Below, piece after piece: positions 1 to 64,000 of a DNA stretch of 64,000 nucleotides. Made by a program: the position numbers and the translations under genes. Source of the stretch: Spirochaetia bacterium. GTDB taxonomy: Bacteria > Spirochaetota > Spirochaetia > UBA9216. The notes under the pieces were generated by a model that saw only the letters and a list, made by a program, of their open reading frames with translations, was not told where the DNA came from and ran no database searches. The stretch covers positions 3,520,001-3,584,000 of the forward strand of contig OY776510.1 of the NCBI GenBank assembly GCA_963675665.1, in the 5' to 3' direction. The stretch's first letter is position 1. Each line of letters opens with the position of its first letter.

Positions 1-2
1 TG

Positions 3-212
3 TCAGGGCTTGAATTAGGGATAAAGATAGGACTTGGTGTTGTTGGACTTATTTCAAGTCCTGCTGTTGCAGTGCCCTGTGTTTTAGCTACGATGTATGT
101 AGGCTCGGCTTTTGATCATTTAGATGATGGACCTATTACAACAACTGATAATATGTCTGATTTATCTGATTTTCTTGGTGGTACTATAGATTGGGCAATG
201 GATAATCAATAA
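3..212 (+). CDS. 3' end of an unknown protein (Gly/Ala-rich hydrophobic C-terminus), truncated by the window edge
   Basis: Open frame from base 3 (SGLELGIKIGLGVVGLISSPAVAVPCVLATMYVG...DWAMDNQ) to TAA 210-212, which overlaps the next ATG (TAATG). Confidence 0.6.
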   Translation, partial: SGLELGIKIGLGVVGLISSPAVAVPCVLATMYVGSAFDHLDDGPITTTDNMSDLSDFLGGTIDWAMDNQ

Positions 213-514
213 TGAAAATACTTTTTACAATCTATTTTTGGATTTATTATACCGGTTTAAATATCAATAAAACCTTAGGAATACCAAAAAGACTATCAAG
301 CTCTTATACTGGTGCAGGTCTTCTTACAGGATTATCTGTATTCATACCTATTTTTGTTTTGTTGGATTATTTCTTACCAATTAAATTAAGTAAATTACCT
401 ATTTATTTTTGCATACTAATAATTATTATTATATTCGAAAAGATTTTAAAAAAGGTAAGTATAAATAAAAGTGGTGTCGAAGTAAAAGAAAAGATTGAAG
501 ATTTAATAAATTAG
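212..514 (+). CDS. Small multi-TM membrane protein, possibly frameshifted near its 3' end
   Basis: Hydrophobic segments; translationally coupled to the upstream ORF; further hydrophobic coding-like sequence continues in another frame. Confidence 0.55.
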   Translation: MKILFTIYFWIYYTGLNINKTLGIPKRLSSSYTGAGLLTGLSVFIPIFVLLDYFLPIKLSKLPIYFCILIIIIIFEKILKKVSINKSGVEVKEKIEDLIN

Positions 515-639
515 ATCGTTTTTTAGTGTTTATAGATTTTATTTCTTTCATAATTATTTTTTCATGGATATTTCTAAGTTTTTATTTATGGCATTTTATA
601 ATAATAAATTCTATTTGAAAACAAAATAGATTACCTTCC

Positions 640-700
640 GCCGGAATAGGGCGTTGGAGTAGTCCCGGTGAAACCGGGCTACTCAACTATCCATTCCGGC
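640..700. terminator. Long GC-rich hairpin upstream of the first attC
   Basis: GCCGGAAT...GAGTAG.CCCGGT-GAA-ACCGGG.CTACTC...ATTCCGGC inverted repeat. Confidence 0.5.
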
Positions 701-760
701 TTCCAAGATAAATAGGGTGGAATTAAAGGTTGTATGATAAAATGTTAATAAAAGAACGTC

Positions 761-901
761 GCATAACAACGGTTAAGCGGCTCCGGCCAGTCGGCCTGCG
801 CCCAAATTGCCAGGAAGGGATTAGATAAACTTGAGGCAGTTAATAAGTAAGAGTTTATGTTCAGCTTTCCTGTCAACTTCGCTTAACCCGGAACGTTATC
901 T
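761..901 (+). repeat. attC site
   Basis: R'' GCATAAC 761-767; GGTTAAGCG/CGCTTAACC stem; R' GTTATCT 895-901. Confidence 0.85.
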
Positions 902-967
902 GAAAGTTTTGGTTTTTGGTGATTCTATATAGAATAGTCATTCATGGCTATTCTTGTAAGATTTATC

Positions 968-996
968 TTGACTAAGGTTAGCATGTAGGCTAACAT
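968..996 (+). promoter_or_regulatory. sigma70 promoter and operator of the HigBA-like cassette
   Basis: TTGACT-17bp-TAACAT; inverted repeat GTTAGC (977-982)/GCTAAC (989-994); ATG 6 nt after the -10. Confidence 0.6.
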
Positions 997-1002
997 GAGA
1001 GT

Positions 1003-1365
1003 ATGAGTCGAAAAGTGATTTTCTATACAACAGATACAGGAAAATGCCTTGTAGAAGAATTTCTCAATAATCTTGAGGTAAAAGTTGTTAAGAAGATTGT
1101 TTGGACGTTGAAAATAATTGAGGAGATGGATTTAGTTCCAAAGACATATTTCAAGAAGTTGTAATCTACTGATGGAATATGGGAGGTCAGAATTAAAGTT
1201 GGAACAAATATATACCGGATCTTTAGTTTTTGGGATAAGAATAATTTGATTGTTTTAACCCATGGGATGATTAAGAAGTCTCAGAAAACACCAAAAAATG
1301 AGATCAAAATAGCAGAAAGTTATAAGAAGGAATATTTCAGGAGGAAAGAAAATGAACCTCAATGA
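1003..1365 (+). pseudogene. RelE/HigB-like (Gp49/DUF891-type) toxin with a nonsense mutation
   Basis: MSRKVIFYTTDTGKCLVEEFL...YFKKL*STDGIWEVRIKVGTNIYRIF...LTHGMIKKSQKTP; in-frame TAA at 1162-1164. Confidence 0.85.
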
Positions 1366-1624
1366 TTATGTAGATAAAAGAATAAAGAATGAAGGAATCT
1401 CAAAAGAAGAGTTTTGGGATGGCTATGAAGATTATAAGATAGGGATATTCTTAAAAGAGGCAAGAGAAAAAAGTGGGTTAACGCAGGAAGAGTTAGCAAA
1501 TCGAATCAATACAACTAAAAGTGTAATCTCAAGGATGGAGAATCATTCTGAAGATATAAAATTATCAACTATTGAAAAAGTAGCAAAAGCCTTAGGAAAG
1601 AAGGTTAAAATCGCAATCGTTTGA
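1352..1624 (+). CDS. HigA-like XRE helix-turn-helix antitoxin
   Basis: LKEAREKSGLTQEELANRINTTKSVISRMEN HTH_3 motif, downstream of the RelE-like toxin. Confidence 0.85.
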   Translation: MNLNDYVDKRIKNEGISKEEFWDGYEDYKIGIFLKEAREKSGLTQEELANRINTTKSVISRMENHSEDIKLSTIEKVAKALGKKVKIAIV

Positions 1625-1637
1625 TTCTACACTAAAG

Positions 1638-1663
1638 CCCAAAAGACATCCTTGTCTTTTGGG
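1638..1663. terminator. Hairpin after the antitoxin gene
   Basis: CCCAAAAGACA-TCCT-TGTCTTTTGGG, perfect 11-bp stem. Confidence 0.6.
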
Positions 1664-1684
1664 GATCAAATCACCAAAACCTTC

Positions 1685-1779
1685 AGATAACAGGGGCTAT
1701 GTGCTTCGTCGCTATACGCTCCTCGGGCTACGCCACATACGGCTATCGCCGTACGTCACATAACCCCGGGACGTTAGAT
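1685..1779 (+). repeat. attC site (main resident family)
   Basis: AGATAAC AGGGGCTATGTG...CACATAACCCCGGGAC GTTAGAT; near-identical copies at 5368 and 9052. Confidence 0.9.
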
Positions 1780-1912
1780 GCAATGAGCCCGACAAGAGGA
1801 AGACGCCCGGACCTCCGGCCGACGGGCTAAGAGGTAAATATATGGAATATGAAAAATTATTTTTTGATAAATTAAGTCAAAGCTACAATAATTCTTCCTA
1901 TTAGGAGAGCGA

Positions 1913-2632
1913 ATGTGGTATGAGAAGACCTATATAAATGGTTCTATGAAGTGGATTAAAATATTTAATGATGAAAATCAAGGACTCAAAGTTGAGGATT
2001 GGGAATTAGATCGCGCCTGGGAGGCTGTAATAAAAGAAGATCCTGATTATATAACAATTGAATTGATGTATGATCAAGAATTTGCTTTCAGTTCTGCATT
2101 TTTCTTTCGTGCAAATATAAAGAATCCAAAACTTCAAACATTTTTTTGTCCAAAGTGTTTTAAATATTTAGATACTCATGAAGAAATGTTTTTTTTCAAT
2201 AATCCAATATTAAGGACAAATAAAATAATAAAATCAAAATTTGAAAATGTTAATTTTAAAAATAAGGCATCTGCCGAAATTCAAGCTTATATACTCAATG
2301 AAAATACTTTTAAAAATTGTGGATTATGGGGTATGCACGGTTGTACTTTGTTGTCTTATTTTATTGAAGAAGAGCATTATGATGTGATTTTTCAAAGTAA
2401 TAATGAAGGATTTGTATATCTATGGAAATATAAAGGAATTCCACAAAGATTTAAATTAGAATTAAATGAAAAGGAAAGCAGATTTGATGTAATAGATAAA
2501 AATGAGATTGTTTACTCTGAAAGCCTTGAACGTTTTTTCACAGCTAAAGGGTTTTATAATAGATATTATGAGATAGTAAGCTATTTAAATAATTTTAAAA
2601 AATTAAATTTAGAGGATAAGAACGATATATAA
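1913..2632 (+). CDS. Hypothetical cassette protein (239 aa, CxxC)
   Basis: AGGAG SD; single ORF between attC sites; no recognised family. Confidence 0.75.
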   Translation: MWYEKTYINGSMKWIKIFNDENQGLKVEDWELDRAWEAVIKEDPDYITIELMYDQEFAFSSAFFFRANIKNPKLQTFFCPKCFKYLDTHEEMFFFNNPILRTNKIIKSKFENVNFKNKASAEIQAYILNENTFKNCGLWGMHGCTLLSYFIEEEHYDVIFQSNNEGFVYLWKYKGIPQRFKLELNEKESRFDVIDKNEIVYSESLERFFTAKGFYNRYYEIVSYLNNFKKLNLEDKNDI

Positions 2633-2715
2633 GAACCGAAGTTTTGGTATTTTTTAAGATCAATGAAGAATCCAGACCTAACTCCGTTGAACGGTCTGGA
2701 TGTTGGGCTCAAAGC

Positions 2716-2780
2716 ACATAACAAGGGAATATAAGCAGCGCCCGTACGGGCTTGGCCTTCGGCACATTTTTATTTTTCTG
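2716..2780 (+). repeat. Truncated attC (left arm only)
   Basis: ACATAAC AAGGGAATATAAGCAGCG...CACATTTT; R'' flank complements the cassette start at 1773. Confidence 0.7.
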
Positions 2781-2801
2781 AAGTGAGTGAAGATTATCGG
2801 A

Positions 2802-2947
2802 ATTTAACAAGTCAAATGCAGTTGTCGCCGTCTATTGTCACGGTTTTAGCAGAGACGTTTCGCGCTGATCGCGCTACACTCTAAAACCGCGCCAATTCCT
2901 TTCGCTTCGCTCCAGGATCGAGGGCGCAACTGATTTAGTCGTTAAAT
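2802..2947 (+). repeat. attC site of a different sequence family
   Basis: ATTTAAC...AAATGCAGTTG / CAACTGATTT...GTTAAAT with one extrahelical G in L''; internal CGGTTTTAG/CTAAAACCG stem. Confidence 0.85.
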
Positions 2948-3046
2948 GCACGGGATTTTTCAGTTTCGGGAAAATGATGGGTGTGATAGAATCAATGAGA
3001 AAAATAAAAACGTCTTTGAACCGCCCCGGGAATCCCGGAGACTGTT

Positions 3047-3955
3047 TTAGTTGAGTCCGACAACTCTGGCCGAATCTCTAACACTTTCATAATACATCAT
3101 CTCAAACTCTTTTGGGGGAATATTTCCAATCGGTTCAAGAATTCTTCGGTTGTTAAACCAGTCCACCCATTTCAGAGTTTCATATTCTACTTCATCTATA
3201 GATTTCCAGGGACCTTTTCTCCAGATCACCTCCGCTTTATATAAACCGTTTATTGTTTCCGCCATTGCATTATCATATGAATCTCCAACACTTCCGACAG
3301 AAGGTTCAATGCCTTCTTCAGCCAATCTCTCAGAATATTTGATAGACAGGTACTGGCTGCCGCGGTCGCTGTGATGAATCAATTTATCTTCCGGCGCTCG
3401 AGCAAAGATTGCCTGCTCCAAAGCATCCAGAGTTAGTTCGGCACTCATTGATCGCGATACGCGCCAACCGACGATCATCCGTGAAAACACATCTGTTACA
3501 AAGGCTACATATACAAATCCTCGCCAGGTTGCCACGTAGGTGAAATCTGCAATCCATAACTCGTTCGGCCGGGTAGATTTGAATTCCCGATTTACTAAAT
3601 CCAACGGCCTGTCTGTTTTCTTATCAGGAATCGTCGTTTTAATACCCTTGCCGCGAATAACTCCTCTAAGACCAAGATCCTTCATGAGTCGAGCTACAGT
3701 GCATCTTGCGACATTAAAACCCTCACGCTTCAGTTGTCTCCAGACTTTTCGGACTCCGTAAACTTTGTAGTTATCATCCCAGACACGCTTAACTTCCGAC
3801 TTCAATTTTTTATCAGAGTGATAGCGTGCAGGAGCCTTACTTGGATCTTTTTCTCTGGATTTCATTTCGTAATAAAAAGACGGAGCAATCGGTATTACTT
3901 TACAGATTGACTCGACTCCATAATCTTCTCTATTTTTATCAATGAAATTAATCAT
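3047..3955 (-). CDS. IS3 transposase OrfB (rve DDE integrase core)
   Basis: [17 protein letters not shown] and [12 protein letters not shown] motifs. Confidence 0.95.
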
Positions 3956-4275
3956 TTCCTCTGTGGGCGGTCGAGCTCCGCCTGTGCGAAATATGCTGAA
4001 GCCTTTCTGAGTATCTCGTTAGCTTTTCTTAATTCCCTGACTTCTCGCTCCAGTTCTTTAATTCTGGTTTTCTCATCAATAGTCAGACCTTCTCGCTTTT
4101 CTGAATCCATTTCCGCTTGACGAACCCATCGGCGCAATGTTTCCGGGGTGCAGCCAATCTTGTTTGCTATTGATTCTATGGCTCCCCATTGGGAGCCGTG
4201 CTATTCAGTAGTCTCAAATACCAACCGTACTGAACGTTCTTTTACTTCTTTTGAATACCGGGTTCTTTTGTCCAT
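3952..4275 (-). pseudogene. IS3 transposase OrfA with a nonsense mutation
   Basis: [52 protein letters not shown]; TAG at 4201-4203 (codon 25). Confidence 0.85.
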
Positions 4276-4326
4276 AACATAATCCTCTCATATAATTATG
4301 TCTCTGGTAAACCCGGGGCGGTTCAA

Positions 4327-4652
4327 CCATCAGAACAGGAATATGATGGAGATTTTGTAGAGTTTGCGTATCCGATAAATTACAGGAAGCGGTTCGTAAA
4401 TAATCGAGGCTTTATCAGTTTTAATGGAACACGCTATTTTGTCGGGAATCCATTTGGAGGATACAATATAGGAGTTCAGCAGAATGAAGAAGGGCAACTA
4501 AATGTCTGGTTTGGAGACTCTCTTCTTGGATATTTTAACCAGGAAAGTTTGTTGCTGGTGCCTGAAAAGCAGTATACACTAATGAAAAGAAAAAGGAGAA
4601 AAGTGTTACCGATGTCGTGACACAAATCCGTTACCTATGTCGTGAAACCGGA
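4327..4652 (+). pseudogene. 3' remnant of an IS481-family transposase and its right end
   Basis: Open frame PSEQEYDG...RFVNNRGFISFNGTRYFVG...KVLPMS* (TGA 4618-4620), overlapped and followed by tandem GTTACC.ATGTCGTGA repeats typical of IS481 ends. Confidence 0.7.
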
Positions 4653-4693
4653 CCCCGCTGTCGCCTTCCATGGCTCATTAGAAAGAATTAAGA

Positions 4694-4728
4694 TTGATAA
4701 AACTTAAAAGGTGTTGTACAATGTACGT
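4694..4728 (+). promoter_or_regulatory. Promoter/operator of the VapC-Phd cassette
   Basis: TTGATA-17bp-TACAAT, overlapping TGTACA/TGTACG Phd-type palindromes; ATG 6 nt after the -10. Confidence 0.6.
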
Positions 4729-5121
4729 ATGAGTATATTGGTAGATGCAAACATATATTTAGCAGTAATTCTCGATGAGCCGGAAAAAAGCAAAATAATA
4801 GAATTAACTCAGGAAGATGATCTGATATCACCGGTTGTTTTACCTTTCGAAGTGGGAAACGCACTATCTGCAATGTATAAAAGAAATAGGTTAGATAAAA
4901 GTCAAATAATTGATTGTTATTCAATATTTCAGAAAATACCAGTGCGTTTGATTGATGTTAATATTCAAAACTCATTAGTAATAGCAGCAGATTATGGAAT
5001 ATATGCTTACGATGCATATTATTTGGAGATAGCAAAACGATACAAATGCAGTTTGTTGAGTTTGGATAATAGAATGAAAGAAGTGGCTAAAGATTTAGGA
5101 GTCCACTTATTGGAGGTCTGA
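4729..5121 (+). CDS. vapC: PIN-domain VapC toxin
   Basis: ILVDANIYL...FEVGNAL...YAYDAYYL...LLSLD acidic PIN motifs. Confidence 0.9.
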   Translation: MSILVDANIYLAVILDEPEKSKIIELTQEDDLISPVVLPFEVGNALSAMYKRNRLDKSQIIDCYSIFQKIPVRLIDVNIQNSLVIAADYGIYAYDAYYLEIAKRYKCSLLSLDNRMKEVAKDLGVHLLEV

Positions 5122-5346
5122 ATGAGAGTTTTTAATTATTCAGAAGCTAGGCAGAATTTTGCTTCAATATTGAATATGGCAGCAGAAGAAGATGTCATAA
5201 TAGCAAAGAAAGATGGAAGCAGATTTAAGATTGTACCGCTTACTAAAAATGAAAGTAAATCCCCATTTGACGTTCCAGGAATTAAAAGTAAAGTTACAAC
5301 CAAAGAAATCCTTGATGTTATTAGAGAAACTCGAGAGTTATCGTAG
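5122..5346 (+). CDS. Phd/YefM-family antitoxin (downstream of its toxin)
   Basis: MRVFNYSEARQNFASILNMA...VII Phd N-terminal motif; GGAGG SD. Confidence 0.85.
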   Translation: MRVFNYSEARQNFASILNMAAEEDVIIAKKDGSRFKIVPLTKNESKSPFDVPGIKSKVTTKEILDVIRETRELS

Positions 5347-5367
5347 AGAAGAAAGCCGTAATACTTC

Positions 5368-5462
5368 AGATAACAGGGGCTATGTGCTTCGTCGCTATGC
5401 GCTCCTCGGGCTGCGCCACATACGGCATTCGCCGTACGTCGTATATCCGCGGAACGTTAGAC
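5368..5462 (+). repeat. attC site (main family)
   Basis: AGATAAC AGGGGCTATGTG...GGAAC GTTAGAC; near-identical to 1685-1779. Confidence 0.9.
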
Positions 5463-5496
5463 GAAAGATATAAAGGTCGACGGGCTTGAATGAGAT

Positions 5497-6306
5497 ATGA
5501 ATATTGAAAAGGTTTTAAGGAATTATATAAAAATAGAGAATAGAGTTATCCATTCGGGTGAACAGTTTGTTATAATTACATTATGTTTAATACTGGTATT
5601 TTCATGTAACAAAAAGATAGAAAGCAGAAATAATGAATTATTAAAAGTATTGTTTATAGGAAATAGCTACACATTCAATAATAACCTTCCCGATCAAGTT
5701 AAAAAAAATATTTACTGATCAAAACAAGGCTATTTCTATTGAGATAAAATCATTTACTCCCGGTGGAGCAAGACTCCAAGATCATCTAAATTCTATTTTC
5801 ACTTTGGATACAATAAGAAATGGAAATTGGGATATAATAATTATACAAGGGCATAGCTTGGGCCTCTAAATAATCCTATTGGTTTTAAGGATGCTGCTTT
5901 AACTCTCATAAAAATCGCTAAAGATAGTGGTGCTGAAGTCTATTTATTTGAAACATGGTCTCGTGCTTTGGGTGAACCAGAGTACAGTGAAGAATGGTCA
6001 GGGCGAAATCATGCTGCAATGCAGAAACTCATCAGCAAAAAATATACTGATATTGCAATAGTCACTGATGCAATAGTTATTCCGATAGGGAGAATATGGC
6101 AAAGACTAAGGATAGAGATCCCAAAAATTGAATTATATTCAACAGACGGTTCTCATCCTACACCCTGTGGAAGTTATTTGGCGGCTTGTGTTATTTATAA
6201 ATATCTGTTCGATGAAGATCCTACTGACATTAAATACTATCCAAATGGAATAAAGAAATCTGATGCTAAGAAATTACGGGCTGCTGCTGAAAATATTATT
6301 CTTTAA
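5497..6306 (+). pseudogene. SGNH/GDSL hydrolase lipoprotein with two frameshifts
   Basis: VLFIGNSYT block I, then TPGGARLQDH...WDIIIIQGHS in a second frame, then ETWSRA...DGSHPT; shifts at the A8 run (5701-5708) and the G run (~5860). Confidence 0.8.
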
Positions 6307-6559
6307 CGAAAAAGAAATAAGTTTGGAGAATATTATGACCGAGATACTATATACGATTAATATTTAATTTCCTTAGAGATGGAAAAAACTTATTGTCCAG
6401 GCATGTGAAAAAAATATGAAGATGAAAATGATTCATTGTAGCTGGTTGAAGAGTGATGGTTTTAAGCAGATAGTCAGTTATAAAAAGGGGTGCTATAATA
6501 ATCAAAGAAACCAGACCTTGACATCGCCGTGCGGTCTGTTTGAAGAGCCAAAACTCTTG

Positions 6560-6636
6560 CTATAACAGGGGCTATGTGCTCAGCCCATTCGGCCTTCGGG
6601 CTGCGCCGAACGTCGTGTAACCCTGGAACGATAGGA
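6560..6636 (+). repeat. attC site with a damaged R' (TT missing)
   Basis: CTATAAC AGGGGCTATGTG...TAACCCTGGAAC G--ATAGGAAC. Confidence 0.8.
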
Positions 6637-6660
6637 ACTAGTTTTTAAGAGATTATTACG

Positions 6661-7155
6661 ATGAAAGAGAAGTACCAAATCCAAATAGCCGATAAGAATG
6701 ACCAAGAATTTCTTTATGAGATGCTTTACCAATCAATTTATGTAGAGCCAGATTCACCGAAACCTGATAGACAAATAATTGATATTCCAGAAATATCAAA
6801 ATATGTCGCAAACTGGGGAAAGCAAGGAGATTACGCTTTAATTGCTTTAGATGAAAATGGAACTAAAATAGGTGCAGTTTGGCTCCGATACTTTGATGTA
6901 AATAACAAGGGATATGGATTCATTAACGATCAGATACCTGAGATAGGTATCGCTGTAGAAGAAAAGAGCCGTGGGAATGGTATTGGGTCATTCTTATTAA
7001 ATGAAATATTGAAAAGAACGAAAAATGAAATAGAATCAATTTCATTAAGTGTTCAACCGAATAATCCAGCAATGGATTTATATTCTCGATTCGGTTTCTA
7101 TGAATGTGGAAAAGAAGGGGACTCTGTAATAATGAGATATGATAACGAGGCATGA
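6661..7155 (+). CDS. GNAT N-acetyltransferase
   Basis: IAVEEKSRGNGIG AcCoA motif; NPAMDLYSRFGF. Confidence 0.9.
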   Translation: MKEKYQIQIADKNDQEFLYEMLYQSIYVEPDSPKPDRQIIDIPEISKYVANWGKQGDYALIALDENGTKIGAVWLRYFDVNNKGYGFINDQIPEIGIAVEEKSRGNGIGSFLLNEILKRTKNEIESISLSVQPNNPAMDLYSRFGFYECGKEGDSVIMRYDNEA

Positions 7156-7165
7156 AAACTACTTC

Positions 7166-7281
7166 CTATAACAGTGAGTATATGCTACGTTCGGCTATCG
7201 CGCCTCACTTGGGCTGCGCCACATTTTTTCTTTTTCCTGCTCCGCTTCGCCCGCTTATCGGGAAAAGAAAAAACGTTATAT
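7166..7281 (+). repeat. attC site apparently lacking its L' arm
   Basis: CTATAAC AGTGAGTATATGC...GGGCTGCGCCACATTTTTTC...GAAAAAAC GTTATAT; no complement to GAGTATATGC before R'. Confidence 0.75.
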
Positions 7282-7302
7282 GCAATGCATAACGAGAAAG
7301 AA

Positions 7303-7800
7303 ATGATTGTATTAGAAAAATTTGAAAAAGATAACATTCCCCAATTACTATCTTGGCTTGAAGACACGGATGCAAAATTCCTTTTACAGTTTGCTGGACC
7401 CATATATTTATTCCCATTGAATGAAAAACAACTCATGGAAACTTTGGATTCAAAAGATTATTTATTGCTTCGGGCAATCGATACCAAAGCCGGGAATATA
7501 ATCGGTCATTGCCAATTTATGAGAGTTGATAAAAATAAACAACAAGCATCCATTGGTAGAATCCTTATTAATCCTAATTTCAGAGGGAAAGGATTTGGAG
7601 TACAACTCATAAATGAAATGAAAATCTTTGCCAAAGATAAATTAAATCTATTGAAGATTGATTTACGTGTTTTTGATTTCAACACTGCAGCTTTACATTG
7701 TTATTCTAAAGCTGGGTTTGTTAAAACCTCTGTACATGAAAACCATATTCCTGAGTTCAATGAAACTTGGAAAATTATTACAATGGAATGTTCTCTCTGA
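7303..7800 (+). CDS. GNAT (RimJ/RimL-like) acetyltransferase
   Basis: RILINPNFRGKGFG, LRVFDFNTAALHCYSKAGF; start moved downstream of the attC. Confidence 0.85.
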   Translation: MIVLEKFEKDNIPQLLSWLEDTDAKFLLQFAGPIYLFPLNEKQLMETLDSKDYLLLRAIDTKAGNIIGHCQFMRVDKNKQQASIGRILINPNFRGKGFGVQLINEMKIFAKDKLNLLKIDLRVFDFNTAALHCYSKAGFVKTSVHENHIPEFNETWKIITMECSL

Positions 7801-7824
7801 CCCTCTATTCTCGTTGGTCAATGA

Positions 7825-7971
7825 ATCTAACAAGCGAATATGCGGTTCCGATTCGCTCCACTCAAATTGCTTCTTTGATAATCTCTGATAAAAGTATGCT
7901 ATACTTTTCCCAGATATTATTAAGCTCTCAAGTGGCCGAAGCACCTTCGCATATTCCGCAGAACGTTATAT
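7825..7971 (+). repeat. attC site
   Basis: ATCTAAC AAGCGAATATGCG...CGCATATTCCGCAGAAC GTTATAT. Confidence 0.85.
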
Positions 7972-8080
7972 GACATATTCTTGAGATGGATATAATATAC
8001 AGAAAATAAAAGAGGAGTACTTAATGTCTACAATATTATTTGATTTCTTTAGATAAACATAAAAATATAAGGAGTCAATA

Positions 8081-8827
8081 TTGTCGTATTTTAATTTTCA
8101 AGGAAAGAAAATATTTTATTCAGTTAAAGGAGAAGGTCCTCTTCTGATAGTTTTACCAGGTAACACAGCTACATCTGCTGCACATGAGCATGAGTTAAAT
8201 TATTTTTCAGATAAGTATTGCACTGTTTCCCTAGATTTTCTGGGAACTGGAAAATCAGACAGAATGAAGCAATGGGATAGCGGTTGGTGGGAAGCCTGTA
8301 GTAACCAAGTTAAAGCATTAGTTGAGCATCTTAATTATAAAGAGGCGATTCTTCTTGGCATAAGTGGCGGTGCTATTATAGCAATTTCTGCCGCTATAAA
8401 TCATTCTGAATATGTTAAAGCAGTTGTTGCAGATAGCTTTTCATTGCATTTTACGGAAGAAATGTATAAAAACAATGTCTTAAATGAAAGATCTAATTTA
8501 TCTGAAGAACAACAAATGTTCTGGTCATCAATGCATGGTTCAGATTGGAAAGATGTTATAACTGCTGATACAGAAATGATTGGAATGGTTGTTAAGGAAG
8601 GAGGATCTTGTATCAAGAGCCAACCAGAAAAGATAAAATGTCCTGTTTTGCTGACATATTCAGAAGAAGATAGTTTTCTTCCAAATGTAAAAGAAATTGC
8701 TGCAGATTTAGAAAAGAAGATTAGCAATTGTGAGATTAAAATATTTTCAAATGGAGATCATCCTCTAATTTGGACAAATCCTACGGATTTTTTTCAATCC
8801 GTTGATAGATTTCTATTAAAAATATAA
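8081..8827 (+). CDS. Alpha/beta hydrolase
   Basis: DFLGTGKS; GISGG nucleophile elbow; C-terminal GDH; AAGGAG SD. Confidence 0.9.
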   Translation: MSYFNFQGKKIFYSVKGEGPLLIVLPGNTATSAAHEHELNYFSDKYCTVSLDFLGTGKSDRMKQWDSGWWEACSNQVKALVEHLNYKEAILLGISGGAIIAISAAINHSEYVKAVVADSFSLHFTEEMYKNNVLNERSNLSEEQQMFWSSMHGSDWKDVITADTEMIGMVVKEGGSCIKSQPEKIKCPVLLTYSEEDSFLPNVKEIAADLEKKISNCEIKIFSNGDHPLIWTNPTDFFQSVDRFLLKI

Positions 8828-8879
8828 AGAAAATTTGTGGGCTATTTCGATGGCCCGCATTCAATAACAAGAATAAGTC

Positions 8880-8925
8880 ACATAACAGCGTGGATCAAGG
8901 GCCTTGCCGTCCCTGGCAAGGATAA
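8880..8925 (+). repeat. Truncated attC (R'' and part of left arm)
   Basis: CAAGAATAAGTCACATAAC complements the cassette start GTTATATGACATATTCTTG; no R' follows. Confidence 0.65.
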
Positions 8926-8967
8926 AGAAAAGTCGACAAAACGCACACATTGTAATAATTTACTATT

Positions 8968-9057
8968 ATGAAGCTTTTTGATTGGGATGAAAAGAAGAAT
9001 TCAGAATTAAGAAAAACGCGTGATATAAACGGAAGATTGGTTGAATCAAGCAGATAA
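8968..9057 (+). pseudogene. N-terminal remnant of a BrnT-like toxin
   Basis: MKLFDWDEKKNSELRKTRDI resembles the BrnT FxWDxxKN start; truncated at the attC. Confidence 0.65.
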
Positions 9058-9145
9058 CAGGGGCTATTTGCATCGTCGCTATGCGCTCCTCGGGCTGTGC
9101 CACATACGGTTGCGCCGTACGTCACATAACCTCGGAACGTTATGC
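9052..9145 (+). repeat. attC site (main family)
   Basis: AGATAAC AGGGGCTATTTG...CACATAACCTCGGAAC GTTATGC. Confidence 0.9.
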
Positions 9146-9197
9146 GAAATCTCGAACCTAAAAAAAGAAGATGCTTGCCATCCTTTGCAAGCAAAGA

Positions 9198-9229
9198 TTG
9201 ACGGAGTGTAGTAATTACTATATAATTAC
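9198..9229 (+). promoter_or_regulatory. Promoter/operator of the MazEF cassette
   Basis: TTGACG-17bp-TATAAT with overlapping TAGTAATTACTA palindrome. Confidence 0.7.
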
Positions 9230-9246
9230 TTTAGTTGAGGTATAAT

Positions 9247-9495
9247 ATGTTAATTTCAGTGGTTCCTATAGGCAATTCAAAAGGAATTCGGATTCCTAAG
9301 AGCATTTTGCAGCAATTAAATATTGAAGAAAAAGTCGAATTGGAAGTTCATAATACAGAAATATTGATACGGCCAATTAAGAAAAAGCCGAGAGAAGGAT
9401 GGTCCGAAGAGTTTATGAAAATGCATCAAAATGGTGATGATTCTTCACTTGTGGACAATTTAACAGGTCAGGATGATTTTGAATGGGAATGGTAA
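9247..9495 (+). CDS. mazE: AbrB/MazE-family antitoxin
   Basis: IGNSKGIRIPK...ILIRP...PREGW motif. Confidence 0.9.
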   Translation: MLISVVPIGNSKGIRIPKSILQQLNIEEKVELEVHNTEILIRPIKKKPREGWSEEFMKMHQNGDDSSLVDNLTGQDDFEWEW

Positions 9496-9812
9496 TCCAT
9501 CAATACGAAGTGTATTTGATAAACTTGGATCCGACTGTTGGTCATGAAATAAAAAAGACAAGACCTTGTTTAGTTATTTCACCAAACGAGATGAATGAAT
9601 CGATCCAGACTATTATAATCGCTCCAATGACAACGAAATCACATCCATATCCAACTCGAGTACCAATTAAATTTGAAAAGAAAGATGGATGGATTGTTTT
9701 AGATCAATTAAGAACAATTGATAGAAAGAGATTAATTAAAAAAATTGGAAAGATAAATAAAAAAGAAGTTGAACTCGTCAAGAATGTACTCCAGGAAATG
9801 TTAATAGATTAA
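9489..9812 (+). CDS. mazF: PemK/MazF endoribonuclease toxin
   Basis: NLDPTVGHEIKKTRPCLVISP...DQLRTIDRKRL. Confidence 0.92.
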   Translation: MVIHQYEVYLINLDPTVGHEIKKTRPCLVISPNEMNESIQTIIIAPMTTKSHPYPTRVPIKFEKKDGWIVLDQLRTIDRKRLIKKIGKINKKEVELVKNVLQEMLID

Positions 9813-9861
9813 AGCCAATCAACATCCTTGTTGCTTGGCTTTGAAGAAGGTTTGTGACTAC

Positions 9862-9949
9862 GCATAAAACAGCAGAATATGAGGCTCCAGCCATTCTGCT
9901 GTCGCCTAAATCGACTATGTCGACTTCGCATATTCGCGGAGTGTTATAT
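9862..9949 (+). repeat. attC site with a 2-nt insertion in R''
   Basis: GCATAAAAC (instead of GCATAAC) AGCAGAATATG...CATATTCGCGGAGT GTTATAT. Confidence 0.75.
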
Positions 9950-10108
9950 GAAAATTACTGGGACATCAAATAATAATAGGTGTATATTTGTTGCGTACGG
10001 ATAAGCGTACGGGGATGTGGAATGAGTAGTATAAATGTAACAAATGCCAGAAAAGATCTTTACAATTTAGTACAAAGGGTAAATTCAACGTAAGCGGTAA
10101 TTCTTACC

Positions 10109-11662
10109 CTATGCCTTAATCAGCCCAGGAGTCAGGTTGAACGGAAGCAGTGCTTCATAATCAGCCGGTGTTTTGCAATTTGGAAGCTGTCTGAAAACGT
10201 AGTAGAAATAATCATAGACCGAGAGGTTCTGCATTTTAGCTGATTCAACAAGGCTGTACAAAATTGCTGAAGATTCGGCGCCGTGTTCTGTATCGGAAAA
10301 CAACCAATTCTTCCTGCCGATCACAAAAGGCCGGATTGCGTTTTCGGCAATGTTGTTAGACGACGTAAGCAGCGGGTCTTCCAAATACAAGTTTAACTGC
10401 TTCCAATTATCCAGCGTATAGGCAATAGCTTTCCCGAAGGCAAGTGTAGGCGGCGTTGCCGCTGCATATTGTGTCAGTAATTCAAATAAGGATTTCAGAA
10501 TCGGAGAAGCCCTGTTCGTCCGTTGTTTTTGAAACCCTTTCTTAGAAAAATCAGCTCTTAAATCTTCAAGCTCAAAAAGTTTCTTAATCAATTCGAGTAT
10601 CTGTTTTGCATCCGGAGATTTAGACAGCTCCCAATACTTGTAGAAATATCTACGGGCATGAGCCCAGCACAAAACATGACGAATAGATTTATTTCCTTCA
10701 TCGCTTAGTTTTTTCAATGCAGTGTGATAAGCCTCATAATCATCAGTCTGCAGCCAGCCGGAATATTCTTGCAGGAAATCATACGGAACTTTATGAGAGC
10801 GGCTTGTTTCATACTGAAACACAACAGATTTTTTATCAGTCTCTCCACCAAGAAATACCCACATCCAGGATTTATCCTGTGCTTTACGACCTTTTTCTTT
10901 CAAAACCTGCACCCGGGTTTCATCAGCATTGATTACTGGACCGTTTTTAATATTATCTTTAAGCAGCTCATATAGCGGCTTGCATCTTTCAGCGCATTTA
11001 ATTGCCAATGTGCTCAGTGTTGCACGTGGAATATCCGCACCTATCGCATTCAACCTCTTACTCTGTCGATAAAACGGCAGCGCATATTCAAACTTCTCAT
11101 TTATAATCCATGCAAGCAGGCTTTCATCGGCAATACTTCCGGAAATGAGGTGTTTAATCCCTTCTGCTGTCTGTACTCCGGATGAATCATCAGTTGTTCC
11201 TTCACAATTTCGGCAGACATATTTTTTCTTTATCTCACGTCTGACGACTACTTTCGCAGGAACGATGCAGAGTCGTTCAGATACATCTTCACCTATACAA
11301 ACCTTCTCGGTACCACAGGCACAGGTTTTATCTTCTTCATCGATATCGTATTCAACAATCTCGCGAGGCAGGTCTTCAGAAAGCGCTTTTCTTCCCGAGT
11401 TCTTTCGAACTGTTTTTGTGTGGGCTTTTACTTCAAGGGTTTCTGATTCTATTTCATCCTGCTGCTCAAATGCGGAATCTTCTGCTTCGTTGAAAAGGGA
11501 CGCCTGCTTCTTATCTTCACTGGTAAATTTCTCAGATTTTGTTCCGAAGTGAAGAGTCTGCAGGAGGTGTACCAGTTCTTTCAATTCGGTAATCTGATTA
11601 TCCTGATTTTGGACTGTTTGTTTGAGTTGAGCAATTTCGTTAAGCAAGGCTTCAGTACTCAC
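10109..11662 (-). CDS. tnpC: IS66 transposase TnpC
   Basis: Leucine zipper, zinc finger, ADETRVQVL, CWAHARRYF, NNIAENAIRPFVIGRKNWLF. Confidence 0.95.
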   Translation of the reverse strand: MSTEALLNEIAQLKQTVQNQDNQITELKELVHLLQTLHFGTKSEKFTSEDKKQASLFNEAEDSAFEQQDEIESETLEVKAHTKTVRKNSGRKALSEDLPREIVEYDIDEEDKTCACGTEKVCIGEDVSERLCIVPAKVVVRREIKKKYVCRNCEGTTDDSSGVQTAEGIKHLISGSIADESLLAWIINEKFEYALPFYRQSKRLNAIGADIPRATLSTLAIKCAERCKPLYELLKDNIKNGPVINADETRVQVLKEKGRKAQDKSWMWVFLGGETDKKSVVFQYETSRSHKVPYDFLQEYSGWLQTDDYEAYHTALKKLSDEGNKSIRHVLCWAHARRYFYKYWELSKSPDAKQILELIKKLFELEDLRADFSKKGFQKQRTNRASPILKSLFELLTQYAAATPPTLAFGKAIAYTLDNWKQLNLYLEDPLLTSSNNIAENAIRPFVIGRKNWLFSDTEHGAESSAILYSLVESAKMQNLSVYDYFYYVFRQLPNCKTPADYEALLPFNLTPGLIKA

Positions 11663-11700
11663 ATAAGAATTTTACCACGGTTAAATTCGAGTGTGAAGCC

Positions 11701-12045
11701 CTAAACGCGGGAATAATTTAATTGCTTATGCGCTTTAAAGAAATCTATTCCATCAAGCAGCATCTTCAACTCTTCGAACTTTATCTCCCTCGCGTCTTCT
11801 TCCGTTTCCGGCCAGGGGAACTTATTCTTTTCAAGTCTTTTCTGCCAAAGACAGAATCCGTTCCGATCCCAGTAAACGATTTTAAGCAGCTTTCTTTTGC
11901 CGTTGCAGAATAGAAACAGACTTTTTGAGAACGGGTCGTTCTGCATTATATTCTGAATCTGCAGGCTCAGACCGTTCACACCTTTTCGTAAATCAGTTTT
12001 CCCGGGTCTGACGAAGTAACGGTATTCTGAGTAATCGATAATCAT
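11701..12045 (-). CDS. tnpB: IS66 accessory protein TnpB
   Basis: TDLRKGVNGL...LKIVYWDRNGFCLWQKRLE. Confidence 0.95.
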   Translation of the reverse strand: MIIDYSEYRYFVRPGKTDLRKGVNGLSLQIQNIMQNDPFSKSLFLFCNGKRKLLKIVYWDRNGFCLWQKRLEKNKFPWPETEEDAREIKFEELKMLLDGIDFFKAHKQLNYSRV

Positions 12046-12341
12046 TCGAGCTCCCCGATTACTTTAAGAACTGATTTCAGCCCGGCTTCATCAAATCCGG
12101 CAGTTATTGATATTAAGAACTTTTTGGTTTTTATAACTATTGGGGCGGCTGAGAAGATTCCATTTGGTTTTATTTCAACAACTGAAGAACTTCCGGGTGC
12201 TTCCTGATTGCCAATAATTTTCCTGTTTTTATAAAACGTGTTTGGATGAATCCCGATCTCTTTACAGAACTCTAAAATCGTCTTACCGCTTTGCTGTTGT
12301 TGCTCAATGACTTCTTCCCAATTATTTATTACCTTTCGCAT
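12042..12341 (-). CDS. tnpA: IS66 TnpA
   Basis: WEEVIEQQQQSGKTILEFCKEIGIHPNTFY HTH; first gene of the element. Confidence 0.85.
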   Translation of the reverse strand: MRKVINNWEEVIEQQQQSGKTILEFCKEIGIHPNTFYKNRKIIGNQEAPGSSSVVEIKPNGIFSAAPIVIKTKKFLISITAGFDEAGLKSVLKVIGELE

Positions 12342-12654
12342 TTATTTCCTCCTGGTTAATAATTCCGGAGGATAATACATTTTTATATTTTAGCAAGAAG
12401 GTAAGAATTACCGCTTACAATTCAACTCATGAACCTGTAGAAATCACCGGCAAAGAATCTAATGCGATTTTGATAGGTGAAGAAGATTGGCGTAGCATAC
12501 AGGAGACACTCTATCTTTCTACTGTCCCTGGTATGAGAAAATCAATAATCGAAGGCATGAAAACAAAAGCGAAAGAAGTCCTAAAAATCCTTAAAGAAGA
12601 ACCATTTCAAGATTATCCGCCTTATGAGAAACTTATTGGTGAGGTGAAATCTTG

Positions 12655-12816
12655 AATATTGTTGAAAATCCAAATCAAGAGCAATATCCAGGGCAGAGAT
12701 TTTTTATTTTAGATATCAATGAATATATTTATTGCGTTACATTTGTTGAAGATGAAAAGACGGTTTTCCTTAAAACCATAATTCCAGGTCGCAAATACAC
12801 AAGAAAGTATTTATGA
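12655..12816 (+). pseudogene. C-terminal remnant of a BrnT-like toxin
   Basis: NIVENPNQEQYPGQRFFILDINEYIYCVTFVEDEKTVFLKTIIPGRKYTRKYL*. Confidence 0.7.
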
Positions 12817-12826
12817 GGAAAGAAAG

Positions 12827-13039
12827 ATGAAAAACAATCTGACTCGAGAAGAAATCAATATTATTGAAGATATGGAATCTGGAAAAACTGTTTCAATTAT
12901 GGATTTGAAGAAAGAAAAGAAGAGATATAGTGAATATACAGCAAAAACTGTAAGAAAAGATAAAAGAGTTAATATCCGAATAAGTATACGACTACGCCGT
13001 ATATCTCATAACCCCGGGACGTCAGCCGCAATTGAATAG
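12827..13039 (+). pseudogene. Truncated BrnA-like/RHH antitoxin running into an attC remnant
   Basis: ...RKDKRVNIRIS, then attC-derived sequence. Confidence 0.65.
12984..13027 (+). repeat. Right-arm attC remnant with a mutated core (GTC)
   Basis: CGCCGTATATCTCATAACCCCGGGAC GTCAGCC matches the right arm of the main family. Confidence 0.7.
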
Positions 13040-13049
13040 GATGTGATTA

Positions 13050-13421
13050 ATGAAAAGTCGAAATGAATTTGATTTGCCCCAAGCCATCCAGGAATGGGGT
13101 TGGAAATTCCATCACGTAGGGATTCCAACAAATGAAAAAAAGATGAACGAAGAATACCTAAAAAAATTTAAATTTTCAGTATCGGGTTTTTCAGAGAGTC
13201 CTTTTGGTATTGAATGGATGAGATTTGAAGCTGAATGTGAAATGCCAGAAATAATACAGCAAGTACCACACTTGGCATTTGTTGTAAATGATCTTGATTT
13301 TGAATTGAAAACAAAAAATTTTAAAATACTGATAGAACCGAATCCTCCTATGAAAGGAATCAGAGTTGCCATGATAGAGCATAATGGAGCGCCAATAGAA
13401 TTGATGGAATTAACTACGTGA
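13050..13421 (+). CDS. VOC/glyoxalase-like protein
   Basis: FHHVGIPT...PHLAFVVNDL...GAPIELME. Confidence 0.8.
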   Translation: MKSRNEFDLPQAIQEWGWKFHHVGIPTNEKKMNEEYLKKFKFSVSGFSESPFGIEWMRFEAECEMPEIIQQVPHLAFVVNDLDFELKTKNFKILIEPNPPMKGIRVAMIEHNGAPIELMELTT

Positions 13422-13595
13422 AATTAATCTGAAACCAACTAGGGAATATCCGATAAGCCAAAACGAGCTTGGTAACAGGCTATATTTTTCTCAAATAAGT
13501 CATTATCATCGACATTTAACAAGGATTTGATTAGAGGTCATCACTCCACTCCGCTGTGAAATATGATCGAAGTTGCGAAAATACTAAGATTTGTT

Positions 13596-13793
13596 TTATT
13601 TTTTTAATCGGTCAGTCGTCGAAAAAATATTTTTATCAATTTTGTAGTTCGACATAATTTCAAAACCGACGCCCATCCCAGGTATTGAGCAAACGGGAAT
13701 AACCGCCATGTTGATGGTGTCTATATCGCGGTAGCCAATATGCTTTTTATCAAGGAGCATCATAATAATGCTGACAAGCCTGTCAATTTTCAT
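13596..13793 (-). pseudogene. Remnant of a YafY/WYL-family HTH regulator
   Basis: MKIDRLVSIIMMLL...YRDIDTINMA.IPV; HTH internally deleted and WYL domain missing. Confidence 0.7.
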
Positions 13794-13899
13794 CTGATAA
13801 TTGCCTTGCAAATATTTTTTATTGTTGCCATAGTGTTGTCAACATTTATATGTATAATTGGAAAATAAACTTATCAATCTGCTTTAAGGAGGACCCACT

Positions 13900-14391
13900 A
13901 TGCAGAAAAAAGCCCTGGTAATAATTGATATTCAAAATGACATAACAAAGAATTACAAGGATGTTATCGATAATATTAATAGAGCTATTGATTGGGCTGT
14001 CAATAATAATGTTCATGTTGTTTATATAAGGCATGAAAATTTATCAGCCGGCACAAGAACTTTTAAACCCGATACTCGTGGAGCTGATTTTCCATCAGAT
14101 TTAAAAATGGTATCAAAAAATGTTTTTACAAAAAACAAAGGAAACGCGTTAACCAGTGAAGAACTTTCAAATTTCATTATGGAAAATGGAATATGTGATT
14201 TCTACATAACAGGCGCAGATGCTGTTGCTTGTGTAAAATCAACCTGTTATAATTTACGAAAAGCAAATTATGGCGTTAATGTCCTGTCAGATTGCATTAC
14301 CAGTTATGATAAAAAGAAAATAGTTGAAATGCTGAACTATTATGAAAGTAAAGGCTGTAAAAATATTTGTTTAAATGACATATTAGATTAA
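13900..14391 (+). CDS. Isochorismatase-family cysteine hydrolase
   Basis: KALVIIDIQND...ACVKST. Confidence 0.9.
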   Translation: MQKKALVIIDIQNDITKNYKDVIDNINRAIDWAVNNNVHVVYIRHENLSAGTRTFKPDTRGADFPSDLKMVSKNVFTKNKGNALTSEELSNFIMENGICDFYITGADAVACVKSTCYNLRKANYGVNVLSDCITSYDKKKIVEMLNYYESKGCKNICLNDILD

Positions 14392-14499
14392 GATTGCTTA
14401 ATATTTATCTCTTTAAACAGCGGCGTTTTCTTGCCCACGGTTTTGTTCAGTTATCGACTTAAAAGGTAATATTTTTTCCTGACAAAAGAAGGAGTTAAA

Positions 14500-15315
14500 A
14501 TGAAAAACGATAAGATCGATTTGAAGGGTGTCCATGAAACTTTACTGATGCCCTTATGGGGAAGAGCAACGGAAACTAAATCAAAAAAACCACTACTTAT
14601 TGATACTGAAGCTGTTCGAATAATAGATTCAATCAATTATGATTTCACTAGAATTGAAAAAAAAGTAAACCAGATAAGCAAAGCATCATGGATTGCAAGA
14701 AGCATATACTTTGATGAGAAAATTAAAGACTACTTGATAAAAAATCCGAACGGAACGATTATAAATATAGGCTGTGGTTTGGATACCACGTATGAACGTG
14801 TAAATAATGAGAAAGCAATCTGGTATGAATTAGATTTTCCGGAAGTCATAGAATTTAGAAAACAACTTATTAAAGAAACTAACAACCGAATATTTTTACC
14901 ATTTTCTGTATTGGATAAAAAATGGTATTCCCTGTTAAATAATAAAGATTTTGTTATTATCATGATGGCTGGTGTTATATATTATTTTGATGAGAATAAT
15001 GTACGAAGATTGTTTGAAATGTTTATTAATAATTTTAAGACAGCAATTGTTATTTTTGATTACAGCTCTAAAAAGGGTATACAACTAGCAAATAAAAAAG
15101 TCATCGATGAGAGTGGAATGGATAAATCATCATATCTAAAATGGGGAGTTGATGATATTAAAGAGATAGAAAAATGGGATACGAAAATTAAAGTTATTGA
15201 CAACATGAAAATGTTTAATGATATTAAGAGTAAATACCCATTTAAGAGAAAAATTGGAATGTCTATATCAGATCGTCTTTCAATTATGTCATTAGCCAGA
15301 ATAATTATAGAATGA
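14500..15315 (+). CDS. SAM-dependent methyltransferase (LCM/TcmP-like)
   Basis: ETLLMPLWGRA, INIGCGLDT, WYELDFPEVI. Confidence 0.9.
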   Translation: MKNDKIDLKGVHETLLMPLWGRATETKSKKPLLIDTEAVRIIDSINYDFTRIEKKVNQISKASWIARSIYFDEKIKDYLIKNPNGTIINIGCGLDTTYERVNNEKAIWYELDFPEVIEFRKQLIKETNNRIFLPFSVLDKKWYSLLNNKDFVIIMMAGVIYYFDENNVRRLFEMFINNFKTAIVIFDYSSKKGIQLANKKVIDESGMDKSSYLKWGVDDIKEIEKWDTKIKVIDNMKMFNDIKSKYPFKRKIGMSISDRLSIMSLARIIIE

Positions 15316-15655
15316 TTATTTATCCATTCTCGATTTGGGAGCCGGTACAGGCTTGTTGTACCAGCATTTTTTTGCATATTATCCTGATTCAAAATATATC
15401 TTAATTGATATTTCCGAGGGAATGTTAAAAGTAGCCAGGCAACGTTTCTCTGAAAACCAGAATTCTGATTTTATTACAGAGGATTATTCAAGAAAACTTC
15501 CTGATGAAAATTTGGACTTAATATGTTCGACACTTTCAATTCATCATATGGAAGATAGTGATAAACAATTGCTTTACAATCTGGTTTTTGAAAAACTCAC
15601 TGATAAAGGTTGTTTTATCAATTTGGAGTCGTCGTCGGGTTTAAAAGGAGCTTAA
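15311..15655 (+). pseudogene. Class I SAM methyltransferase fragment
   Basis: ILDLGAGTG, DISEGML and STLSIHH motifs; no proper start and truncated C-terminus. Confidence 0.7.
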
Positions 15656-15801
15656 ATAATTAGAAATTTATCTACTCATATCTGTACATCTGCTGAAAAT
15701 GTAATTACTTACTAACCAATGGAAATAACAGACTGCACAGCCGTTCGCTAAAATCACTTTGCTCTTTTGGGTAGAAAGAGTAATATAAAAAGGAGAAAGT
15801 A

Positions 15802-16245
15802 ATGAGAATAGAAAAAATTTACAATAACAAAAAGCAATACCTTGATTTGTTACTATTGGCGGACGAGCAGGAGGAAATGATTGACAGGTATCTGGAAACC
15901 GGCGATATGTTTGCATTATACGATGATGATCTGAAAACTGTTTGTGTTGTTATGGCGATAGACAAAGAAACCTGCGAATTGAAAAACATAGCAACATATA
16001 AAAAATATCAAGGGAAGGGATATGCCAGGGCTATGATAAAGTTTGTCTCAAATTATTATAAGAACAACTATAAGATAATGCTTGTCGGAACAGGAGAAAC
16101 CCCGCCAATATTGTCATTTTATGAAAGTTGCGGATTTGAGAAATCTCATTTTATAAGGAATTTTTTTACAGATAATTATGATCACCCAATGTTTGATGAC
16201 GGTATACAACTGATTGATATGATTTATCTGAAGAAAAAATTATAA
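15802..16245 (+). CDS. GNAT N-acetyltransferase
   Basis: [17 protein letters not shown]...QGKGYA, FYESCGF. Confidence 0.9.
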
Positions 16246-16369
16246 ATACCTGATGCAAACAAATATATATCCGAACACATTCGAATCAACACTCCATGAG
16301 TTGCCGTATACTGATCTTGACAAAACATAGCAATGTATAAGAAATAGTTTACTTAACAAAGGAAAAAAA

Positions 16370-16999
16370 TTGAGAATAAACATACTATTTAAAGGTTATA
16401 TTACCGGTTTGATCTTACAATTAGCAATAGGACCTGTATTCCTGTTTATTTTAAATTTATCATTGGAATTTGGTTTCCTGAAAGGATTTTTTGCTGTACT
16501 GGGAGTGACCCTGGTTGATTACCTGTACATCATATTGGCTATATATGGAGCAGGGAAGCTTCTTGATAAATCGAGATTTAAAAAACTATTCTTAATAGTA
16601 AGTTCCGTTATTCTCATTATTTTCGGTATAATCCTTATCAGGAAAGGATTCTTATTCAGCATGCATGAGCAAATTGATTTAAATAATTTATCATTATTTC
16701 AATGCTTTGCAAGTACGTTCATCCTGACAATCTCCAATCCTTTAACCATTATTTTCTGGACAAGTATTTTTACAAATAAATCTATTGAATATTCATTGAC
16801 CCGTAAAGAATTGTTCCCTTTCGGGTTATCTGCAGGCTTTGCAACCCTAAGTTTTCTTGGCACTTCAGTTTTAATATTTTCTTTGTTAAATACGTTAATT
16901 CCATCAGTTTTAATACAAATCCTTAATATAATTGTTGGATCGATTTTAATTTGTTTTGGTACAGTACGTATTATAATGTCGAAAACCATAAACGCCTGA
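16370..16999 (+). CDS. LysE-family exporter
   Basis: LAIGPV, LTISNPLTIIFW; about 6 TM segments. Confidence 0.88.
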   Translation: MRINILFKGYITGLILQLAIGPVFLFILNLSLEFGFLKGFFAVLGVTLVDYLYIILAIYGAGKLLDKSRFKKLFLIVSSVILIIFGIILIRKGFLFSMHEQIDLNNLSLFQCFASTFILTISNPLTIIFWTSIFTNKSIEYSLTRKELFPFGLSAGFATLSFLGTSVLIFSLLNTLIPSVLIQILNIIVGSILICFGTVRIIMSKTINA

Positions 17000-17216
17000 A
17001 CATACTACTTTTATGCCAATATGCCATATAAAAGTGGCATTTTCATTGAAAGATGCCACATTTTTATTAATTGACGATTAATTATTTTTCTTATATAACT
17101 TCATTTAAGAAGTTTTATGGTTGCGGTTAATGTTTATATATTACCTTTTAGTTATTTGGTAATGTTAATTATTAAAATTAAAAATAAAAAAGAGAAAAGA
17201 AACAGGAGATAATACG

Positions 17217-18179
17217 TTGATAAGAAAAAAAAGAATTATTTTATGTGTTATTGCAGCAATTTTAATCTTTATAATAATAAACAATTTCTCTTTTCAGGGA
17301 CATTCCGGATCATCACAAACAATATCGGTTTTAGCCCATAGAGGTATGGCTCAGACTTTTGATATTGGAAAAGTCAAATGGGACACGAATACTGCTGCAA
17401 TTATATATAAACCGGAACATGATTTTCTTGAGAATACCATACCTTCCATGATGGCTGCTTTTGATTATGGAGCAGATCTTGTTGAATTCGATATTCGAAC
17501 TACCAAAGACAAAAAACTTGTTGTTTTTCATGATTATCTGGTAGATTACAGAACCGAAAAGAAAGGTAACGTATCAGATTACACCCTGGAAGAATTACAG
17601 AAAATGGATATCGGTTACGGTTATACTTACGATAATGGTAACACCTTTCCTTTTAGATCAAAAGGTGTTGGGTTAATGCCTTCGTTCGACGATGTATTAA
17701 AAGAGTTTCCCCAAAAAGAATTTCTTATACATATTAAAGATAACGGTCCTGAAATTGGAAATTTGCTTATTGAAAAATTCAGGGAAATGAACGATGAAAC
17801 AGTCGGCTTATATTCCATCTATGGAAATGATGAAGCAATTGCCCTTATTAAAAAAGAATATCCTGAAATGAAAGCGATGACAGCACAAATGTTAAAAAAA
17901 GCTTTGATTCAGTATCTTCTTGTTGGTTGGACCGGATATACTCCCAAAAGTATACGTAATATGGAAATTCATATCCCGATAGAATATACAAAATTAATAT
18001 GGGGCTGGCCTGCGAAATTTCTTGACCGGATGAATAAGGCCGGCAGCAGAGTTGTTCTTATACGGAAGATCGGTCCATGGACAGGCGGTTTTGATTCAAT
18101 TGAAGAAATTAAAGATATTCCGGCTGGTTATAACGGGTATATTATGACTGACCGAATCGACAGGATTCAGCCCTTTTAG
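17217..18179 (+). CDS. Glycerophosphodiester phosphodiesterase family protein
   Basis: LAHRG, ENT, VEFDIRTTKD..LVVFHD; N-terminal anchor. Confidence 0.9.
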   Translation: MIRKKRIILCVIAAILIFIIINNFSFQGHSGSSQTISVLAHRGMAQTFDIGKVKWDTNTAAIIYKPEHDFLENTIPSMMAAFDYGADLVEFDIRTTKDKKLVVFHDYLVDYRTEKKGNVSDYTLEELQKMDIGYGYTYDNGNTFPFRSKGVGLMPSFDDVLKEFPQKEFLIHIKDNGPEIGNLLIEKFREMNDETVGLYSIYGNDEAIALIKKEYPEMKAMTAQMLKKALIQYLLVGWTGYTPKSIRNMEIHIPIEYTKLIWGWPAKFLDRMNKAGSRVVLIRKIGPWTGGFDSIEEIKDIPAGYNGYIMTDRIDRIQPF

Positions 18180-18368
18180 CATTAGTTTGACAGTTGACAT
18201 TAAAATTGATTAAATGTACCATTTCTTCAGGTAAAAATCTAATTCCTGTAAAAACCATTTTATTCCAGCCACACTGATTATTCATATTTTTTTCAATTAT
18301 TCCCCGGCAATTACATTATTATTTTTATCCACTGAAATTTAAATTTTATATCAATGTTGGAGGTTTCA

Positions 18369-19388
18369 ATGAAAAGAACAAAAAATGACGATTCTGCAAA
18401 CATAATGCAATTACTCACTTCGGCCTGGATAACCCAACCTTTATATGTTGTAACAAAATTGGGAATCCCTGATATATTGGCTGAAGAATCGAAATCGCTT
18501 GAAGAGCTTGCCGACAAAACAAATTCATATGCTCCCTTTCTTTACAGAATTATGAGAGCTTTGTCATCAGCAGGCTTTTTTTATGAAAATGAAGATCATG
18601 TTTTTACAGTTAGTTCCATGGGAGAATTGCTGCAAAAAGATAAAATGCAGCCTGTTGTATTAATGTTTCTGTCAGAATGGCATAATAATGCCTGGAATAA
18701 ATTATTACAGAGTGTCCAAACAGGTAAAATCGCATTTGATATTGCATTTGGAAAAAATAGTTTTGAATGGCTGATGGAATATCGTGAGGAAGCGGATATT
18801 TTTAATAAGGCTAACCACATAAAGGCAGTATCAAGCCATACTGAAATAACAGAGGTTTATGATTTTTCCAAAATTAAAACGGTTGCTGATATTGGCGGCG
18901 GTTACGGAGGCCTGTTATTTCATATATTGAATATGAACTCTCATATCAGCGGTATTGTTGCCGATTTAACATATATACAGAAAACTGTACAAAATGAAAT
19001 ACTAAAGAATGAACTTGGTGATCGCTGTTCTTTTATGGAATGTGATTTTTTTGAAAAAGTTCCTGCCGGCAGTGACTGCTATATTCTATCCAATATTCTG
19101 CATGATTGGGATGATAATAGATGTCAGGCAATTATCAGCAATTGTTGTGATGCAATGCACTCAGAATCAAAATTGCTGATAGTTGAATCATTAATCCCGG
19201 CAGGAAATGAGTTTTCTATTGTTAAATTATTGGATCTTGAAGTTCTGGTTATGGGCGGTGGCAAGGAAAGAACAGAATTGGAATTCAGAGATTTATTAAA
19301 TAATACTGATCTAATTCTAAACAGAATAATTCCTACCAAAGAAAATATATCAATATTGGAATGTTCAAGGGATATATTTTCAATATAG
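18369..19388 (+). CDS. O-methyltransferase (Methyltransf_2 with dimerisation domain)
   Basis: ADIGGGYG, DFF, LSNILHDWDD, GGKERT. Confidence 0.92.
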   Translation: MKRTKNDDSANIMQLLTSAWITQPLYVVTKLGIPDILAEESKSLEELADKTNSYAPFLYRIMRALSSAGFFYENEDHVFTVSSMGELLQKDKMQPVVLMFLSEWHNNAWNKLLQSVQTGKIAFDIAFGKNSFEWLMEYREEADIFNKANHIKAVSSHTEITEVYDFSKIKTVADIGGGYGGLLFHILNMNSHISGIVADLTYIQKTVQNEILKNELGDRCSFMECDFFEKVPAGSDCYILSNILHDWDDNRCQAIISNCCDAMHSESKLLIVESLIPAGNEFSIVKLLDLEVLVMGGGKERTELEFRDLLNNTDLILNRIIPTKENISILECSRDIFSI

Positions 19389-19434
19389 GCAAAAAGATTT
19401 GATTGTTTTATTATTAAATTAAGGAGGCTGCGAC

Positions 19435-19821
19435 TTGTTAAACTATGATACTGTAGATGAATATTTGAGTTATCAACCTTTAAAGACTAAAGAGGCCCTG
19501 ATTAACCTGATAAAATGTATAATGGCTGCGGCCCCTGATGCAACCGAATTGATAAACTATAATATTCCTGCATTTGCTTTGATAAAGAATGGAAAAAGAG
19601 ATCAGCAGATTATGATTGCAGGATTTAAAAATCACGTCGGCTTCTATCCTAACCCAACTACAATCGATAAATTCCATGAAAAACTTAAAAACTATAAAAA
19701 AGGAAAAGGATCCATACAATTCCCCATAAACGAACCGATTCCCTGTGAACTGATTATTGAAATGGTAAAATACAGAAGAGAAAGTTTGATGGAAGTAGAA
19801 AAAAGGAGAGATGATACTTAA
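19435..19821 (+). CDS. DUF1801/YdhG-like protein
   Basis: TVDEYL...INYNIPAF...HVGFYP...GKGSIQFP. Confidence 0.85.
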   Translation: MLNYDTVDEYLSYQPLKTKEALINLIKCIMAAAPDATELINYNIPAFALIKNGKRDQQIMIAGFKNHVGFYPNPTTIDKFHEKLKNYKKGKGSIQFPINEPIPCELIIEMVKYRRESLMEVEKRRDDT

Positions 19822-20435
19822 TGAAAAAATCAAATTTTACAACAATAGGTTCAAGACCCAATGGTCTGACAGGGGCAATTGCAGGAAAGTTAATGAATAT
19901 TGTTCATTACGGTTTTTATAAAAATATTATTAATAAACATGTAATAACTGCAATTAAATCTACAAACCAGATAACAGTGCTTGATGTCGGTTGTGGAGGA
20001 GGGGTGTCGGTAAAAATTTTCGCAAATTCTCCCGTAATAAAGAAAATATACGGTATTGATTACTCGGATGATATGGTTGAACTTTCAAGAAAATTTAACA
20101 GTAAAGAGATAAGTGATAAAAAAGCTGAAGTTTTAATAGCTGACGTATCAGAATTGCCGTTTAATGAAAACCATTTCGACATTATAACTGCTTTTGACAC
20201 TATAAATTTCTGGCCGAATCATAAACAGGCTATTTCAGAAATATTACGCATTTTAAAGAAAGGCGGGTCTTTCTTTATTATAAATTCTTATCCGAAAGAG
20301 GGAACAAAATGGTACGATTTCGTTAAGTTCAAAGATGAATCTGAATATAAAGAATATCTTAATAATAATGGATTTAATGATGTCAAGGTAGCATTTGAAA
20401 AAAATACTATTATAATTAAGGGTAGAAAACCGTAA
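19821..20435 (+). CDS. Class I SAM methyltransferase
   Basis: LDVGCGGG, GIDYS, LPF, RILKKGG. Confidence 0.9.
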   Translation: MKKSNFTTIGSRPNGLTGAIAGKLMNIVHYGFYKNIINKHVITAIKSTNQITVLDVGCGGGVSVKIFANSPVIKKIYGIDYSDDMVELSRKFNSKEISDKKAEVLIADVSELPFNENHFDIITAFDTINFWPNHKQAISEILRILKKGGSFFIINSYPKEGTKWYDFVKFKDESEYKEYLNNNGFNDVKVAFEKNTIIIKGRKP

Positions 20436-20452
20436 AATAATTATGAAAAAAA

Positions 20453-21040
20453 TTGTCAGGAAGGATTATTTTGAATCATAATGATAAAAACAAGCTGACT
20501 CCGGATAAGATTGAGGCTCTTATTGTAACATTAAAAGAACGTTTTGAAAAAAACATGATCAGGCATAATAATATAGAATGGAATGATATACAGCAAAAAC
20601 TAAAAAATAATCCTGAAAAAATATTGTCACTCAATAAAATGGAATCTACAGGCGGTGAACCCGATGTTATTGGTTTTGATGAACAAACCAAAGAATACAT
20701 TTTTTGTGACTGTTCTGCCGAAAGTCCGAAAGACCGAAGAAATATCTGCTATGACCGCGAAGCTCTTGAATCCAGAAAAGAACACAAACCGCATAATAAT
20801 GCAATTGATTTGGCAACTGAAATGGGTATTGATCTTCTAACTGAAGAACAATACCGCGACCTGCAGAAATTGGGAAATTTCGACCTAAAAACATCAAGCT
20901 GGATAAAAACGCCCGACGCTATCAGAAAACTCGGCGGGGCCCTGTTTGCCGATCGAAGATATGATAATGTTTTTATATATCACAACAGCGCACCGTCATA
21001 CTATGGTGTCAGAGGATTCAGAGGAATATTAAAAGTCTGA
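20453..21040 (+). CDS. DUF4256-like protein
   Basis: MESTGGEPDV, DCSAESP, FDLKTSSW, RGFRG. Confidence 0.8.
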   Translation: MSGRIILNHNDKNKLTPDKIEALIVTLKERFEKNMIRHNNIEWNDIQQKLKNNPEKILSLNKMESTGGEPDVIGFDEQTKEYIFCDCSAESPKDRRNICYDREALESRKEHKPHNNAIDLATEMGIDLLTEEQYRDLQKLGNFDLKTSSWIKTPDAIRKLGGALFADRRYDNVFIYHNSAPSYYGVRGFRGILKV

Positions 21041-21076
21041 AATACTTCAGATACTTATATTTCACAAGGAGGTCAA

Positions 21077-21442
21077 ATGAATTTTTGCTGGGTCACAATT
21101 AACGTACAGGATATCGAAAAATCAACAGCTTTTTACAATGAAATTGTAGGGTTAACTGTAAAAAGGAAGATGAATCCCATGCCCGGGGTTGAAATAGCTT
21201 TTTTAGCATCAGAAGAAGATAAAACTGAAATCGAATTGATAATGAATAAAAAACAGGGTTCTACTTCGTTTGCCGGACTTTCCTTTGGATTTTATGTTAA
21301 GTCGTTGGATGAAACTATAAAAAGACTTAATATGAAGGGAGTGACTGAAATTGAAAGACCTTTTCAACCGATACCGGCAATGAAATTTATTTTCATTAAA
21401 GATCCTGACGGTGCAAAGGTACAGTTTATAGAAAAACTGTAA
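21077..21442 (+). CDS. VOC/lactoylglutathione lyase-like protein
   Basis: WVTINVQDIEKSTAFY...FIKDPDG. Confidence 0.88.
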   Translation: MNFCWVTINVQDIEKSTAFYNEIVGLTVKRKMNPMPGVEIAFLASEEDKTEIELIMNKKQGSTSFAGLSFGFYVKSLDETIKRLNMKGVTEIERPFQPIPAMKFIFIKDPDGAKVQFIEKL

Positions 21443-21466
21443 ATTCGGTATGAAACAGCCTGTTTA

Positions 21467-21862
21467 TTATTCAGTAAGAGCGTCGTAAATTGCATTCTGT
21501 ATAGCAAGGCTGCTGTAAGTAGCCCCTGTAATTGCATCAAGATCAATGCGCTGTTCATTAATGACAGCAGGAATAAGTTTCTCTGCATCAGCTCCCTGGC
21601 CGTTTCGGTGTTTGAGAATTCTGATATCTCTTATTTCATGATCTTTTACATCAACCTCAAGCACGACCTGAATAATTCCCGCATTTGTTTTTCCTTTATA
21701 AGTTCCGTTGTCAACCCGGCTCAATTCAACCGGTTTAATATCAACATCGGCAATAAATTTTTCGAGATTTCTGACCATCCCTGATATTATTATCCCGCCG
21801 ATTATTACGATTAAAATTATTACCGCTATTACAATAATTATAACTTTAATTGCCTTTTTCAT
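21467..21862 (-). CDS. Membrane-anchored FMN-binding domain protein
   Basis: NGTYKG...DAITGATYSS flavinylation motif. Confidence 0.85.
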   Translation of the reverse strand: MKKAIKVIIIVIAVIILIVIIGGIIISGMVRNLEKFIADVDIKPVELSRVDNGTYKGKTNAGIIQVVLEVDVKDHEIRDIRILKHRNGQGADAEKLIPAVINEQRIDLDAITGATYSSLAIQNAIYDALTE

Positions 21863-21950
21863 TGTTCTGTATCCTTTTCAAAGTCTTATATTACACTATA
21901 AATAAGGAAAATTGTCTTCTTTAGTGCTATATTTTTTTTGGAGGACGATC

Positions 21951-22433
21951 ATGAAATTAAAAATATTTATTTTAACCCTTTTTTTTATTGCGACAATCAT
22001 ATCTACTTCCTGTGTCGACGGTCAATATGATCCGGAAAAGCGATGGGAGCTGAATTGCCAGGAAATTGACGGTTGCGAGGAGAACGACAGTTTTGATGCA
22101 GCCTATGATGTCAGCTCAGATCTTGAATTGCTGTACCTGAATTTCTTTGATGATATTATTGATTACTATATTGTTTATTTCAGCAGCGATTCTACCTATC
22201 AGATACTGGCCGATGTGCCGTTTGATCATCTTTCCGACACTGTTGTAGCTGTTTACGCTGCAAATCATGATATTTTGAAACAATCCTCGGAACCGGATGA
22301 TGAACGTGATTCACTAATAACAGGTTTTTCTCCACCTCAAAGCGGTAATTACTATGTTGGAGTATTTAATACCTTCAGTTCAGGCACCGGTGAATTACGC
22401 GGATACAGCCTGCTTATAGAGGAAGAGGAGTAG
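21951..22433 (+). CDS. Putative lipoprotein (PPC-like beta domain)
   Basis: Signal peptide with STSC lipobox; ENDSF, DYY and SGNYYVGV motifs. Confidence 0.7.
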   Translation: MKLKIFILTLFFIATIISTSCVDGQYDPEKRWELNCQEIDGCEENDSFDAAYDVSSDLELLYLNFFDDIIDYYIVYFSSDSTYQILADVPFDHLSDTVVAVYAANHDILKQSSEPDDERDSLITGFSPPQSGNYYVGVFNTFSSGTGELRGYSLLIEEEE

Positions 22434-22605
22434 AGATTTAATCAGTTCCGTTAAATATCAGTATAGAAAAACAAATGGAAATACGTCATAATAGTATAAC
22501 TGAAATATTTCAAATACTTTATACCAAGCTATTTTTTCTTTCAGTCATGGAATAATCAAAAATATATTATTCCTGATATCTTTTTAATTTTCCAAGGGGA
22601 ACAGG

Positions 22606-22980
22606 ATGAATTATCATGACGATAGAATCAAAAAAGAGCTTGTAATGAAAGAAGAACAGCTGCTTGAAAATAAAATCAGGAACAATGCAGATAAACTTGC
22701 CGAACTGATTGATGATAATTGCATAGATTTTTCAGCAGCCGGCAAGCAGCATAAATATAAATCAGGTGATTTATTCGGGGAGATTAGCGGCGTATCTTAT
22801 ATTGACAGCAATTCAATAGAATTAGTTGATATTGCTGATAACTGTAAACTTCTTTTGTATATTGCGGCAAAAGTCAATAACAATACCAGAATAAAATCAA
22901 ACTGCAGTTCAATATGGAAACGAAAAGAAGAACAATGGAAAATAATCTTTCATCAGGAAACAATATCAACTGCGAAATAA
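22606..22980 (+). CDS. NTF2-like/DUF4440 protein
   Basis: SSIWKRKEEQWKIIFHQ.T C-terminal motif. Confidence 0.75.
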   Translation: MNYHDDRIKKELVMKEEQLLENKIRNNADKLAELIDDNCIDFSAAGKQHKYKSGDLFGEISGVSYIDSNSIELVDIADNCKLLLYIAAKVNNNTRIKSNCSSIWKRKEEQWKIIFHQETISTAK

Positions 22981-23059
22981 TTCCGTCGAATCTTTATTTC
23001 CGACGCTGCTTTAAACTGATTATTCAGACAAACAAGCAGTTTCATGCTAACATATCACC

Positions 23060-25378
23060 ATGCTCAGTGAACTGATTAAAACCATAAAAGATGATCCTGA
23101 TTTTAAACGGAATGTTACCCATTGGGAAACGCTACCTGCACGCGAAGGGGTTTATGCGGATTTTCCCTCTGATGTCCAGCCTGTTCTAAAGGTTATCTAC
23201 AACAACCGCGGAATCGGCAAACTTTACTCGCATCAACGCGAATGCTATGATCATATATCCGCCGGTAAACATACAGTGGTAGTTACTCCGACAGCTTCTG
23301 GAAAAACACTATGCTATAACCTGCCTGTACTTAATAATCTTCTGCAAAATAATGAGTCGCGCGCTTTATACCTGTTTCCTACTAAAGCTCTTTCACAGGA
23401 CCAGCAGGCTGAGCTTAACCAGGTAATTGAATCGGCAGATCTGCCTGTCAGAACTGTAACTTACGATGGCGATACTCCTGCATCAATCCGGGTATCTGCA
23501 AGAGATGGTGGAAGAATAATTATAACAAATCCGGATATGCTGCATACCGGCATACTGCCTAATCATCCTAAATGGATTAAGTTTCTCAGTAATATAAAAT
23601 ATATTGTCATTGATGAAGTTCATATTTACCGCGGGGTGTTCGGTTCCCATGTAACAAACGTTATCAGAAGACTTAAAAGGATATGCAGGTTTTACGGTTC
23701 CGATCCGCAGTTTATATGCTGTTCGGCAACAATAGGAAATCCCAAAGAGCTTGCTGAAAATATTATAGAAACTTCAGTTGAACTTGTGGATAACAACGGT
23801 GCCCCATCGGGTGAAAAACACTTTGTTTTGTATAACCCACCATTGGTAGATCCGGTTCAGGGAATAAGACGCGGCGTAGTTCTTGAATCACAGAACCTCG
23901 CGCTTAAATTTCTGCGAAACGGCATAAAAACCATTGTTTTCTGCCGCTCTAGAATACGAACAGAACTTATTTCTTCCTATATTAACAATCGCCTGTCAAA
24001 TATTTTTACCGACAACAGCAGGATAAGGGTTGAAGCGTACCGGGGCGGTTATCTTCCAGGCGAACGCAGAGAAATTGAACGCGGTATGCGTGACGGAAGC
24101 ATTCAGGGTATTGTTTCTACTAACGCCCTTGAACTGGGAATAGATATCGGCGGACTTGACGCATCGATTATGGCCGGTTTTCCGGGTAGCATTTCTTCTT
24201 CGTGGCAGCAGGCAGGCAGGGCTGGACGGAGAACAACAGAGTCCCTTTCCGTTTTAATTGCATCAGCTTCCCCTGTTGACCAATATGTTATTGAAAATCC
24301 GCAATATTTTTTCGAAAAAAACCCGGAATCAGCGCTTATTGATCCTGATAATATTTACATACTGCTTGACCATCTTAAATGCGCTGTTTTTGAATTGCCT
24401 TTTGAACTTGATGAATTTTTCGGAAAACAATCGAAAGAAATGCTTATGTACCTTGAGGAAGAAGGTGTTGTCAGGCTTACAGGCGATAAATACTACTGGT
24501 CCGACAGAGGCTATCCTGCCGAGAGTATCTCTCTTCGAAGCGCAACCAGTGAAAACGTTGTCATTATAGATGAAACAGGCGGAAAGAATACGGTTATCGG
24601 CGAGATGGATCGACCTTCAGCAAAAGAAATGCTTTTCGATCAGGCTGTTTATATCCATCGCGGCGAACAATATAATGTTCGCAAACTTGATATTGAAAAC
24701 AAAAAGTGTTACGTAACCCAGTCTAAACTGAATTATTATACCGATGCCGTGGTAAAAACAGATATCAAGGTTCTTGAAATAGACAAGAGAACCGTTGTTT
24801 CCGGTTGCGAAATAGCTGAGGGAGATGTCCTGGTCAGAAAACATGCTGCAAAATTTAAAAAAATTAAATATATGAGTCATGAAAACGTAGGCTTCGGAGA
24901 GATATATCTCCCTGAAGAAGAGATGCACACAAGAAGCGCAGTTTTTATTTTTTCGGCTGGAAGCTCTGCCGCTTCCGCATTTGAAAAAATTCCTGAAGAA
25001 CTTAAAGAGCATGTGATAGGACGTATCGGCAGTCTTATTAAAAATGTCTCTCCGGTATTCCTGCTTTGTGATCCCCATGATATCGGCGTTGCAGAGCGCC
25101 TTCGTGATCCTCATTTCAGCGTACCCAGTATATATATCTATGACAATTACCCCGGCGGCACCGGTTTGTCTGAAGGAATAACATCAAGGTCTTCAGAAAT
25201 ATTGAACGCTGCATTTGAGAGAATTATCAGTTGTCAATGTGAATCGGGATGTCCGTCATGCATCGGACCCGATGACGAAAAATCCGTCACGAACAACAAG
25301 AAAGATCAGATTATATTTTTCTTTCGGGAATGGATTGGCTCCCTGAATGACACTGTAAACAAGACCGGAGCATTTTAA
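23060..25378 (+). CDS. mrfA: DEAD/DEAH helicase with DUF1998 (MrfA/SftH/Hrq1 type)
   Basis: PTASGKT, DEVH, QQAGRAGRR, CQCESGCPSC metal cluster. Confidence 0.88.
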   Translation: MLSELIKTIKDDPDFKRNVTHWETLPAREGVYADFPSDVQPVLKVIYNNRGIGKLYSHQRECYDHISAGKHTVVVTPTASGKTLCYNLPVLNNLLQNNESRALYLFPTKALSQDQQAELNQVIESADLPVRTVTYDGDTPASIRVSARDGGRIIITNPDMLHTGILPNHPKWIKFLSNIKYIVIDEVHIYRGVFGSHVTNVIRRLKRICRFYGSDPQFICCSATIGNPKELAENIIETSVELVDNNGAPSGEKHFVLYNPPLVDPVQGIRRGVVLESQNLALKFLRNGIKTIVFCRSRIRTELISSYINNRLSNIFTDNSRIRVEAYRGGYLPGERREIERGMRDGSIQGIVSTNALELGIDIGGLDASIMAGFPGSISSSWQQAGRAGRRTTESLSVLIASASPVDQYVIENPQYFFEKNPESALIDPDNIYILLDHLKCAVFELPFELDEFFGKQSKEMLMYLEEEGVVRLTGDKYYWSDRGYPAESISLRSATSENVVIIDETGGKNTVIGEMDRPSAKEMLFDQAVYIHRGEQYNVRKLDIENKKCYVTQSKLNYYTDAVVKTDIKVLEIDKRTVVSGCEIAEGDVLVRKHAAKFKKIKYMSHENVGFGEIYLPEEEMHTRSAVFIFSAGSSAASAFEKIPEELKEHVIGRIGSLIKNVSPVFLLCDPHDIGVAERLRDPHFSVPSIYIYDNYPGGTGLSEGITSRSSEILNAAFERIISCQCESGCPSCIGPDDEKSVTNNKKDQIIFFFREWIGSLNDTVNKTGAF

Positions 25379-25397
25379 TTTCGGAGCTTATGCAAAA

Positions 25398-26549
25398 ATG
25401 GAACCTGGGGATCTTCGAAGCAGAATAGACTCTCTGAAAAAAAATAATATTACTGAACAGAAGAAATCAGTAAACGTCGGTAATGTTCTTGTTGAAAACG
25501 GATGGAATCGTATTGCAGATATGGTATACGAAAAGGTTAGTGTGAAGAAAAATATACTACCTGATGTAATTTCTGAAGTTCTGCTTGATAAAAATACTGC
25601 CTCCGGAACCTCACACCCAACTTCACGGTTTGTTTTTTACGATACCGAAACTACAGGATTATCAGCGGGAGCCGGAAATATTGTTTTTCTTGCAGGTTTC
25701 GGCGAGAAACTTCCAGGTTCGGATTATTTCCAGATAACCCAGCTTTTTCTTTCAGATTTTCCTGGCGAACCTTCTTTTCTGGAAAGAGTAAAAGATTTTC
25801 TAAAACACGATCATATTTATGTATCTTACAACGGAAAATCATTTGATTCTAATGTACTTAGAACAAGATTTACCATGAACCGCATTAAAGCTGATTCAGG
25901 TTTTCAGCTTGATTTGCTGTATCCCTGCCGGCGACTATGGAAAAATATTATAGGAAGTTGCTCACTTCGCGATATTGAACGCAAAGTACTGGACAAACAT
26001 AGAGAACTTGATGTACCGGGTTATATGGTACCAGATCTGTATTTTGAATTTATCCGTAACGGTCGCTGGAAAACAGTTGAAGCGGTCATGGCACACCATC
26101 TTGAAGATATAAATAGCCTTGCCGAACTGCTTACAGTTCAGGAACAGCTTTTTTCAGAAGCAGGTCAGCCCTCGGATTTTTATGATCCACTGGGGCTGTC
26201 CTCAATTCTAATGGAAAAAAAACCTGAAAGCGCGGCGGAGGTATTAAAGACTGCTTTTAAAAGCGGAAACAGCAGGGCCGGAATTGAATTGGGGTTTTAT
26301 TATAAACGTAACAATCAGCTTAAAGACGCGGAAAATATCTGGATAAGTTTATGGGAACAGGGACAAAGTATTTCAGCCGGAATTGAGCTAGCCAAATATT
26401 ATGAACACCATCTGCATAATTTTGATGCAGCATCAAAAATAACACTTGAAATGCTGAACCTGGAAAGATTCAAGGTAATTCCTTATAAAGATAATCTTGA
26501 AAAGAGGAAGAAACGGCTTGAAATAAAAATAAAGCAGAACAGGGTATAA
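25398..26549 (+). CDS. mrfB: RNase H-like 3'-5' exonuclease with TPR (MrfB/YprB type)
   Basis: FYDTETTGL, YNGKSFD, HHLED, ELAKYYEH; adjacent to mrfA. Confidence 0.85.
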   Translation: MEPGDLRSRIDSLKKNNITEQKKSVNVGNVLVENGWNRIADMVYEKVSVKKNILPDVISEVLLDKNTASGTSHPTSRFVFYDTETTGLSAGAGNIVFLAGFGEKLPGSDYFQITQLFLSDFPGEPSFLERVKDFLKHDHIYVSYNGKSFDSNVLRTRFTMNRIKADSGFQLDLLYPCRRLWKNIIGSCSLRDIERKVLDKHRELDVPGYMVPDLYFEFIRNGRWKTVEAVMAHHLEDINSLAELLTVQEQLFSEAGQPSDFYDPLGLSSILMEKKPESAAEVLKTAFKSGNSRAGIELGFYYKRNNQLKDAENIWISLWEQGQSISAGIELAKYYEHHLHNFDAASKITLEMLNLERFKVIPYKDNLEKRKKRLEIKIKQNRV

Positions 26550-26551
26550 AA

Positions 26552-27280
26552 ATGATTGAATTAAAAAAAATTCAGCTTACATTAGGCGGTAAAAAAGTAT
26601 TAGCTGATATCAATGCAAAAGCGTCAGCAGGTGAACTCACTTTATTATCAGGCGATAACGGAACCGGCAAAACTTCATTATTTAACCTGATTGCAGGCAT
26701 ACTGAAGCCTGATTCCGGTGAATTATATTATAAATCAGAATTCCTTGACTGTGAAACAGCTGCTTTCAGCAACCTCCTGAGTTTTATACAGGACGACGGA
26801 GGCACGATTCCTCTTCTTACGGTTGAAGAACAACTGCAACTTCAGTGTTATTTAAATAATCTGAATAAGATTGAAACTGTCGCAAGAGTAAATGAAATTA
26901 TAATGAATCTCGACCTTGAAAGTCATCGAAATTACAGGGCGGAAGAATTATCTGCAGGAGTGCGAAAAAAACTGGGCATTGCTATTGGTATGATCTGTAA
27001 TTCGGAAATTTTCCTGTTGGATGAGCCTTTTGCCTCGCTTGATATTAAAGCATCATTAAAATTACTGAATATCCTTAAAATACTTAAAAAAAGGGGACGT
27101 ATTGTAATAGTTACCACTCATTCGCCCGATATTCTGTCGAAAATAATTGATCGCATCTGGCTTCTTTCCGATGGAATAATTCAGGAAGAAACCGACCGTG
27201 ATAAAATCAAAAATATTCTCAGTATTAAACCTGATAATCAGGAGCATAATTCGGATAAACAATTATCATGGATAAAATGA
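26552..27280 (+). CDS. ABC transporter ATP-binding protein
   Basis: GDNGTGKT, LSAG, LLDEP, TTH. Confidence 0.9.
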   Translation: MIELKKIQLTLGGKKVLADINAKASAGELTLLSGDNGTGKTSLFNLIAGILKPDSGELYYKSEFLDCETAAFSNLLSFIQDDGGTIPLLTVEEQLQLQCYLNNLNKIETVARVNEIIMNLDLESHRNYRAEELSAGVRKKLGIAIGMICNSEIFLLDEPFASLDIKASLKLLNILKILKKRGRIVIVTTHSPDILSKIIDRIWLLSDGIIQEETDRDKIKNILSIKPDNQEHNSDKQLSWIK

Positions 27281-28338
27281 AAGAAATATCAAAACTGCTC
27301 TATACAAGAAGCCTGCATAGAATGTTCGGAAATCCGACTGTAGGAACCCTTACCGGTTTTCTGACAATGATTTATATTATCAGGGCTTCTGTAAACCTGT
27401 ATTTTGTGAATCTGATTTCCGGCGGTGACGCCTGTATGGAATCCGGTCAGATAGCTGCCGGATGGTTTCTTTATTTAGGCACATATTTTATTATCTGCAG
27501 CAGTCTTTCAGCCTTTCATATCAGTTTTGCTCTTCCAAAACGATGCTTTATCTGTTTAACACCAGAAGGAAAACGATTCAGATCCGGTTTTTTAAAACAT
27601 GCAGCCTTTATACGCCCTATGAATCTGGTTGTTGCTGTTTTGGCCGTAGCAGGATTATTTATATTCTGCGGGTTGAAACCAGGGTTTAAAATAATTTTAA
27701 CCGGTATACTTATTCTTACAGTATCTGTGGTCATATCATTTTTTATTTTCAGATTAACTGAAATTATGGATATCGGCATGATGGAAGTACAGTTTATTGA
27801 AGCAGTAATGCTGTCTTTACTGGTACTGATTAACCCTGATGTAATAAATTCAGGCGGAATTGTTAGATTCCTGATCTTTGGAAAATTTATTCCGTTTAAT
27901 TCGGCGGCTATAATAATTTTAAGTTTTATTTTTGTTACTTTTATAACAATCACTCTACTGATACTTACAAAAATTATCAGCATTTTAAATGCAAAATTCC
28001 ATGATTTAAAATTACATACCGGTCCGCTTGAAAGCTGGCATCTTCATTTCTTTAAAATTACGTACTGGCTTGTTCTTTACCTGTTTATTTTCTCTGTACT
28101 GCTTTCCGATTTTGTTTCAGCCTCTGTCAAACAAAAAATTACTGCGGGGTTTTTAATTTTTAACCTGATTTCATATATTGTCTTTATTATTCATTGTGAA
28201 AACGTTATTAGAACAAAATTCAGAAAAAAACTGCTCACAGGAGAACATATACTTCTTACTGCAAGCACGTTTTTATCACATATTTTAATGACATTTATAC
28301 CGGTTTTAACCGTATCTATTATAAAAACTTTCAGTTGA
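27277..28338 (+). CDS. Polytopic membrane protein (probable ABC permease)
   Basis: About 9 hydrophobic segments; ATGA overlap with the ABC ATPase. Confidence 0.75.
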   Translation: MKEISKLLYTRSLHRMFGNPTVGTLTGFLTMIYIIRASVNLYFVNLISGGDACMESGQIAAGWFLYLGTYFIICSSLSAFHISFALPKRCFICLTPEGKRFRSGFLKHAAFIRPMNLVVAVLAVAGLFIFCGLKPGFKIILTGILILTVSVVISFFIFRLTEIMDIGMMEVQFIEAVMLSLLVLINPDVINSGGIVRFLIFGKFIPFNSAAIIILSFIFVTFITITLLILTKIISILNAKFHDLKLHTGPLESWHLHFFKITYWLVLYLFIFSVLLSDFVSASVKQKITAGFLIFNLISYIVFIIHCENVIRTKFRKKLLTGEHILLTASTFLSHILMTFIPVLTVSIIKTFS

Positions 28339-28355
28339 TACAGACTCTTCCGGTT

Positions 28356-28550
28356 TTATTCTCCAAGTTTGTCTATATCTATTTTTTTAACATCTATTAC
28401 TGTTTTATCTGCCTGGTTTTCTTCTTTCTGCTCGACCGAACAGGTGCTTTTCGGACTCATTCAAGTATGAACCCCGAACTTTGGAAGAACCCATCTTTGC
28501 AGAACAACCCATCCCGCAATAAACAAAATCATCAATACTGTGTCATTCAT
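28356..28550 (-). CDS. Candidate small membrane selenoprotein (64 aa, UGA at codon 30)
   Basis: GAGG SD; MNDTVLMILFIAGWVVLQRWVLPKFGVHT-(UGA)-MSPKSTCSVEQKEENQADKTVIDVKKIDIDKLGE*; SECIS-like hairpin 3' of the UGA. Confidence 0.6.
28428..28443 (-). promoter_or_regulatory. Putative bacterial SECIS hairpin
   Basis: CUGUUC-GGUC-GAGCAG; loop starts 23 nt after the UGA and shares the GGUC core of the E. coli fdhF SECIS loop. Confidence 0.5.
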
Positions 28551-28684
28551 GGTGTTACCTCTATATTAGATTAGCTTTATATTGCATTTTGGTCAATATA
28601 TCTGATTATTTTACTCAAATGTATTTCACTTATAATTTTATAGGTATTATCTTATATACAGACATTAAAAAATAAGGAGTTAAT

Positions 28685-29188
28685 ATGTCAGAAATAACCC
28701 TGGAAGGAAAAATAATTCATACTATTGGGAATTTACCGACGGTTGGCGAAGCTGCGCCGGATTTTACTCTTGTTTCTACTGATTTGTCAGAAGTCAGGCT
28801 GAATGACTTTAAAGGGAAAAAACTGATTTTGAATATTTTTCCCAGCCTTGATACATCAGTCTGTGCAACATCAGTAAGAAAATTCAATCAGGAACTCAAT
28901 AATCTTTCGGATACTGAAGTTCTCTGCATATCCGCGGATCTTCCTTTTGCACACAGCCGTTTTTGTGTGAGTGAAGGCCTGGAAAATGTTAAAAACGCTT
29001 CTGTTTTCAGAAATCCGGGTTTCGGTAAAAATTACGGAGTGACAATTACCGACAGTCCGCTGGAAGGGCTTCTTTCGAGAGCAGTTGTAGTTATTGACGG
29101 CAAAGGCAGGATTGTTTATACCGAGCAAGTGCCTGAAATAGCACAGGAACCCGACTATAAATCAGCTTTAGAAGCGGTTAAAAAGTAA
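28685..29188 (+). CDS. tpx: Thiol peroxidase
   Basis: FPSLDTSVC, ISADLPFAHSRFC, EPDY. Confidence 0.95.
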   Translation: MSEITLEGKIIHTIGNLPTVGEAAPDFTLVSTDLSEVRLNDFKGKKLILNIFPSLDTSVCATSVRKFNQELNNLSDTEVLCISADLPFAHSRFCVSEGLENVKNASVFRNPGFGKNYGVTITDSPLEGLLSRAVVVIDGKGRIVYTEQVPEIAQEPDYKSALEAVKK

Positions 29189-29196
29189 AATACGAC

Positions 29197-29233
29197 AAAC
29201 TCTGAAAACTGATTTTTTCAGTTTTCAGAGTTT
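29197..29233. terminator. Probable bidirectional terminator between tpx and nrdJ
   Basis: AAACTCTGAAAACTGA-TTTTT-TCAGTTTTCAGAGTTT, 16-bp stem. Confidence 0.75.
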
Positions 29234-29265
29234 ACGCTTATGTTTTTTAGAACGTAACCGGTGTT

Positions 29266-31506
29266 TCAGCTGCACCTTGAATAACCGCAGTTAAAACATG
29301 TAATGCAGCCGTCAGCATATGTCAGTTGCTGATTGCACTCCGGGCATATTCCGTCCGATGTTATTACTTCTTCACCGTCATGTATATATTTCTTCAAGAC
29401 ACGGGCAACACTGCGTTCAAAATCTGTAAAGTTTGTATCTTTCTGCAGCTGGGTTATTACAAACTGCAAAGGCGTTCCGTGACGCAGCGCCATTGAGATG
29501 AAACGCGCAAGTGAAGAATTCGGCGAATCGAATTCTTTTGTAAAATTTTTAAGCCTTATTTCTTCTTCACCATTAATAAACACCAGATCATAACGGCCGG
29601 AAGGTTCTTTTCTTACAACAGTACGATGATCAGTTTCAATATCTATCCTTGATTCCGGGTCATCAATAACGAAAAGTTCATAAAGGCTGTTTTTCATTTT
29701 CCCGACAATCACTATGATGCTTTTTCGGCCTGCTTTGACTCTGTGAATATCACACGGCAGTTCTTTCGGCCTTGTAGGCGCATGATGAGTGTGTATTGGC
29801 TCTTCCTTGTCCTTGTTCTGATATTCAAGGATACCTTTCATGCTTCCGTTTGGATTGAATGTGGTAAATCCTTTAAGTCCCCTGTCGTATGCATACATAA
29901 ACAGGTTCTTGTAATCATCAAAACTTGTATCTTCAGGCAAATTCAGTGTTTTGGAAATACTGTGATCAATGTATTTCTGAAAAGAAGCCTGGATATCGAT
30001 TGAGTCGTACGGATCTATATTCTGAGTGGTTACAAAATATTCAGGCGCATCGTCTTTCCCGGTAATCTCACGGTATAATCCGTAAGCATAGTCATGGACT
30101 TCCTCGGTTACTGTTTCATCACCTATACCAGTGCGGATAGTTCTGTTGTACTTCAGGGCAAAAATCGGTTCTATGCCGGATGAACAATTCTGTCCCGCCG
30201 AAAGTGAAGTTGTACCGGTAGGCGCAATTGTATTCATCTGTACATTGCGTATTCCGTTTTTTGATATCAGCAGACGGACCTGTTCAGGAAGCTGTCTGAC
30301 AAATTCAGCAGCTAAATATTTTTCTTTATCAAACTGCTCAAAGGCGCCTTTTTCCGCTGCAATCCCGGCTGATGCAGTATATGATTCGTTTCTTAAAGTC
30401 AGCGCAATTTCTTCAGAGAATTCTTTTGATTCATTTGAACCGTACTTTATACCCAGCATTGTAAACATATCGCCAAGACCGGTTATTCCGAGCCCGATTC
30501 GCCGCCACTGTTTTGAAAACTTTTTTATTTTTTCAATAGGATAATCGGTGACATCAAGTATATTATCCAGAAACCTGATACCGACATTTACCGTGGAAGC
30601 GAATTTTCTAAAATCAAATGAAGCCTCCGGTGTAAAAGGGTTATCCACAAACATGGTTAAATTCACAGCAGAAAGACAGCACAACGAGTAGGGCGGCATA
30701 ACAAGTTCACCGCATGGATTAACCCTGTCCATCTTAAACGCCCAGTACCCGTTGTTGTATCTTTCTACAGTATCTGCGTAGAATATTCCGGGCTCATTAT
30801 GGTTATAGGCATTCCTGGCAAGCAGATCATAAAGATACCTGGCTTTTACCGTTTTATATACTTTGTCTCCAAAAATAAGGTTCCAGTCTTCATCATTTCT
30901 TACAGCTTCAATAAAATTGTCTGTTACCTTTATTGATATATTGAACTGGGTCAGCTCCTTGTTGTCATCGCCTTTTTTTACCGTAATAAAATCTTCAATC
31001 TCTGGATGCGAAATATCGAGCAATGCAATATGCGCCGATCTGCGCTGCCCCCCGGTCATTATTGTTTTCGCTGACTGATCAAAAATCTTCAGAAAAGATA
31101 TTACTCCCGATGATTCGGAACCGCTGGATAGCGGCGCCCCTTTGGGGCGCAGTTTTGAAATATCAAAACCGACTCCGCCGCCCATTTTACTGATGGCGGC
31201 ATCTTCCTTAAGAGATTCATATATTCCTTCCATTGAATCTTCTATATCGATTGTAAAACAGTTATTATAATTCTTCATTCTGCTTTCGGGTCTTGCATTG
31301 GCAAGAATTCTGCCTGCAGGAATCAGTCTTCCGTTTAACAGTTCCTCAAAAAAAAACTCGCTCCACTGTTCCTTTTTTTCTTCAACTGAAGCTGCTTCCT
31401 CCGCTATCAACCGGAAAACCTCCTCGGGACTGTTTTCTCCATGAAGGCAGTATTTGGCTTCAAATATTTCACGGCTTATTTTCTGTTTCCATTTCCATTT
31501 TTGCAT
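29266..31506 (-). CDS. nrdJ: Ribonucleotide reductase, class II (B12-dependent) type
   Basis: PAGRILAN, NCF, GGGVG, NPCGE, IAPTGT, SSGIEP, C-terminal Zn ribbon; no beta subunit nearby; GGGAGG SD. Confidence 0.85.
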   Translation of the reverse strand: MQKWKWKQKISREIFEAKYCLHGENSPEEVFRLIAEEAASVEEKKEQWSEFFFEELLNGRLIPAGRILANARPESRMKNYNNCFTIDIEDSMEGIYESLKEDAAISKMGGGVGFDISKLRPKGAPLSSGSESSGVISFLKIFDQSAKTIMTGGQRRSAHIALLDISHPEIEDFITVKKGDDNKELTQFNISIKVTDNFIEAVRNDEDWNLIFGDKVYKTVKARYLYDLLARNAYNHNEPGIFYADTVERYNNGYWAFKMDRVNPCGELVMPPYSLCCLSAVNLTMFVDNPFTPEASFDFRKFASTVNVGIRFLDNILDVTDYPIEKIKKFSKQWRRIGLGITGLGDMFTMLGIKYGSNESKEFSEEIALTLRNESYTASAGIAAEKGAFEQFDKEKYLAAEFVRQLPEQVRLLISKNGIRNVQMNTIAPTGTTSLSAGQNCSSGIEPIFALKYNRTIRTGIGDETVTEEVHDYAYGLYREITGKDDAPEYFVTTQNIDPYDSIDIQASFQKYIDHSISKTLNLPEDTSFDDYKNLFMYAYDRGLKGFTTFNPNGSMKGILEYQNKDKEEPIHTHHAPTRPKELPCDIHRVKAGRKSIIVIVGKMKNSLYELFVIDDPESRIDIETDHRTVVRKEPSGRYDLVFINGEEEIRLKNFTKEFDSPNSSLARFISMALRHGTPLQFVITQLQKDTNFTDFERSVARVLKKYIHDGEEVITSDGICPECNQQLTYADGCITCFNCGYSRCS

Positions 31507-31517
31507 CGATCCTCCCA

Positions 31518-31533
31518 ACACTATATATAGCGC
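31518..31533. promoter_or_regulatory. NrdR box
   Basis: ACACTATATATAGCGC fits acaCwAtATaTwGtgt; immediately upstream of the nrdJ SD. Confidence 0.75.
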
Positions 31534-31596
31534 ATTTTACAATAATTTTATGGTTTGACCACTATATAACATATCGGTTGTCATGTTAATACAATA

Positions 31597-33951
31597 TTAG
31601 CTTTTTTTTATATAATGGGAAAATTTCTCAGTCAGCCATTTGAAAAGAAACACCGGGGCAAAGAATACAAGAACCAATCCTGCAACAGAAGCAACGGCGT
31701 TATCCATACCGAAAAGCGAAAGTGAAAATGACGGGAAGGGGTTATCATCTATCAGATAAGTCCATGTGCTTCCGTTTTTCCGTTTTTCGGCTTCAGAGAA
31801 CGCAGCATCAAGTCCTGATTGTTTTATATGGAAAACAGTCTTCTCAACAGCTTTATTGAAACCTTCTGAATAGTAAACCTGGGCATCACGAATATACTCG
31901 ATAAGCGGCTCCTTTTTCCCCAGTCTTCTTAGATGAATGCCTTCCCGCAGGATTTCAATCCAGTCAAGAAATTCTGTCCAGAATTCATCCAGGTAAAATG
32001 CATATACTTTCGCAAGCTTTTCAGCGTACTCGCCCGGTTCCGCAATATTTTCAAGCTGATCAAGAATTTTCTGCGGAAAAATATGGGAAAAAAGAGCATC
32101 TTCCCGATCTTTCAAAAGGTTCTTTCTCATTACTTCTACAGCATGCGAATAATTATGCAATGTTTCTCTCATTTTTGAATGCTGGTTTTCGATAATTTCC
32201 TGAGCACGTTCAAGTTCCCGGCCGGCACGATGGTCGGCCAGCGGCTTATCGTCAGAAAACTTCAGAATCTTTTCCGGAATAAATTCCGCTATGCCGTATC
32301 TTTGAAACAGTCGGTCTTCAAGACTTACAAGAAAAAGGCTTTCGCCCGGATCTCCCTGACGGCCCGCTCTGCCGCGCAACTGATTATCAATACGCCGGCT
32401 TTCGTGCCTGTTAAGGCTGATAACAATTAAGCCGCCCAGGCTGGTAACAAAATCTTCATCAACACGTTCGGGCCCGCCCAGCAAAATATCAGTGCCGCGG
32501 CCGGCCATATTTGTCGAAACAGTTACGGCGCCGGGCATCCCTGCATCGGCAATAATAACAGCTTCTTCGGCATCATTAACTGCATTAAGCACATTATGTT
32601 TTATACCTTCCGCCAGAAGCATTTCAGATACATGTTCAGATTCATAAACCGAAGCCGTGCCTATCAAAACCGGGCGACCGACAATATTATATTGCTTAAC
32701 CTTTTTTAGAAACTCGGTATATTTGGCTGCTTTTGTTTTATAAATAAGATCGGGATTATCTTTTCTTATTTTCTGCATATGCTCAGGAATAATAAATGTT
32801 TGCATTCCATACTTTTTATAAAATTCTAACGCAGCAGATTCTGCTGTTGCAGTCATTCCTGAAATATTCGGGTAAAGTTTGACGAAATTTTCAATTGTTA
32901 TGCTTCCGCATATTTCTCCGTTATTATTTATACTCAATCCTTCCTTGGCTTCCAATGCCCGCTGTATTCCGAAAGGCCATTCTCTTTTTTCAGCAACACG
33001 GCCGGTCAGTTCATCAACGAGCTCGATTTTATCTCTTCTGACGATATAGTCAATATTCCTGGAAAGAAGTTTTTCAGCATGCAATGCCACATTTACTCCT
33101 GCAACGGCATCCTGACCCTCAGGAGTTATTTCATCAACATCCAGTATATTGCAAATATGTTTTATTCCTTTTGATGTCAATGTACACTTTCGGCAAGTTC
33201 GATTAATTTGAAAATCTGTGCCGTCTTCAAGTTTATGGACTAATGACTCATAAAGAATGTGCCCGGCAAGTAAACCGTCTTTCTCTCTGGCAATAACAAG
33301 AGGAATTCGTGCTTCATCAATCAGAATGAAATCTGCTTCGTCTACAATGCAGTTTTCAAACCGTATATTAATTTTCAGTTTTTTGTTATACTGTATACAG
33401 TCGTTAAGATAATCAAAACCTGCCTGTTTGGCTGTAAGATATACAACATCAGCACGGTAGGCGGTTCTTTTCTCTTCAAGAGTCATTTTTTCATCAACAT
33501 AAGCGCAGTTTATTCCCAGTATGGAGTAAACTTCACCCATCCACATCGCATCACGTTTGGCAAGATATTCATTGGCTGTAAATATTGCAGTATGGGCTCC
33601 GTCTGCGGCATTAATAACAGCCGGAAAAACAGCAGCAATCGTTTTGCCTTCACCTGTTTCCATTTGTACAAGATTTTTTTCAAGCATTATTTTTCCGGCA
33701 ATTATCTGTTCAGAATAGGGTTGAATTCCGAGTGCCAGATTAACTGCTTTATTTATTGCAGCAAATTTTTCAGTCAAACTGCCGTTTGACATGTATTTTT
33801 TTATTACTTTTTTTGAGTTAGATGTAATTTTAATCGATTTTACTTTTTCCGCAAAATCAACATAATTCTGTAAATTAATATGTATGGGGATTCCCTTTGC
33901 ACGTTTGAGGGCATAATTCAACTGCTCTCCTGTGCTGTATCTGTTTTTCAT
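31597..33951 (-). CDS. secA2: SecA paralogue (SecA2-like, short, hydrophobic C-terminal tail)
   Basis: METGEGKT, NEYLAKRD, IVDEAD, TNMAGRGTDI, RHESRRIDNQLRGRAGRQGDPG. Confidence 0.85.
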   Translation of the reverse strand: MKNRYSTGEQLNYALKRAKGIPIHINLQNYVDFAEKVKSIKITSNSKKVIKKYMSNGSLTEKFAAINKAVNLALGIQPYSEQIIAGKIMLEKNLVQMETGEGKTIAAVFPAVINAADGAHTAIFTANEYLAKRDAMWMGEVYSILGINCAYVDEKMTLEEKRTAYRADVVYLTAKQAGFDYLNDCIQYNKKLKINIRFENCIVDEADFILIDEARIPLVIAREKDGLLAGHILYESLVHKLEDGTDFQINRTCRKCTLTSKGIKHICNILDVDEITPEGQDAVAGVNVALHAEKLLSRNIDYIVRRDKIELVDELTGRVAEKREWPFGIQRALEAKEGLSINNNGEICGSITIENFVKLYPNISGMTATAESAALEFYKKYGMQTFIIPEHMQKIRKDNPDLIYKTKAAKYTEFLKKVKQYNIVGRPVLIGTASVYESEHVSEMLLAEGIKHNVLNAVNDAEEAVIIADAGMPGAVTVSTNMAGRGTDILLGGPERVDEDFVTSLGGLIVISLNRHESRRIDNQLRGRAGRQGDPGESLFLVSLEDRLFQRYGIAEFIPEKILKFSDDKPLADHRAGRELERAQEIIENQHSKMRETLHNYSHAVEVMRKNLLKDREDALFSHIFPQKILDQLENIAEPGEYAEKLAKVYAFYLDEFWTEFLDWIEILREGIHLRRLGKKEPLIEYIRDAQVYYSEGFNKAVEKTVFHIKQSGLDAAFSEAEKRKNGSTWTYLIDDNPFPSFSLSLFGMDNAVASVAGLVLVFFAPVFLFKWLTEKFSHYIKKS

Positions 33952-34015
33952 TACTGCTCCCGGGCTTTAATTAATCTTTAGAGTCTTTATCAAGTCTTTT
34001 AACAGGAACAGTATG
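33949..34015 (-). promoter_or_regulatory. Translation-attenuator hairpin occluding the secA2 SD/AUG
   Basis: mRNA CAUACUGUUCCUG pairs with CGGGAGCAGUA-AUG. Confidence 0.65.
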
Positions 34016-34223
34016 GCGGGGCCCTTGTGTTTATATATATTGGAGATTCTTTCTTTCCGTAATAATTTTGGACAATTCCAGTTGCTGAAACAATCAATGC
34101 AAATAGAATGATGAAGATACCTGGTACCTCAGCATTAATACCGGAAACAGTTAACAGCATAATGACCAGAATTATTGCGGTAATAATTTTAATTATTTTT
34201 GAATGATGTATTCCGACCGGCAT
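33999..34223 (-). CDS. Membrane leader peptide with a C-terminal RAPP ribosome-arrest motif
   Basis: Two hydrophobic segments, then ...SPIYINTRAPPYCSC*; 47 nt upstream of secA2. Confidence 0.75.
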   Translation of the reverse strand: MPVGIHHSKIIKIITAIILVIMLLTVSGINAEVPGIFIILFALIVSATGIVQNYYGKKESPIYINTRAPPYCSC

Positions 34224-34355
34224 ATTATAAAATTAAACATTATATTCCGGGACCGTCAAGAAAAATATCCTTAAATTATGAATGAATATATGAAAGAATA
34301 AAAAATCGACGTATCGGGAAGTGATATGTTAAAATACATATAACGGAGGTAAAAG

Positions 34356-34742
34356 ATGAAAAAGCTTACGCAATATCTTGCATCAATCGGTGCTGATAAT
34401 TATTTTAACGAGATGCGCCTTTCGATAAACGAACTTTTTCTCAGCGATGATATTGAAATAAATCCTTACACCGAACATAACTGGGAACTTCGTAAAAATA
34501 AAGATGTTACAGTCGTAAATGCTATTCCGGACAGTGAAAAACAGGACAGGCTTTTCTGGGAAGAGTGGTACATATATCAAAATGAGGTTCATCACCACAT
34601 TCTTACAATCTGGAAACCGGCAACTTATAATGATATTTTCGACTGCCCCGAATCAGATGATATTCATCCAGAAGCCAGTTTCGGCAAACGCTGGTATGTT
34701 ATTGACGATCCTGACATGACGCCGCTGCTTCTGAGGAGATAA
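34356..34742 (+). CDS. Hypothetical protein
   Basis: GGAGG SD; 128-aa Trp/His-rich ORF. Confidence 0.7.
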   Translation: MKKLTQYLASIGADNYFNEMRLSINELFLSDDIEINPYTEHNWELRKNKDVTVVNAIPDSEKQDRLFWEEWYIYQNEVHHHILTIWKPATYNDIFDCPESDDIHPEASFGKRWYVIDDPDMTPLLLRR

Positions 34743-34763
34743 GAAAACTGTCCGTTTGCCTGT

Positions 34764-35960
34764 TCAGGATTTGTTTCTAACAACAGAAATTACTGAAAAT
34801 GCAACTGTCAAAACAGCTGCAGCTGCGGCCATTATAATGAATGCAGTTCTGAATGAATAAATCTCTGCTGCTGCTCCTATCATTGGAAAAAGGATAACCA
34901 TTAATAAGCTGAATATCATACTTCGAAACGACAACACAGTAGCACGAATTTCAGAAGGTATCATTTTATTAAGGTAATCCGATATAACAATGAAAGTGAC
35001 GCCTTCTATAAAGCCTGTTATTATAAAAAACAATGATTTAAAAGGTGTCACAGCGACTCCCCATAAACAAACGGTAAGCATTGATAAAAGAAAAATAAAA
35101 AGCCGTTTTTCCCCGAATTTTTTTTCAATCCAGGCTGCCGAAATCGATGACATTGCAGACAATCCGGCGGAAACTGCATATACAATTCCTATATAACTTT
35201 CTGCTTTACCGTTGAGTTTGAAGTAATTCTGTATGTAAAAGAACAGGCTTGTCGTAAAAGTCAGTATTGTCTCGGAAAATATAATCAGAAACATTATTCT
35301 TGGTTTTGATTTGACAAGCTTCAGGCTGTCAAAAAGTATCACGCCGAATTCCCTGATTCCATTGGCGGTTTTTCCCGAATGATCTTCAGAGTTTTTATTA
35401 AGATATGGTTCATTAAAGGTCAGTCCGGTTAAAAATGATATTATTACTGAACATCCGGAAAAAATGAATACATAATCATATCCCAGGTTTGAAGCTGTAA
35501 GCCCTCCCAGTGCAAATGAGATTATCATTCCGGATTGAAATGCCACTTCGGTAAAGCCTGCAATACGTTTATACCGGCTTTCTTCTCCGAGATATTTCAA
35601 TGTATCATAGGAAAAAGCTTCTCCCGCGCCCGATTCAAGATTGTACCCGAATGCGCAAACTGAAAAACCAATTGCCTGTAGAACAAAATTGTCGGCCGCC
35701 CACATTATTATCAGGCTAATAAAAAACAGCAAACGCCCTCCGAGCCTGCAGTACTTTCTGCCTATAAGATCGGCAAGGGCTCCGGACGGTATTTCAAAGA
35801 GCATTGAACTTATATGAAAAATACTTTCAAGAATTCCTAGTTCAATTAATGAGAAGCCTTTCTGTGCAAGGTATATCATCCATAACCCGGATGTAAATTG
35901 TACGTTTGAAAAGAAAACAAAAAGATAATTTTTTGGAATATTACGCCTGTAGTCCACCAT
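34764..35960 (-). CDS. MFS transporter
   Basis: FEIPSGALADLIGRK motif A; about 12 TM segments; IPSEIRATVLS. Confidence 0.9.
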   Translation of the reverse strand: MVDYRRNIPKNYLFVFFSNVQFTSGLWMIYLAQKGFSLIELGILESIFHISSMLFEIPSGALADLIGRKYCRLGGRLLFFISLIIMWAADNFVLQAIGFSVCAFGYNLESGAGEAFSYDTLKYLGEESRYKRIAGFTEVAFQSGMIISFALGGLTASNLGYDYVFIFSGCSVIISFLTGLTFNEPYLNKNSEDHSGKTANGIREFGVILFDSLKLVKSKPRIMFLIIFSETILTFTTSLFFYIQNYFKLNGKAESYIGIVYAVSAGLSAMSSISAAWIEKKFGEKRLFIFLLSMLTVCLWGVAVTPFKSLFFIITGFIEGVTFIVISDYLNKMIPSEIRATVLSFRSMIFSLLMVILFPMIGAAAEIYSFRTAFIIMAAAAAVLTVAFSVISVVRNKS

Positions 35961-36177
35961 AAAGACACCTATAAAAAGAGATATTTCCATTTTTACAGAT
36001 TAAATGACTATTCAAGCGCCACCGCTTCTATTCAGCCCGATTTTAACCTGGCTAAGATTATATTAGACATTTCCCCGGCTTGTCTACAAAATAACCACTA
36101 ATCTGATTGAACATTTTACTTCCGAAACTGTATACTGATTTCTCAGCTTCCAGTATAAATATCTTTCAGGAGTTTTA

Positions 36178-37071
36178 ATGCGGCAGGTACACAGACAAAT
36201 CCAGTGGTTTCCGGGACATATGAATAAAACCCGAAGACTGATTGAGGAACATCTCAGCAGAATTGACATTGTCGTTGAAATTCTTGATGCGCGTATACCG
36301 CAGTCAAGCCGGAATCCCCTGCTTGAAGAAATTACAAAAGAAAAGCCTGTTCTTCTTGTTCTGAATAAATCGGATCTGGCAGATAAACAACTTACAGCCG
36401 CATGGATAGAATATTATAAAAATGAAGGCTATCACTCGATTGCTGTTACATCAACCGAAACAAAAACAGTTACCGGCATATTAGGCAGTTGCCGTCAGAT
36501 TGTTGAAAACAGTACAGAAAAAACCGGAGCCAAAATAAATATTCTTGTAGCGGGAATTCCTAACGTCGGTAAATCGACAATTATAAATGCGCTGAAAAAG
36601 CAAAAGAAAGCTTCCGTTCAGAATAAACCCGGACATACGAAAGACTTTCAGCGAATAGTAATATCGAATACAATGACGCTCATTGATACGCCGGGTATCC
36701 TATGGCATAAATTTGAACCCGAAACAGGCTACAGACTTGCAGTTATGGGTTCAATCAGGGATTCCATTCTTGATATGTTCAATATTGCATCTGCAGCGCT
36801 TATTATGCTTAAAAATGCATACCCGCAATACCTTGCAGAAAGGTTTAACCTTGAAACTGATTCAATGCCGGATACTGAAGAAGAACTTATTGCATTGATA
36901 GGGCGCAGCCGCGGAATGCTTCAGAAGGGAGGAGTTGTCGATTTTGAAAGGGCATGTAATGTAATTGTCAGGGAAATACGCGACGGCAAAATGGGTAATA
37001 TGACTTTTGAATCCCCGGATATCTCGGATAAAAGGTTTTCAGCAAAAATATTTGAAAATCTGCAGCTTTAA
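36178..37071 (+). CDS. ylqF: Ribosome biogenesis GTPase RbgA/YlqF
   Basis: IQWFPGHM, LNKSDL, GIPNVGKST, DTPG. Confidence 0.95.
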   Translation: MRQVHRQIQWFPGHMNKTRRLIEEHLSRIDIVVEILDARIPQSSRNPLLEEITKEKPVLLVLNKSDLADKQLTAAWIEYYKNEGYHSIAVTSTETKTVTGILGSCRQIVENSTEKTGAKINILVAGIPNVGKSTIINALKKQKKASVQNKPGHTKDFQRIVISNTMTLIDTPGILWHKFEPETGYRLAVMGSIRDSILDMFNIASAALIMLKNAYPQYLAERFNLETDSMPDTEEELIALIGRSRGMLQKGGVVDFERACNVIVREIRDGKMGNMTFESPDISDKRFSAKIFENLQL

Positions 37072-37077
37072 AAATAA

Positions 37078-37821
37078 TTAAATCTCCGGATATGTTATAT
37101 CTACGGAAGAATCAAATTTATATACAACATCTTTTCGCTCGACCCTGATTTTTATCTTTGAAGCAAGTTCTTGATCATTTTTCAGATTGCTTAGCAACTC
37201 CCTTGTAGGATTAATTGCAACAGGATTTCCAGTCATTCTGAACATTGAAATATCACCGTTAGTATCTCCGTAGGAAAAACTTTTTCGAAGGTCAATTTTA
37301 TACATTTCGGCAAAACAGTTTATTGCTTTCATCTTGCTGTCCGCGTCCCACATTGCTCCGACTTCTCCAGTATACCTTCCTTTTTTATCAACATAGTATT
37401 TTGTTCCAATGCTGTCGGTTATATCATAAAGTTCGGCCATTCGTCGCACAAGATAATCAGGACTGCCTGAGACAAAGAACACAAGGTGTCCCGATGCTTT
37501 GTGAAACTCTATCTTGTCGCGCGTATACATATAAACCTTATCGCCCTTCAGCCTGATTACCTGGTCAGTGACAAAATCCATTTTGGACTTTTCAAGGCCT
37601 TTAAGTGATCTAAGATATATTTTTGATAGTTCCATAAGATAATCATCATAATTACCGCGCCGTTTCTTCCAGTTCTGGTAAGTGTGTTTTACATTCGTAT
37701 GCCATAAAGCTTCATCAAGAACGTCATATTTTAACAGTTTTTTAAAATGTTCAATCATCAATGAATCACGGTATAAAGTACCGTCAATATCAAAAAAAGC
37801 ACCAATTTTATCTGATTCCAT
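37078..37821 (-). CDS. HAD-IB family hydrolase
   Basis: AFFDIDGTL, VSGS, YGDTNGD. Confidence 0.9.
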   Translation of the reverse strand: MESDKIGAFFDIDGTLYRDSLMIEHFKKLLKYDVLDEALWHTNVKHTYQNWKKRRGNYDDYLMELSKIYLRSLKGLEKSKMDFVTDQVIRLKGDKVYMYTRDKIEFHKASGHLVFFVSGSPDYLVRRMAELYDITDSIGTKYYVDKKGRYTGEVGAMWDADSKMKAINCFAEMYKIDLRKSFSYGDTNGDISMFRMTGNPVAINPTRELLSNLKNDQELASKIKIRVERKDVVYKFDSSVDITYPEI

Positions 37822-37935
37822 AGCGTTCAGGATTGCATGTTATTTTTCAGCTGTCAACTCCCGGCAGCTGGATGTTTAAACATACCGATATCGGTTTAAA
37901 TGTTGCTTTTTTCTCTGCAGCGGATTACTATCGCC

Positions 37936-39195
37936 ATGATGAATAATTTTGACCTAATCATTATCGGTGCCGGTCCTGCAGGTCTTTTTTCCGCAATACA
38001 ATGCGCATCAAAAGGGCTTTCGGTATGTATTTTTGAATCCGGTAAAAGCGCCGGGAAAAAACTTCTTTTGACGGGACAGGGAAAATGCAATATTACAAAT
38101 TCACTACCGCCTGCTGATTTTATTAATCATTACGGATCAAAACTCAGATTCGTAAGAAATTGCATTTACTCCTTTTCCAACAATGATCTAATCAACTTTT
38201 TTCTAAGCGGCGGGCTTAAACTTGTAGATCGTGGCGACGGTAAAATATTTCCGGAATCTGAATCATCTGTCGATGTGCTCAACCATCTTCTTAGCCTGTG
38301 CAGAAAATATGACGTTCAATTCCGTTTTAATAGCAGGGTTTCGAGTGCTGACCACGATGGAAACCGTTTCACCACAACCTCCAGCAAAAGCAACGCTTCG
38401 GCAGGAGCATTGCTTATAGCCACTGGCGGTTTTACCTTTCCATCTACGGGCTCAGACGGAAGCGGATGCAAACTTGCAGAAAATTTCGGGCATAACATTG
38501 TTCCGCTGAAACCGGCCCTTGCCGGGATTGAAACAAACATAATTGCGGCCGAAAAGTTAAGCTACTGTGCTGGTATCAGTGTTGAATGCAGTTATACTCT
38601 GGTCAGAAACGCCAAACATCTTAACAAATACAGCGGAAGGCTTCTTTTTACACATAACGGATTATCCGGACCCGTAATTATCGACAACAGCCGTGATTTT
38701 TCGCCTGAAGACATTTTAAAAATCAATCTGATGCACGATATGTCTTTTGAAGATTTAAATACAGCCCTGATTGAATACAGCCGCAGTAACGGTAAAAGCA
38801 GCTTAAAAACTTTTTTTACAAAAACAGGTCTTCCTGATCGTCTTGTAAAAACCGTATTCATAATTTCCGGCGAAGCATCAAGTACTGACCTCAAATCGGC
38901 TGAAACATCCGCATTCTTGCGTAAAAAACTTTCGTCATTCTTTACCGGAATGGAAATTCCCGTTCTAAATGTTGAAGGGTGCAATAAGGCAATGTGTACG
39001 GCCGGAGGAGTGGATACTGCTGAAATCAACCCCGGAACCATGGAATCAAGAATAAAAGAAGGCCTTTATTTTGCAGGCGAAGTTATAGATGTTGATGGGG
39101 ACAGCGGCGGATTTAATCTTCAGTTTGCCTTTTCTTCTGCAAATTCCGCCGCTGAAGCTGTTTTAAAGAAGTACAAAATAAATATAAATGCTTGA
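37936..39195 (+). CDS. HI0933/BaiN-family flavoprotein
   Basis: IIGAGPAG, GKKLLLTGQGKCNITN, FTHNGLSGP, GGFNLQFAFSS. Confidence 0.9.
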   Translation: MMNNFDLIIIGAGPAGLFSAIQCASKGLSVCIFESGKSAGKKLLLTGQGKCNITNSLPPADFINHYGSKLRFVRNCIYSFSNNDLINFFLSGGLKLVDRGDGKIFPESESSVDVLNHLLSLCRKYDVQFRFNSRVSSADHDGNRFTTTSSKSNASAGALLIATGGFTFPSTGSDGSGCKLAENFGHNIVPLKPALAGIETNIIAAEKLSYCAGISVECSYTLVRNAKHLNKYSGRLLFTHNGLSGPVIIDNSRDFSPEDILKINLMHDMSFEDLNTALIEYSRSNGKSSLKTFFTKTGLPDRLVKTVFIISGEASSTDLKSAETSAFLRKKLSSFFTGMEIPVLNVEGCNKAMCTAGGVDTAEINPGTMESRIKEGLYFAGEVIDVDGDSGGFNLQFAFSSANSAAEAVLKKYKININA

Positions 39196-40440
39196 TGTTA
39201 TTAAAGTTATAACAGTTATAAAAGCACTGTATTTGGTAAAATCAAGAAAACTTATTTTAAATCCGCTTTTTCCGGCAATTCCTGCGCCGACAACATTTGC
39301 CGATGCTCCAATCAGGGTCCCGTTTCCGCCTAGACATGAACCAAGTGCAAGAGACCACCACACAGGTTGAACAGCTGCCTGACCCATAACCGCTTCCATA
39401 TGTTCGACCAAAGGAACCATTGTAGCAACATAAGGGATATTATCCACTATAGCAGACATAATCCCCGACAGCCAGATAATAAGTTCCGAAGTAAGAGCAA
39501 TATTTCCTTCGGTGAATGAAAGTAGAGCAGTAGACAGCATCTCAATTATTCCAAGCTCAACAAGCCCGCCTACCAGAATAAACAGTCCGATAAAGAAAAA
39601 AATTGTACCCCATTCAACCTCATGAAAAAAATGATCAACTTCTTCAGAGCCGGCAAGAAGCATAAGCAAAGCTGCTCCGAAAAGCGATATTGTAGCTGGT
39701 TTCAGGCCCAGATGATCATGAAGCAGAAAACCGATAATTACCAGGCTTATTACTATAAGACTTTTAACCAGAAGAGGCTTGTCTTTAATGGACTGGCTTT
39801 CATCAAATTCCATAATTCTCGCACGTCTTTCGATACTTACCTTCAACTGCTTTCTGAATAGAAAATATATAATAAAGCAGAGCAGTATAAAATTAATCAA
39901 AACTATAGGACCGAGTGTTTTAAGGAAATCCAGAAAGCCCAAATCAGCGGCCGAACCTATCATTATATTCGGAGGGTCTCCTATAAGGGTTGCAGTCCCG
40001 CCTATGTTGGACGCAATTGCACAGCTTATAACGAAAGGGACAGGAGAGACGCCGAGCTCTACCGCAACAAGTATGATCACCGGCGTCAGGATCATTACTG
40101 TAGTTACGTTATCAAGAATGGCCGAAAACAATGCGCTGATGAATGAAAAAAGTATTAATATTCTTACAGGCTCACCGTTAACCGCTTTCGCAGTCTTTAT
40201 TGCGGTATACTGGAATATACCGGAGTTCTTTGTAATACCTACAATCACCATCATTCCTATCAGAAGGAAAATTACGTTCCAGTCTATTTCTTCAAATGCC
40301 GCATCCTGTCCTATAATCCCCAGAATTATAAAGATTACCGCGCCAAGAAGCGAAACAATTGTTTTATTTATTTTTTCAAGCGTTATCAGCACAAAGCATA
40401 TTATGAATATGGATAAGCCTATTATCATAGTTAAAGTCAT
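39163..40440 (-). CDS. ArsB/NhaD/SLC13-family permease
   Basis: LDNVTT, SNIGGTATLIGDPPNI, GGNGTLIGASAN. Confidence 0.9.
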   Translation of the reverse strand: MTLTMIIGLSIFIICFVLITLEKINKTIVSLLGAVIFIILGIIGQDAAFEEIDWNVIFLLIGMMVIVGITKNSGIFQYTAIKTAKAVNGEPVRILILFSFISALFSAILDNVTTVMILTPVIILVAVELGVSPVPFVISCAIASNIGGTATLIGDPPNIMIGSAADLGFLDFLKTLGPIVLINFILLCFIIYFLFRKQLKVSIERRARIMEFDESQSIKDKPLLVKSLIVISLVIIGFLLHDHLGLKPATISLFGAALLMLLAGSEEVDHFFHEVEWGTIFFFIGLFILVGGLVELGIIEMLSTALLSFTEGNIALTSELIIWLSGIMSAIVDNIPYVATMVPLVEHMEAVMGQAAVQPVWWSLALGSCLGGNGTLIGASANVVGAGIAGKSGFKISFLDFTKYSAFITVITLITSSIYIYFVLL

Positions 40441-40441
40441 T

Positions 40442-41335
40442 TTACCTCCGCAAAACCTTGTAAAGAATGTCCATAACATTAAGTATTCCTACAAGTTTGC
40501 CGTCCTTAATTACCGGGAGATGTCTGAAATTTCCCTGCGTCATTTTCATTACTGCTTCAACTACCGAAGATTCCGGCGAAAGGCTTACCAGCGATTTTTT
40601 CATTATATTCCTTACCGGAATAGATTCTTCTTCGATTAACAGTTTCTCAAGCGGAGCAAAGCTCTTCATGAAACTTAGATTGCCTATCGACACTGCATAG
40701 TCCGGAATTCCGACGGAAATAAGATCATTTACCCGTACTTCTCCAAGAAATTCACCGTTTCCTGATATTACCGGAAGATAACTTGTCTTGTTTGTGTAAA
40801 ACAGGTCTGTCAGTTCTTTGAGATTCATGTCAGGTTCGGCTATACCGTATTCTGTATGCATCAAATCTTCAACGGTTAGCTCTTTCTTCACATATATTCC
40901 TTCAAGAATGTTATGAACTTCTTCAGAGTTTTTTGAAGCCTTGATATTATTAAAGATAGTGCTGTCCTGCGAAAGCTTTGCTAGGGTTGCAAGCACCTGT
41001 AGATAAAGATTTGAAACTGCAAGTGACGTTATCATTACAACAAAGCAGCTTACCTGTGTTTCTTCTACTTCAACAGGGTTTTCCGGGATACATAAAACTA
41101 TTGATAAATCACCGTAATCTTTTATTCTGGCGTGGGGAATTGCCATTCCGTTTTTAAAAACTGTACCGCCCAACTGGTCCCTGGATTTGATTTCTTCAAT
41201 CACTGAGCTTTTCGGAAAGGGAATTTTCTTCTTTTCATACAGGCTGTCTACAGCCAGCTTGATTGCTTCTTCACGGCTGTTGATTTTTGTCTTTACAAGA
41301 ATTGATTCCTTTTCGATTAATGAAGATAGTTTCAT
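40442..41335 (-). CDS. PTS EIIA(Ntr/Fru)-domain plus CBS-pair protein
   Basis: GMAIPHAR phospho-His motif; CBS motifs YLPVI and HLPVIKDGKLVGI. Confidence 0.85.
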   Translation of the reverse strand: MKLSSLIEKESILVKTKINSREEAIKLAVDSLYEKKKIPFPKSSVIEEIKSRDQLGGTVFKNGMAIPHARIKDYGDLSIVLCIPENPVEVEETQVSCFVVMITSLAVSNLYLQVLATLAKLSQDSTIFNNIKASKNSEEVHNILEGIYVKKELTVEDLMHTEYGIAEPDMNLKELTDLFYTNKTSYLPVISGNGEFLGEVRVNDLISVGIPDYAVSIGNLSFMKSFAPLEKLLIEEESIPVRNIMKKSLVSLSPESSVVEAVMKMTQGNFRHLPVIKDGKLVGILNVMDILYKVLRR

Positions 41336-41498
41336 ATTAACTCCTTAAAGAAAGAATATACAGACAAATAAGGATTGTCAATGCTTTATACGTACATATA
41401 TAGACTATGGTAGACATGTAAGGACATTTGTTTTGTTGTGGTTTAATTGATTAATAATTATCTTTCATTTTGGTAATATTTTTAGTATGCTATAGACT

Positions 41499-42626
41499 GT
41501 GGACGATAAAAATGTAATCTACAGACCAACAGCAGCAAAATTGCTTAACACTATATTTAATTATTTAACCCGGATAGCAAAAGAACGCCAAATTGACAAC
41601 ATTCTTCGCCTTATCGCTGATTTCGGACGCGATGTTGTTTCGGCAGACCGTTGTACGGTTTGGCTTCTTGATGAAAGAAAAGATATCCTGTGGACCAGGG
41701 TAGCTCACGGTGTCGACCGTATAGAAATTGCAAGGGACAAGGGAATTGCCGGCGAAGTAGCAACCACGGGTGAACCTTTAATTATCAATGATCCTTATTC
41801 CGATCCACGTTTCGATAAAGATATTGACAAGCAAACCGGTTATCATACTTACGGAATTATTGCACTGCCGATTCGCGACAGCCACGGTAAAATGATAGGC
41901 GTTGTCCAGGTTCTTAACAGTCTGACTCCGCTAAAAAAATTCACTGAAAAAGACCAGCAACATCTTGTACTTGCCGCGAGTTATGCAGGCAACCAGCTTG
42001 AAGCAGTACTGCTTCAGGAAGAAATGGATAATACACAAAAAGAAATAATCTTCACCCTTGCTGAAACCGGTGAAATGCGCTCCAAAGAAACAGGAAACCA
42101 TGTAAAGAGAGTCGCTGAACATTCAAGACTGCTCGGGCTTTTATACGGTCTGAACGATACCGATGCTCTTCTGTTAAAAACAGCTTCTCCGCTGCATGAT
42201 ATCGGCAAAATTGCAATACCTGATTCAATCCTTCTTAAAAACGGACCGCTTACGGAGCAGGAACGCAATAAAATGAAGGGGCATACAACTCTCGGATTCG
42301 AAATGCTGAAACATTCCGATCGCATAGTTTTTAAAACTGCAGCGGATATTGCGCTTAACCACCATGAAAAATGGGACGGAAGCGGTTATCCAAACGGCCT
42401 TCGTAAAGATGAAATCAGTCTTTACGGACGTATAACAGCTATAGCTGATGTTTTTGATGCGCTAGCAAGTCCCCGTGTTTACAAGAAACCGTGGGATCAG
42501 CAGAAGATTATCAAGCATTTCAACGAAGAACAGGGCAAACATTTTGATCCGGACCTTGCCAGACTTTTTGTTGAAAATTTCGATCAATTCTGGAGGATAA
42601 GCGTCAGACTGAAAGATCAACACTGA
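41499..42626 (+). CDS. GAF plus HD-GYP cyclic di-nucleotide phosphodiesterase
   Basis: GAF (GIAGEV...DPRFDKDID); LHDIGK, HHEKWDGSGYP, IADVFDAL. Confidence 0.92.
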   Translation: MDDKNVIYRPTAAKLLNTIFNYLTRIAKERQIDNILRLIADFGRDVVSADRCTVWLLDERKDILWTRVAHGVDRIEIARDKGIAGEVATTGEPLIINDPYSDPRFDKDIDKQTGYHTYGIIALPIRDSHGKMIGVVQVLNSLTPLKKFTEKDQQHLVLAASYAGNQLEAVLLQEEMDNTQKEIIFTLAETGEMRSKETGNHVKRVAEHSRLLGLLYGLNDTDALLLKTASPLHDIGKIAIPDSILLKNGPLTEQERNKMKGHTTLGFEMLKHSDRIVFKTAADIALNHHEKWDGSGYPNGLRKDEISLYGRITAIADVFDALASPRVYKKPWDQQKIIKHFNEEQGKHFDPDLARLFVENFDQFWRISVRLKDQH

Positions 42627-42632
42627 TCGCTT

Positions 42633-44027
42633 TTATTCTGCAATTGCAGCGGCGCCCTTAAGAGTAAAATAATTTCTGAAAAAATCAATCGATTCCTTAT
42701 ACTCGTCAATCAGATGGATATTAAGGTTTATTTTTTCTGTGATGAGATCAATCTCGCTGCCGGATCCCGCCTGAAACAGGGTATTCTTCATCTCTATTTG
42801 CTGCCTGTCGTTCTCCTGAAGAAGCCTGCTGTATTCAATGTTATGCCTGTTCAGTTCCAGTCTGAGAATTGATTCATTTATCATGCTGCTTATTGCTTCA
42901 AGGCCCAATTCATAATCATAATAGGTTTTCTGCTGTTCTTCAATGTCGCGTTCAATTTGAATTCGTTGTTTTCCGCCTTCGTAAATCTTTGTCTGAAGCG
43001 CAACTGTCGCAGTCAACCCGAGACTGTCCTGACCATACCAGTCCTTTTCAACGAAAGGAAACCTCGGACCTGAATACCCAAGTTCAAGGTGAAGTCCTAT
43101 ATCCGGTTTGAAATTCGCAGCGCCGCGGCTGATTTCTATTTTCAATTCACTGATATCCCTCAATTCTTTTAACATTTTCAATTCGGGGCTGAACTTCAGC
43201 GCAGAATCAATATAGTAATCGCTCTGCCTGATTATAATTTCTTCCATTGATTTTAAATTACTGAAATCCAGGTCATCCGCATCAAGGTCTTTTTTTCCTG
43301 ATAATTTTGAAATTGCCAGGATCGCCTGTTCTTTTTGTTCTCTTAACTCTGTTTCGGCTATTTCAAGTTCTTTAATCCTGATACGGGCATTCAGAAGATC
43401 GGTATATAAAAGAAAACCGTTTTTAAATGATTCGTCTGCTATATCAACAAGCCTTTGAGCATCGGTTATCTGTTCGGAAATACAATTTTCAATCAAGAAA
43501 ATATAATAAAGAACATGTGCATAAACAAATATTCCGGTCCTTATTTCATTTCGCTTGCTTTCCTGAATTAATTCGCTTGTTTCAAATACCTTACTGTAAA
43601 GCAGAACTGCATTCCTTAGTTTCCCCCAGGTATATACGGGCTGGTCAATCAGGAACTTGAATTCATAATGAGTATTCTCCATACCCTCATACAGAATCAT
43701 ATCTTCAGCAGGAAGAAGAATACTTGTTCCTCCGATATCATATGAACCGAATTCGCCGGCTTTTAACTTTATTGGCTCTATCATGGGTTTGGAAAGCCAG
43801 GACAGACTTGTCTGAAAATCAACTTCCGGAAGCCTTGAAGCTTTTGCATTTCTCAAATCCATTTCAGCCTGCCTTCCTTCAATCGCAAGCTTTTGAAGAT
43901 CCAGATTATTCTCAGTTGCACATTTAACCAGATCATCAGGACTTATCTTCTGTGCAACAAGCGCACCGGGAAAAAGAGAAATATAACAAGTAATACAGAC
44001 AGTCAGAATAATTCTGTTAACGTTCAA
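42633..44027 (-). CDS. TolC-family outer-membrane efflux protein
   Basis: Signal peptide; two OEP repeats (ASRLPEVDF, NFKPDIGL); RND context. Confidence 0.8.
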   Translation of the reverse strand: MNVNRIILTVCITCYISLFPGALVAQKISPDDLVKCATENNLDLQKLAIEGRQAEMDLRNAKASRLPEVDFQTSLSWLSKPMIEPIKLKAGEFGSYDIGGTSILLPAEDMILYEGMENTHYEFKFLIDQPVYTWGKLRNAVLLYSKVFETSELIQESKRNEIRTGIFVYAHVLYYIFLIENCISEQITDAQRLVDIADESFKNGFLLYTDLLNARIRIKELEIAETELREQKEQAILAISKLSGKKDLDADDLDFSNLKSMEEIIIRQSDYYIDSALKFSPELKMLKELRDISELKIEISRGAANFKPDIGLHLELGYSGPRFPFVEKDWYGQDSLGLTATVALQTKIYEGGKQRIQIERDIEEQQKTYYDYELGLEAISSMINESILRLELNRHNIEYSRLLQENDRQQIEMKNTLFQAGSGSEIDLITEKINLNIHLIDEYKESIDFFRNYFTLKGAAAIAE

Positions 44028-44028
44028 T

Positions 44029-45807
44029 CTACTGCTCCAGGCTCAGGTAATTCGCAGCACCTGCGGTAAGATAATATTTATCATCTATGTCTGAAAGATC
44101 TGATGATAAAGTTCTGGCCGCCCGCTCAGCAGTTGTCGGAATGTATATATAAAATGAAACCCTGCTCTGGTTTCCTGAATATCCTGAATCTTTCCATTCC
44201 AGCCCGCCGAAACTGAAGTGTCCCTTCTCAATGGTGTCCTGAGTGACAAACATACTCTCGGTTGTCTCGGTAAAATCGGGCGAATCAGTCGCAAGCGGCT
44301 GCCCGGTTTCCATCGGGGTTAGAGGGTCGGCATCATCATCGACCGGATCATAAAACAGCCACACTTCAACTCCGTTCACCAGCTCTGTTCTTCCGGTGTT
44401 CCAGATTTCACCGGACAGGGTTTCATTGAACTCCGTCTGTTTTATAACCATACTTCCGAGATTGTTCTCCAGATCGGCTTTGACAACACTCTGAGGATCA
44501 TAGTAAGCGTCGTCTTCATCATCATCAATTGTACTGTTTCCATCACGGTCCCATCCGCCGTCTGTCAATTTGCTGTCGATTGTACTTCCTGTAAGAAATT
44601 TATCTTTAATAAAAACCAGTCTTACCCGGGTTGTCTTCCTGTTGTCGGAAGAGGAGGGCTTGCGCTCAAAATTTATGCTGCTGCTATACTCTCCCGATGC
44701 ATTGGTAGTAACAGTGTATGACGGATTTTCAGGCCATATTACAAATTCCGAATCAGGCGCTTCGATACTCTCAGAATCGTCAGATATATAACTCCAGTCT
44801 TCGGCAACCCAGATCCTTACGCTTACATTCATTTCTCCTTCATTTGTTGATGAATTCAATACTGTCCCTGATACAGTTGCCGTATTCAGTTCATCAGCAA
44901 GGCTTATTTCACCAAGCTCGGTATATGTATCAGCTTCAATCTCGTCACTCTGGAAAAAACCTTCGTTCTCATCCGAGTCTACGGTACCGTTGCCGTCTAT
45001 GTCCCAACCTCCGTCCGTTATATCGGCATCTGCATCATTTTCAGCAATATAACTGCCGGCTGCAAAGGTAAGCCTGACAATAACCGTTTCTTTATTGTTA
45101 GAAACGGAGGGTAACATTCTGTACGATATCTGTTGGTTCCATTCGCCGAGAGCATCCGTTAAAACAATATAATCTGCTTCGTCATTCCATTGAAATTTTG
45201 ATTCGTCGGTATCTATATTTCCGGATGAGTCATAAATCCAGGAAACCGGCACCCAAATACGCACATTAACATTCTGCAGCGGTTCGCCTGTTTCTGTATC
45301 TACAACAGATCCCGATATTTCAGCCGAATTGAAAATCCTGCTGAGTTTAAATACCGGTATTCTGTTCGTTACATCAGATATAACATACACAGGGTAGGGA
45401 GTTTTGCACATTCCGTATTCTGAATGATAAAACAACAGATATATTTCTTTTCGGTCGCCTGATTTACCGTAATCCGGAAAAAGTTCATTCCATATCAGAC
45501 CGTTAAAAGTATAATTGCCCTGTTCATCGGTTATTGTTTTTAAAAAATATTTCGGCTCTCCGTCAGCAGGATTATCCGGATACACGTTTTCATCGGCTGT
45601 CCATGCGTCGAAGTCTATATCACGTTCTTCAATATCGGTATACAGATACACTTCAGCATCGGATATACCGTAAAATTCGGTACCGTTTTCATATTCTTCC
45701 TCATCCGCAAGAGTTCCGGTTATTGAACCGGTGAATACAACTGAACATGATAAAATAACTGCTGATAAAACAGTAATAAAAAAAGGTAAAATCTTTCTCA
45801 TAGCCAT
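44029..45807 (-). CDS. Acidic repeat-domain lipoprotein
   Basis: ILSC lipobox; four (S/T)G-x-(V/L/I)-initiated beta-sandwich-like repeats; two TDGGWDxDGN motifs. Confidence 0.75.
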   Translation of the reverse strand: MAMRKILPFFITVLSAVILSCSVVFTGSITGTLADEEEYENGTEFYGISDAEVYLYTDIEERDIDFDAWTADENVYPDNPADGEPKYFLKTITDEQGNYTFNGLIWNELFPDYGKSGDRKEIYLLFYHSEYGMCKTPYPVYVISDVTNRIPVFKLSRIFNSAEISGSVVDTETGEPLQNVNVRIWVPVSWIYDSSGNIDTDESKFQWNDEADYIVLTDALGEWNQQISYRMLPSVSNNKETVIVRLTFAAGSYIAENDADADITDGGWDIDGNGTVDSDENEGFFQSDEIEADTYTELGEISLADELNTATVSGTVLNSSTNEGEMNVSVRIWVAEDWSYISDDSESIEAPDSEFVIWPENPSYTVTTNASGEYSSSINFERKPSSSDNRKTTRVRLVFIKDKFLTGSTIDSKLTDGGWDRDGNSTIDDDEDDAYYDPQSVVKADLENNLGSMVIKQTEFNETLSGEIWNTGRTELVNGVEVWLFYDPVDDDADPLTPMETGQPLATDSPDFTETTESMFVTQDTIEKGHFSFGGLEWKDSGYSGNQSRVSFYIYIPTTAERAARTLSSDLSDIDDKYYLTAGAANYLSLEQ

Positions 45808-45817
45808 CTCTTTCTAA

Positions 45818-45835
45818 AAGGAACGTTCATTCTTT
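45818..45835 (-). promoter_or_regulatory. Putative TetR operator (copy 1)
   Basis: AAAGAATGAACGTTCCTT on the - strand; 16/18 identical to 46533-46550. Confidence 0.6.
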
Positions 45836-45878
45836 ATTAATTTAACTCTTTTTTATTGAAAAATCAATACAGCTTTAT

Positions 45879-46481
45879 TTATTTTAACATTCTGTCGAGC
45901 AGGCTTTTTAAAACAATTTCGTTCATTATCATCTTGATATCCTGCATTCTCATCAGACCGCCTTTTGATCCTGATGCAAGCCGCATTGCGTTGCTTATGC
46001 CGGATATTATTATGGTTACAAGAGCATAGAATTCTTTCTTGGATAAATTCATCATTTTATAAAGGCTTTCCTCGTCGTTATTGCCGATATATTTTTGCGA
46101 AATAATTTCCGCTATGCGTGAATAGAAGCCCTGCAGTTTTTTCTGAAATCCGAGCTCATTGGTTAAGATAGTTACGACTTTTATATTCTTGTAAATAACA
46201 TCAAGAATTGTAGTAACAAGTTTTTCGGCAATTTCCTCAGGGGGCATTTCTGCAGTTATGTCCTTGAACAGTTCAATTGTAAAAGCATCAAGGCCGTTCT
46301 CAAGCAATGCATCAAATATTTCTTCCTTGTTTGAGAAATACAGGTATATTGTTCCTACGGACAAGCCGGAATCCGAAACGATATCCTGAATGGATGTCGC
46401 ATGAAATCCTTTACCGGAGAAAAGACGCGTAGCTGTTTCAATTATTAACTGACGTTTTTGTTCATCCCTTTGCCTTGCCAT
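45879..46481 (-). CDS. TetR/AcrR-family regulator
   Basis: LFSGKGFHATSIQDI...VGTIYLYFSNKEEIF. Confidence 0.93.
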   Translation of the reverse strand: MARQRDEQKRQLIIETATRLFSGKGFHATSIQDIVSDSGLSVGTIYLYFSNKEEIFDALLENGLDAFTIELFKDITAEMPPEEIAEKLVTTILDVIYKNIKVVTILTNELGFQKKLQGFYSRIAEIISQKYIGNNDEESLYKMMNLSKKEFYALVTIIISGISNAMRLASGSKGGLMRMQDIKMIMNEIVLKSLLDRMLK

Positions 46482-46532
46482 AAATTAATTATTACAGATA
46501 TATTGATTTTTATCAAGAAAAAAACTATATTT

Positions 46533-46550
46533 AAAGAATGAGCGTTCTTT
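46533..46550 (+). promoter_or_regulatory. Putative TetR operator (copy 2), overlapping the MFP start codon
   Basis: AAAGAATGAGCGTTCTTT imperfect palindrome just after TTGATT...TATATT. Confidence 0.6.
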
Positions 46551-47602
46551 TTAGTAAAAAAACAATTTCAACGTTTGCCGCTGTAGCATTTTCAATCATA
46601 ATACTTGCGGTGTTTCTTGGAACAACGGAAAGCAACAGTATAACAACAGACAAACCAGATGAAATCAAATACACTCCTGTTAAGGTAATTAGAGCTGAAA
46701 AAGGTTCGCTCGATCGGACCCTGAGACTTAACGGGTACATTCAGTCCGATGATATTGTTACAATCATACCCTTTGTTTCTGGAACACTTGAAGAACTTCT
46801 TGTAGACGTAGGCGAGACTGTCAGTGAAAACCAGGTTATTGCCCGTATAGACTCCAGAGTATTTGATCTTCAGCTGAAACAGGCTGAAGCTGCTTACCTC
46901 GGCGCAAAATCCTCTTATGAACGACTTGAACTTCTGTACGCATCAAACGCCGCAACCCGGCAAAATTATGATCAGGCTAAAACACAGTATGAAGCTTATA
47001 AATCACAATATGAACTGGCCCGACTGCAGTTGAGCTATACAGAAATAGAATCACCGATTAACGGTACAGTACTTGCGATACATGCAAATCAGGGTTCAAT
47101 TGCAGCACCCGAGCTTCCCGTACTGACCGTCGGGGATCTTACGAACCTTATTGTGAAACTTAGCATCCCCGACAGATATTACGAACTTTTTCGAACCTCA
47201 CCGGATATGCGGATAAAAATATTCAGACCGGGAAACGAAGCGTCGGCAGCAGAGGCGTCAATCAAGAATATCTCGCCCATTATATCACCGGAAACAAGAA
47301 ATTTTGAAGTCGTCTGTACAATTGACGGCGACAAATCAGTCTTCAGGCCGGGCATGTTTGTCTACTGCCTTTTCAATGTAGATCATGCAGAAGATGTTTT
47401 CTATCTTCCCCATAAAGCCCTTGGGCCTTCGGGCACGCTTTGGTATATCAACCCGCAGTCTTCAACAGCGGAAAGAATTGATTTTGCAGGATATTTCAGT
47501 AACAACAATTTTTTTGCCATTCCGGAGGAGTTGGCCCATTATGATTTTATTATTGAAGGTCAAAGCTTTCTTACCCCCGGGGAACGAGTCAGGATTAAAT
47601 AG
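46538..47602 (+). CDS. RND efflux periplasmic adaptor (MFP)
   Basis: VSGTL..LLVDVGETV, IESPINGTV, FRPGMFV. Confidence 0.9.
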   Translation: MSVLFSKKTISTFAAVAFSIIILAVFLGTTESNSITTDKPDEIKYTPVKVIRAEKGSLDRTLRLNGYIQSDDIVTIIPFVSGTLEELLVDVGETVSENQVIARIDSRVFDLQLKQAEAAYLGAKSSYERLELLYASNAATRQNYDQAKTQYEAYKSQYELARLQLSYTEIESPINGTVLAIHANQGSIAAPELPVLTVGDLTNLIVKLSIPDRYYELFRTSPDMRIKIFRPGNEASAAEASIKNISPIISPETRNFEVVCTIDGDKSVFRPGMFVYCLFNVDHAEDVFYLPHKALGPSGTLWYINPQSSTAERIDFAGYFSNNNFFAIPEELAHYDFIIEGQSFLTPGERVRIK

Positions 47603-47612
47603 GCTTGACTGA

Positions 47613-50600
47613 ATGAAGCTTTCCGATTATTCAATCAAGCACCCGGCTGTTATTACCATTCTACTTGTTATGATCTCAGTTTTCGGAGTAATAGCAATAC
47701 GGAATACAAACCAGGAAGCTTTTCCTCCAATGGGACTTCCGGGAGCTTCTGTATTGACCGTATATCCCGGAATAGGTTCCGAGTTCATGGAAATTGAGGT
47801 TACCAGGCCTATTGAAGATGCGCTGTCCGGTGTATCCGGTTTAAAAGGACTCAGCTCTTCTTCAAAAGATTCAGTTTCAGTCGTGTCGGTAGAATTCCGG
47901 GACGGTGAAGATGCATATTCCAAACTTCCCGAAATAAGGGAAAAACTCAACTCTGTATCGGATACTTTGCCGGAAGGTATTTCAGGAAATCCCGAAATCT
48001 TCATCCATGATGCGGGCTCCTTTCTTCCTATTTACACGTTAATGATCAAGAGCAGCCTGCCGGATGAAGTTTTTTCTTCATTCATTGAAGAAGATTTCAA
48101 ATCCGGAATTACAAGAATTGACGGTGTTTCAAACGTTAACATATACGGTGGAAAAGGCCGGGAACTCGAAATAAAAATTCATCTTGATGAACTTGAAACC
48201 AGAGGTCTTGCCGTACTTGATATATTCACCATGCTTCAATACTACAACATATCTCTTCCTGCCGGCACTGTAGGTTATCTCGGAAGAAACATTAATATCA
48301 GAACATCCGGTGAATTCACCAGCATAGATGAAATTGAGAACCTTGTTATAGGAAATAAGGGCTCATCTCTTATTTACCTTAAAGACGTTGCGGATATCGG
48401 GTTTACAGAGAAACAGCCTGATTCCTATATAAGATCTGAAGGCGAAGATGCAATTCTGATTGATATCATGAAACGGGAACAAGGTAATACAATTGATATC
48501 ATAAACGCTGTTGATAAGCTTATAAACGATACAAATCAACGATTTCCCGGCAAACTTGAATTTCATGTTGTTACAGATCAGAAGGAAAGAACCGAACTTA
48601 CAATCAATACAGTCATACAGACGGCGCTTACCGGAATCATTCTTGCAATCCTGGTCATATATATCTTCCTGCATGATTTTCGAAGCACCATTATTATCGG
48701 GCTTTCTCTGCCCATATCAATTTTAATTACTTTTATCGGAATGTACCTTACCGGAACTACCATAAATATGTTGAGCCTTTCGGGAATAACCGTTGCAATC
48801 GGAATGATAGTAGACAGTTCGATAGTAGTTCTCGAAAATACCAGCAGGCATTCCTCCGAAGGCAAAACCCCGGAAACGGCCGCCTCGCTCGGGGCAGGAG
48901 AGGTCGGCGGCGCAGTCCTTGCTTCTGCGACAACTTCCATATGTGTTTTTCTGCCGATGGCTTTTCTATCCGGTGTAATCGGAATTATTATGAAGGGGCT
49001 TTCTTTGTCTATCGTATTTGCCCTTGGTTCTTCCGCTCTTGTTTCGGTTATAATTGTACCTTATCTTTCAGCTATCTTTCTAAAAAAAGAACCGAAACAC
49101 ATCAGGGGGCTCAGTACATTTCATAACCTTATAGAAAAAGCTCTTCAGGCCCTCACCAATTCATACCGGAAGTTGTTGTCCAAAGTTTTACGCAGACCTG
49201 CCGTTATAATTCTTACGGCAATAATTGTTCTTGCACTGACAGTAGTTCTGGTTTCCCGTCTGGGAATCAGTTTCCTTCCGCCCACCGATACCGGAGAAAT
49301 AGAATTTGATATTAGAACTCCCCAGTTTTACAGTCTTGAAGAATCACGGGGCAAGGCGGATGAAATAGACGCCATGTGCCGCGAACTTGTTCCCGAACTG
49401 GCAACTTCTGTATTTCAGGTAAACAACGACGGAACTATTACAGGTAAAATTCGACTTGTTAAGTCCGGAGAACGCGAACGTTCTGTTCAGGATATAATAA
49501 AGATTCTGCAAACTACTCTTAATAATGAAATCACAGATACGGAAACGATAGTAGTCAACGGCGGTTTTGATTCACTGCTGGGCATGGCAACCGGGGGGCA
49601 GGGATTTAAAATAAGACTTTACGGCAGCAATCTTGATGATATTATGAAGGAAGCTGAAAAAATCAACAGTTTTCTTGAATCCGACCGTGAAGTTATAAAA
49701 ACACAAATGAGCATGCGTTACGGGAAAGAGGAAATAGTATCCAACCTGATGCTTGACTACATGGGAAATCTGGGCATTACTCCCTATGAGGCTGCAATAA
49801 CTTCAAAGATTTTCTTCAGCGGGCTTGAAGCCGGCACCTTCAGGTTTGAGAATAAAAACTACAGCATGAAGCTTACTTCCGACATAGCAGGTCAGGAAAT
49901 AAACGAGGATACCATCAGTCTTATTAATATCAAAACTGCATCCGGTAAACCTGTCAGTATGACCAGCCTGACAGAGCTTGAAAGAAAACCTGCTGTTTCA
50001 GTGATTAATAAGCAGAACAAGACCATTTCGCTTACAGTCACAGCCCATCTGAACACTCTTGATCAAATTGAAATTACATCGAGAGTAGATGACTTCATGA
50101 AAACCCGGGAACTGCCTTATGGGCTGTCATGGGAAATAGGAGGGACATCAAGCCTTGTCAGCGAATCCTTCTCCTCATTATTTCTTATTCTCGGAATTGC
50201 TGTATTTCTTGTTTATTCGGTAATGGTAATACAGTTTGAAAAATTCGTTCAACCTGTAATAATTATGCTGTCAATTCCGTTTTGCCTGATAGGAGTAGTA
50301 TTGGGCCTGATTATATTCGGATCAATAATATCAATTATCCCCATGCTGGGTGTTATATCCCTGGCCGGAATAGTAGTTAACAACGGTATTGTACTGATAG
50401 ATTATATCAACCTGATAAGAAAAAGGGATAAACTGGAACTTTCTGAAGCGGTAATTACAGGTTGCACAGCCAGACTCAAACCGATAATGATGACTACTCT
50501 TACTACTTTTTTCGGGGTCCTCCCAATGGCATTCGCCGGAGGAAACGGTTCTGAAATATACGCACCCCTCGGACAGGCAATAGCAGGAGGGCTTATTACT

Positions 50601-50720
50601 TCAACCTGTCTGACTCTTTTTCTTATACCTGCGGTTTATAAAATTATTGAAGAAAAAGCGCTCAGTAAGTCTCCGGCGTCATCGCCTCAAAAGCAGCCCG
50701 AACTTCATAAAGACGGTTAA
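47613..50720 (+). CDS. RND efflux permease (AcrB family)
   Basis: GMIVDSSIVVLEN, ARLKPIMMTTLTT; 1035 aa. Confidence 0.95.
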   Translation: MKLSDYSIKHPAVITILLVMISVFGVIAIRNTNQEAFPPMGLPGASVLTVYPGIGSEFMEIEVTRPIEDALSGVSGLKGLSSSSKDSVSVVSVEFRDGEDAYSKLPEIREKLNSVSDTLPEGISGNPEIFIHDAGSFLPIYTLMIKSSLPDEVFSSFIEEDFKSGITRIDGVSNVNIYGGKGRELEIKIHLDELETRGLAVLDIFTMLQYYNISLPAGTVGYLGRNINIRTSGEFTSIDEIENLVIGNKGSSLIYLKDVADIGFTEKQPDSYIRSEGEDAILIDIMKREQGNTIDIINAVDKLINDTNQRFPGKLEFHVVTDQKERTELTINTVIQTALTGIILAILVIYIFLHDFRSTIIIGLSLPISILITFIGMYLTGTTINMLSLSGITVAIGMIVDSSIVVLENTSRHSSEGKTPETAASLGAGEVGGAVLASATTSICVFLPMAFLSGVIGIIMKGLSLSIVFALGSSALVSVIIVPYLSAIFLKKEPKHIRGLSTFHNLIEKALQALTNSYRKLLSKVLRRPAVIILTAIIVLALTVVLVSRLGISFLPPTDTGEIEFDIRTPQFYSLEESRGKADEIDAMCRELVPELATSVFQVNNDGTITGKIRLVKSGERERSVQDIIKILQTTLNNEITDTETIVVNGGFDSLLGMATGGQGFKIRLYGSNLDDIMKEAEKINSFLESDREVIKTQMSMRYGKEEIVSNLMLDYMGNLGITPYEAAITSKIFFSGLEAGTFRFENKNYSMKLTSDIAGQEINEDTISLINIKTASGKPVSMTSLTELERKPAVSVINKQNKTISLTVTAHLNTLDQIEITSRVDDFMKTRELPYGLSWEIGGTSSLVSESFSSLFLILGIAVFLVYSVMVIQFEKFVQPVIIMLSIPFCLIGVVLGLIIFGSIISIIPMLGVISLAGIVVNNGIVLIDYINLIRKRDKLELSEAVITGCTARLKPIMMTTLTTFFGVLPMAFAGGNGSEIYAPLGQAIAGGLITSTCLTLFLIPAVYKIIEEKALSKSPASSPQKQPELHKDG

Positions 50721-51267
50721 GATCACTGTTTATGAATTCATTATAATCAAGCTCTCCGCTTTTAATTCTGTGCAATTCGTCTTCCCAGAATTCGAGCCCT
50801 TCTATATATATATATTTCAGGTTTTCAAGCTTATCAACCTGTTTGAGAACTTCATCCCAGTAATAAAGCGCATCCTTATAATATATTTCAGCCATCTGAA
50901 GACTTTTCAGGTTTTCCTGCTTAAAAGGATAATTGAAAAAATAAGCATCGAATTTATCGAATTTAACAGCAAGCAGTCTGTATTGTTCGATAAGCTTTAA
51001 ATTTACATGCATTATGAACAGCTCGCGATAGCGTTCCCATTCTGCTTCATCCCTTATAACAGCAAGCGCATTTAACGGATTTACAAAAGGACGTTTAAGG
51101 GCAGTCTCCAGGTAATAAATGTTTTCGGCGCTGTCTTCCGGATACTGGATATAGTGTGAATGATAAAGTTTGTAAAATTGTTCAGCATAAATAATTTTAT
51201 AACAGAAAGCAGAATCTGCAGAGAATATCAGTAAAATAAATAATAAAGCGAATAATCCTTTTTTCAC
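50662..51267 (-). CDS. Hypothetical exported protein
   Basis: Signal peptide; helical 201-aa ORF downstream of tmk. Confidence 0.75.
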   Translation of the reverse strand: MKKGLFALLFILLIFSADSAFCYKIIYAEQFYKLYHSHYIQYPEDSAENIYYLETALKRPFVNPLNALAVIRDEAEWERYRELFIMHVNLKLIEQYRLLAVKFDKFDAYFFNYPFKQENLKSLQMAEIYYKDALYYWDEVLKQVDKLENLKYIYIEGLEFWEDELHRIKSGELDYNEFINSDLNRLYEVRAAFEAMTPETY

Positions 51268-51274
51268 ATTTTAA

Positions 51275-51892
51275 TTATCGGCCGATACTCTTCAATATTT
51301 CACTGCAGATTTCAGTCGGGGTCTTGTGCCCGTCAATACGCAGAAGCTTCATCCCGCTGTCGGGATATGCTGCCAGCCCTCGCTCATAATTCTCAACTAT
51401 CTTAAATTGTATATCCGCACCGTCAAATAACTCTTCAAGATCACGCTTGCTCATCCTTTGTCTGCATATTTCCGGGGTGGTATCTATGTAAACAAGATAT
51501 TCAGGCAGAGGGTAGTTGTTAATTGAGCGAACGAATTCAAAACCGCAATCCATGGATTGATAGGCAAGCGAAGAAAAAAGATAACGATCCGAGATTACAA
51601 GTTCACCGATGTTAATGTGTTTTATTATACCGTCTTCTTTATTATACAGATGTTCATGCCTGTCGGCAGAAAAAAGCATTGCCAGAGTTTCCGGCTCGAC
51701 GGTAATCTCTTTTTCAAGCACACGCCTGATAAGCTTTCCTGAAGGCAGCGGGCTTGGTTCGCATGTTTTAAAAACTGCAGTCCCTCTTTTTTCAAGCGCT
51801 TCACCGAGCATATTAAGCTGAGTTGTTGTTCCGCTTCCGTCCAGACCTTCCAAAACAATAAAATTTTTCAGTACTTCAGGGTTTTCCGTCAT
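51275..51892 (-). CDS. tmk: Thymidylate kinase
   Basis: FIVLEGLDGSGTTTQ, SDRYLFSSLAYQ. Confidence 0.95.
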   Translation of the reverse strand: MTENPEVLKNFIVLEGLDGSGTTTQLNMLGEALEKRGTAVFKTCEPSPLPSGKLIRRVLEKEITVEPETLAMLFSADRHEHLYNKEDGIIKHINIGELVISDRYLFSSLAYQSMDCGFEFVRSINNYPLPEYLVYIDTTPEICRQRMSKRDLEELFDGADIQFKIVENYERGLAAYPDSGMKLLRIDGHKTPTEICSEILKSIGR

Positions 51893-51994
51893 AGTATATC
51901 CGATAATAAAATATTGACGTTTTTTCGGCAATATCAATACTGTTTTTAAAACAGATTAACTGACTTTATATTATTTTTGGTGTAAATTCGAAAG

Positions 51995-54900
51995 ATGGTT
52001 CTGAAAACCGACAGCCGTATGCCATTGCTGCTTCAGCTGTCAATTATAACAATATTAATCTGTACGCTACTTGTTGTGCTTTTCCCGGTCAGAACCAGAA
52101 TCAGCGCCTATATAACAGATCAGAAACAGCTGGCAATTGAATATCTTGAAAAAAAGATAAAACATAATATCAGCTACGACAGCATTGCGCCTTCAATTCT
52201 TCATGCTTTTGAAATAAGGGGATTCCGCATTTCTTCGGAAGAAAACCCTGAAGAATATATTTTTGAAGTGGAAAAACTCAGGCTACGTTTTAATTTGTTC
52301 AATTTCAGGCTGTCCAATCCGTTAAACGCTTTTGAAGGCCTGCTTATAGTAAACTCCAAAATTGAATACGACAGCAGTAAAAACCTGGAACTAATTAATG
52401 TTGCTGAATCTTTACTTTCCCCGGGCAAAAACTCCGGAACATCCGAAACGGGCAGAACAGAGCAACTGCTTCCACCGGATTTTACCATACGAGGCCGAAA
52501 TCTTTCCGTATCCGTAAAAACCGAACAGTTTTCCCTTGAACTTTCGAAAATTTTTCTTACACTCGGGACATCGTCCGAAGGCGATCTTGTTTTTGCCGTT
52601 AAAACCGATACTTCCGCAAAACTTTTATCTCTGCCCTCAACAATGCCGCTCGACAGTTTTGAACTTAAATCCGACATGTCCATAAGCGGCAGAATGGATA
52701 CTGCTTTCAATTGGGCTGATCTTGATATCCAGATGAAAAAACTTCAGACAGATGTTTTTTCAATCAACAGGATAAAATTTAATTTCAGATACGAAAAACC
52801 GGGAAAACTTGTCGTCACCAAAACAGGCGACAGTATTCCGGCAGACATGATTCTTACAGCTAATTTTACTGACGGATTATATAATGCGGAGCTTGTTACA
52901 CAGGACTTTGTTTTCAGCAGATATTTCGATACATACGGCTTTCCGGATAATTACAAACTTGTTACCGACGCGGTAATAAGCGGCCGGGCTTCCGCAAGTA
53001 TTAATTCAAAACTTAATGAATTTATGTACTCAGGCAACCTTTCTGTTGGAAATATTACCGGGTTGACCGAAAAACCGGCCGGTATTGAAGCTGTTTTCTC
53101 CGGAACTAACCGGAAACTTGATATAGAGAATTCAAAATTTTTCTGTGATTTGGGCAATGCTTCTTTTCAGGGACAAATTCTTATAGAGAAACTACCGGAA
53201 ATAAACGGTAAATTGACAGTACCCGGCATCAGTTATAACGGTATGAAGTTATCATCAACTCTTGTTGTAAAAACCGAAAAAAACGGAAAATATAAAATAA
53301 CCTCGGATAATACGGAATTTAACGGAATTGTTCTTTCGGCACTCGATCTCGAGCTTCTTCCTTATGAAGAAAATATGGAATACAGCCTGAACACTGATAT
53401 TCTCAACCCCGATTTGACGCCTGAGCACATTTATTCGGAAGGCATCATCCAGTTCGGAAAAGAAATTTACCTGCAGCTCGTTTTTTCTGCAGAGTCTCTT
53501 CTGCTCAAACCTGTAATAGAAGCTCTACCTTTGAACATAGTAATTCCCGAAATACTGAACGGCCTCGAGCTGTCATCTGAAATATACCTGTCGGGAACAG
53601 CCGAACAACTTTCGTTTGCGTCTCCCTTTATCAGAATAAATGATCGCTATAATGACAAACGTTCGCTGACGTTCTCCATTTCAGGAAATAATTCCGGGTT
53701 TCGTCTAAGCGATCTTAATCTTGTTTGGGATGAAAACAGGCTCAGCGGCAGGATATCCACCGATTTAACCGAGACAAACACTTTGGTGCTGCAGTCCAGC
53801 CTGAATCTTAATAAAACGCCGATAAATCTTTCAGGTGTTCTGGATACCGACGGCAGCCTTGCCCTGTACGGGGATTATGATATCAAGCTTAACTGGTACA
53901 GTATCCCCGGAGGCGGAAACAGTATTCTTTTCAATACAAAACGTCTGCCGATTGTTTCAGCAGCTGGTGAAACAGCATTTCTAAGCATCAATGCCACCGG
54001 TATTTTTAATTCGATTGATCAATGGAAACTATTTCTGAAGAACCTTGAAGTAGAAGATATAAAAACCGGATTTGGTCCGGGAAACCTTAAGTTGTCTGCA
54101 CTTTTGGGTGAAAATGGAGGAAATATTTACAACATTCACTACAGTGATTCCGGTAGCGAACTGAACGGAAAAGGCAGCCTGCTGCTTACAGGAATCCTGC
54201 CTCGTCCAGAGGGCAGACTTCAACTGTATGCTAAATCACCTTCGTCTGCCGAAGAATACAATCTTATGATAGGGTTTATTAATGAAAACCTGGACGGGTA
54301 TCTGAATTTCAACAGTTTCCCTTTATCAAGAATTTCCGAAGATTTTCCCCTGAAAGGCGATGTTTTCGGAAGTTTCTCCATAGCCGGAACCGTTGCGTCG
54401 CCACAGATGAGGGTGCAGCTGAATACCGGCAATACTTTCTTTAACAGCGAAAAGTTAAGTATGGAAACCGTACTCAGTTACGAGAATCTTAAACTGAAAC
54501 TGGAACAGCTTTCTGCAGTATACGGCGCCTATCAGATCAGTGATGTCGACGGTCTTCTGGATCTTGAAAACGGTTTTCATCAACTCTCGGCAAGACTGAC
54601 CTCCGAAAGCAAGCTGCTTGGACTGAATGCAGCTCTATACGGAGAAGCTGAAACTGTAAAAATAGACTCATTTTTTAAACTTCCTGAAATTTTCAAATCT
54701 GATTTGAATGCCGATTTGGCCTTTGAGAAACTCTTTTTAAATCTTGAAGCCAAAGATCCGTGGAAATTCCGAATTGTTAAACGTGATAAACTGTTAAATA
54801 TCACCGGAGGCACTCAAGGTGAAATATCGGGAAACTATTTCCAGGACGGGTATTTCACTCTTGATGCGGTAACACCTTTCCCCGTAACGATTTCAGCCTC

Positions 54901-56344
54901 GGGTACAATTAAAAACGGATTAATAAACGCGGCGGTAAAGGATATCAAATATACTTTCGATAATCTGGAAATTCCTTTTTTCTATTTTTACGGGGGAGAA
55001 ATCAATGGAAATTTAAGAATACAGGGGCCTTTAAACGATCCTGATTTCTACGGCCAGCTGGATTGCAGCAATATGGTTTTCAGACCGCCGATTATACAGG
55101 ACATTACCGAACCATTTGATACATCTTTCTTTTTAAGCGGAAAAACTCTTGACCTGCCGGCAACCATGACTGATACAAATAACGGCAAAATATCCATAAA
55201 TCTTACAGCCAATATGGAAAGATGGCTTCCCAGAATATATGATATCAATATTAATGTACCGGTCAATGACTCAGTTTCAGCCGAGTTCTACAAAAAACCT
55301 ATTTATATACGCGGATTCTGCACCGGTCAGATCCATATTTACGGAGATCTTACCCGAATGAATGTAGACGGTCATATAAACGGCACTGAAGCTGTTTTTA
55401 TGGTTAATTATGATCTTGACATAAAATCAATAGGCAGTCCGACTGAATTTACTTCTGGAGAAATGCATTTCAGCTTCGGTGAAAACAATCAGTTTTTCTG
55501 GCCCAGTCAGGAGTTTCCGATTGTGAAAGGCTTTCTCAGCGGTGCCAGCGATTTAACAATGCGTTACGATACAAGCGGCATCGGTGTTGTTCTTGACGGA
55601 GATCTTATACTCAACGGCGGTGAAATATTCTATTTCAAAAAGAATTTTTACATAAAAGAGGGCGAAATAATATTTAACAATAATACTGCCCGGAACCTGG
55701 ATCCCTTGCTCAGCACAAGAGCTGAAATCCGGGACATTAATTCAGAAGGTGAAATGAGCAAAATATATCTTATTGTAGATCAGTCGCCGTTGTCGGCGTT
55801 TTCTCCGCGTTTTGAATCCGAACCTTCCATGTCCACCGCCGAAATAATGGCGATTCTGGGAGGTAATATTCTCGACACCTTCGAATCAGGCGACTCGTCA
55901 ATAAGAAACGCAGTGCTTTTGGGTACCGATTTATTTACACAATTCGCAGTACTGAAAGGTATCGAAGAAAATCTCAAGAACACTTTGGGGCTGGATCTCC
56001 TCTCAATTCGTTCTTCGTTTCTCAGCAATTTACTGGCAAATACGTTATTGTCAAATTCTGATGATTTAAACGGAGACAATTTCAGTAAATATCTTGACAA
56101 TACCACCTTATTCTTGGGAAAGTATTTCACAGATGATATATTCTTACAGGGTATGTTTCAGTTTGATCTTTATAATGATACAGGTTATTCTGAAAACCCG
56201 GAATTAAATTTCGACAGCGAAATTAAGCTTGAATGGGAAAGCCCGATTGCCGACGTAGAACTGAGTTTTTATCCTGATTTTCAGGATCCTGTAGCAGGAC
56301 TCAATCGAACAAGCGTAGGCTTATCATGGCGGTTCTCTTACTAA
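51995..56344 (+). CDS. tamB: TamB/AsmA-like translocation and assembly module protein
   Basis: 1449 aa; N-terminal anchor; beta-rich; DUF490-like C-terminus ending WRFSY; directly upstream of bamA as in spirochaetes. Confidence 0.8.
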   Translation: MVLKTDSRMPLLLQLSIITILICTLLVVLFPVRTRISAYITDQKQLAIEYLEKKIKHNISYDSIAPSILHAFEIRGFRISSEENPEEYIFEVEKLRLRFNLFNFRLSNPLNAFEGLLIVNSKIEYDSSKNLELINVAESLLSPGKNSGTSETGRTEQLLPPDFTIRGRNLSVSVKTEQFSLELSKIFLTLGTSSEGDLVFAVKTDTSAKLLSLPSTMPLDSFELKSDMSISGRMDTAFNWADLDIQMKKLQTDVFSINRIKFNFRYEKPGKLVVTKTGDSIPADMILTANFTDGLYNAELVTQDFVFSRYFDTYGFPDNYKLVTDAVISGRASASINSKLNEFMYSGNLSVGNITGLTEKPAGIEAVFSGTNRKLDIENSKFFCDLGNASFQGQILIEKLPEINGKLTVPGISYNGMKLSSTLVVKTEKNGKYKITSDNTEFNGIVLSALDLELLPYEENMEYSLNTDILNPDLTPEHIYSEGIIQFGKEIYLQLVFSAESLLLKPVIEALPLNIVIPEILNGLELSSEIYLSGTAEQLSFASPFIRINDRYNDKRSLTFSISGNNSGFRLSDLNLVWDENRLSGRISTDLTETNTLVLQSSLNLNKTPINLSGVLDTDGSLALYGDYDIKLNWYSIPGGGNSILFNTKRLPIVSAAGETAFLSINATGIFNSIDQWKLFLKNLEVEDIKTGFGPGNLKLSALLGENGGNIYNIHYSDSGSELNGKGSLLLTGILPRPEGRLQLYAKSPSSAEEYNLMIGFINENLDGYLNFNSFPLSRISEDFPLKGDVFGSFSIAGTVASPQMRVQLNTGNTFFNSEKLSMETVLSYENLKLKLEQLSAVYGAYQISDVDGLLDLENGFHQLSARLTSESKLLGLNAALYGEAETVKIDSFFKLPEIFKSDLNADLAFEKLFLNLEAKDPWKFRIVKRDKLLNITGGTQGEISGNYFQDGYFTLDAVTPFPVTISASGTIKNGLINAAVKDIKYTFDNLEIPFFYFYGGEINGNLRIQGPLNDPDFYGQLDCSNMVFRPPIIQDITEPFDTSFFLSGKTLDLPATMTDTNNGKISINLTANMERWLPRIYDININVPVNDSVSAEFYKKPIYIRGFCTGQIHIYGDLTRMNVDGHINGTEAVFMVNYDLDIKSIGSPTEFTSGEMHFSFGENNQFFWPSQEFPIVKGFLSGASDLTMRYDTSGIGVVLDGDLILNGGEIFYFKKNFYIKEGEIIFNNNTARNLDPLLSTRAEIRDINSEGEMSKIYLIVDQSPLSAFSPRFESEPSMSTAEIMAILGGNILDTFESGDSSIRNAVLLGTDLFTQFAVLKGIEENLKNTLGLDLLSIRSSFLSNLLANTLLSNSDDLNGDNFSKYLDNTTLFLGKYFTDDIFLQGMFQFDLYNDTGYSENPELNFDSEIKLEWESPIADVELSFYPDFQDPVAGLNRTSVGLSWRFSY

Positions 56345-56365
56345 AAAGTGCTCAAAGGAGAAAGC

Positions 56366-59038
56366 ATGCGAAAAATCGCACTTACTGCAATTATTCTTGT
56401 CTTTATTTCAGCGGCTGCATACACCCAGTCTGCGGAATGGTACATAGACAAACCCATACACGAGATACGGTTTACCGGGCTCAATAACATTGACGAATCC
56501 GAGCTAAGCGGAATAACTGAACAGTTTATTAATAAAAAATTTACTGATACCCTGTTCTGGGATCTTCAAAGCAAATTATACGCACTTAATTATTTTGAAA
56601 GTTTTGATGCCAACGCATTTCCTGTTGACGACAACCGCGACAGGGTAATCATAGAATTCTCCGTTACGGAAAGGCCCCTCATAAAATCCATTATCATCAG
56701 GGGCAATAAACGAATTACCAAAACTAAAATCCTGGAGGTAACCATCCTGAAAAAGGATGATATCCTGAATAATGCCAAAGTCAGAATAGATGAAACCGCA
56801 ATTGCCGAACTTTATATCGAAGAAGGGTACCCTGATGTAAAGGTTGAGAGCAGTGTGGAAGATTCTTCAGACACAGGATATGTAGACCTCTTTTTCAATA
56901 TAACCGAAGGAACCCAAACCCGCATCGATATCATATCTTTTTCGGGCAATTCATTTGCTTCAGACAGCACTCTTAAAGGTCAGCTAGAATCAAAACAGCA
57001 ATCTTTATTTTCCAAAGGAATTTTTCAGCAGGGCCTTATTGAAAAAGACAAGGCTGCCATAGAAAAATACTATTTTGACTCCGGTTATATAGACATGAAA
57101 GTTGTCGATGTTGTCATAAACGATGTTGAGAAGGAAAAAGAAGACGATCGGAATTATATAGAAATTATTTTCTACATTGAAGAAGGCGAACAGTGGACAT
57201 TCGGAGGATTCTCTTTCGAGGGAAACATCCTGTTCAGCACTGAAGAACTTTTATCGGTAACGACCCTTAAATCCGGCTCAAAAATCAATAAATCCAGGCT
57301 TGAAGCTGATTTTATGAAAATCGGCGACATGTACTATAACGACGGTTATATTTACAACGCTATAAGCACGGAAGAAATCCGCGATGAACAAACAAATGAA
57401 ATTTCTTTTAAAATGGTAATAGACGAAAAAAGCCGCGCTCATATAGAAAACATAATCATTACCGGAAATGAAAAAACCAAAGATTATGTAATTCTACGTG
57501 AAATACCGCTTGAAGTCGGCGATGTCTTCAGTAAATCAGCTATTATGCAGGGCCTTAATAATCTTTATAATACCCGTTACTTCTCATCTGTTGTCCCGGA
57601 CATGCCGTACGGCTCTGAATTAGGCCTGATGGATCTGGTAATTAATGTTGAAGAACAGAATACAACTGATATTCAGTTCGGCCTGACGTTTACTGCCGCC
57701 GCAGGTTCAATTCCTATTATAGGATTCCTTAAATGGAACGATTCAAACTTTCTCGGGGAAGGGCGAAATATCAGTATCGGTACTGAACTATCACCGACAT
57801 CGCAGGAACTCTCTTTGGGATTCAGCGATAACTGGCTTTTCGAACAGAGAATATCAGCCGGACTGGATTTTTCAATAAGCCATGATCAATATACCGAAGT
57901 CCCGCAGGATATAATGCTTCCTATATTCAACCTTGATCCTGATGATTATGAACAGGTCGTACCTGATCCTTACGACGGACACTGGGTGTGGGCTGACGAC
58001 ACTACTGACGATTACGGCTCCCATACTGCAGGAGATGCTGTAGATACCGATAATTACAGCGATGCAACGCTGGCAACCATGTCTGATGACGGCGACATTG
58101 AAACTGATTATGACTATGCAATGAATAACGGTGAATCGATAGATTCCGACTATCTCATGGATTATGAATCATATACGGTATCATTGGCAGGCAGCGGCGG
58201 ATACACCTTTATCACCCCTGTCGGCAAAGTGTCTCTCGGTACCGGTCTCAGCACATCACTTTCAAAAATTAATTACAATTCATCGCTCTACCGTCCGTAC
58301 GACAAGGATATCCGTGACGCTCTGGGTACAATCAGCCTGACGGACAAGCTATGGCTTACTGCAAGCTGGGACACCAGGGACCTCTACTATTCCCCGACAA
58401 AAGGTTTCATTTTAAAAGAAACTTTTACTTACACCGGAGGATTTCTTTTCGGCAGCAAACATTACATGAAAACAACAACGGACGCCGACGCCTATTTCAA
58501 ACTGTTTGATTTACCTGTAACAGAAGACTGGAATTTCTCAACCGTTTTAGGCCTGCATGGACAGTACTCAATGATTCTTCCGCAGTTCGGTTACTTTGAT
58601 ACGGATTATGACGGCAGCAGAGATACCTGGAAATGGAGCACGGTAGCAACCAGATCTGATCTTCTTTATTACGACGGAATATTTGTTGCAAGAGGCTGGG
58701 GCACAAATTATGACAACAAGGCATTGCTTGATCTGGTAATTGATTTTACAACACCTATCGCTCCCGGAATGCTTTCCTGGAACAGCTTTCTAAGCGGATC
58801 ATCCGTATGGACCGAACCTGAAGATGTTCTCGATATGAGTTTGAGTGACTTTTATTTCAGCCTTGGAACCGGACTGCAGATTGATATACCGAGTTTTCCA
58901 ATTTCATTCTTTCTCGTTAAGCGTGCAAAATTTGTCGACGGTGCAATTGAATGGCAGGCTGGTGATTATTTCGGCAACACCGATACTGAAACTTCAGGAA
59001 TTGACTTTGTTATAACTTTTGATCTTGATTATTTCTAA
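56366..59038 (+). CDS. bamA: Outer membrane protein assembly factor BamA
   Basis: POTRA repeats (GNEKTKDYVILRE), ARGW loop-6 motif, C-terminal Phe. Confidence 0.92.
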   Translation: MRKIALTAIILVFISAAAYTQSAEWYIDKPIHEIRFTGLNNIDESELSGITEQFINKKFTDTLFWDLQSKLYALNYFESFDANAFPVDDNRDRVIIEFSVTERPLIKSIIIRGNKRITKTKILEVTILKKDDILNNAKVRIDETAIAELYIEEGYPDVKVESSVEDSSDTGYVDLFFNITEGTQTRIDIISFSGNSFASDSTLKGQLESKQQSLFSKGIFQQGLIEKDKAAIEKYYFDSGYIDMKVVDVVINDVEKEKEDDRNYIEIIFYIEEGEQWTFGGFSFEGNILFSTEELLSVTTLKSGSKINKSRLEADFMKIGDMYYNDGYIYNAISTEEIRDEQTNEISFKMVIDEKSRAHIENIIITGNEKTKDYVILREIPLEVGDVFSKSAIMQGLNNLYNTRYFSSVVPDMPYGSELGLMDLVINVEEQNTTDIQFGLTFTAAAGSIPIIGFLKWNDSNFLGEGRNISIGTELSPTSQELSLGFSDNWLFEQRISAGLDFSISHDQYTEVPQDIMLPIFNLDPDDYEQVVPDPYDGHWVWADDTTDDYGSHTAGDAVDTDNYSDATLATMSDDGDIETDYDYAMNNGESIDSDYLMDYESYTVSLAGSGGYTFITPVGKVSLGTGLSTSLSKINYNSSLYRPYDKDIRDALGTISLTDKLWLTASWDTRDLYYSPTKGFILKETFTYTGGFLFGSKHYMKTTTDADAYFKLFDLPVTEDWNFSTVLGLHGQYSMILPQFGYFDTDYDGSRDTWKWSTVATRSDLLYYDGIFVARGWGTNYDNKALLDLVIDFTTPIAPGMLSWNSFLSGSSVWTEPEDVLDMSLSDFYFSLGTGLQIDIPSFPISFFLVKRAKFVDGAIEWQAGDYFGNTDTETSGIDFVITFDLDYF

Positions 59039-59116
59039 AATCTAACCGGCATCCCTGCCTGTTAGGCTTTATACTAAACCTCCATCCTTGGAGAGAATTA
59101 TTCTTAGGAGAGAAAA

Positions 59117-59653
59117 TTGATTAAACGATTGTTTTTTACATTATGCATAGCAATAATTGCTGTATTCAGTCTCAGCGCCGAACAACTGTCCAAAATAGGA
59201 ATAGTTAATTTTTCAAGAATAGTCGAAGACTATTTTGCTGAATCATCCGCATGGCGCGAAATAGATACCATGCGAGAAAAATATAATGACGGACGTGATG
59301 AGATTCTTGAAGAAATTAATGATCTCAAAATGGAAAAACTTCAGGCTGAAAACAGTAATAATCAAATAAAGGCCCTTCGTATTGATGATGAAATTTACAA
59401 TAAACAGGAATACTTAAAGGAATTTCATTCCATTTGGCAGAACCGAATCAATACAAAAATCCAGGGGGTATATCAGTCATCTACTTTTACGGCTGAAATA
59501 CTTGACGCTATTACATACATTGCCGAATCTGAAGGTTATTCCATGATAATGCGCACACAGGATCCGGACATTCTCTGGTATAACCACGAAATAGATGTTA
59601 CCAATCTTGTTTTGGAACGCCTCAGGTGGCAGGCTGCCAGAGAATCAGATTGA
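59117..59653 (+). CDS. skp: OmpH/Skp periplasmic chaperone
   Basis: KIGIVN...IAESEGYSMI...DVTNLVL; follows bamA. Confidence 0.85.
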   Translation: MIKRLFFTLCIAIIAVFSLSAEQLSKIGIVNFSRIVEDYFAESSAWREIDTMREKYNDGRDEILEEINDLKMEKLQAENSNNQIKALRIDDEIYNKQEYLKEFHSIWQNRINTKIQGVYQSSTFTAEILDAITYIAESEGYSMIMRTQDPDILWYNHEIDVTNLVLERLRWQAARESD

Positions 59654-59656
59654 TTC

Positions 59657-62245
59657 ATGTCAGCAGATACGCCGATGATGCGCCAGTACAAGCGCATCAA
59701 ACAGTCACATACTGATTCAATACTGTTTTTTCGGCTGGGAGACTTTTATGAGATGTTTCTTTCCGATGCGAAGGAAGCATCTTCAATTTTAAATCTTACA
59801 CTTACTAAACGACACAATATTCCGATGTGCGGCATTCCATATCATGCCGCGCACAGTTACATTTCCAGGCTTTTAAAAGCCGGTAAAAAAATCGCCATTT
59901 GTGAACAGACCCGTATGCCGGAAAACGGCAAAGGAATTGCCGAACGCGAGGTTGTTGAAATAATTACTCCGGGGACTGTTGTAGATGAAGATTTTCTTGA
60001 AAAAGACAAGAATAATTATCTTCTTGCCGCCGGTGTAATCAGGAACAAACTTTCTATATCCTATACGGATCTTTCAACCGGAGAATTCTTCACTTCTTCC
60101 TTTGATGCAGAACGAACGGTTGATATTCTTAAACGGGAATTACTGAGGCTGTCTCCCGGCGAACTTCTAATCCAGCAGTCTCTTCTGGAAGATAATAACG
60201 ATGTTGCCCGGCTTCTTGACGAGCATAATAACCTGCTTGTCAACAGGTATCCCGACTGGGCGTTTGATATTACAAACTCATCGGAACTGCTTAAAAAACA
60301 ATTCAAACTTCATTCACTTAAGGGTTTCGGAATAAGCGATGACGACCCTGCTGTATTTTCATGCGGTATTATTCTTGAATATATTGCCGATACCTCAAAA
60401 AGCCTCCTTCCTCACATACGAAAATTAAACATATTAAACGACAGGGATTTCCTGCTTCTTGATGAATCAAGCCTGCGTAATCTTGAAATTACCGGAAACC
60501 TTCAGGACGGAAGCAAAAGGTATTCACTGCTGGAAGTCCTGGATAATACCCGTACAGCCATGGGCGCAAGAAAACTAAAAAGCTGGCTTCTTCATCCTCT
60601 TGTAAATGTTGATGAAATTGAATTGAGACAGAAAAGAGTAGGCGCACTTTATCATAACCAAATACTGCTTTCCGGAATAAATGAAAAACTTTCCGGAATT
60701 CTTGACATCGAACGGCTGACTTCAAGAATCGCCATGGAAAAAGCCCACGCGAAGGATCTTCTTGCAATCAGGAATTCCCTTAGGTCGTCTTTGAAACTCA
60801 ATACCCTGCTGGCCGAGTGGAAATCTGAGGAAGGCCCGGGAACGCTGCCGCCGGAAATACAGAAAACAGCTGAAGAGATTCTTGAATTACTTAAAAACGC
60901 AATCGATGAGGATCCGTCAACACTTCTTACTGAAGGCAGGATGATAAAATCAGGTTTCAGCAGCGAACTTGACGAACTCAAGGATCTTAGAAAACACAGC
61001 AAGAAAATTCTTACCGAGTATCTTGAAAAAGAGAAAGAAGATTCCGGAATTTCCTCAATGAAGATCAGATACAATAAAATAATCGGTTATTTTATTGAAG
61101 TCACAAAAACTAATCTTGATCATGTTCCGTCTCATTTTATCAGACGGCAATCGCTGGTTTCTGCCGAAAGATTTACAACCGATCGGCTTATTGAACTCGA
61201 AACCAATCTGAATTCGGCCTCCGATAAAGCGGTTGAACTGGAAAAGAAACTCTTTCTGGAAATTCGTGATTATGTAAAAAATGAAATCGAAACATTATTG
61301 GGTCTTTCTTCATATATCGCGGAAATTGACTGCCTGTCATCTCTTGCCGGTGCCGCTACAAAATACGGATACATAAAACCTGTTGTAAAAGCTTCCGGAT
61401 CAGTAGAAATTATTAACGGACGCCATCCTGTGGTAGAAGCCAATATGCCGTTCGGAGAATTTGTCCCGAACAGTTTAACATTCAAATCGGATAATGTCAG
61501 CTTTGCTCTTATAACCGGTCCCAATATGGCCGGAAAATCAACATACCTGAGACAAAATGCGCTGATAATTCTTATGGCGCAGATCGGGTCGTTCATCCCG
61601 GCCGAAAGCGCCGAAATAGGTATTGTAGACCGTATTTTCTGCAGGGTTGGAGCTTCCGACAACCTGGCACGCGGAGAATCTACCTTTATGGTGGAGATGA
61701 ATGAAACTGCAAATATTCTAAACTCTGCAACCGAAAAAAGTCTTGTAATAATGGATGAAGTGGGTCGCGGAACAGGTACAAACGACGGGCTTGCAATTGC
61801 ATGGGCTGTTTCCGAGTATCTGCTTAACCGTATAAAGGCAAAAACCCTGTTTGCAACCCATTACCATGAACTCACGCTTTTTGAGCATCCCGATTTAATT
61901 AATCTTTCTCTTGACGTACGTGAAAGCGGAGGCGAAATTGTCTTTCTTAAACGAATAAAAAGCGGCCCTGCTGATGCCTCTTACGGAATACATGTTGCCG
62001 GACTTGCCGGACTTCCTGAAGAAGTGATTTTACGTGCATCGGTAATTCAGAATGAACTTGAAAACCGAGAACAAAATCGTGATATAAGCTTAAATACGGA
62101 TAACTTTCCGAAGGAAACAAAACCTTCCGAACTGTTTTCAGCCGAAGATATGCTTTTAAGCGAACTCTCAGGCTTTAATCTTGATAACTGCACTCCTTTG
62201 GAAGCCCTAAACAAAATCAGCGAGTGGCAAAAAAAGTACAGATAA
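59657..62245 (+). CDS. mutS: DNA mismatch repair protein MutS
   Basis: TPMMRQY, FRLGDFYEMF, TGPNMAGKST, DEVGRGT, FATHYHE. Confidence 0.98.
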   Translation: MSADTPMMRQYKRIKQSHTDSILFFRLGDFYEMFLSDAKEASSILNLTLTKRHNIPMCGIPYHAAHSYISRLLKAGKKIAICEQTRMPENGKGIAEREVVEIITPGTVVDEDFLEKDKNNYLLAAGVIRNKLSISYTDLSTGEFFTSSFDAERTVDILKRELLRLSPGELLIQQSLLEDNNDVARLLDEHNNLLVNRYPDWAFDITNSSELLKKQFKLHSLKGFGISDDDPAVFSCGIILEYIADTSKSLLPHIRKLNILNDRDFLLLDESSLRNLEITGNLQDGSKRYSLLEVLDNTRTAMGARKLKSWLLHPLVNVDEIELRQKRVGALYHNQILLSGINEKLSGILDIERLTSRIAMEKAHAKDLLAIRNSLRSSLKLNTLLAEWKSEEGPGTLPPEIQKTAEEILELLKNAIDEDPSTLLTEGRMIKSGFSSELDELKDLRKHSKKILTEYLEKEKEDSGISSMKIRYNKIIGYFIEVTKTNLDHVPSHFIRRQSLVSAERFTTDRLIELETNLNSASDKAVELEKKLFLEIRDYVKNEIETLLGLSSYIAEIDCLSSLAGAATKYGYIKPVVKASGSVEIINGRHPVVEANMPFGEFVPNSLTFKSDNVSFALITGPNMAGKSTYLRQNALIILMAQIGSFIPAESAEIGIVDRIFCRVGASDNLARGESTFMVEMNETANILNSATEKSLVIMDEVGRGTGTNDGLAIAWAVSEYLLNRIKAKTLFATHYHELTLFEHPDLINLSLDVRESGGEIVFLKRIKSGPADASYGIHVAGLAGLPEEVILRASVIQNELENREQNRDISLNTDNFPKETKPSELFSAEDMLLSELSGFNLDNCTPLEALNKISEWQKKYR

Positions 62246-62319
62246 TCCGCTTTTTCCCGTGATTTCTTTAACTTACATTTTTAAAATCAGAATAAAAATA
62301 TCCGGTTATACAATATTTA

Positions 62320-63066
62320 ATGAATCTTACTGATATCCTGAACATAGCTGTAAAATCGGCAGATTTCTTTCTGCCCGATCACTGTGCAGTTTGCGACTGT
62401 TCTCTTGTTTTAAAAAGGCATTCGAATTATCAGAAAATTCCGCTTTGTGCCGATTGCATGATATCTGCTGAAAATGACATTTTCAGCAGACAGAACCCCT
62501 CAATCAGGCGATGCAGGCTCTGCGGCTATCCACTCACATCCGAATCAGAATTTTGCCTGCGCTGCAGAAACAGGGAGTGGAATTTTAACAGTTCAACAAG
62601 TCTTTTTCTTTATTCCGGCATTGCAAAAACCATGATATCTGCATATAAATTCGGGAACAGAAAAAAACTTGCTGTTTTTTTTGCGCGCCTGATTGATGTT
62701 TACTTCCGGGAGAACTGCGATGAACATATAATCGTTCCGGTTCCTTACAGACCATCTGCACGAAGAAAACGCGGCTGGGACCAGATTGATGTTATCTGTC
62801 GCATTCTTGGAAAGGAATACGGTCTTCATGTTTCAAAATGCCTTGCGCGGATGAACGGCCGGGCCCAGAAAACAATGTCGTATTCTGAAAGACTGTCGAA
62901 TCTGAAAAACAGGATCAGCCTTATTGAGAACAAAACCGTTCCCCGGTCTGTTCTTCTTATTGACGACGTTTTTACAACCGGAGCAACAATGGACAGTTGC
63001 GCCGAAATACTCCGAAAAAACGGTGCCTGCGACATACGTTGCCTGTCCCTGGCACTTGACCTTTAA
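62320..63066 (+). CDS. comF: ComF-family protein
   Basis: Double Zn ribbon; VPVP, RGWDQ, LLIDDVFTTGAT. Confidence 0.9.
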   Translation: MNLTDILNIAVKSADFFLPDHCAVCDCSLVLKRHSNYQKIPLCADCMISAENDIFSRQNPSIRRCRLCGYPLTSESEFCLRCRNREWNFNSSTSLFLYSGIAKTMISAYKFGNRKKLAVFFARLIDVYFRENCDEHIIVPVPYRPSARRKRGWDQIDVICRILGKEYGLHVSKCLARMNGRAQKTMSYSERLSNLKNRISLIENKTVPRSVLLIDDVFTTGATMDSCAEILRKNGACDIRCLSLALDL

Positions 63067-63114
63067 TGATGAAGAATATAGAATAATTACTGACAGCTGA
63101 TGAAAGATTACCTG

Positions 63115-63141
63115 AAGAAGTCGACCACGACTTCTTTTTTT
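63115..63141 (+). terminator. rimP-leader intrinsic terminator hairpin
   Basis: AAGAAGTCG-ACCA-CGACTTCTT followed by a T run, ~20 nt before rimP. Confidence 0.7.
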
Positions 63142-63162
63142 GTAGGCTGATCTTTTTAAAGG

Positions 63163-63609
63163 ATGGAGTATTTGAAATACAGTGGATATGATGAAAACGA
63201 ACTGTTCACTATAATAAACCCTGTCTGTCAGGGATTCAACGCTGAAATAGTTCAGTTGAACAGTACCGTTATAAGAACTACTATGCAGGTCCGAATTGTT
63301 CTGTATAAAAAAGGCGGAATTAATATCAATACCTGCAGCGAAATATCCAGAGCTGTTTTGCCCCGAATAGAAATCTGGGCGGATAACAGGGATGTTAATC
63401 TCGAAGTTTCTTCTCCAGGTATAGGCAGAACGCTTAAAGATGCTTACGAGTTTAATATCTTTAAGGACGAGTCAATTAATATTCTTATTGATAACGAATG
63501 GCTGAACGGTAAAATAATTTCTTCAGATAAAAACACCGTCACCATTCAGAGCGGCCAGGACAGTATTGAATATAATTTTGAAAATATTCAAAAGGCCAAA
63601 TTAAATTAA
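63163..63609 (+). CDS. rimP: Ribosome maturation factor RimP
   Basis: GININTC..ISR, LEVSSPGIGRTL, IQKAKL; precedes nusA. Confidence 0.9.
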   Translation: MEYLKYSGYDENELFTIINPVCQGFNAEIVQLNSTVIRTTMQVRIVLYKKGGININTCSEISRAVLPRIEIWADNRDVNLEVSSPGIGRTLKDAYEFNIFKDESINILIDNEWLNGKIISSDKNTVTIQSGQDSIEYNFENIQKAKLN

Positions 63610-63627
63610 AGAAACGGAGGAAAACGA

Positions 63628-64000
63628 ATGTCGTCAGGCATAGCTGAAGCTATAAAGCAATTAGTACAAGATAAAGGAATTTCCGAAGATCTTGTAATTA
63701 AAACTATAGAAGATTTCCTTTTGGCAGCATATAAAAGAACTTTCGGTACAGTAGACAATGCGGTTGTAAAGTTCTCGGATGACGGAAATGAAGTTGATCT
63801 TTTTGCACAGAAAATAATAGTCGAAGATGTTTACGATCCTGTGGCTGAAATTGCGCTGGAAGATGCTCTTAAACTTAACGAAGAATGTGAAATAGGCGAT
63901 GAACTTCTTATTCCAATTGATCCAATGGATTTTGATCGGGTTGCCGTGCAGAGCGCAAAACAAAAAGCTAAACAGACATTGCGTGAAATCCAGAAAGATA
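63628..64000 (+). CDS. nusA: Transcription factor NusA (5' part, runs off the window)
   Basis: MSSGIAEAIKQLVQDKGIS...AAYKR...FDRVAVQSAKQ; GGAGG SD. Confidence 0.93.
   Translation, partial: MSSGIAEAIKQLVQDKGISEDLVIKTIEDFLLAAYKRTFGTVDNAVVKFSDDGNEVDLFAQKIIVEDVYDPVAEIALEDALKLNEECEIGDELLIPIDPMDFDRVAVQSAKQKAKQTLREIQKD

Follow-up and report, generated by a model that had tools for sequence, protein, structure and literature searches.

The locus examined here raises the question of whether a short, unannotated reading frame with one in-frame TGA codes for a protein that continues past this codon with selenocysteine (Sec) in its place, and what such a protein might do. It lies in a stretch of 64,000 nucleotides from the genome of a Spirochaetia bacterium, which we refer to as the window. 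A first-pass annotation made from the letters of the window had described a GAGG Shine–Dalgarno site, 29 codons up to a TGA, 34 more open codons, a TAA and a hairpin. All these details could be confirmed on the minus strand.

An unannotated reading frame and the Sec machinery of its genome

The features of the locus are the following (window coordinates):

28558..28561, minus strand: Shine–Dalgarno site GAGG, 7 nt 5' of the ATG
28548..28550, minus strand: start codon ATG, the first start past an in-frame TAG five codons upstream; the starts of the homologues align here
28550 to the TGA, minus strand: MNDTVLMILFIAGWVVLQRWVLPKFGVHT, the 29 codons from ATG to TGA, coding for a hydrophobic helix
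28479..28547, minus strand: predicted N-terminal transmembrane helix, residues 2–24 (AlphaFold2 on alignment A3; Kyte–Doolittle)
28464..28490, minus strand: juxtamembrane motif W-x-L-P-(K/R)-x-G-x-x-T, residues 21–29, with W20 just before (conservation, 50 sequences)
28461..28463, minus strand: in-frame TGA, residue 30, predicted to be read as Sec (conserved TGA and Cys homologues)
TGA to TAA, minus strand: MSPKSTCSVEQKEENQADKTVIDVKKIDIDKLGE, the 34 open codons between the two
28440..28442, minus strand: TGT codon of Cys37, the proposed partner of Sec30 in U-x6-C (invariant in alignments A1 and A3)
28428..28443, minus strand: bSECIS-type hairpin CUGUUC-GGUC-GAGCAG, with the 5' arm at 28443–28438, the loop GGUC at 28437–28434 and the 3' arm at 28433–28428
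28359..28439, minus strand: charged, probably disordered C-terminal tail, residues 38–64 (pLDDT 49–64)
28356..28358, minus strand: stop codon TAA
28685..29188, plus strand: tpx (thiol peroxidase; NCBIfam, 245.6 bits), the divergent neighbor, given for context and not part of the gene

The frame comprises 64 residues in total when the TGA is counted as one, and it is absent from the annotation of the genome. In the seven closest homologues (A/T)GAGG or AGGAG stands at the place of the Shine–Dalgarno site. The gene and tpx are divergently transcribed from a spacer of 134 nt, and on the other side a convergent ORF for a 356-residue membrane protein ends 17 nt from the stop codon. A scan for promoters and terminators detected no terminator at the gene and, in the minus-strand sequence preceding it, no sigma-70-like site. 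Within the genus the gene follows a gene for ribonucleotide reductase, directly in two genomes (G001 and G005); in the source genome (G000) and in G003 (L020) tpx separates the two. In a further genome (G004) the adjoining gene codes for rubrerythrin. The intergenic region shared with tpx, to which the first-pass annotation had drawn attention, is therefore real at the window locus but does not extend to a conserved link, since tpx adjoins the gene in only two of the eight closest loci.

The source genome contains the machinery for Sec incorporation. We found selA (474.6 bits) with selB adjoining it (308.1 bits), selD (358.8 bits) and a tRNA-Sec with the anticodon TCA (68 bits). Two further genes of this genome carry an in-frame TGA in classical settings, namely grdA (C-F-V-U, a C-x-x-U setting) and grdB (U-G-T-C-T-R-C, a U-x-x-C-x-x-C setting). 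Since TGA is the stop codon of 15 of the 54 long ORFs in the window, we can rule out a reassigned genetic code in which this codon stands for Trp or Gly. As a separate observation, the source genome holds three FlaA genes, as expected for a spirochaete, and a FlaA gene also stands beside the copy of the small gene in one phylum-mate.

Conservation around the TGA codon and the downstream hairpin

Among the source genome and 60 relatives, matches to the protein were detected in 8 of 61 genomes (E <= 3.5e-4), each with exactly one TGA and always in the same column. The residues x-x-C-S-V-E downstream of the TGA are kept in these eight genomes. Of the five further genomes in the genus, all but one have the gene, and the exception is 81% complete. 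To look further, we ran a family profile based on an alignment of 50 sequences (A3) on samples of two phyla. In the Spirochaetota sample the protein occurs in 56 of 401 genomes, with TGA at codon 30 in 63 of 65 matches. In the Thermodesulfobacteriota sample 137 of 301 genomes carry it, and TGA is present in 137 of the 143 matches; the remaining six end at profile position 28–29, before codon 30, and are uninformative. Extraction of 65 genes from both samples gave 63 with TGA and two with TGC (L054 and L067). Given that 7 of the 60 relatives, 55 further Spirochaetota genomes and 137 genomes of Thermodesulfobacteriota repeat this layout and have TGA at the equivalent codon, it must reflect more than chance.

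With the single 64-residue protein as query, a word-indexed protein search returned no candidate, and a search for related loci returned one (L053) in a Thermodesulfobacteriota MAG that has selA. The profile detected 419 matches (E <= 0.001) among 1.84 billion representative proteins. Within the best 150 of these 419, Cys occupies position 30 in 106 proteins, and of the 102 Cys forms caught by pattern 87 contain C-x4-C, typically as C-M-S-G-A-C. Another 24 of the best 150 end exactly at residue 29. Position 30 is Trp in 12 and Gly in one of the same 150, probably because TGA was translated under another genetic code; it is Arg in four and Leu in one, which, from protein sequence alone, we cannot explain. 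One of the 150 (P0074) is the second half by itself, 34 residues predicted as a separate ORF, and one is an unrelated repeat protein. The alternation of TGA and Cys at position 30, which the first-pass annotation had named as the pattern to look for, reads as the classical signature of a Sec/Cys pair. Most family members outside Sec-using lineages, as judged from these matches, contain C-x4-C at the Sec site.

The distribution of the two forms follows that of selA. This gene is present in 117 of the 401 Spirochaetota genomes overall, in contrast to 55 of the 56 genomes with the small protein and all 54 genomes with the TGA form, although these genomes are related and do not count as independent cases. 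The sole carrier without selA (G382, 84% complete) has the TGC form, which codes for Cys.

Conservation also continues beyond the TGA. Among five members of the genus, pN/pS is 0.30 downstream of this codon compared to 0.34 for codons 2–29, and is 0.36 past the hairpin. In alignment A1 the residues S32, C37, S38, V39 and E40 are invariant, and the tail sequence K-x-V-I-E-V-K-K-I-D-x-D is conserved within the genus. By these measures the region past the TGA is under purifying selection. Across the family, the tail lacks conservation (mean column identity 26%), so that a large part of the 34 residues past Sec may serve mainly to carry the SECIS element.

The consensus for bacterial SECIS elements (bSECIS), as given in PMC13188914, consists of an upper stem of 4–16 bp, a loop of 3–9 nt with G, usually as G[G/U], in the first two positions, a distance of 16–37 nt between UGA and loop, and a minimum free energy (MFE) of -7.5 kcal/mol or lower. 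We implemented these rules as a script and applied it to the TGAs of the family, to random genomic TGAs and to shuffled sequences. At the cutoff of -7.5 kcal/mol, 43 of 63 family TGAs passed, compared to 102 of 4000 random TGAs of the genome (2.6%) and 42 of 1890 shuffled sequences (2.2%). With the cutoff relaxed to -5 kcal/mol the family count rose to 60 of 63, compared to 278 of 4000 (7.0%) and 116 of 1890 (6.1%) for the two controls. Another seed gave similar pass rates for the controls. The strict rules, as implemented, are failed by 20 of the 63 family members. The hairpin in the window, with a stem of 6 bp and a loop that begins 23 nt past the TGA, lies close to the limit: alone it reaches -7.1 kcal/mol, 0.4 short of the cutoff, and the MFE of the 63-nt segment is -7.7 kcal/mol.

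The SECIS-like hairpin predicted at this locus is conserved in the family in ways that are specific to RNA. The distance between UGA and loop varies between 17 and 24 nt, and the loops keep G[G/U] (GGA, GGUC, UGGAU, UGGAC, GUC and similar). The 60 hairpins comprise 52 distinct stem-loops with four to six types of base pair at each stem position, and RNAalifold and pair counts on simple alignments agree with this covariation. The amino acids encoded by the stem vary by lineage (S-V-E-Q, S-Q-D-E-N, A-V-D-R-R, E-I-G-D-R or R-I-E-D-Q), so that it is the RNA and not the protein that keeps the pairing. In the eight closest sequences the loop codons are frozen as TCG (8 of 8) and GTC (8 of 8), which make up 17% of Ser codons and 18% of Val codons in the genome, respectively; invariant residues outside the hairpin use three to four different codons in the same sequences. 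Synonymous divergence among the five genus members is 0.50 in the hairpin region versus about 0.70, in line with an additional constraint from RNA structure. A search of Rfam over positions 28200–28750 (E <= 10) returned three chance-level rows and no SECIS family.

These observations establish that the gene is real, that its TGA is a sense codon under selection and that recoding signals are present. It is very probable that window positions 28550–28356 on the minus strand constitute a 64-residue selenoprotein gene with a UGA that is predicted to be read as Sec. In this process, SelB and tRNA-Sec would decode the UGA at 28463–28461, and the hairpin 23 nt downstream would act as the bacterial SECIS.

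Topology, possible function and alternative readings

We then asked what kind of protein this gene may encode. AlphaFold2, used with the 50-sequence alignment A3, predicts one helix at residues 2–24 (pLDDT about 89) and nothing confident past it (mean pLDDT 66). The 15-residue Kyte–Doolittle mean peaks at 2.27 for residues 4–18. This result agrees with the earlier description of a 64-residue protein with a single transmembrane segment. Strong conservation at the protein level covers the N-terminal 37 residues: P23, G26, position 30 (Sec or Cys) and the second Cys are invariant in the 50 sequences, W20, L22 and T29 are conserved to at least 90%, and S32 is nearly invariant. The spacing U-x6-C, also part of the first-pass annotation, is correct for the window gene and its genus but fails as a rule for the family, where the usual motif is U/C-x4-C; x6 is special to the source genus, and three relatives have x5.

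According to the positive-inside rule, the basic flank of a membrane helix lies on the cytoplasmic side. Averaged over 228 family members, the charges are +0.5/-0.86 in the first five residues and +1.26/-0.04 in the stretch after the helix. Since the post-helix stretch is net basic, this rule places the C-terminus in the cytoplasm. The N-terminus is thus probably outside, with the Sec/Cys pair at the cytoplasmic face of the membrane and the charged tail in the cytoplasm. We also considered a lipoprotein signal with Cys or Sec at position +1. Such signals begin with a basic n-region and continue with a hydrophobic core that has no interruption, and the residue at -1 of their lipobox is small. 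The acidic N-terminus, the Arg, Lys and Pro residues between the core and position 30, and the Thr at -1 eliminate this possibility.

This architecture suggests the following mechanism. The protein would be held by its one N-terminal membrane helix, with the short acidic N-terminus probably pointing outward and the pair Sec30...Cys37 located at the point where the helix emerges from the membrane into the cytoplasm, ahead of the charged, disordered tail. Sec30 would be the attacking nucleophile and Cys37 the resolving residue in a cycle between the selenol/thiol and selenenylsulfide states. Tethered to the membrane, this couple could act as a reductant or as a peroxide trap at the membrane surface, and the thioredoxin system would recycle it. 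Based on the chemistry of the motif and a loose neighborhood signal, we consider the chances that Sec30 and Cys37 form such a thioredoxin-recycled, membrane-tethered selenenylsulfide couple to be about evenly balanced.

The neighborhood signal consists of scattered cases. The gene usually stands alone as a monocistronic unit, often convergent with the next gene, and most loci have unrelated neighbors, such as Lon (7 loci), O-methyltransferase (4 loci), ribonucleotide reductase and DHFR/ThyA; the seven loci where the gene follows lon are in Spirochaetota. In this phylum a TrxB-like flavoprotein is encoded beside four loci (L062, L064, L077 and L078). Thiol-redox neighbors occur in 6 of 28 loci from Thermodesulfobacteriota: a thioredoxin gene ends 11 nt upstream of the gene in L093, L089 has an AhpC-like gene upstream in the same orientation and L094 has one beside it, genes for peroxiredoxin and rubrerythrin are upstream in L109, and Redoxin and/or a CcdA-type DsbD_TM protein is encoded beside L104 and L105. 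One database protein (P0108) consists of the family protein fused to, or read through into, thioredoxin. In sum, a neighbor from thiol-redox metabolism or peroxide defense occurs at about 13 of the 65 loci, which represent at least seven arrangements, in a set where close genomes share contexts. As a background, with the scope of one window, tpx is the only one of the 55 long ORFs in the window that belongs to these families. We regard this signal as suggestive, not decisive.

A different function for the same gene with the same recoding would be the binding of a soft metal or metalloid (Hg, Cu, Ni, As or Fe) by the Sec/Cys pair for transport, sensing or detoxification, in the manner of the cysteine pairs in small Mer membrane proteins. 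Metal-related regulators or handlers are encoded at about seven loci: an ArsR-type regulator gene ends 7 nt upstream of the gene in L095 and another is upstream in L082, MerR-type regulators flank L099 and L113, NikR flanks L106 and L111, DUF364/DUF4213 ("putative heavy-metal chelation") is found beside L106 and FeoB beside L105. A flexible C-x4-C beside the membrane would be a plausible two-ligand site, and the table of selenoprotein families in PMC13188914 includes a mercuric transport protein, a cation ATPase, CopZ-like proteins and MbdU. However, the family provides two conserved ligands only, no transporter recurs as a consistent partner, and thiol-redox neighbors are at least as frequent and include the thioredoxin operon and the thioredoxin fusion. 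Furthermore, regulators of the ArsR and MerR type also control redox genes, so that the metal-type neighbors are ambiguous. Metal binding as the function of the pair, the principal alternative to the redox couple, therefore seems unlikely, if still worth considering.

A further alternative is that the TGA is a true stop. The product would then be a 29-residue membrane peptide, possibly with a translationally coupled second ORF that begins with the ATG next to the TGA, and the presence of the hairpin would be fortuitous or due to some other role. UGA-AUG is indeed the most common arrangement, gene callers predict a 29-residue ORF (the 24 proteins among the best 150 of 419 matches) and once the 34-residue ORF (P0074), and the hairpin in the window is weak. 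Yet the Met after codon 30 belongs to the C-M-S motif of the uninterrupted Cys forms, and in at least 12 TGA forms (L026, L068, L080, L083, L087, L093, L094, L097, L098, L099, L102 and L109) the next codon is CTG, CTA, CTC, GGG, ATA, ATC, GTC, GCT or GCC, which are not usual start codons. Termination at the TGA would also leave unexplained why selA accompanies every TGA form in the Spirochaetota sample while the selA-negative genome has TGC, and why the hairpin covaries and keeps the loop and spacing rules of a SECIS. We therefore judge this explanation to be very improbable.

Finally, it is hardly conceivable that the ORF is a selenium-sensing leader, where decoding versus termination at the UGA regulates a neighbor such as tpx and the peptide itself has no function: selenium-dependent control of transcription through translational uncoupling has been described for termite-gut Treponema (PMC3892789), and the tail is poorly conserved across the family, but the mostly monocistronic and often convergent gene, whose stop in the window is separated by 17 nt from that of a convergent ORF, has no consistent gene downstream, UGA-free Cys forms are the majority outside Sec users, and the N-terminal 37 residues are conserved as protein.

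Place of the family among known selenoproteins

Decoding of the UGA as Sec puts the gene next to fdhF from E. coli, the model case of a bacterial selenoprotein gene with a bSECIS inside the ORF. With such canonical genes the family shares the hairpin located in the ORF after the UGA, the G[G/U] loop and the spacing of 17–24 nt, which falls within the range of 16–37 nt given in PMC13188914. Also shared are the existence of Cys homologues and a genome with selA, selB, selC and selD. Unlike these genes, the family encodes microproteins of about 45–65 residues with no known fold or family, about a quarter of its post-Sec codons belong to the SECIS, and the hairpin of the window copy is at the weak end with -7.1 kcal/mol.

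With respect to the protein, the closest parallels in design are eukaryotic. SELENOS and SELENOK are likewise small; in both, a membrane helix at the N-terminus is combined with a disordered tail in the cytosol and a redox site that relies on Sec, and in SELENOS a selenenylsulfide between Cys and Sec is reduced by thioredoxin. These proteins differ from the family by the position of Sec near the C-terminus instead of at the membrane interface, by a SECIS in the 3'-UTR and by their location in the ER. The likeness concerns how the family may work; it would be one of design and not of descent, and does not imply family membership. Another group with an N-terminal helix and a short Cys motif directly after it is NF040920, the CD1871A/FeoB-associated family of Cys-rich, small, single-pass membrane proteins. 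The present family is distinct from this group, since 42 members gave no NCBIfam match (E <= 1) and the motif W-x-L-P-(K/R)-x-G-x-x-T-(U/C)-M-S is different. Thioredoxin-fold selenoproteins with UxxC or CxxU (Trx, Grx, Prx and DsbA-like proteins; Table 1 in PMC13188914) also have Sec/Cys in place of Cys/Cys, and the neighbors of the present family include genes of the thioredoxin/peroxiredoxin system. In contrast to these proteins, the family has one predicted helix in place of a thioredoxin fold, a spacing of x4–x6 instead of x2, and no Pfam or NCBIfam match.

The absence of a named family, already remarked on in the first-pass annotation, is borne out by several searches. Scans of the window protein and 13 small Cys forms against Pfam and NCBIfam, and of 27 further Sec forms against NCBIfam, gave only chance-level rows (E <= 1), and P0108 matches thioredoxin through its fused part. 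Public names of family members are limited to "hypothetical protein", with no precomputed Pfam domain. The nearest cluster in the ESM Atlas is also labeled "hypothetical protein" (123 members, score 0.88); Planctomycetota are the most common among its five members of known phylum. We rejected the N-terminus of ATP synthase subunit b as a relative because the resemblance of the helix is not significant (E 0.02–0.25), and YgaP-like/DUF2892 small membrane proteins because PF11127 is absent from the Pfam rows at E <= 1. No longer protein matched alignment A3 in a word-indexed search (E <= 0.001), a result that speaks weakly against fusions.

For comparison with cataloged selenoproteins we used Table 1 of PMC13188914 (May 2026), which lists 119 prokaryotic families, each with a Pfam, NCBIfam, cd or PTHR identifier. 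The Pfam and NCBIfam models were scanned, and the cd and PTHR entries were set apart as larger proteins of known fold. No small single-pass membrane protein with U-x4-6-C appears among the 119 families in this table. The family is therefore uncataloged as far as PMC13188914, PMC12013277 (deep-Sep), PMC13326102 (BSepDB) and PMC1976440 (on the Olavius symbionts) go. The recoding mechanism is canonical, and the family is new to the catalogs checked and strikingly widespread.

Selenoproteins are few and chemically special, and annotation systematically loses them because the Sec codon looks like a stop. Here, this loss affects an entire family, since gene callers either return a stub of 29 residues or, probably, take the TGA for a Trp codon. 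With a profile for the family, many genome annotations and selenoproteome counts would be put right. Its small size brings the product within reach of chemical synthesis, so that what a Sec/Cys pair does at the membrane interface is directly testable, and the abundant natural pairs of Sec and Cys forms offer a clean system to examine what selenium buys over sulfur. Tentatively, and with more doubt than for the redox couple itself, we propose that the family may be a bacterial functional counterpart of the membrane-tethered selenoproteins of eukaryotes: a minimal thioredoxin-recycled selenol/thiol couple at the inner face of the membrane that detoxifies lipid peroxides or repairs the oxidized thiols of membrane proteins in anaerobes. 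About half of the Thermodesulfobacteriota genomes sampled, and one in seven of those from Spirochaetota, contain the family. If this proposal is true, the family would be among the most widespread selenoproteins missing from annotation, and published selenoproteome sizes for these phyla would be systematically too low.

Neighbours of the family gene

Upstream of the gene for the small selenoprotein, and on the same strand, the window encodes a ribonucleotide reductase, and a short promoter-like box lies between the two:

28576-28586, minus strand: TG-n-TATA(A/T)A box, identified from the upstream sequences of close homologues
29266-31521, minus strand: ribonucleotide reductase gene with a Cys-rich C-x-x-C...C-x-x-C tail

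The same Cys-rich tail closes the upstream ribonucleotide reductase at two further loci of the family (L021 and L022). Directly after the reductase gene, and on the same strand, comes the small selenoprotein gene in genomes G001 and G005; in the source genome and G003 the thiol peroxidase gene tpx intervenes in the opposite orientation. The TG-n-TATA(A/T)A box recurs at the equivalent position in L020, L021, L024, L025 and L026, and in these close homologues about 25-35 nt separate it from the start codon downstream. It may represent an extended -10 promoter of a transcript with a short leader. A consensus promoter scan did not call the box in the window.

In Thermodesulfobacteriota, an O-methyltransferase (Methyltransf_2 plus dimerisation domain) adjoins the family gene at four loci (L085, L096, L101 and L107), three of which are close relatives of one another. 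The window also contains an O-methyltransferase gene of this type, at 18354-19385, 9 kb from the family gene. Other features of the window are:

3050-3955, minus strand: rve integrase
4711-5118: PIN-domain ORF
9483-9809: MazF/PemK-like ORF
10112-12045, minus strand: IS66 transposase and its TnpB-like Orf2
26552-27280, plus strand: ABC-transporter ATPase
27268-28338, plus strand: polytopic membrane ORF of 356 residues

The first four of these belong to a stretch rich in mobile elements (3050-12045). The 3' end of the ATPase gene overlaps the start of the 356-residue ORF, which matched no Pfam or NCBIfam family and is probably an unclassified permease partner of the ATPase.

Other residues at the selenocysteine position, and a possible fusion

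Two Spirochaetota loci encode Cys (TGC) instead of selenocysteine: L054 in genome G382 and L067 in genome G218. L054 retains a hairpin of 10 bp (-16 kcal/mol, loop UGGAAC) at SECIS spacing despite the TGC codon, and a search of G382 (84% complete) gave no match to selA. At this locus a switch from Sec to Cys seems to have happened recently, leaving a fossil SECIS. L067 also has a hairpin at the corresponding place, with a loop that lacks the leading G.

Among the best 150 family representatives, four proteins (P0046, P0064, P0067 and P0077) carry Arg and one (P0082) carries Leu at the Sec/Cys position. These residues may be real substitutions, by codons a single base from TGA (CGA, TTA), or they may be translation artefacts. 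In another protein, P0108 (208 aa), no stop separates the family member from the thioredoxin domain that comes after it (Pfam Thioredoxin, 3.2e-26). Since the distal end of this thioredoxin part appears out of frame, P0108 may reflect adjacent genes joined by a sequencing error and not a genuine fusion.

Genes present in two copies and two proposed roles of UGA

Two copies of the family gene, both with TGA, occur in nine Spirochaetota genomes (for example G403, G418 and G421) and in six Thermodesulfobacteriota genomes (for example G511 and G705). In several orthologues (L026, L062, L064, L069, L072 and L074) the terminal stop of the ORF is also TGA. Read from these sequences, one short mRNA would use UGA first as selenocysteine and then, 15-35 codons later, as stop.

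Follow-up and report, generated by a model that had tools for sequence, protein, structure and literature searches.

RAPP-type arrest peptides are, to our knowledge, the most widespread of the known nascent-chain sensors of protein export. Two of them, ApdA and ApdP, precede secDF. In the portions of their account available to us, Fujiwara et al. (2024) describe an RQH class of RAPP-like, Sec/YidC-associated arrest peptides, for which the absence of conservation outside the motif is the published signature; the Supplementary Data, to the same extent, list uA_RQH_Treponematales as an orphan, since its order is represented by fewer than three ORFs (PMC10987492). Going by the accessible parts of two further studies, RAPP and RGPP are experimentally the strongest arrest cores (PMC12992588, PMC10951233). 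The first of these, again as far as it was accessible, reports RAPP/RGPP arrest to be robust, EF-P-refractory and long-lived in the tested systems and RSPP to be partly permissive, and finds RAPP, RGPP and RSPP to be depleted from proteomes, with RxPP among the most avoided tetrapeptides (PMC12992588). Counted from the first P-site nucleotide, the toeprints of the ApdA and ApdP stalls are at 15-17 nt (PMC7897499).

Here we describe a locus with a comparable organization in a 64,000-nucleotide window from a Spirochaetia bacterium (contig OY776510.1, positions 3,520,001 to 3,584,000). A uORF of 74 aa, whose C-terminus reads ...ESPIYINT-RAPP-YCSC-stop (...KKESPIYINTRAPPYCSC), is separated by a gap of 47 nt from the ATG (33951) of a gene coding for a SecA paralogue (Table 1); our re-derived coordinates agree with the length, ending and spacing given in the preliminary description of this DNA. 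That description had also taken the uORF to be an arrest-peptide leader of an accessory SecA, and this gains support from the hydrophobic uORF with an RxPP motif that is present in 11 of the 11 orthologous loci. By analogy with the described systems, we consider it likely that the uORF is a RAPP arrest-peptide leader, which would raise the level of the SecA2-like ATPase when the capacity for membrane insertion or export is limiting. The stalling, the release by pulling force, the SD switch and the sensed pathway are what we infer from the motif and the architecture.

Table 1. Features of the uORF-secA2 locus, in positions of the window.
Feature	Position	Strand	Basis
-35-like hexamer TTGACG, putative uORF promoter	34254..34259	-	read from sequence
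-10-like hexamer TAATTT, ends 6 nt 5' of uORF ATG	34230..34235	-	spacing analysis
uORF, candidate RAPP-type arrest peptide (monitoring substrate)	33999..34223	-	translation; architecture kept in 11/11 orthologous loci
Hydrophobic helix 1, ~residues 9-27	34143..34199	-	hydropathy and by-eye split
Hydrophobic helix 2, ~residues 35-51	34071..34121	-	hydropathy and by-eye split
RAPP codons AGG GCC CCG CCA (R67 A68 P69 P70)	34014..34025	-	stall state by analogy with ApdA/ApdP
Stem 5' arm UACUGUUCCUG	34003..34013	-	RNA fold, duplex energies
Stem 3' arm CGGGAGCAGUA, holds SD GGGAG (33961..33957) of the SecA paralogue	33952..33962	-	RNA fold
SecA paralogue, 784 aa, SecA2-like	31597..33951	-	Pfam and NCBIfam
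C-terminal hydrophobic tail (~residues 752-773) and basic end, putative tail anchor	31633..31698	-	alignment

The SecA paralogue contains the Pfam domains SecA_DEAD, P-loop_SecA, SecA_PP_bind and SecA_SW, and its best NCBIfam model is TIGR04221 (SecA2_Mycobac), with a score of 601.5 bits that lies under the cut-off of 725. The canonical SecA, a 947-aa open frame that ends in a Cys-rich tail and is devoid of a hydrophobic one, is encoded elsewhere in the genome, and no RxPP uORF was found upstream of its gene. Alignment reveals a deletion in the wing region of the paralogue and no Cys-rich end, such that the genome encodes a second, shorter SecA beside the canonical one, without the Cys-rich tail. 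In a tree, the paralogue clusters with SecA2-like genes of Nocardia against the canonical SecA. Unlike these Nocardia proteins, it has a hydrophobic C-terminal tail, which comes after a conserved TWTY-LIDDNPF motif and is kept in all full-length spirochaete orthologues. Nothing relevant appeared among the listed matches of a literature search on SecA2 with spirochete or C-terminal transmembrane.

Hydropathy scanning of the uORF peptide returned a single hydrophobic block, residues 9-51, which we separated by eye into two helices at the loop GINAEVPG. The distance to the P-site Pro69 is about 42 residues from where helix 1 ends and 18 residues from where the block ends; helix 1 is predicted to be outside the ribosome once the RAPP has been reached, with helix 2 still in the exit tunnel. 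No family in Pfam or NCBIfam was matched by the peptide, a sequence search of 60 relatives returned only matches at chance level and no homologue was recovered from a collection of 5.8 billion proteins; the family is therefore recognisable by position and motif alone. An Rfam search likewise matched nothing within 33700-34500. Genome-wide, R[AGS]PP falls within the last 14 residues in 19 of the 56,862 frames that are 40 aa or longer, and this uORF is the only one among the 19 that is strongly hydrophobic. A second frame in the window with such an ending (~50512, plus strand) is an alternative frame inside the gene for a 1035-aa transporter and was dismissed.

Orthologues of the SecA paralogue were found in 12 of the 401 sampled genomes of the class. 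All 11 of the spirochaete loci with upstream DNA have a hydrophobic uORF, 67-78 aa long, in which R[AGS]PP is 2-5 residues from the stop (RGPP in six, RSPP in three and RAPP in two), though these loci are kin and the counts hence do not represent independent events. By comparison, the same loci contain 767 other ORFs with a length of 35 aa or more, of which one carries the motif close to its C-terminus. The hydrophobic block ends 14-22 residues before the P-site Pro in 10 of the 11, and the distance from helix 1 to the arrest site falls in a narrow range across the family (35-42 residues; 35-39 where both helices are resolved). The near-terminal R[AGS]PP is the sole sequence shared by the 11 uORFs. 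As the flanking genes are not kept beyond the genus, the conserved unit comprises the uORF and secA2. These counts bear directly on the view that ORF, motif and stem arose by chance in an AT-rich intergenic region. Such a view would accord with the missing uORF gene in protein collections and with the folding of the whole 111-nt region, which is no better than that of its shuffles (z = -1.09). However, the same design is repeated in 11/11 orthologous loci with GC contents of 37-68%, against backgrounds of 1/767 and 19/56,862, and for practical purposes the comparative counts refute an origin by chance, to which we assign a negligible probability.

In a relative with ~95% identity, the uORF has accumulated 14 substitutions, 10 of them non-synonymous, with no stop, while residues 60-71, including the RAPP, are identical. 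Farther afield, no such uORF was found at two more distant SecA2-like genes from other classes of the phylum, and most of the Acidobacteriota relatives are also without one. A metagenome scan with a single N-terminal domain gave no matches; a scan with an alignment recovered 80 loci, for the most part SecA2-like genes of high GC content that have no uORF, and a hydrophobic RxPP uORF was present in six of the 74 that have enough upstream DNA. The strictness of the gene pairing, with the uORF and secA2 being inherited together, and the predicted membrane location of both products could also be accommodated by a 74-aa product whose main role is that of a receptor, or a small subunit in the membrane, for the SecA2-like ATPase, with RxPP as a structural or binding motif, a role that is in itself compatible with an arrest function. 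Yet a partner with a conserved interface is hardly what is seen: 10/14 of the substitutions in the close relative are residue-changing, there is no conservation besides the RxPP even between genera, and such an ORF is missing from many of the genes in the same SecA2-like clade. The avoidance of RxPP in proteomes, as given in the accessible part of its source, further speaks against a structural use of the motif (PMC12992588), and we regard a primary role as a subunit as quite improbable.

The best promoter geometry ahead of the uORF is TTGACG-18 nt-TAATTT-6 nt-ATG, with a counterpart, TTGACG-17-TAGTTT-7-ATG, in the same-genus orthologue L035. Of the 11 orthologous loci, 10 have a TANNNT hexamer within the range of 5-8 nt 5' of the uORF start, at distances of 6-8 nt, as against 119 of 2591 (4.6%) of all ATG/GTG codons in the same loci, with the qualification that in six of the 11 the start codon was picked after the candidates had been viewed. 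No SD precedes the uORF ATG. With the -10-like hexamer at 6 nt from the ATG, the transcript would have little or no leader, and together these sequence features suggest that the uORF mRNA is leaderless or nearly so. The leaderless transcript proposed in the preliminary description is accordingly strengthened by the recurrence of the hexamer in 10/11 loci. As for the TTGACG promoter proposed with it, the hexamer is indeed where it had been placed (34259..34254), but a scan for sigma-70 consensus promoters and terminators lists no promoter at it.

Downstream of the arrest motif, both the MFE and the centroid folds pair UACUGUUCCUG with CGGGAGCAGUA in an unbroken stretch of 11 pairs that includes two G-U and covers the SD. 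The 11-pair stem over the GGGAG that had been proposed earlier is thereby recovered, but the further pairing into the AUG that was proposed with it is absent from the predicted fold. The 5' arm, at 6-16 nt 3' of the first P-site nucleotide, thus falls inside the footprint of a stalled ribosome. Its duplex with the SD window has an energy of -17.2 kcal/mol, against a shuffle mean of -9.5, and beats 99.4% of the arm shuffles; the paired fraction of the SD window goes from 0.62 when free to 0.37 with the footprint forced to be single-stranded. In the ~95%-identical relative, one pair of the stem is broken without compensation, and the duplex there is weaker, at -12.4 kcal/mol as compared with -17.2.

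The intergenic regions are unalignable between genera, and we consequently used tests of duplex energy in place of classical stem covariation. The footprint/SD duplex energies sum to -115.0 kcal/mol over the 11 loci; arm shuffles have a mean of -92.6 kcal/mol and reach as low a sum in 1/500, and synonymous recodings have a mean of -90.4 kcal/mol and do so in 0/500. The complementarity between footprint and SD is significant when the 11 loci are pooled and clear in ~5-7 of them, with the proviso that Pro-Pro codons, being rich in C, tend to pair with SDs through their composition; the apparent complementarity is thereby inflated, a bias only partially remedied by the shuffle control. Pairing of the SD with the footprint is at least 0.3 in seven of the 11 and below 0.15 in two, simulated stalling liberates the SD in just 5-6, and in the per-locus shuffle test only L034 and L037 beat 95% of the shuffles, with L039 doing worse than the average. 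The SD-sequestering stem is a recurring principle and not a conserved structure. Where the preliminary description had looked to both the RAPP and the hairpin for conservation upstream of orthologous genes, the motif, as R[AGS]PP, is thus borne out in 11/11 and the hairpin clearly so only in ~5-7/11.

The placement of the 5' arm within the last codons of the uORF has a further consequence, namely that any terminating ribosome would open the stem too, and in L036, L039 and L065 the partner of the SD is situated just past the stalled footprint, yet within reach of a terminating ribosome. This would suit an arrangement in which RxPP is a fixed constitutive pause, or in which the stem is opened by coupling to termination, with the level of SecA2 being set in a manner insensitive to membrane insertion. 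Simple coupling, though, has no need for a two-helix block or for a constant position of the RxPP relative to it, and both are present in all loci. Moreover, the RAPP and RGPP arrests are, in the accessible part of the study cited, long-lived and EF-P-refractory in the tested systems (PMC12992588). An unrelieved stall would sequester ribosomes. We accordingly consider such an insensitive device to be unlikely.

Under the preferred reading of the uORF as an arrest-peptide leader, the locus would be a regulatory cassette of two genes that is complete in itself. The promoter would start transcription at or next to the uORF ATG to yield a leaderless mRNA, from the first ORF of which a two-helix membrane peptide of 74 aa with an N-in/C-in topology would be translated. 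With R67-A68-P69 in place and Pro70-tRNA in the A site, peptide-bond formation would be blocked in a RAPP arrest, at which point helix 1 would be out of the exit tunnel and helix 2 inside it. The stalled ribosome would mask the 11 nt of the 5' arm, which in its absence pair with the GGGAG SD, and the SecA paralogue would be translated for the duration of the stall. Targeting and insertion of helix 1 would pull on the nascent chain and release the stall, whereupon the last four codons would be read, the stem would re-form and the synthesis of SecA2 would drop.

We also entertain, as a tentative possibility, an ancient single origin for a cassette made up of the leaderless two-helix RxPP sensor and the tail-anchored SecA2-like ATPase, the two having been inherited together. 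The sensor, stalling while helix 2 is in the tunnel, would then report specifically on the insertion route of the membrane-tethered SecA2, and the system would be autoregulatory. On such a single origin, the cassette, with its occurrence in Spirochaetota, Aminicenantes, Acidobacteriota and a small number of other groups, may have been lost in some lineages, and the peptide may have wholly diverged save for the RxPP and the geometry; the literature, by contrast, favours an emergence de novo on repeated occasions. The strict co-inheritance of uORF and paralogue bears on whether RAPP peptides had one or many origins. More generally, the locus would extend RAPP-type arrest peptides to a whole spirochaete clade, and the link to an uncharacterised, apparently membrane-anchored SecA2-like ATPase offers a handle on when this paralogue is needed. 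The compact and probably leaderless family might serve as a minimal model of force-sensitive arrest with a helix inside the tunnel. It also illustrates how such peptides are missed by gene callers and by earlier size filters: at 67-78 aa with an 18-residue tail, these uORFs fall short of the limits that earlier screens set on size and spacer, and the class may hence be much larger than catalogued.

Among the known systems, the closest is the RQH class, which answers the question, left by the preliminary description, of whether the family had been catalogued: the class had been, with uA_RQH_Treponematales as an orphan entry. As in that class, a small uORF of unknown function is directly 5' of a sec/yidC gene and has, by hydropathy, an N-terminal signal or transmembrane segment, with comparable blocks in 11/11 loci. 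The C-terminal motif (R/Q/H)-(A/G)-P-(P/G) is present, with three RSPP loci being outside the strict A/G set, and the class spacer of >30 residues holds for helix 1 but not for helix 2 (14-22 residues). Going by the accessible entry, uA_RQH_Treponematales likewise comes from a Spirochaetota MAG, is 74 aa long, has its RAPP one residue from the stop and lies 56 nt 5' of a gene for an 801-aa SecA homologue, which shares an N-terminal 'AL..AKG.PI..DL' signature with our paralogue. Neither the present uORF nor the tails of five orthologues occur in the tables of Fujiwara et al. 2024 that we searched (PMC10987492), and, unlike that lone entry, the design seen here is general for the spirochaete clade of the SecA paralogue.

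ApdA and ApdP, as described in the sources to the extent available, are similarly small proteins with an N-terminal localisation signal and an R-A-P-P core near the C-terminus, encoded 5' of a sec gene (PMC7897499; PMC10951233). Their selection, however, had required a length of 80-200 aa and a hydrophilic domain of 40 residues or more (PMC7897499), as against the 74 aa and 18-residue spacer of the uORF; no sequence relationship between them and the uORF was apparent, and the downstream gene here codes for a SecA paralogue. With SecM-secA of Escherichia coli, the locus has its proposed logic in common, in that an arrest peptide precedes secA, an SD stem is opened by the stall and release follows engagement of the localisation machinery, in the available portion of the account (PMC10987492). 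The label 'SecM-like' in the preliminary description is thus apt as an analogy, but the uORF is not a SecM homologue: it lacks the arrest sequence FxxxxWIxxxxGIRAGP (no W-I, no RAGP), has two membrane helices versus the cleavable signal peptide of SecM, is far shorter, is probably read from a leaderless mRNA and would regulate an accessory, tail-anchored SecA2-like paralogue. MifM-yidC2 of Bacillus subtilis, in the same portion, resembles the candidate peptide in being a membrane-anchored monitoring substrate with a short and narrow helix-to-arrest distance (PMC10987492), but differs in its arrest sequence (no Pro at the A or P site; PMC7897499), its single helix and its target, a YidC paralogue. 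Insertion and export sensors of the RQH kind are therefore already known. What appears to be new is the strict tie to a SecA2-like paralogue with a tail anchor, along with the leaderless initiation and the compact build of two helices.

The preliminary description proposed that a RAPP arrest peptide and a hairpin burying the Shine-Dalgarno (SD) sequence control an accessory SecA from a leaderless mRNA. Its reading of the 74-aa upstream ORF (uORF), the RAPP codons and the 47-nt gap between the uORF end and the SecA paralogue start is correct, and the peptide ends in ...KKESPIYINT-RAPP-YCSC. The gene downstream encodes a 784-aa protein with all SecA Pfam domains, which scores under the curated cut-offs of all NCBIfam SecA/SecA2 models (the best being actinobacterial SecA2, 601.5 bits versus 725). 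Since the single 5.15-Mb contig of this genome carries a canonical SecA (947-aa open frame) ~390 kb away, the gene is a paralogue, as described.

Features of the candidate arrest-peptide cassette and its surroundings
Feature	Position	Strand	Basis
uORF, 74 aa	ATG at 34223, end 33999	minus	ORF read-out of window
RAPP codons of uORF	34025..34014	minus	sequence
Putative uORF promoter, TTGACG-18 nt-TAATTT-6 nt-ATG		minus	sequence
Perfect TATAAT abutting uORF ATG	34224-34229	minus	
Stem, upstream arm	34013..34003		RNA fold of 33930-34040
Stem, SD arm	33962..33952		RNA fold of 33930-34040
SecA paralogue, 784 aa	start 33951	minus	SecA Pfam domains
C-terminal hydrophobic tail, putative tail anchor	31633-31698	minus	sequence, after TWTY-LI(N/D)DNPF motif
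Promoter-like site between SecA paralogue and ribonucleotide reductase genes	31589..31561		
Class II-type ribonucleotide reductase large subunit	29266-31521	minus	Pfam Ribonuc_red_lgC/lgN
Divergent 128-aa ORF	34356-34742	plus	good SD

The paralogue is sparsely distributed: 7 of 61 relatives carry it, as do 12 of 401 genomes drawn from across the class (10 genera), the own genome included in both counts. Leaving out one locus that begins inside the gene and thus has no upstream DNA (L038), we compared 11 loci (the window's own, L035-L037, L039, L040 and L064-L068), spanning 37% to 68% GC. In every one, the frame immediately upstream codes for a small hydrophobic peptide with a terminal R[AGS]PP; besides the window's own, the ten peptides end in RGPP-SRFL, RGPP-VLR, RGPP-VFS, RSPP-RA, RGPP-LTPAI, RGPP-IL, RGPP-LHA, RGPP-LNS, RSPP-QR and RAPP-LC. 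As the loci are kin, these are not eleven independent events. These loci contain 778 stop-to-stop frames of 35 aa or more; R[AGS]PP falls within the last 16 residues of only 12, and 11 of the 12 are the uORFs. Genome-wide, a terminal R[AGS]PP occurs in 19 of 56,862 frames (minimum 40 aa), and the window uORF is the only one of these with a strongly hydrophobic segment. An RGPP-terminated plus-strand frame at ~50512, which lies within a 1035-aa transporter-like gene (47613..50720) but in another reading frame, was judged a chance occurrence. The uORF peptide had no detectable homologue in 60 related genomes (best foreign E = 0.009) or in a large protein collection, and conservation of flanking genes among orthologous loci does not extend beyond the genus; the ribonucleotide reductase gene, which begins 75 nt after the SecA paralogue, recurs only in the same-genus L035. 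Because the peptides share nothing else, the motif and its position are what selection keeps. Contigs of a close relative from a public sequencing run (X4) cover the uORF region in full at ~95% identity; the 545 nt compared contain 27 differences and one gap of 12 nt. Its uORF stays open despite 14 substitutions, 10 of them non-synonymous, and residues 60-71 (SPIYINT-RAPP-Y) are identical while Cys72 becomes Tyr, which shows a peptide that evolves fast around a fixed motif.

The orthologous peptides have a common layout. They are 67-78 residues long (n = 11, assuming a start codon preceding the first helix), with a hydrophobic block at about residues 7-54 in a hydropathy scan, the first Pro of RxPP at residue 64-74 and 2-5 residues after the second. 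In 10 of 11 loci, 14-22 residues separate the end of the block from the P-site Pro; in L037 a single helix is predicted, 37 residues from that Pro. In peptides whose two helices can be told apart, helix 1 stops 35-39 residues short of it; the distance is ~42 in the window uORF, split by eye at GINAEVPG. At these distances, a ribosome paused at RxPP would still hold helix 2 in the exit tunnel, helix 1 having already emerged. Basic residues, read by eye at the N-termini and following the second helix, point to an N-in/C-in hairpin. With this architecture, insertion of helix 1 would pull on the nascent chain ~42 residues from the peptidyl-transferase centre and release the stall. In several uORFs another, weaker Arg-x-Pro element precedes the terminal RxPP, close to where helix 2 ends (for example RHAPP in L064, TRAPAAP in L065, ARAPAAP in L066, PRSPA in L068), and may be an auxiliary pause site.

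In the window, UACUGUUCCUG pairs with CGGGAGCAGUA in both the MFE and centroid structures, forming the 11 contiguous pairs, two of them G-U, that had been proposed to cover the GGGAG SD; the additional pairing into the AUG is absent from the predicted fold. The 111-nt stretch as a whole is not unusually stable (z = -1.09; 29/200 shuffles as good). The arm/SD duplex reaches -17.2 kcal/mol, against averages of -9.5 for arm shuffles (0.6% as low), -12.6 for synonymous recodings (12.6%) and -7.3 for other 18-nt uORF windows (6%). In the X4 relative a G-C pair is lost to an A/C mismatch and a G-U pair is changed to A-U, with no compensatory change; the stem is still predicted, its duplex weakening to -12.4 kcal/mol. 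As the intergenic regions (23-90 nt) do not align among the 11 loci, we tested pairing of the SD with the footprint of a ribosome stalled at RxPP, set as P-site nt -12 to +15 after the 15-17 nt toeprints reported for RAPP peptides (PMC7897499). In ensemble folds the mean pairing probability is at least 0.3 in seven loci (0.50, 0.37, 0.33, 0.45, 0.42, 0.61, 0.53), 0.21-0.26 in two and 0.05-0.13 in two. Forcing the footprint single-stranded clearly lowers SD pairing in L034 (the window's own locus), L035, L037, L040 and L067, modestly in L065, and not in L036, L039, L064, L066 or L068. When the 18 nt that start with the first Pro codon are paired with the SD window, duplex energies sum to -115.0 kcal/mol over 11 loci, versus averages of -92.6 for shuffled arms (1/500 as low) and -90.4 for synonymous recodings (0/500). 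Individually, only L034 and L037 pass the 5% level against shuffles and only L035 and L037 against recodings; L039 does less well than its controls. The anti-SD of several loci is made up of the Pro-Pro codons (CCUCC-like). Thus, the proposed hairpin extends to orthologues in the pooled energies but not as a conserved structure: SD sequestration is a recurring principle, statistically supported in aggregate. Loci without such pairing may use another route.

No SD precedes the window uORF ATG. The promoter geometry in the same-genus L035 is TTGACG-17-TAGTTT-7-ATG, and 10 of 11 loci have a TANNNT hexamer whose end lies 5-8 nt before the chosen start (L039 has TAGAAT 15 nt upstream), versus 119 of 2591 (4.6%) of all ATG/GTG in these loci, a contrast somewhat inflated since in six loci the start was picked among two to four candidates after viewing them. 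This recurrence lends the putative leaderless transcript comparative support. A consensus scanner did not include the window's uORF promoter in its predictions. The perfect TATAAT, 24 nt from TTGACG, would start transcription inside the ORF and may be an alternative or competing -10 element. The divergent ORF, with no Pfam or NCBIfam match, shares a 132-nt intergenic region with this promoter.

Three features are common to every full-length spirochaete orthologue: the N-terminal signature 'YAL.RAKGI.I..DL..Y', a wing-region deletion relative to canonical SecA, and the TWTY-LI(N/D)DNPF motif, after which come ~20 hydrophobic residues and an end rich in Arg/Lys. When species-representative genomes were searched with the C-terminal region, 80 loci were recovered: eight titled Spirochaet-, from the same genomes as L035-L040 and L064-L066 with no additional cases, the rest mostly Acidobacteriota, with Aminicenantes, Bacteroidota, Bacillota, Myxococcota, Actinomycetota and others. 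Of 74 wider-clade members, 58 have the hydrophobic tail (in Spirochaetota, Acidobacteriota, Bacteroidota, Bacillota and Myxococcota); Nocardia SecA2-like proteins, which stop soon after the shared motif, lack it. By sequence it looks like a tail anchor; a limited literature search found no description of a tail-anchored SecA2. A hydrophobic R[AGS]PP uORF precedes 18 of the 77 genes with a defined upstream boundary (all eight spirochaetes, three Aminicenantes, four Acidobacteriota, one Bifidobacteriaceae-labelled and two unlabelled); three further regex matches, out of place by eye, were dropped. In a FastTree tree of 74 rows (nine truncated or odd-length frames dropped; compositional heterogeneity flagged), the 10 spirochaete proteins, all with the uORF, form one clade (SH-like support 100). 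The uORF recurs on neighbouring basal branches, including the Acidobacteriota member L100, and is absent upstream in the large derived clade L071-L114 (Vicinamibacterales and other Acidobacteriota), with 5 changes on the tree versus 17.6 in shuffles. This distribution fits co-inheritance with the SecA2-like gene plus losses, although a single origin is not proved by a quick tree, unrooted apart from one outgroup. The derived clade looks like a lineage-specific loss; a published table has a Vicinamibacterales entry with a uORF (PMC10987492). Two more distant SecA2-like genes from other classes of the phylum (2/400 further genomes, G000 not counted) lack the RxPP uORF. In a metagenome contig (L175) a hydrophobic uORF that precedes a SecA2-like gene ends in ...LRSCAPPAR, with Cys replacing the motif Arg and an Arg three residues earlier, which may be a degenerate or variant motif.

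This kind of arrest peptide is known, since the RQH class is published and includes one spirochaete member as an orphan entry. Its members are small uORFs that precede secA or secDF and encode both a localisation signal and the motif R/Q/H-A/G-P-P/G. They make up 19 order-level groups, with additional orphans, in nine phyla, and every tested member stalled ribosomes in vitro (PMC10987492, Fujiwara et al. 2024). The main text of that study does not mention spirochaetes; in its supplementary file 9, Spirochaetota are represented by a single row, 'uA_RQH_Treponematales' (orphan = TRUE). This is a 74-aa RAPP uORF, and the gene 56 nt downstream encodes an 801-aa SecA homologue, annotated as hypothetical, whose N-terminus resembles that of the window paralogue. 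The file also lists orphan RAPP uORFs upstream of SecA2-annotated genes in two Acidobacteriota orders. The C-terminal tail of the window uORF and five orthologous tails do not appear in the supplementary tables, file 8 being covered in part; one tail term matched an unrelated Pseudomonadales peptide. The Treponematales entry is thus a catalogued orphan of the same family, and the window locus a new member. RAPP and RGPP are reported as the most robust, EF-P-refractory arrest motifs and RSPP as partially permissive, all three being strongly depleted from proteomes, Spirochaetota included (PMC12992588); the RAPP stall mechanism is described in PMC10951233.

The cassette displays a defined gene order, motif, architecture, -10 geometry and stem, and it is a real, well-supported RAPP-type leader with predicted stalling; we consider the overall model probable, with greater confidence in the arrest peptide and less in the exact SD switch. 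Three features appear to be new: a strict link to a tail-anchored SecA2-like paralogue, a leaderless design, and two helices in a compact layout that would leave helix 2 inside the tunnel at arrest. In its narrow, short helix-to-arrest distance this family resembles MifM, the YidC monitor, whereas other secA uORFs have long and variable spacers (PMC10987492).
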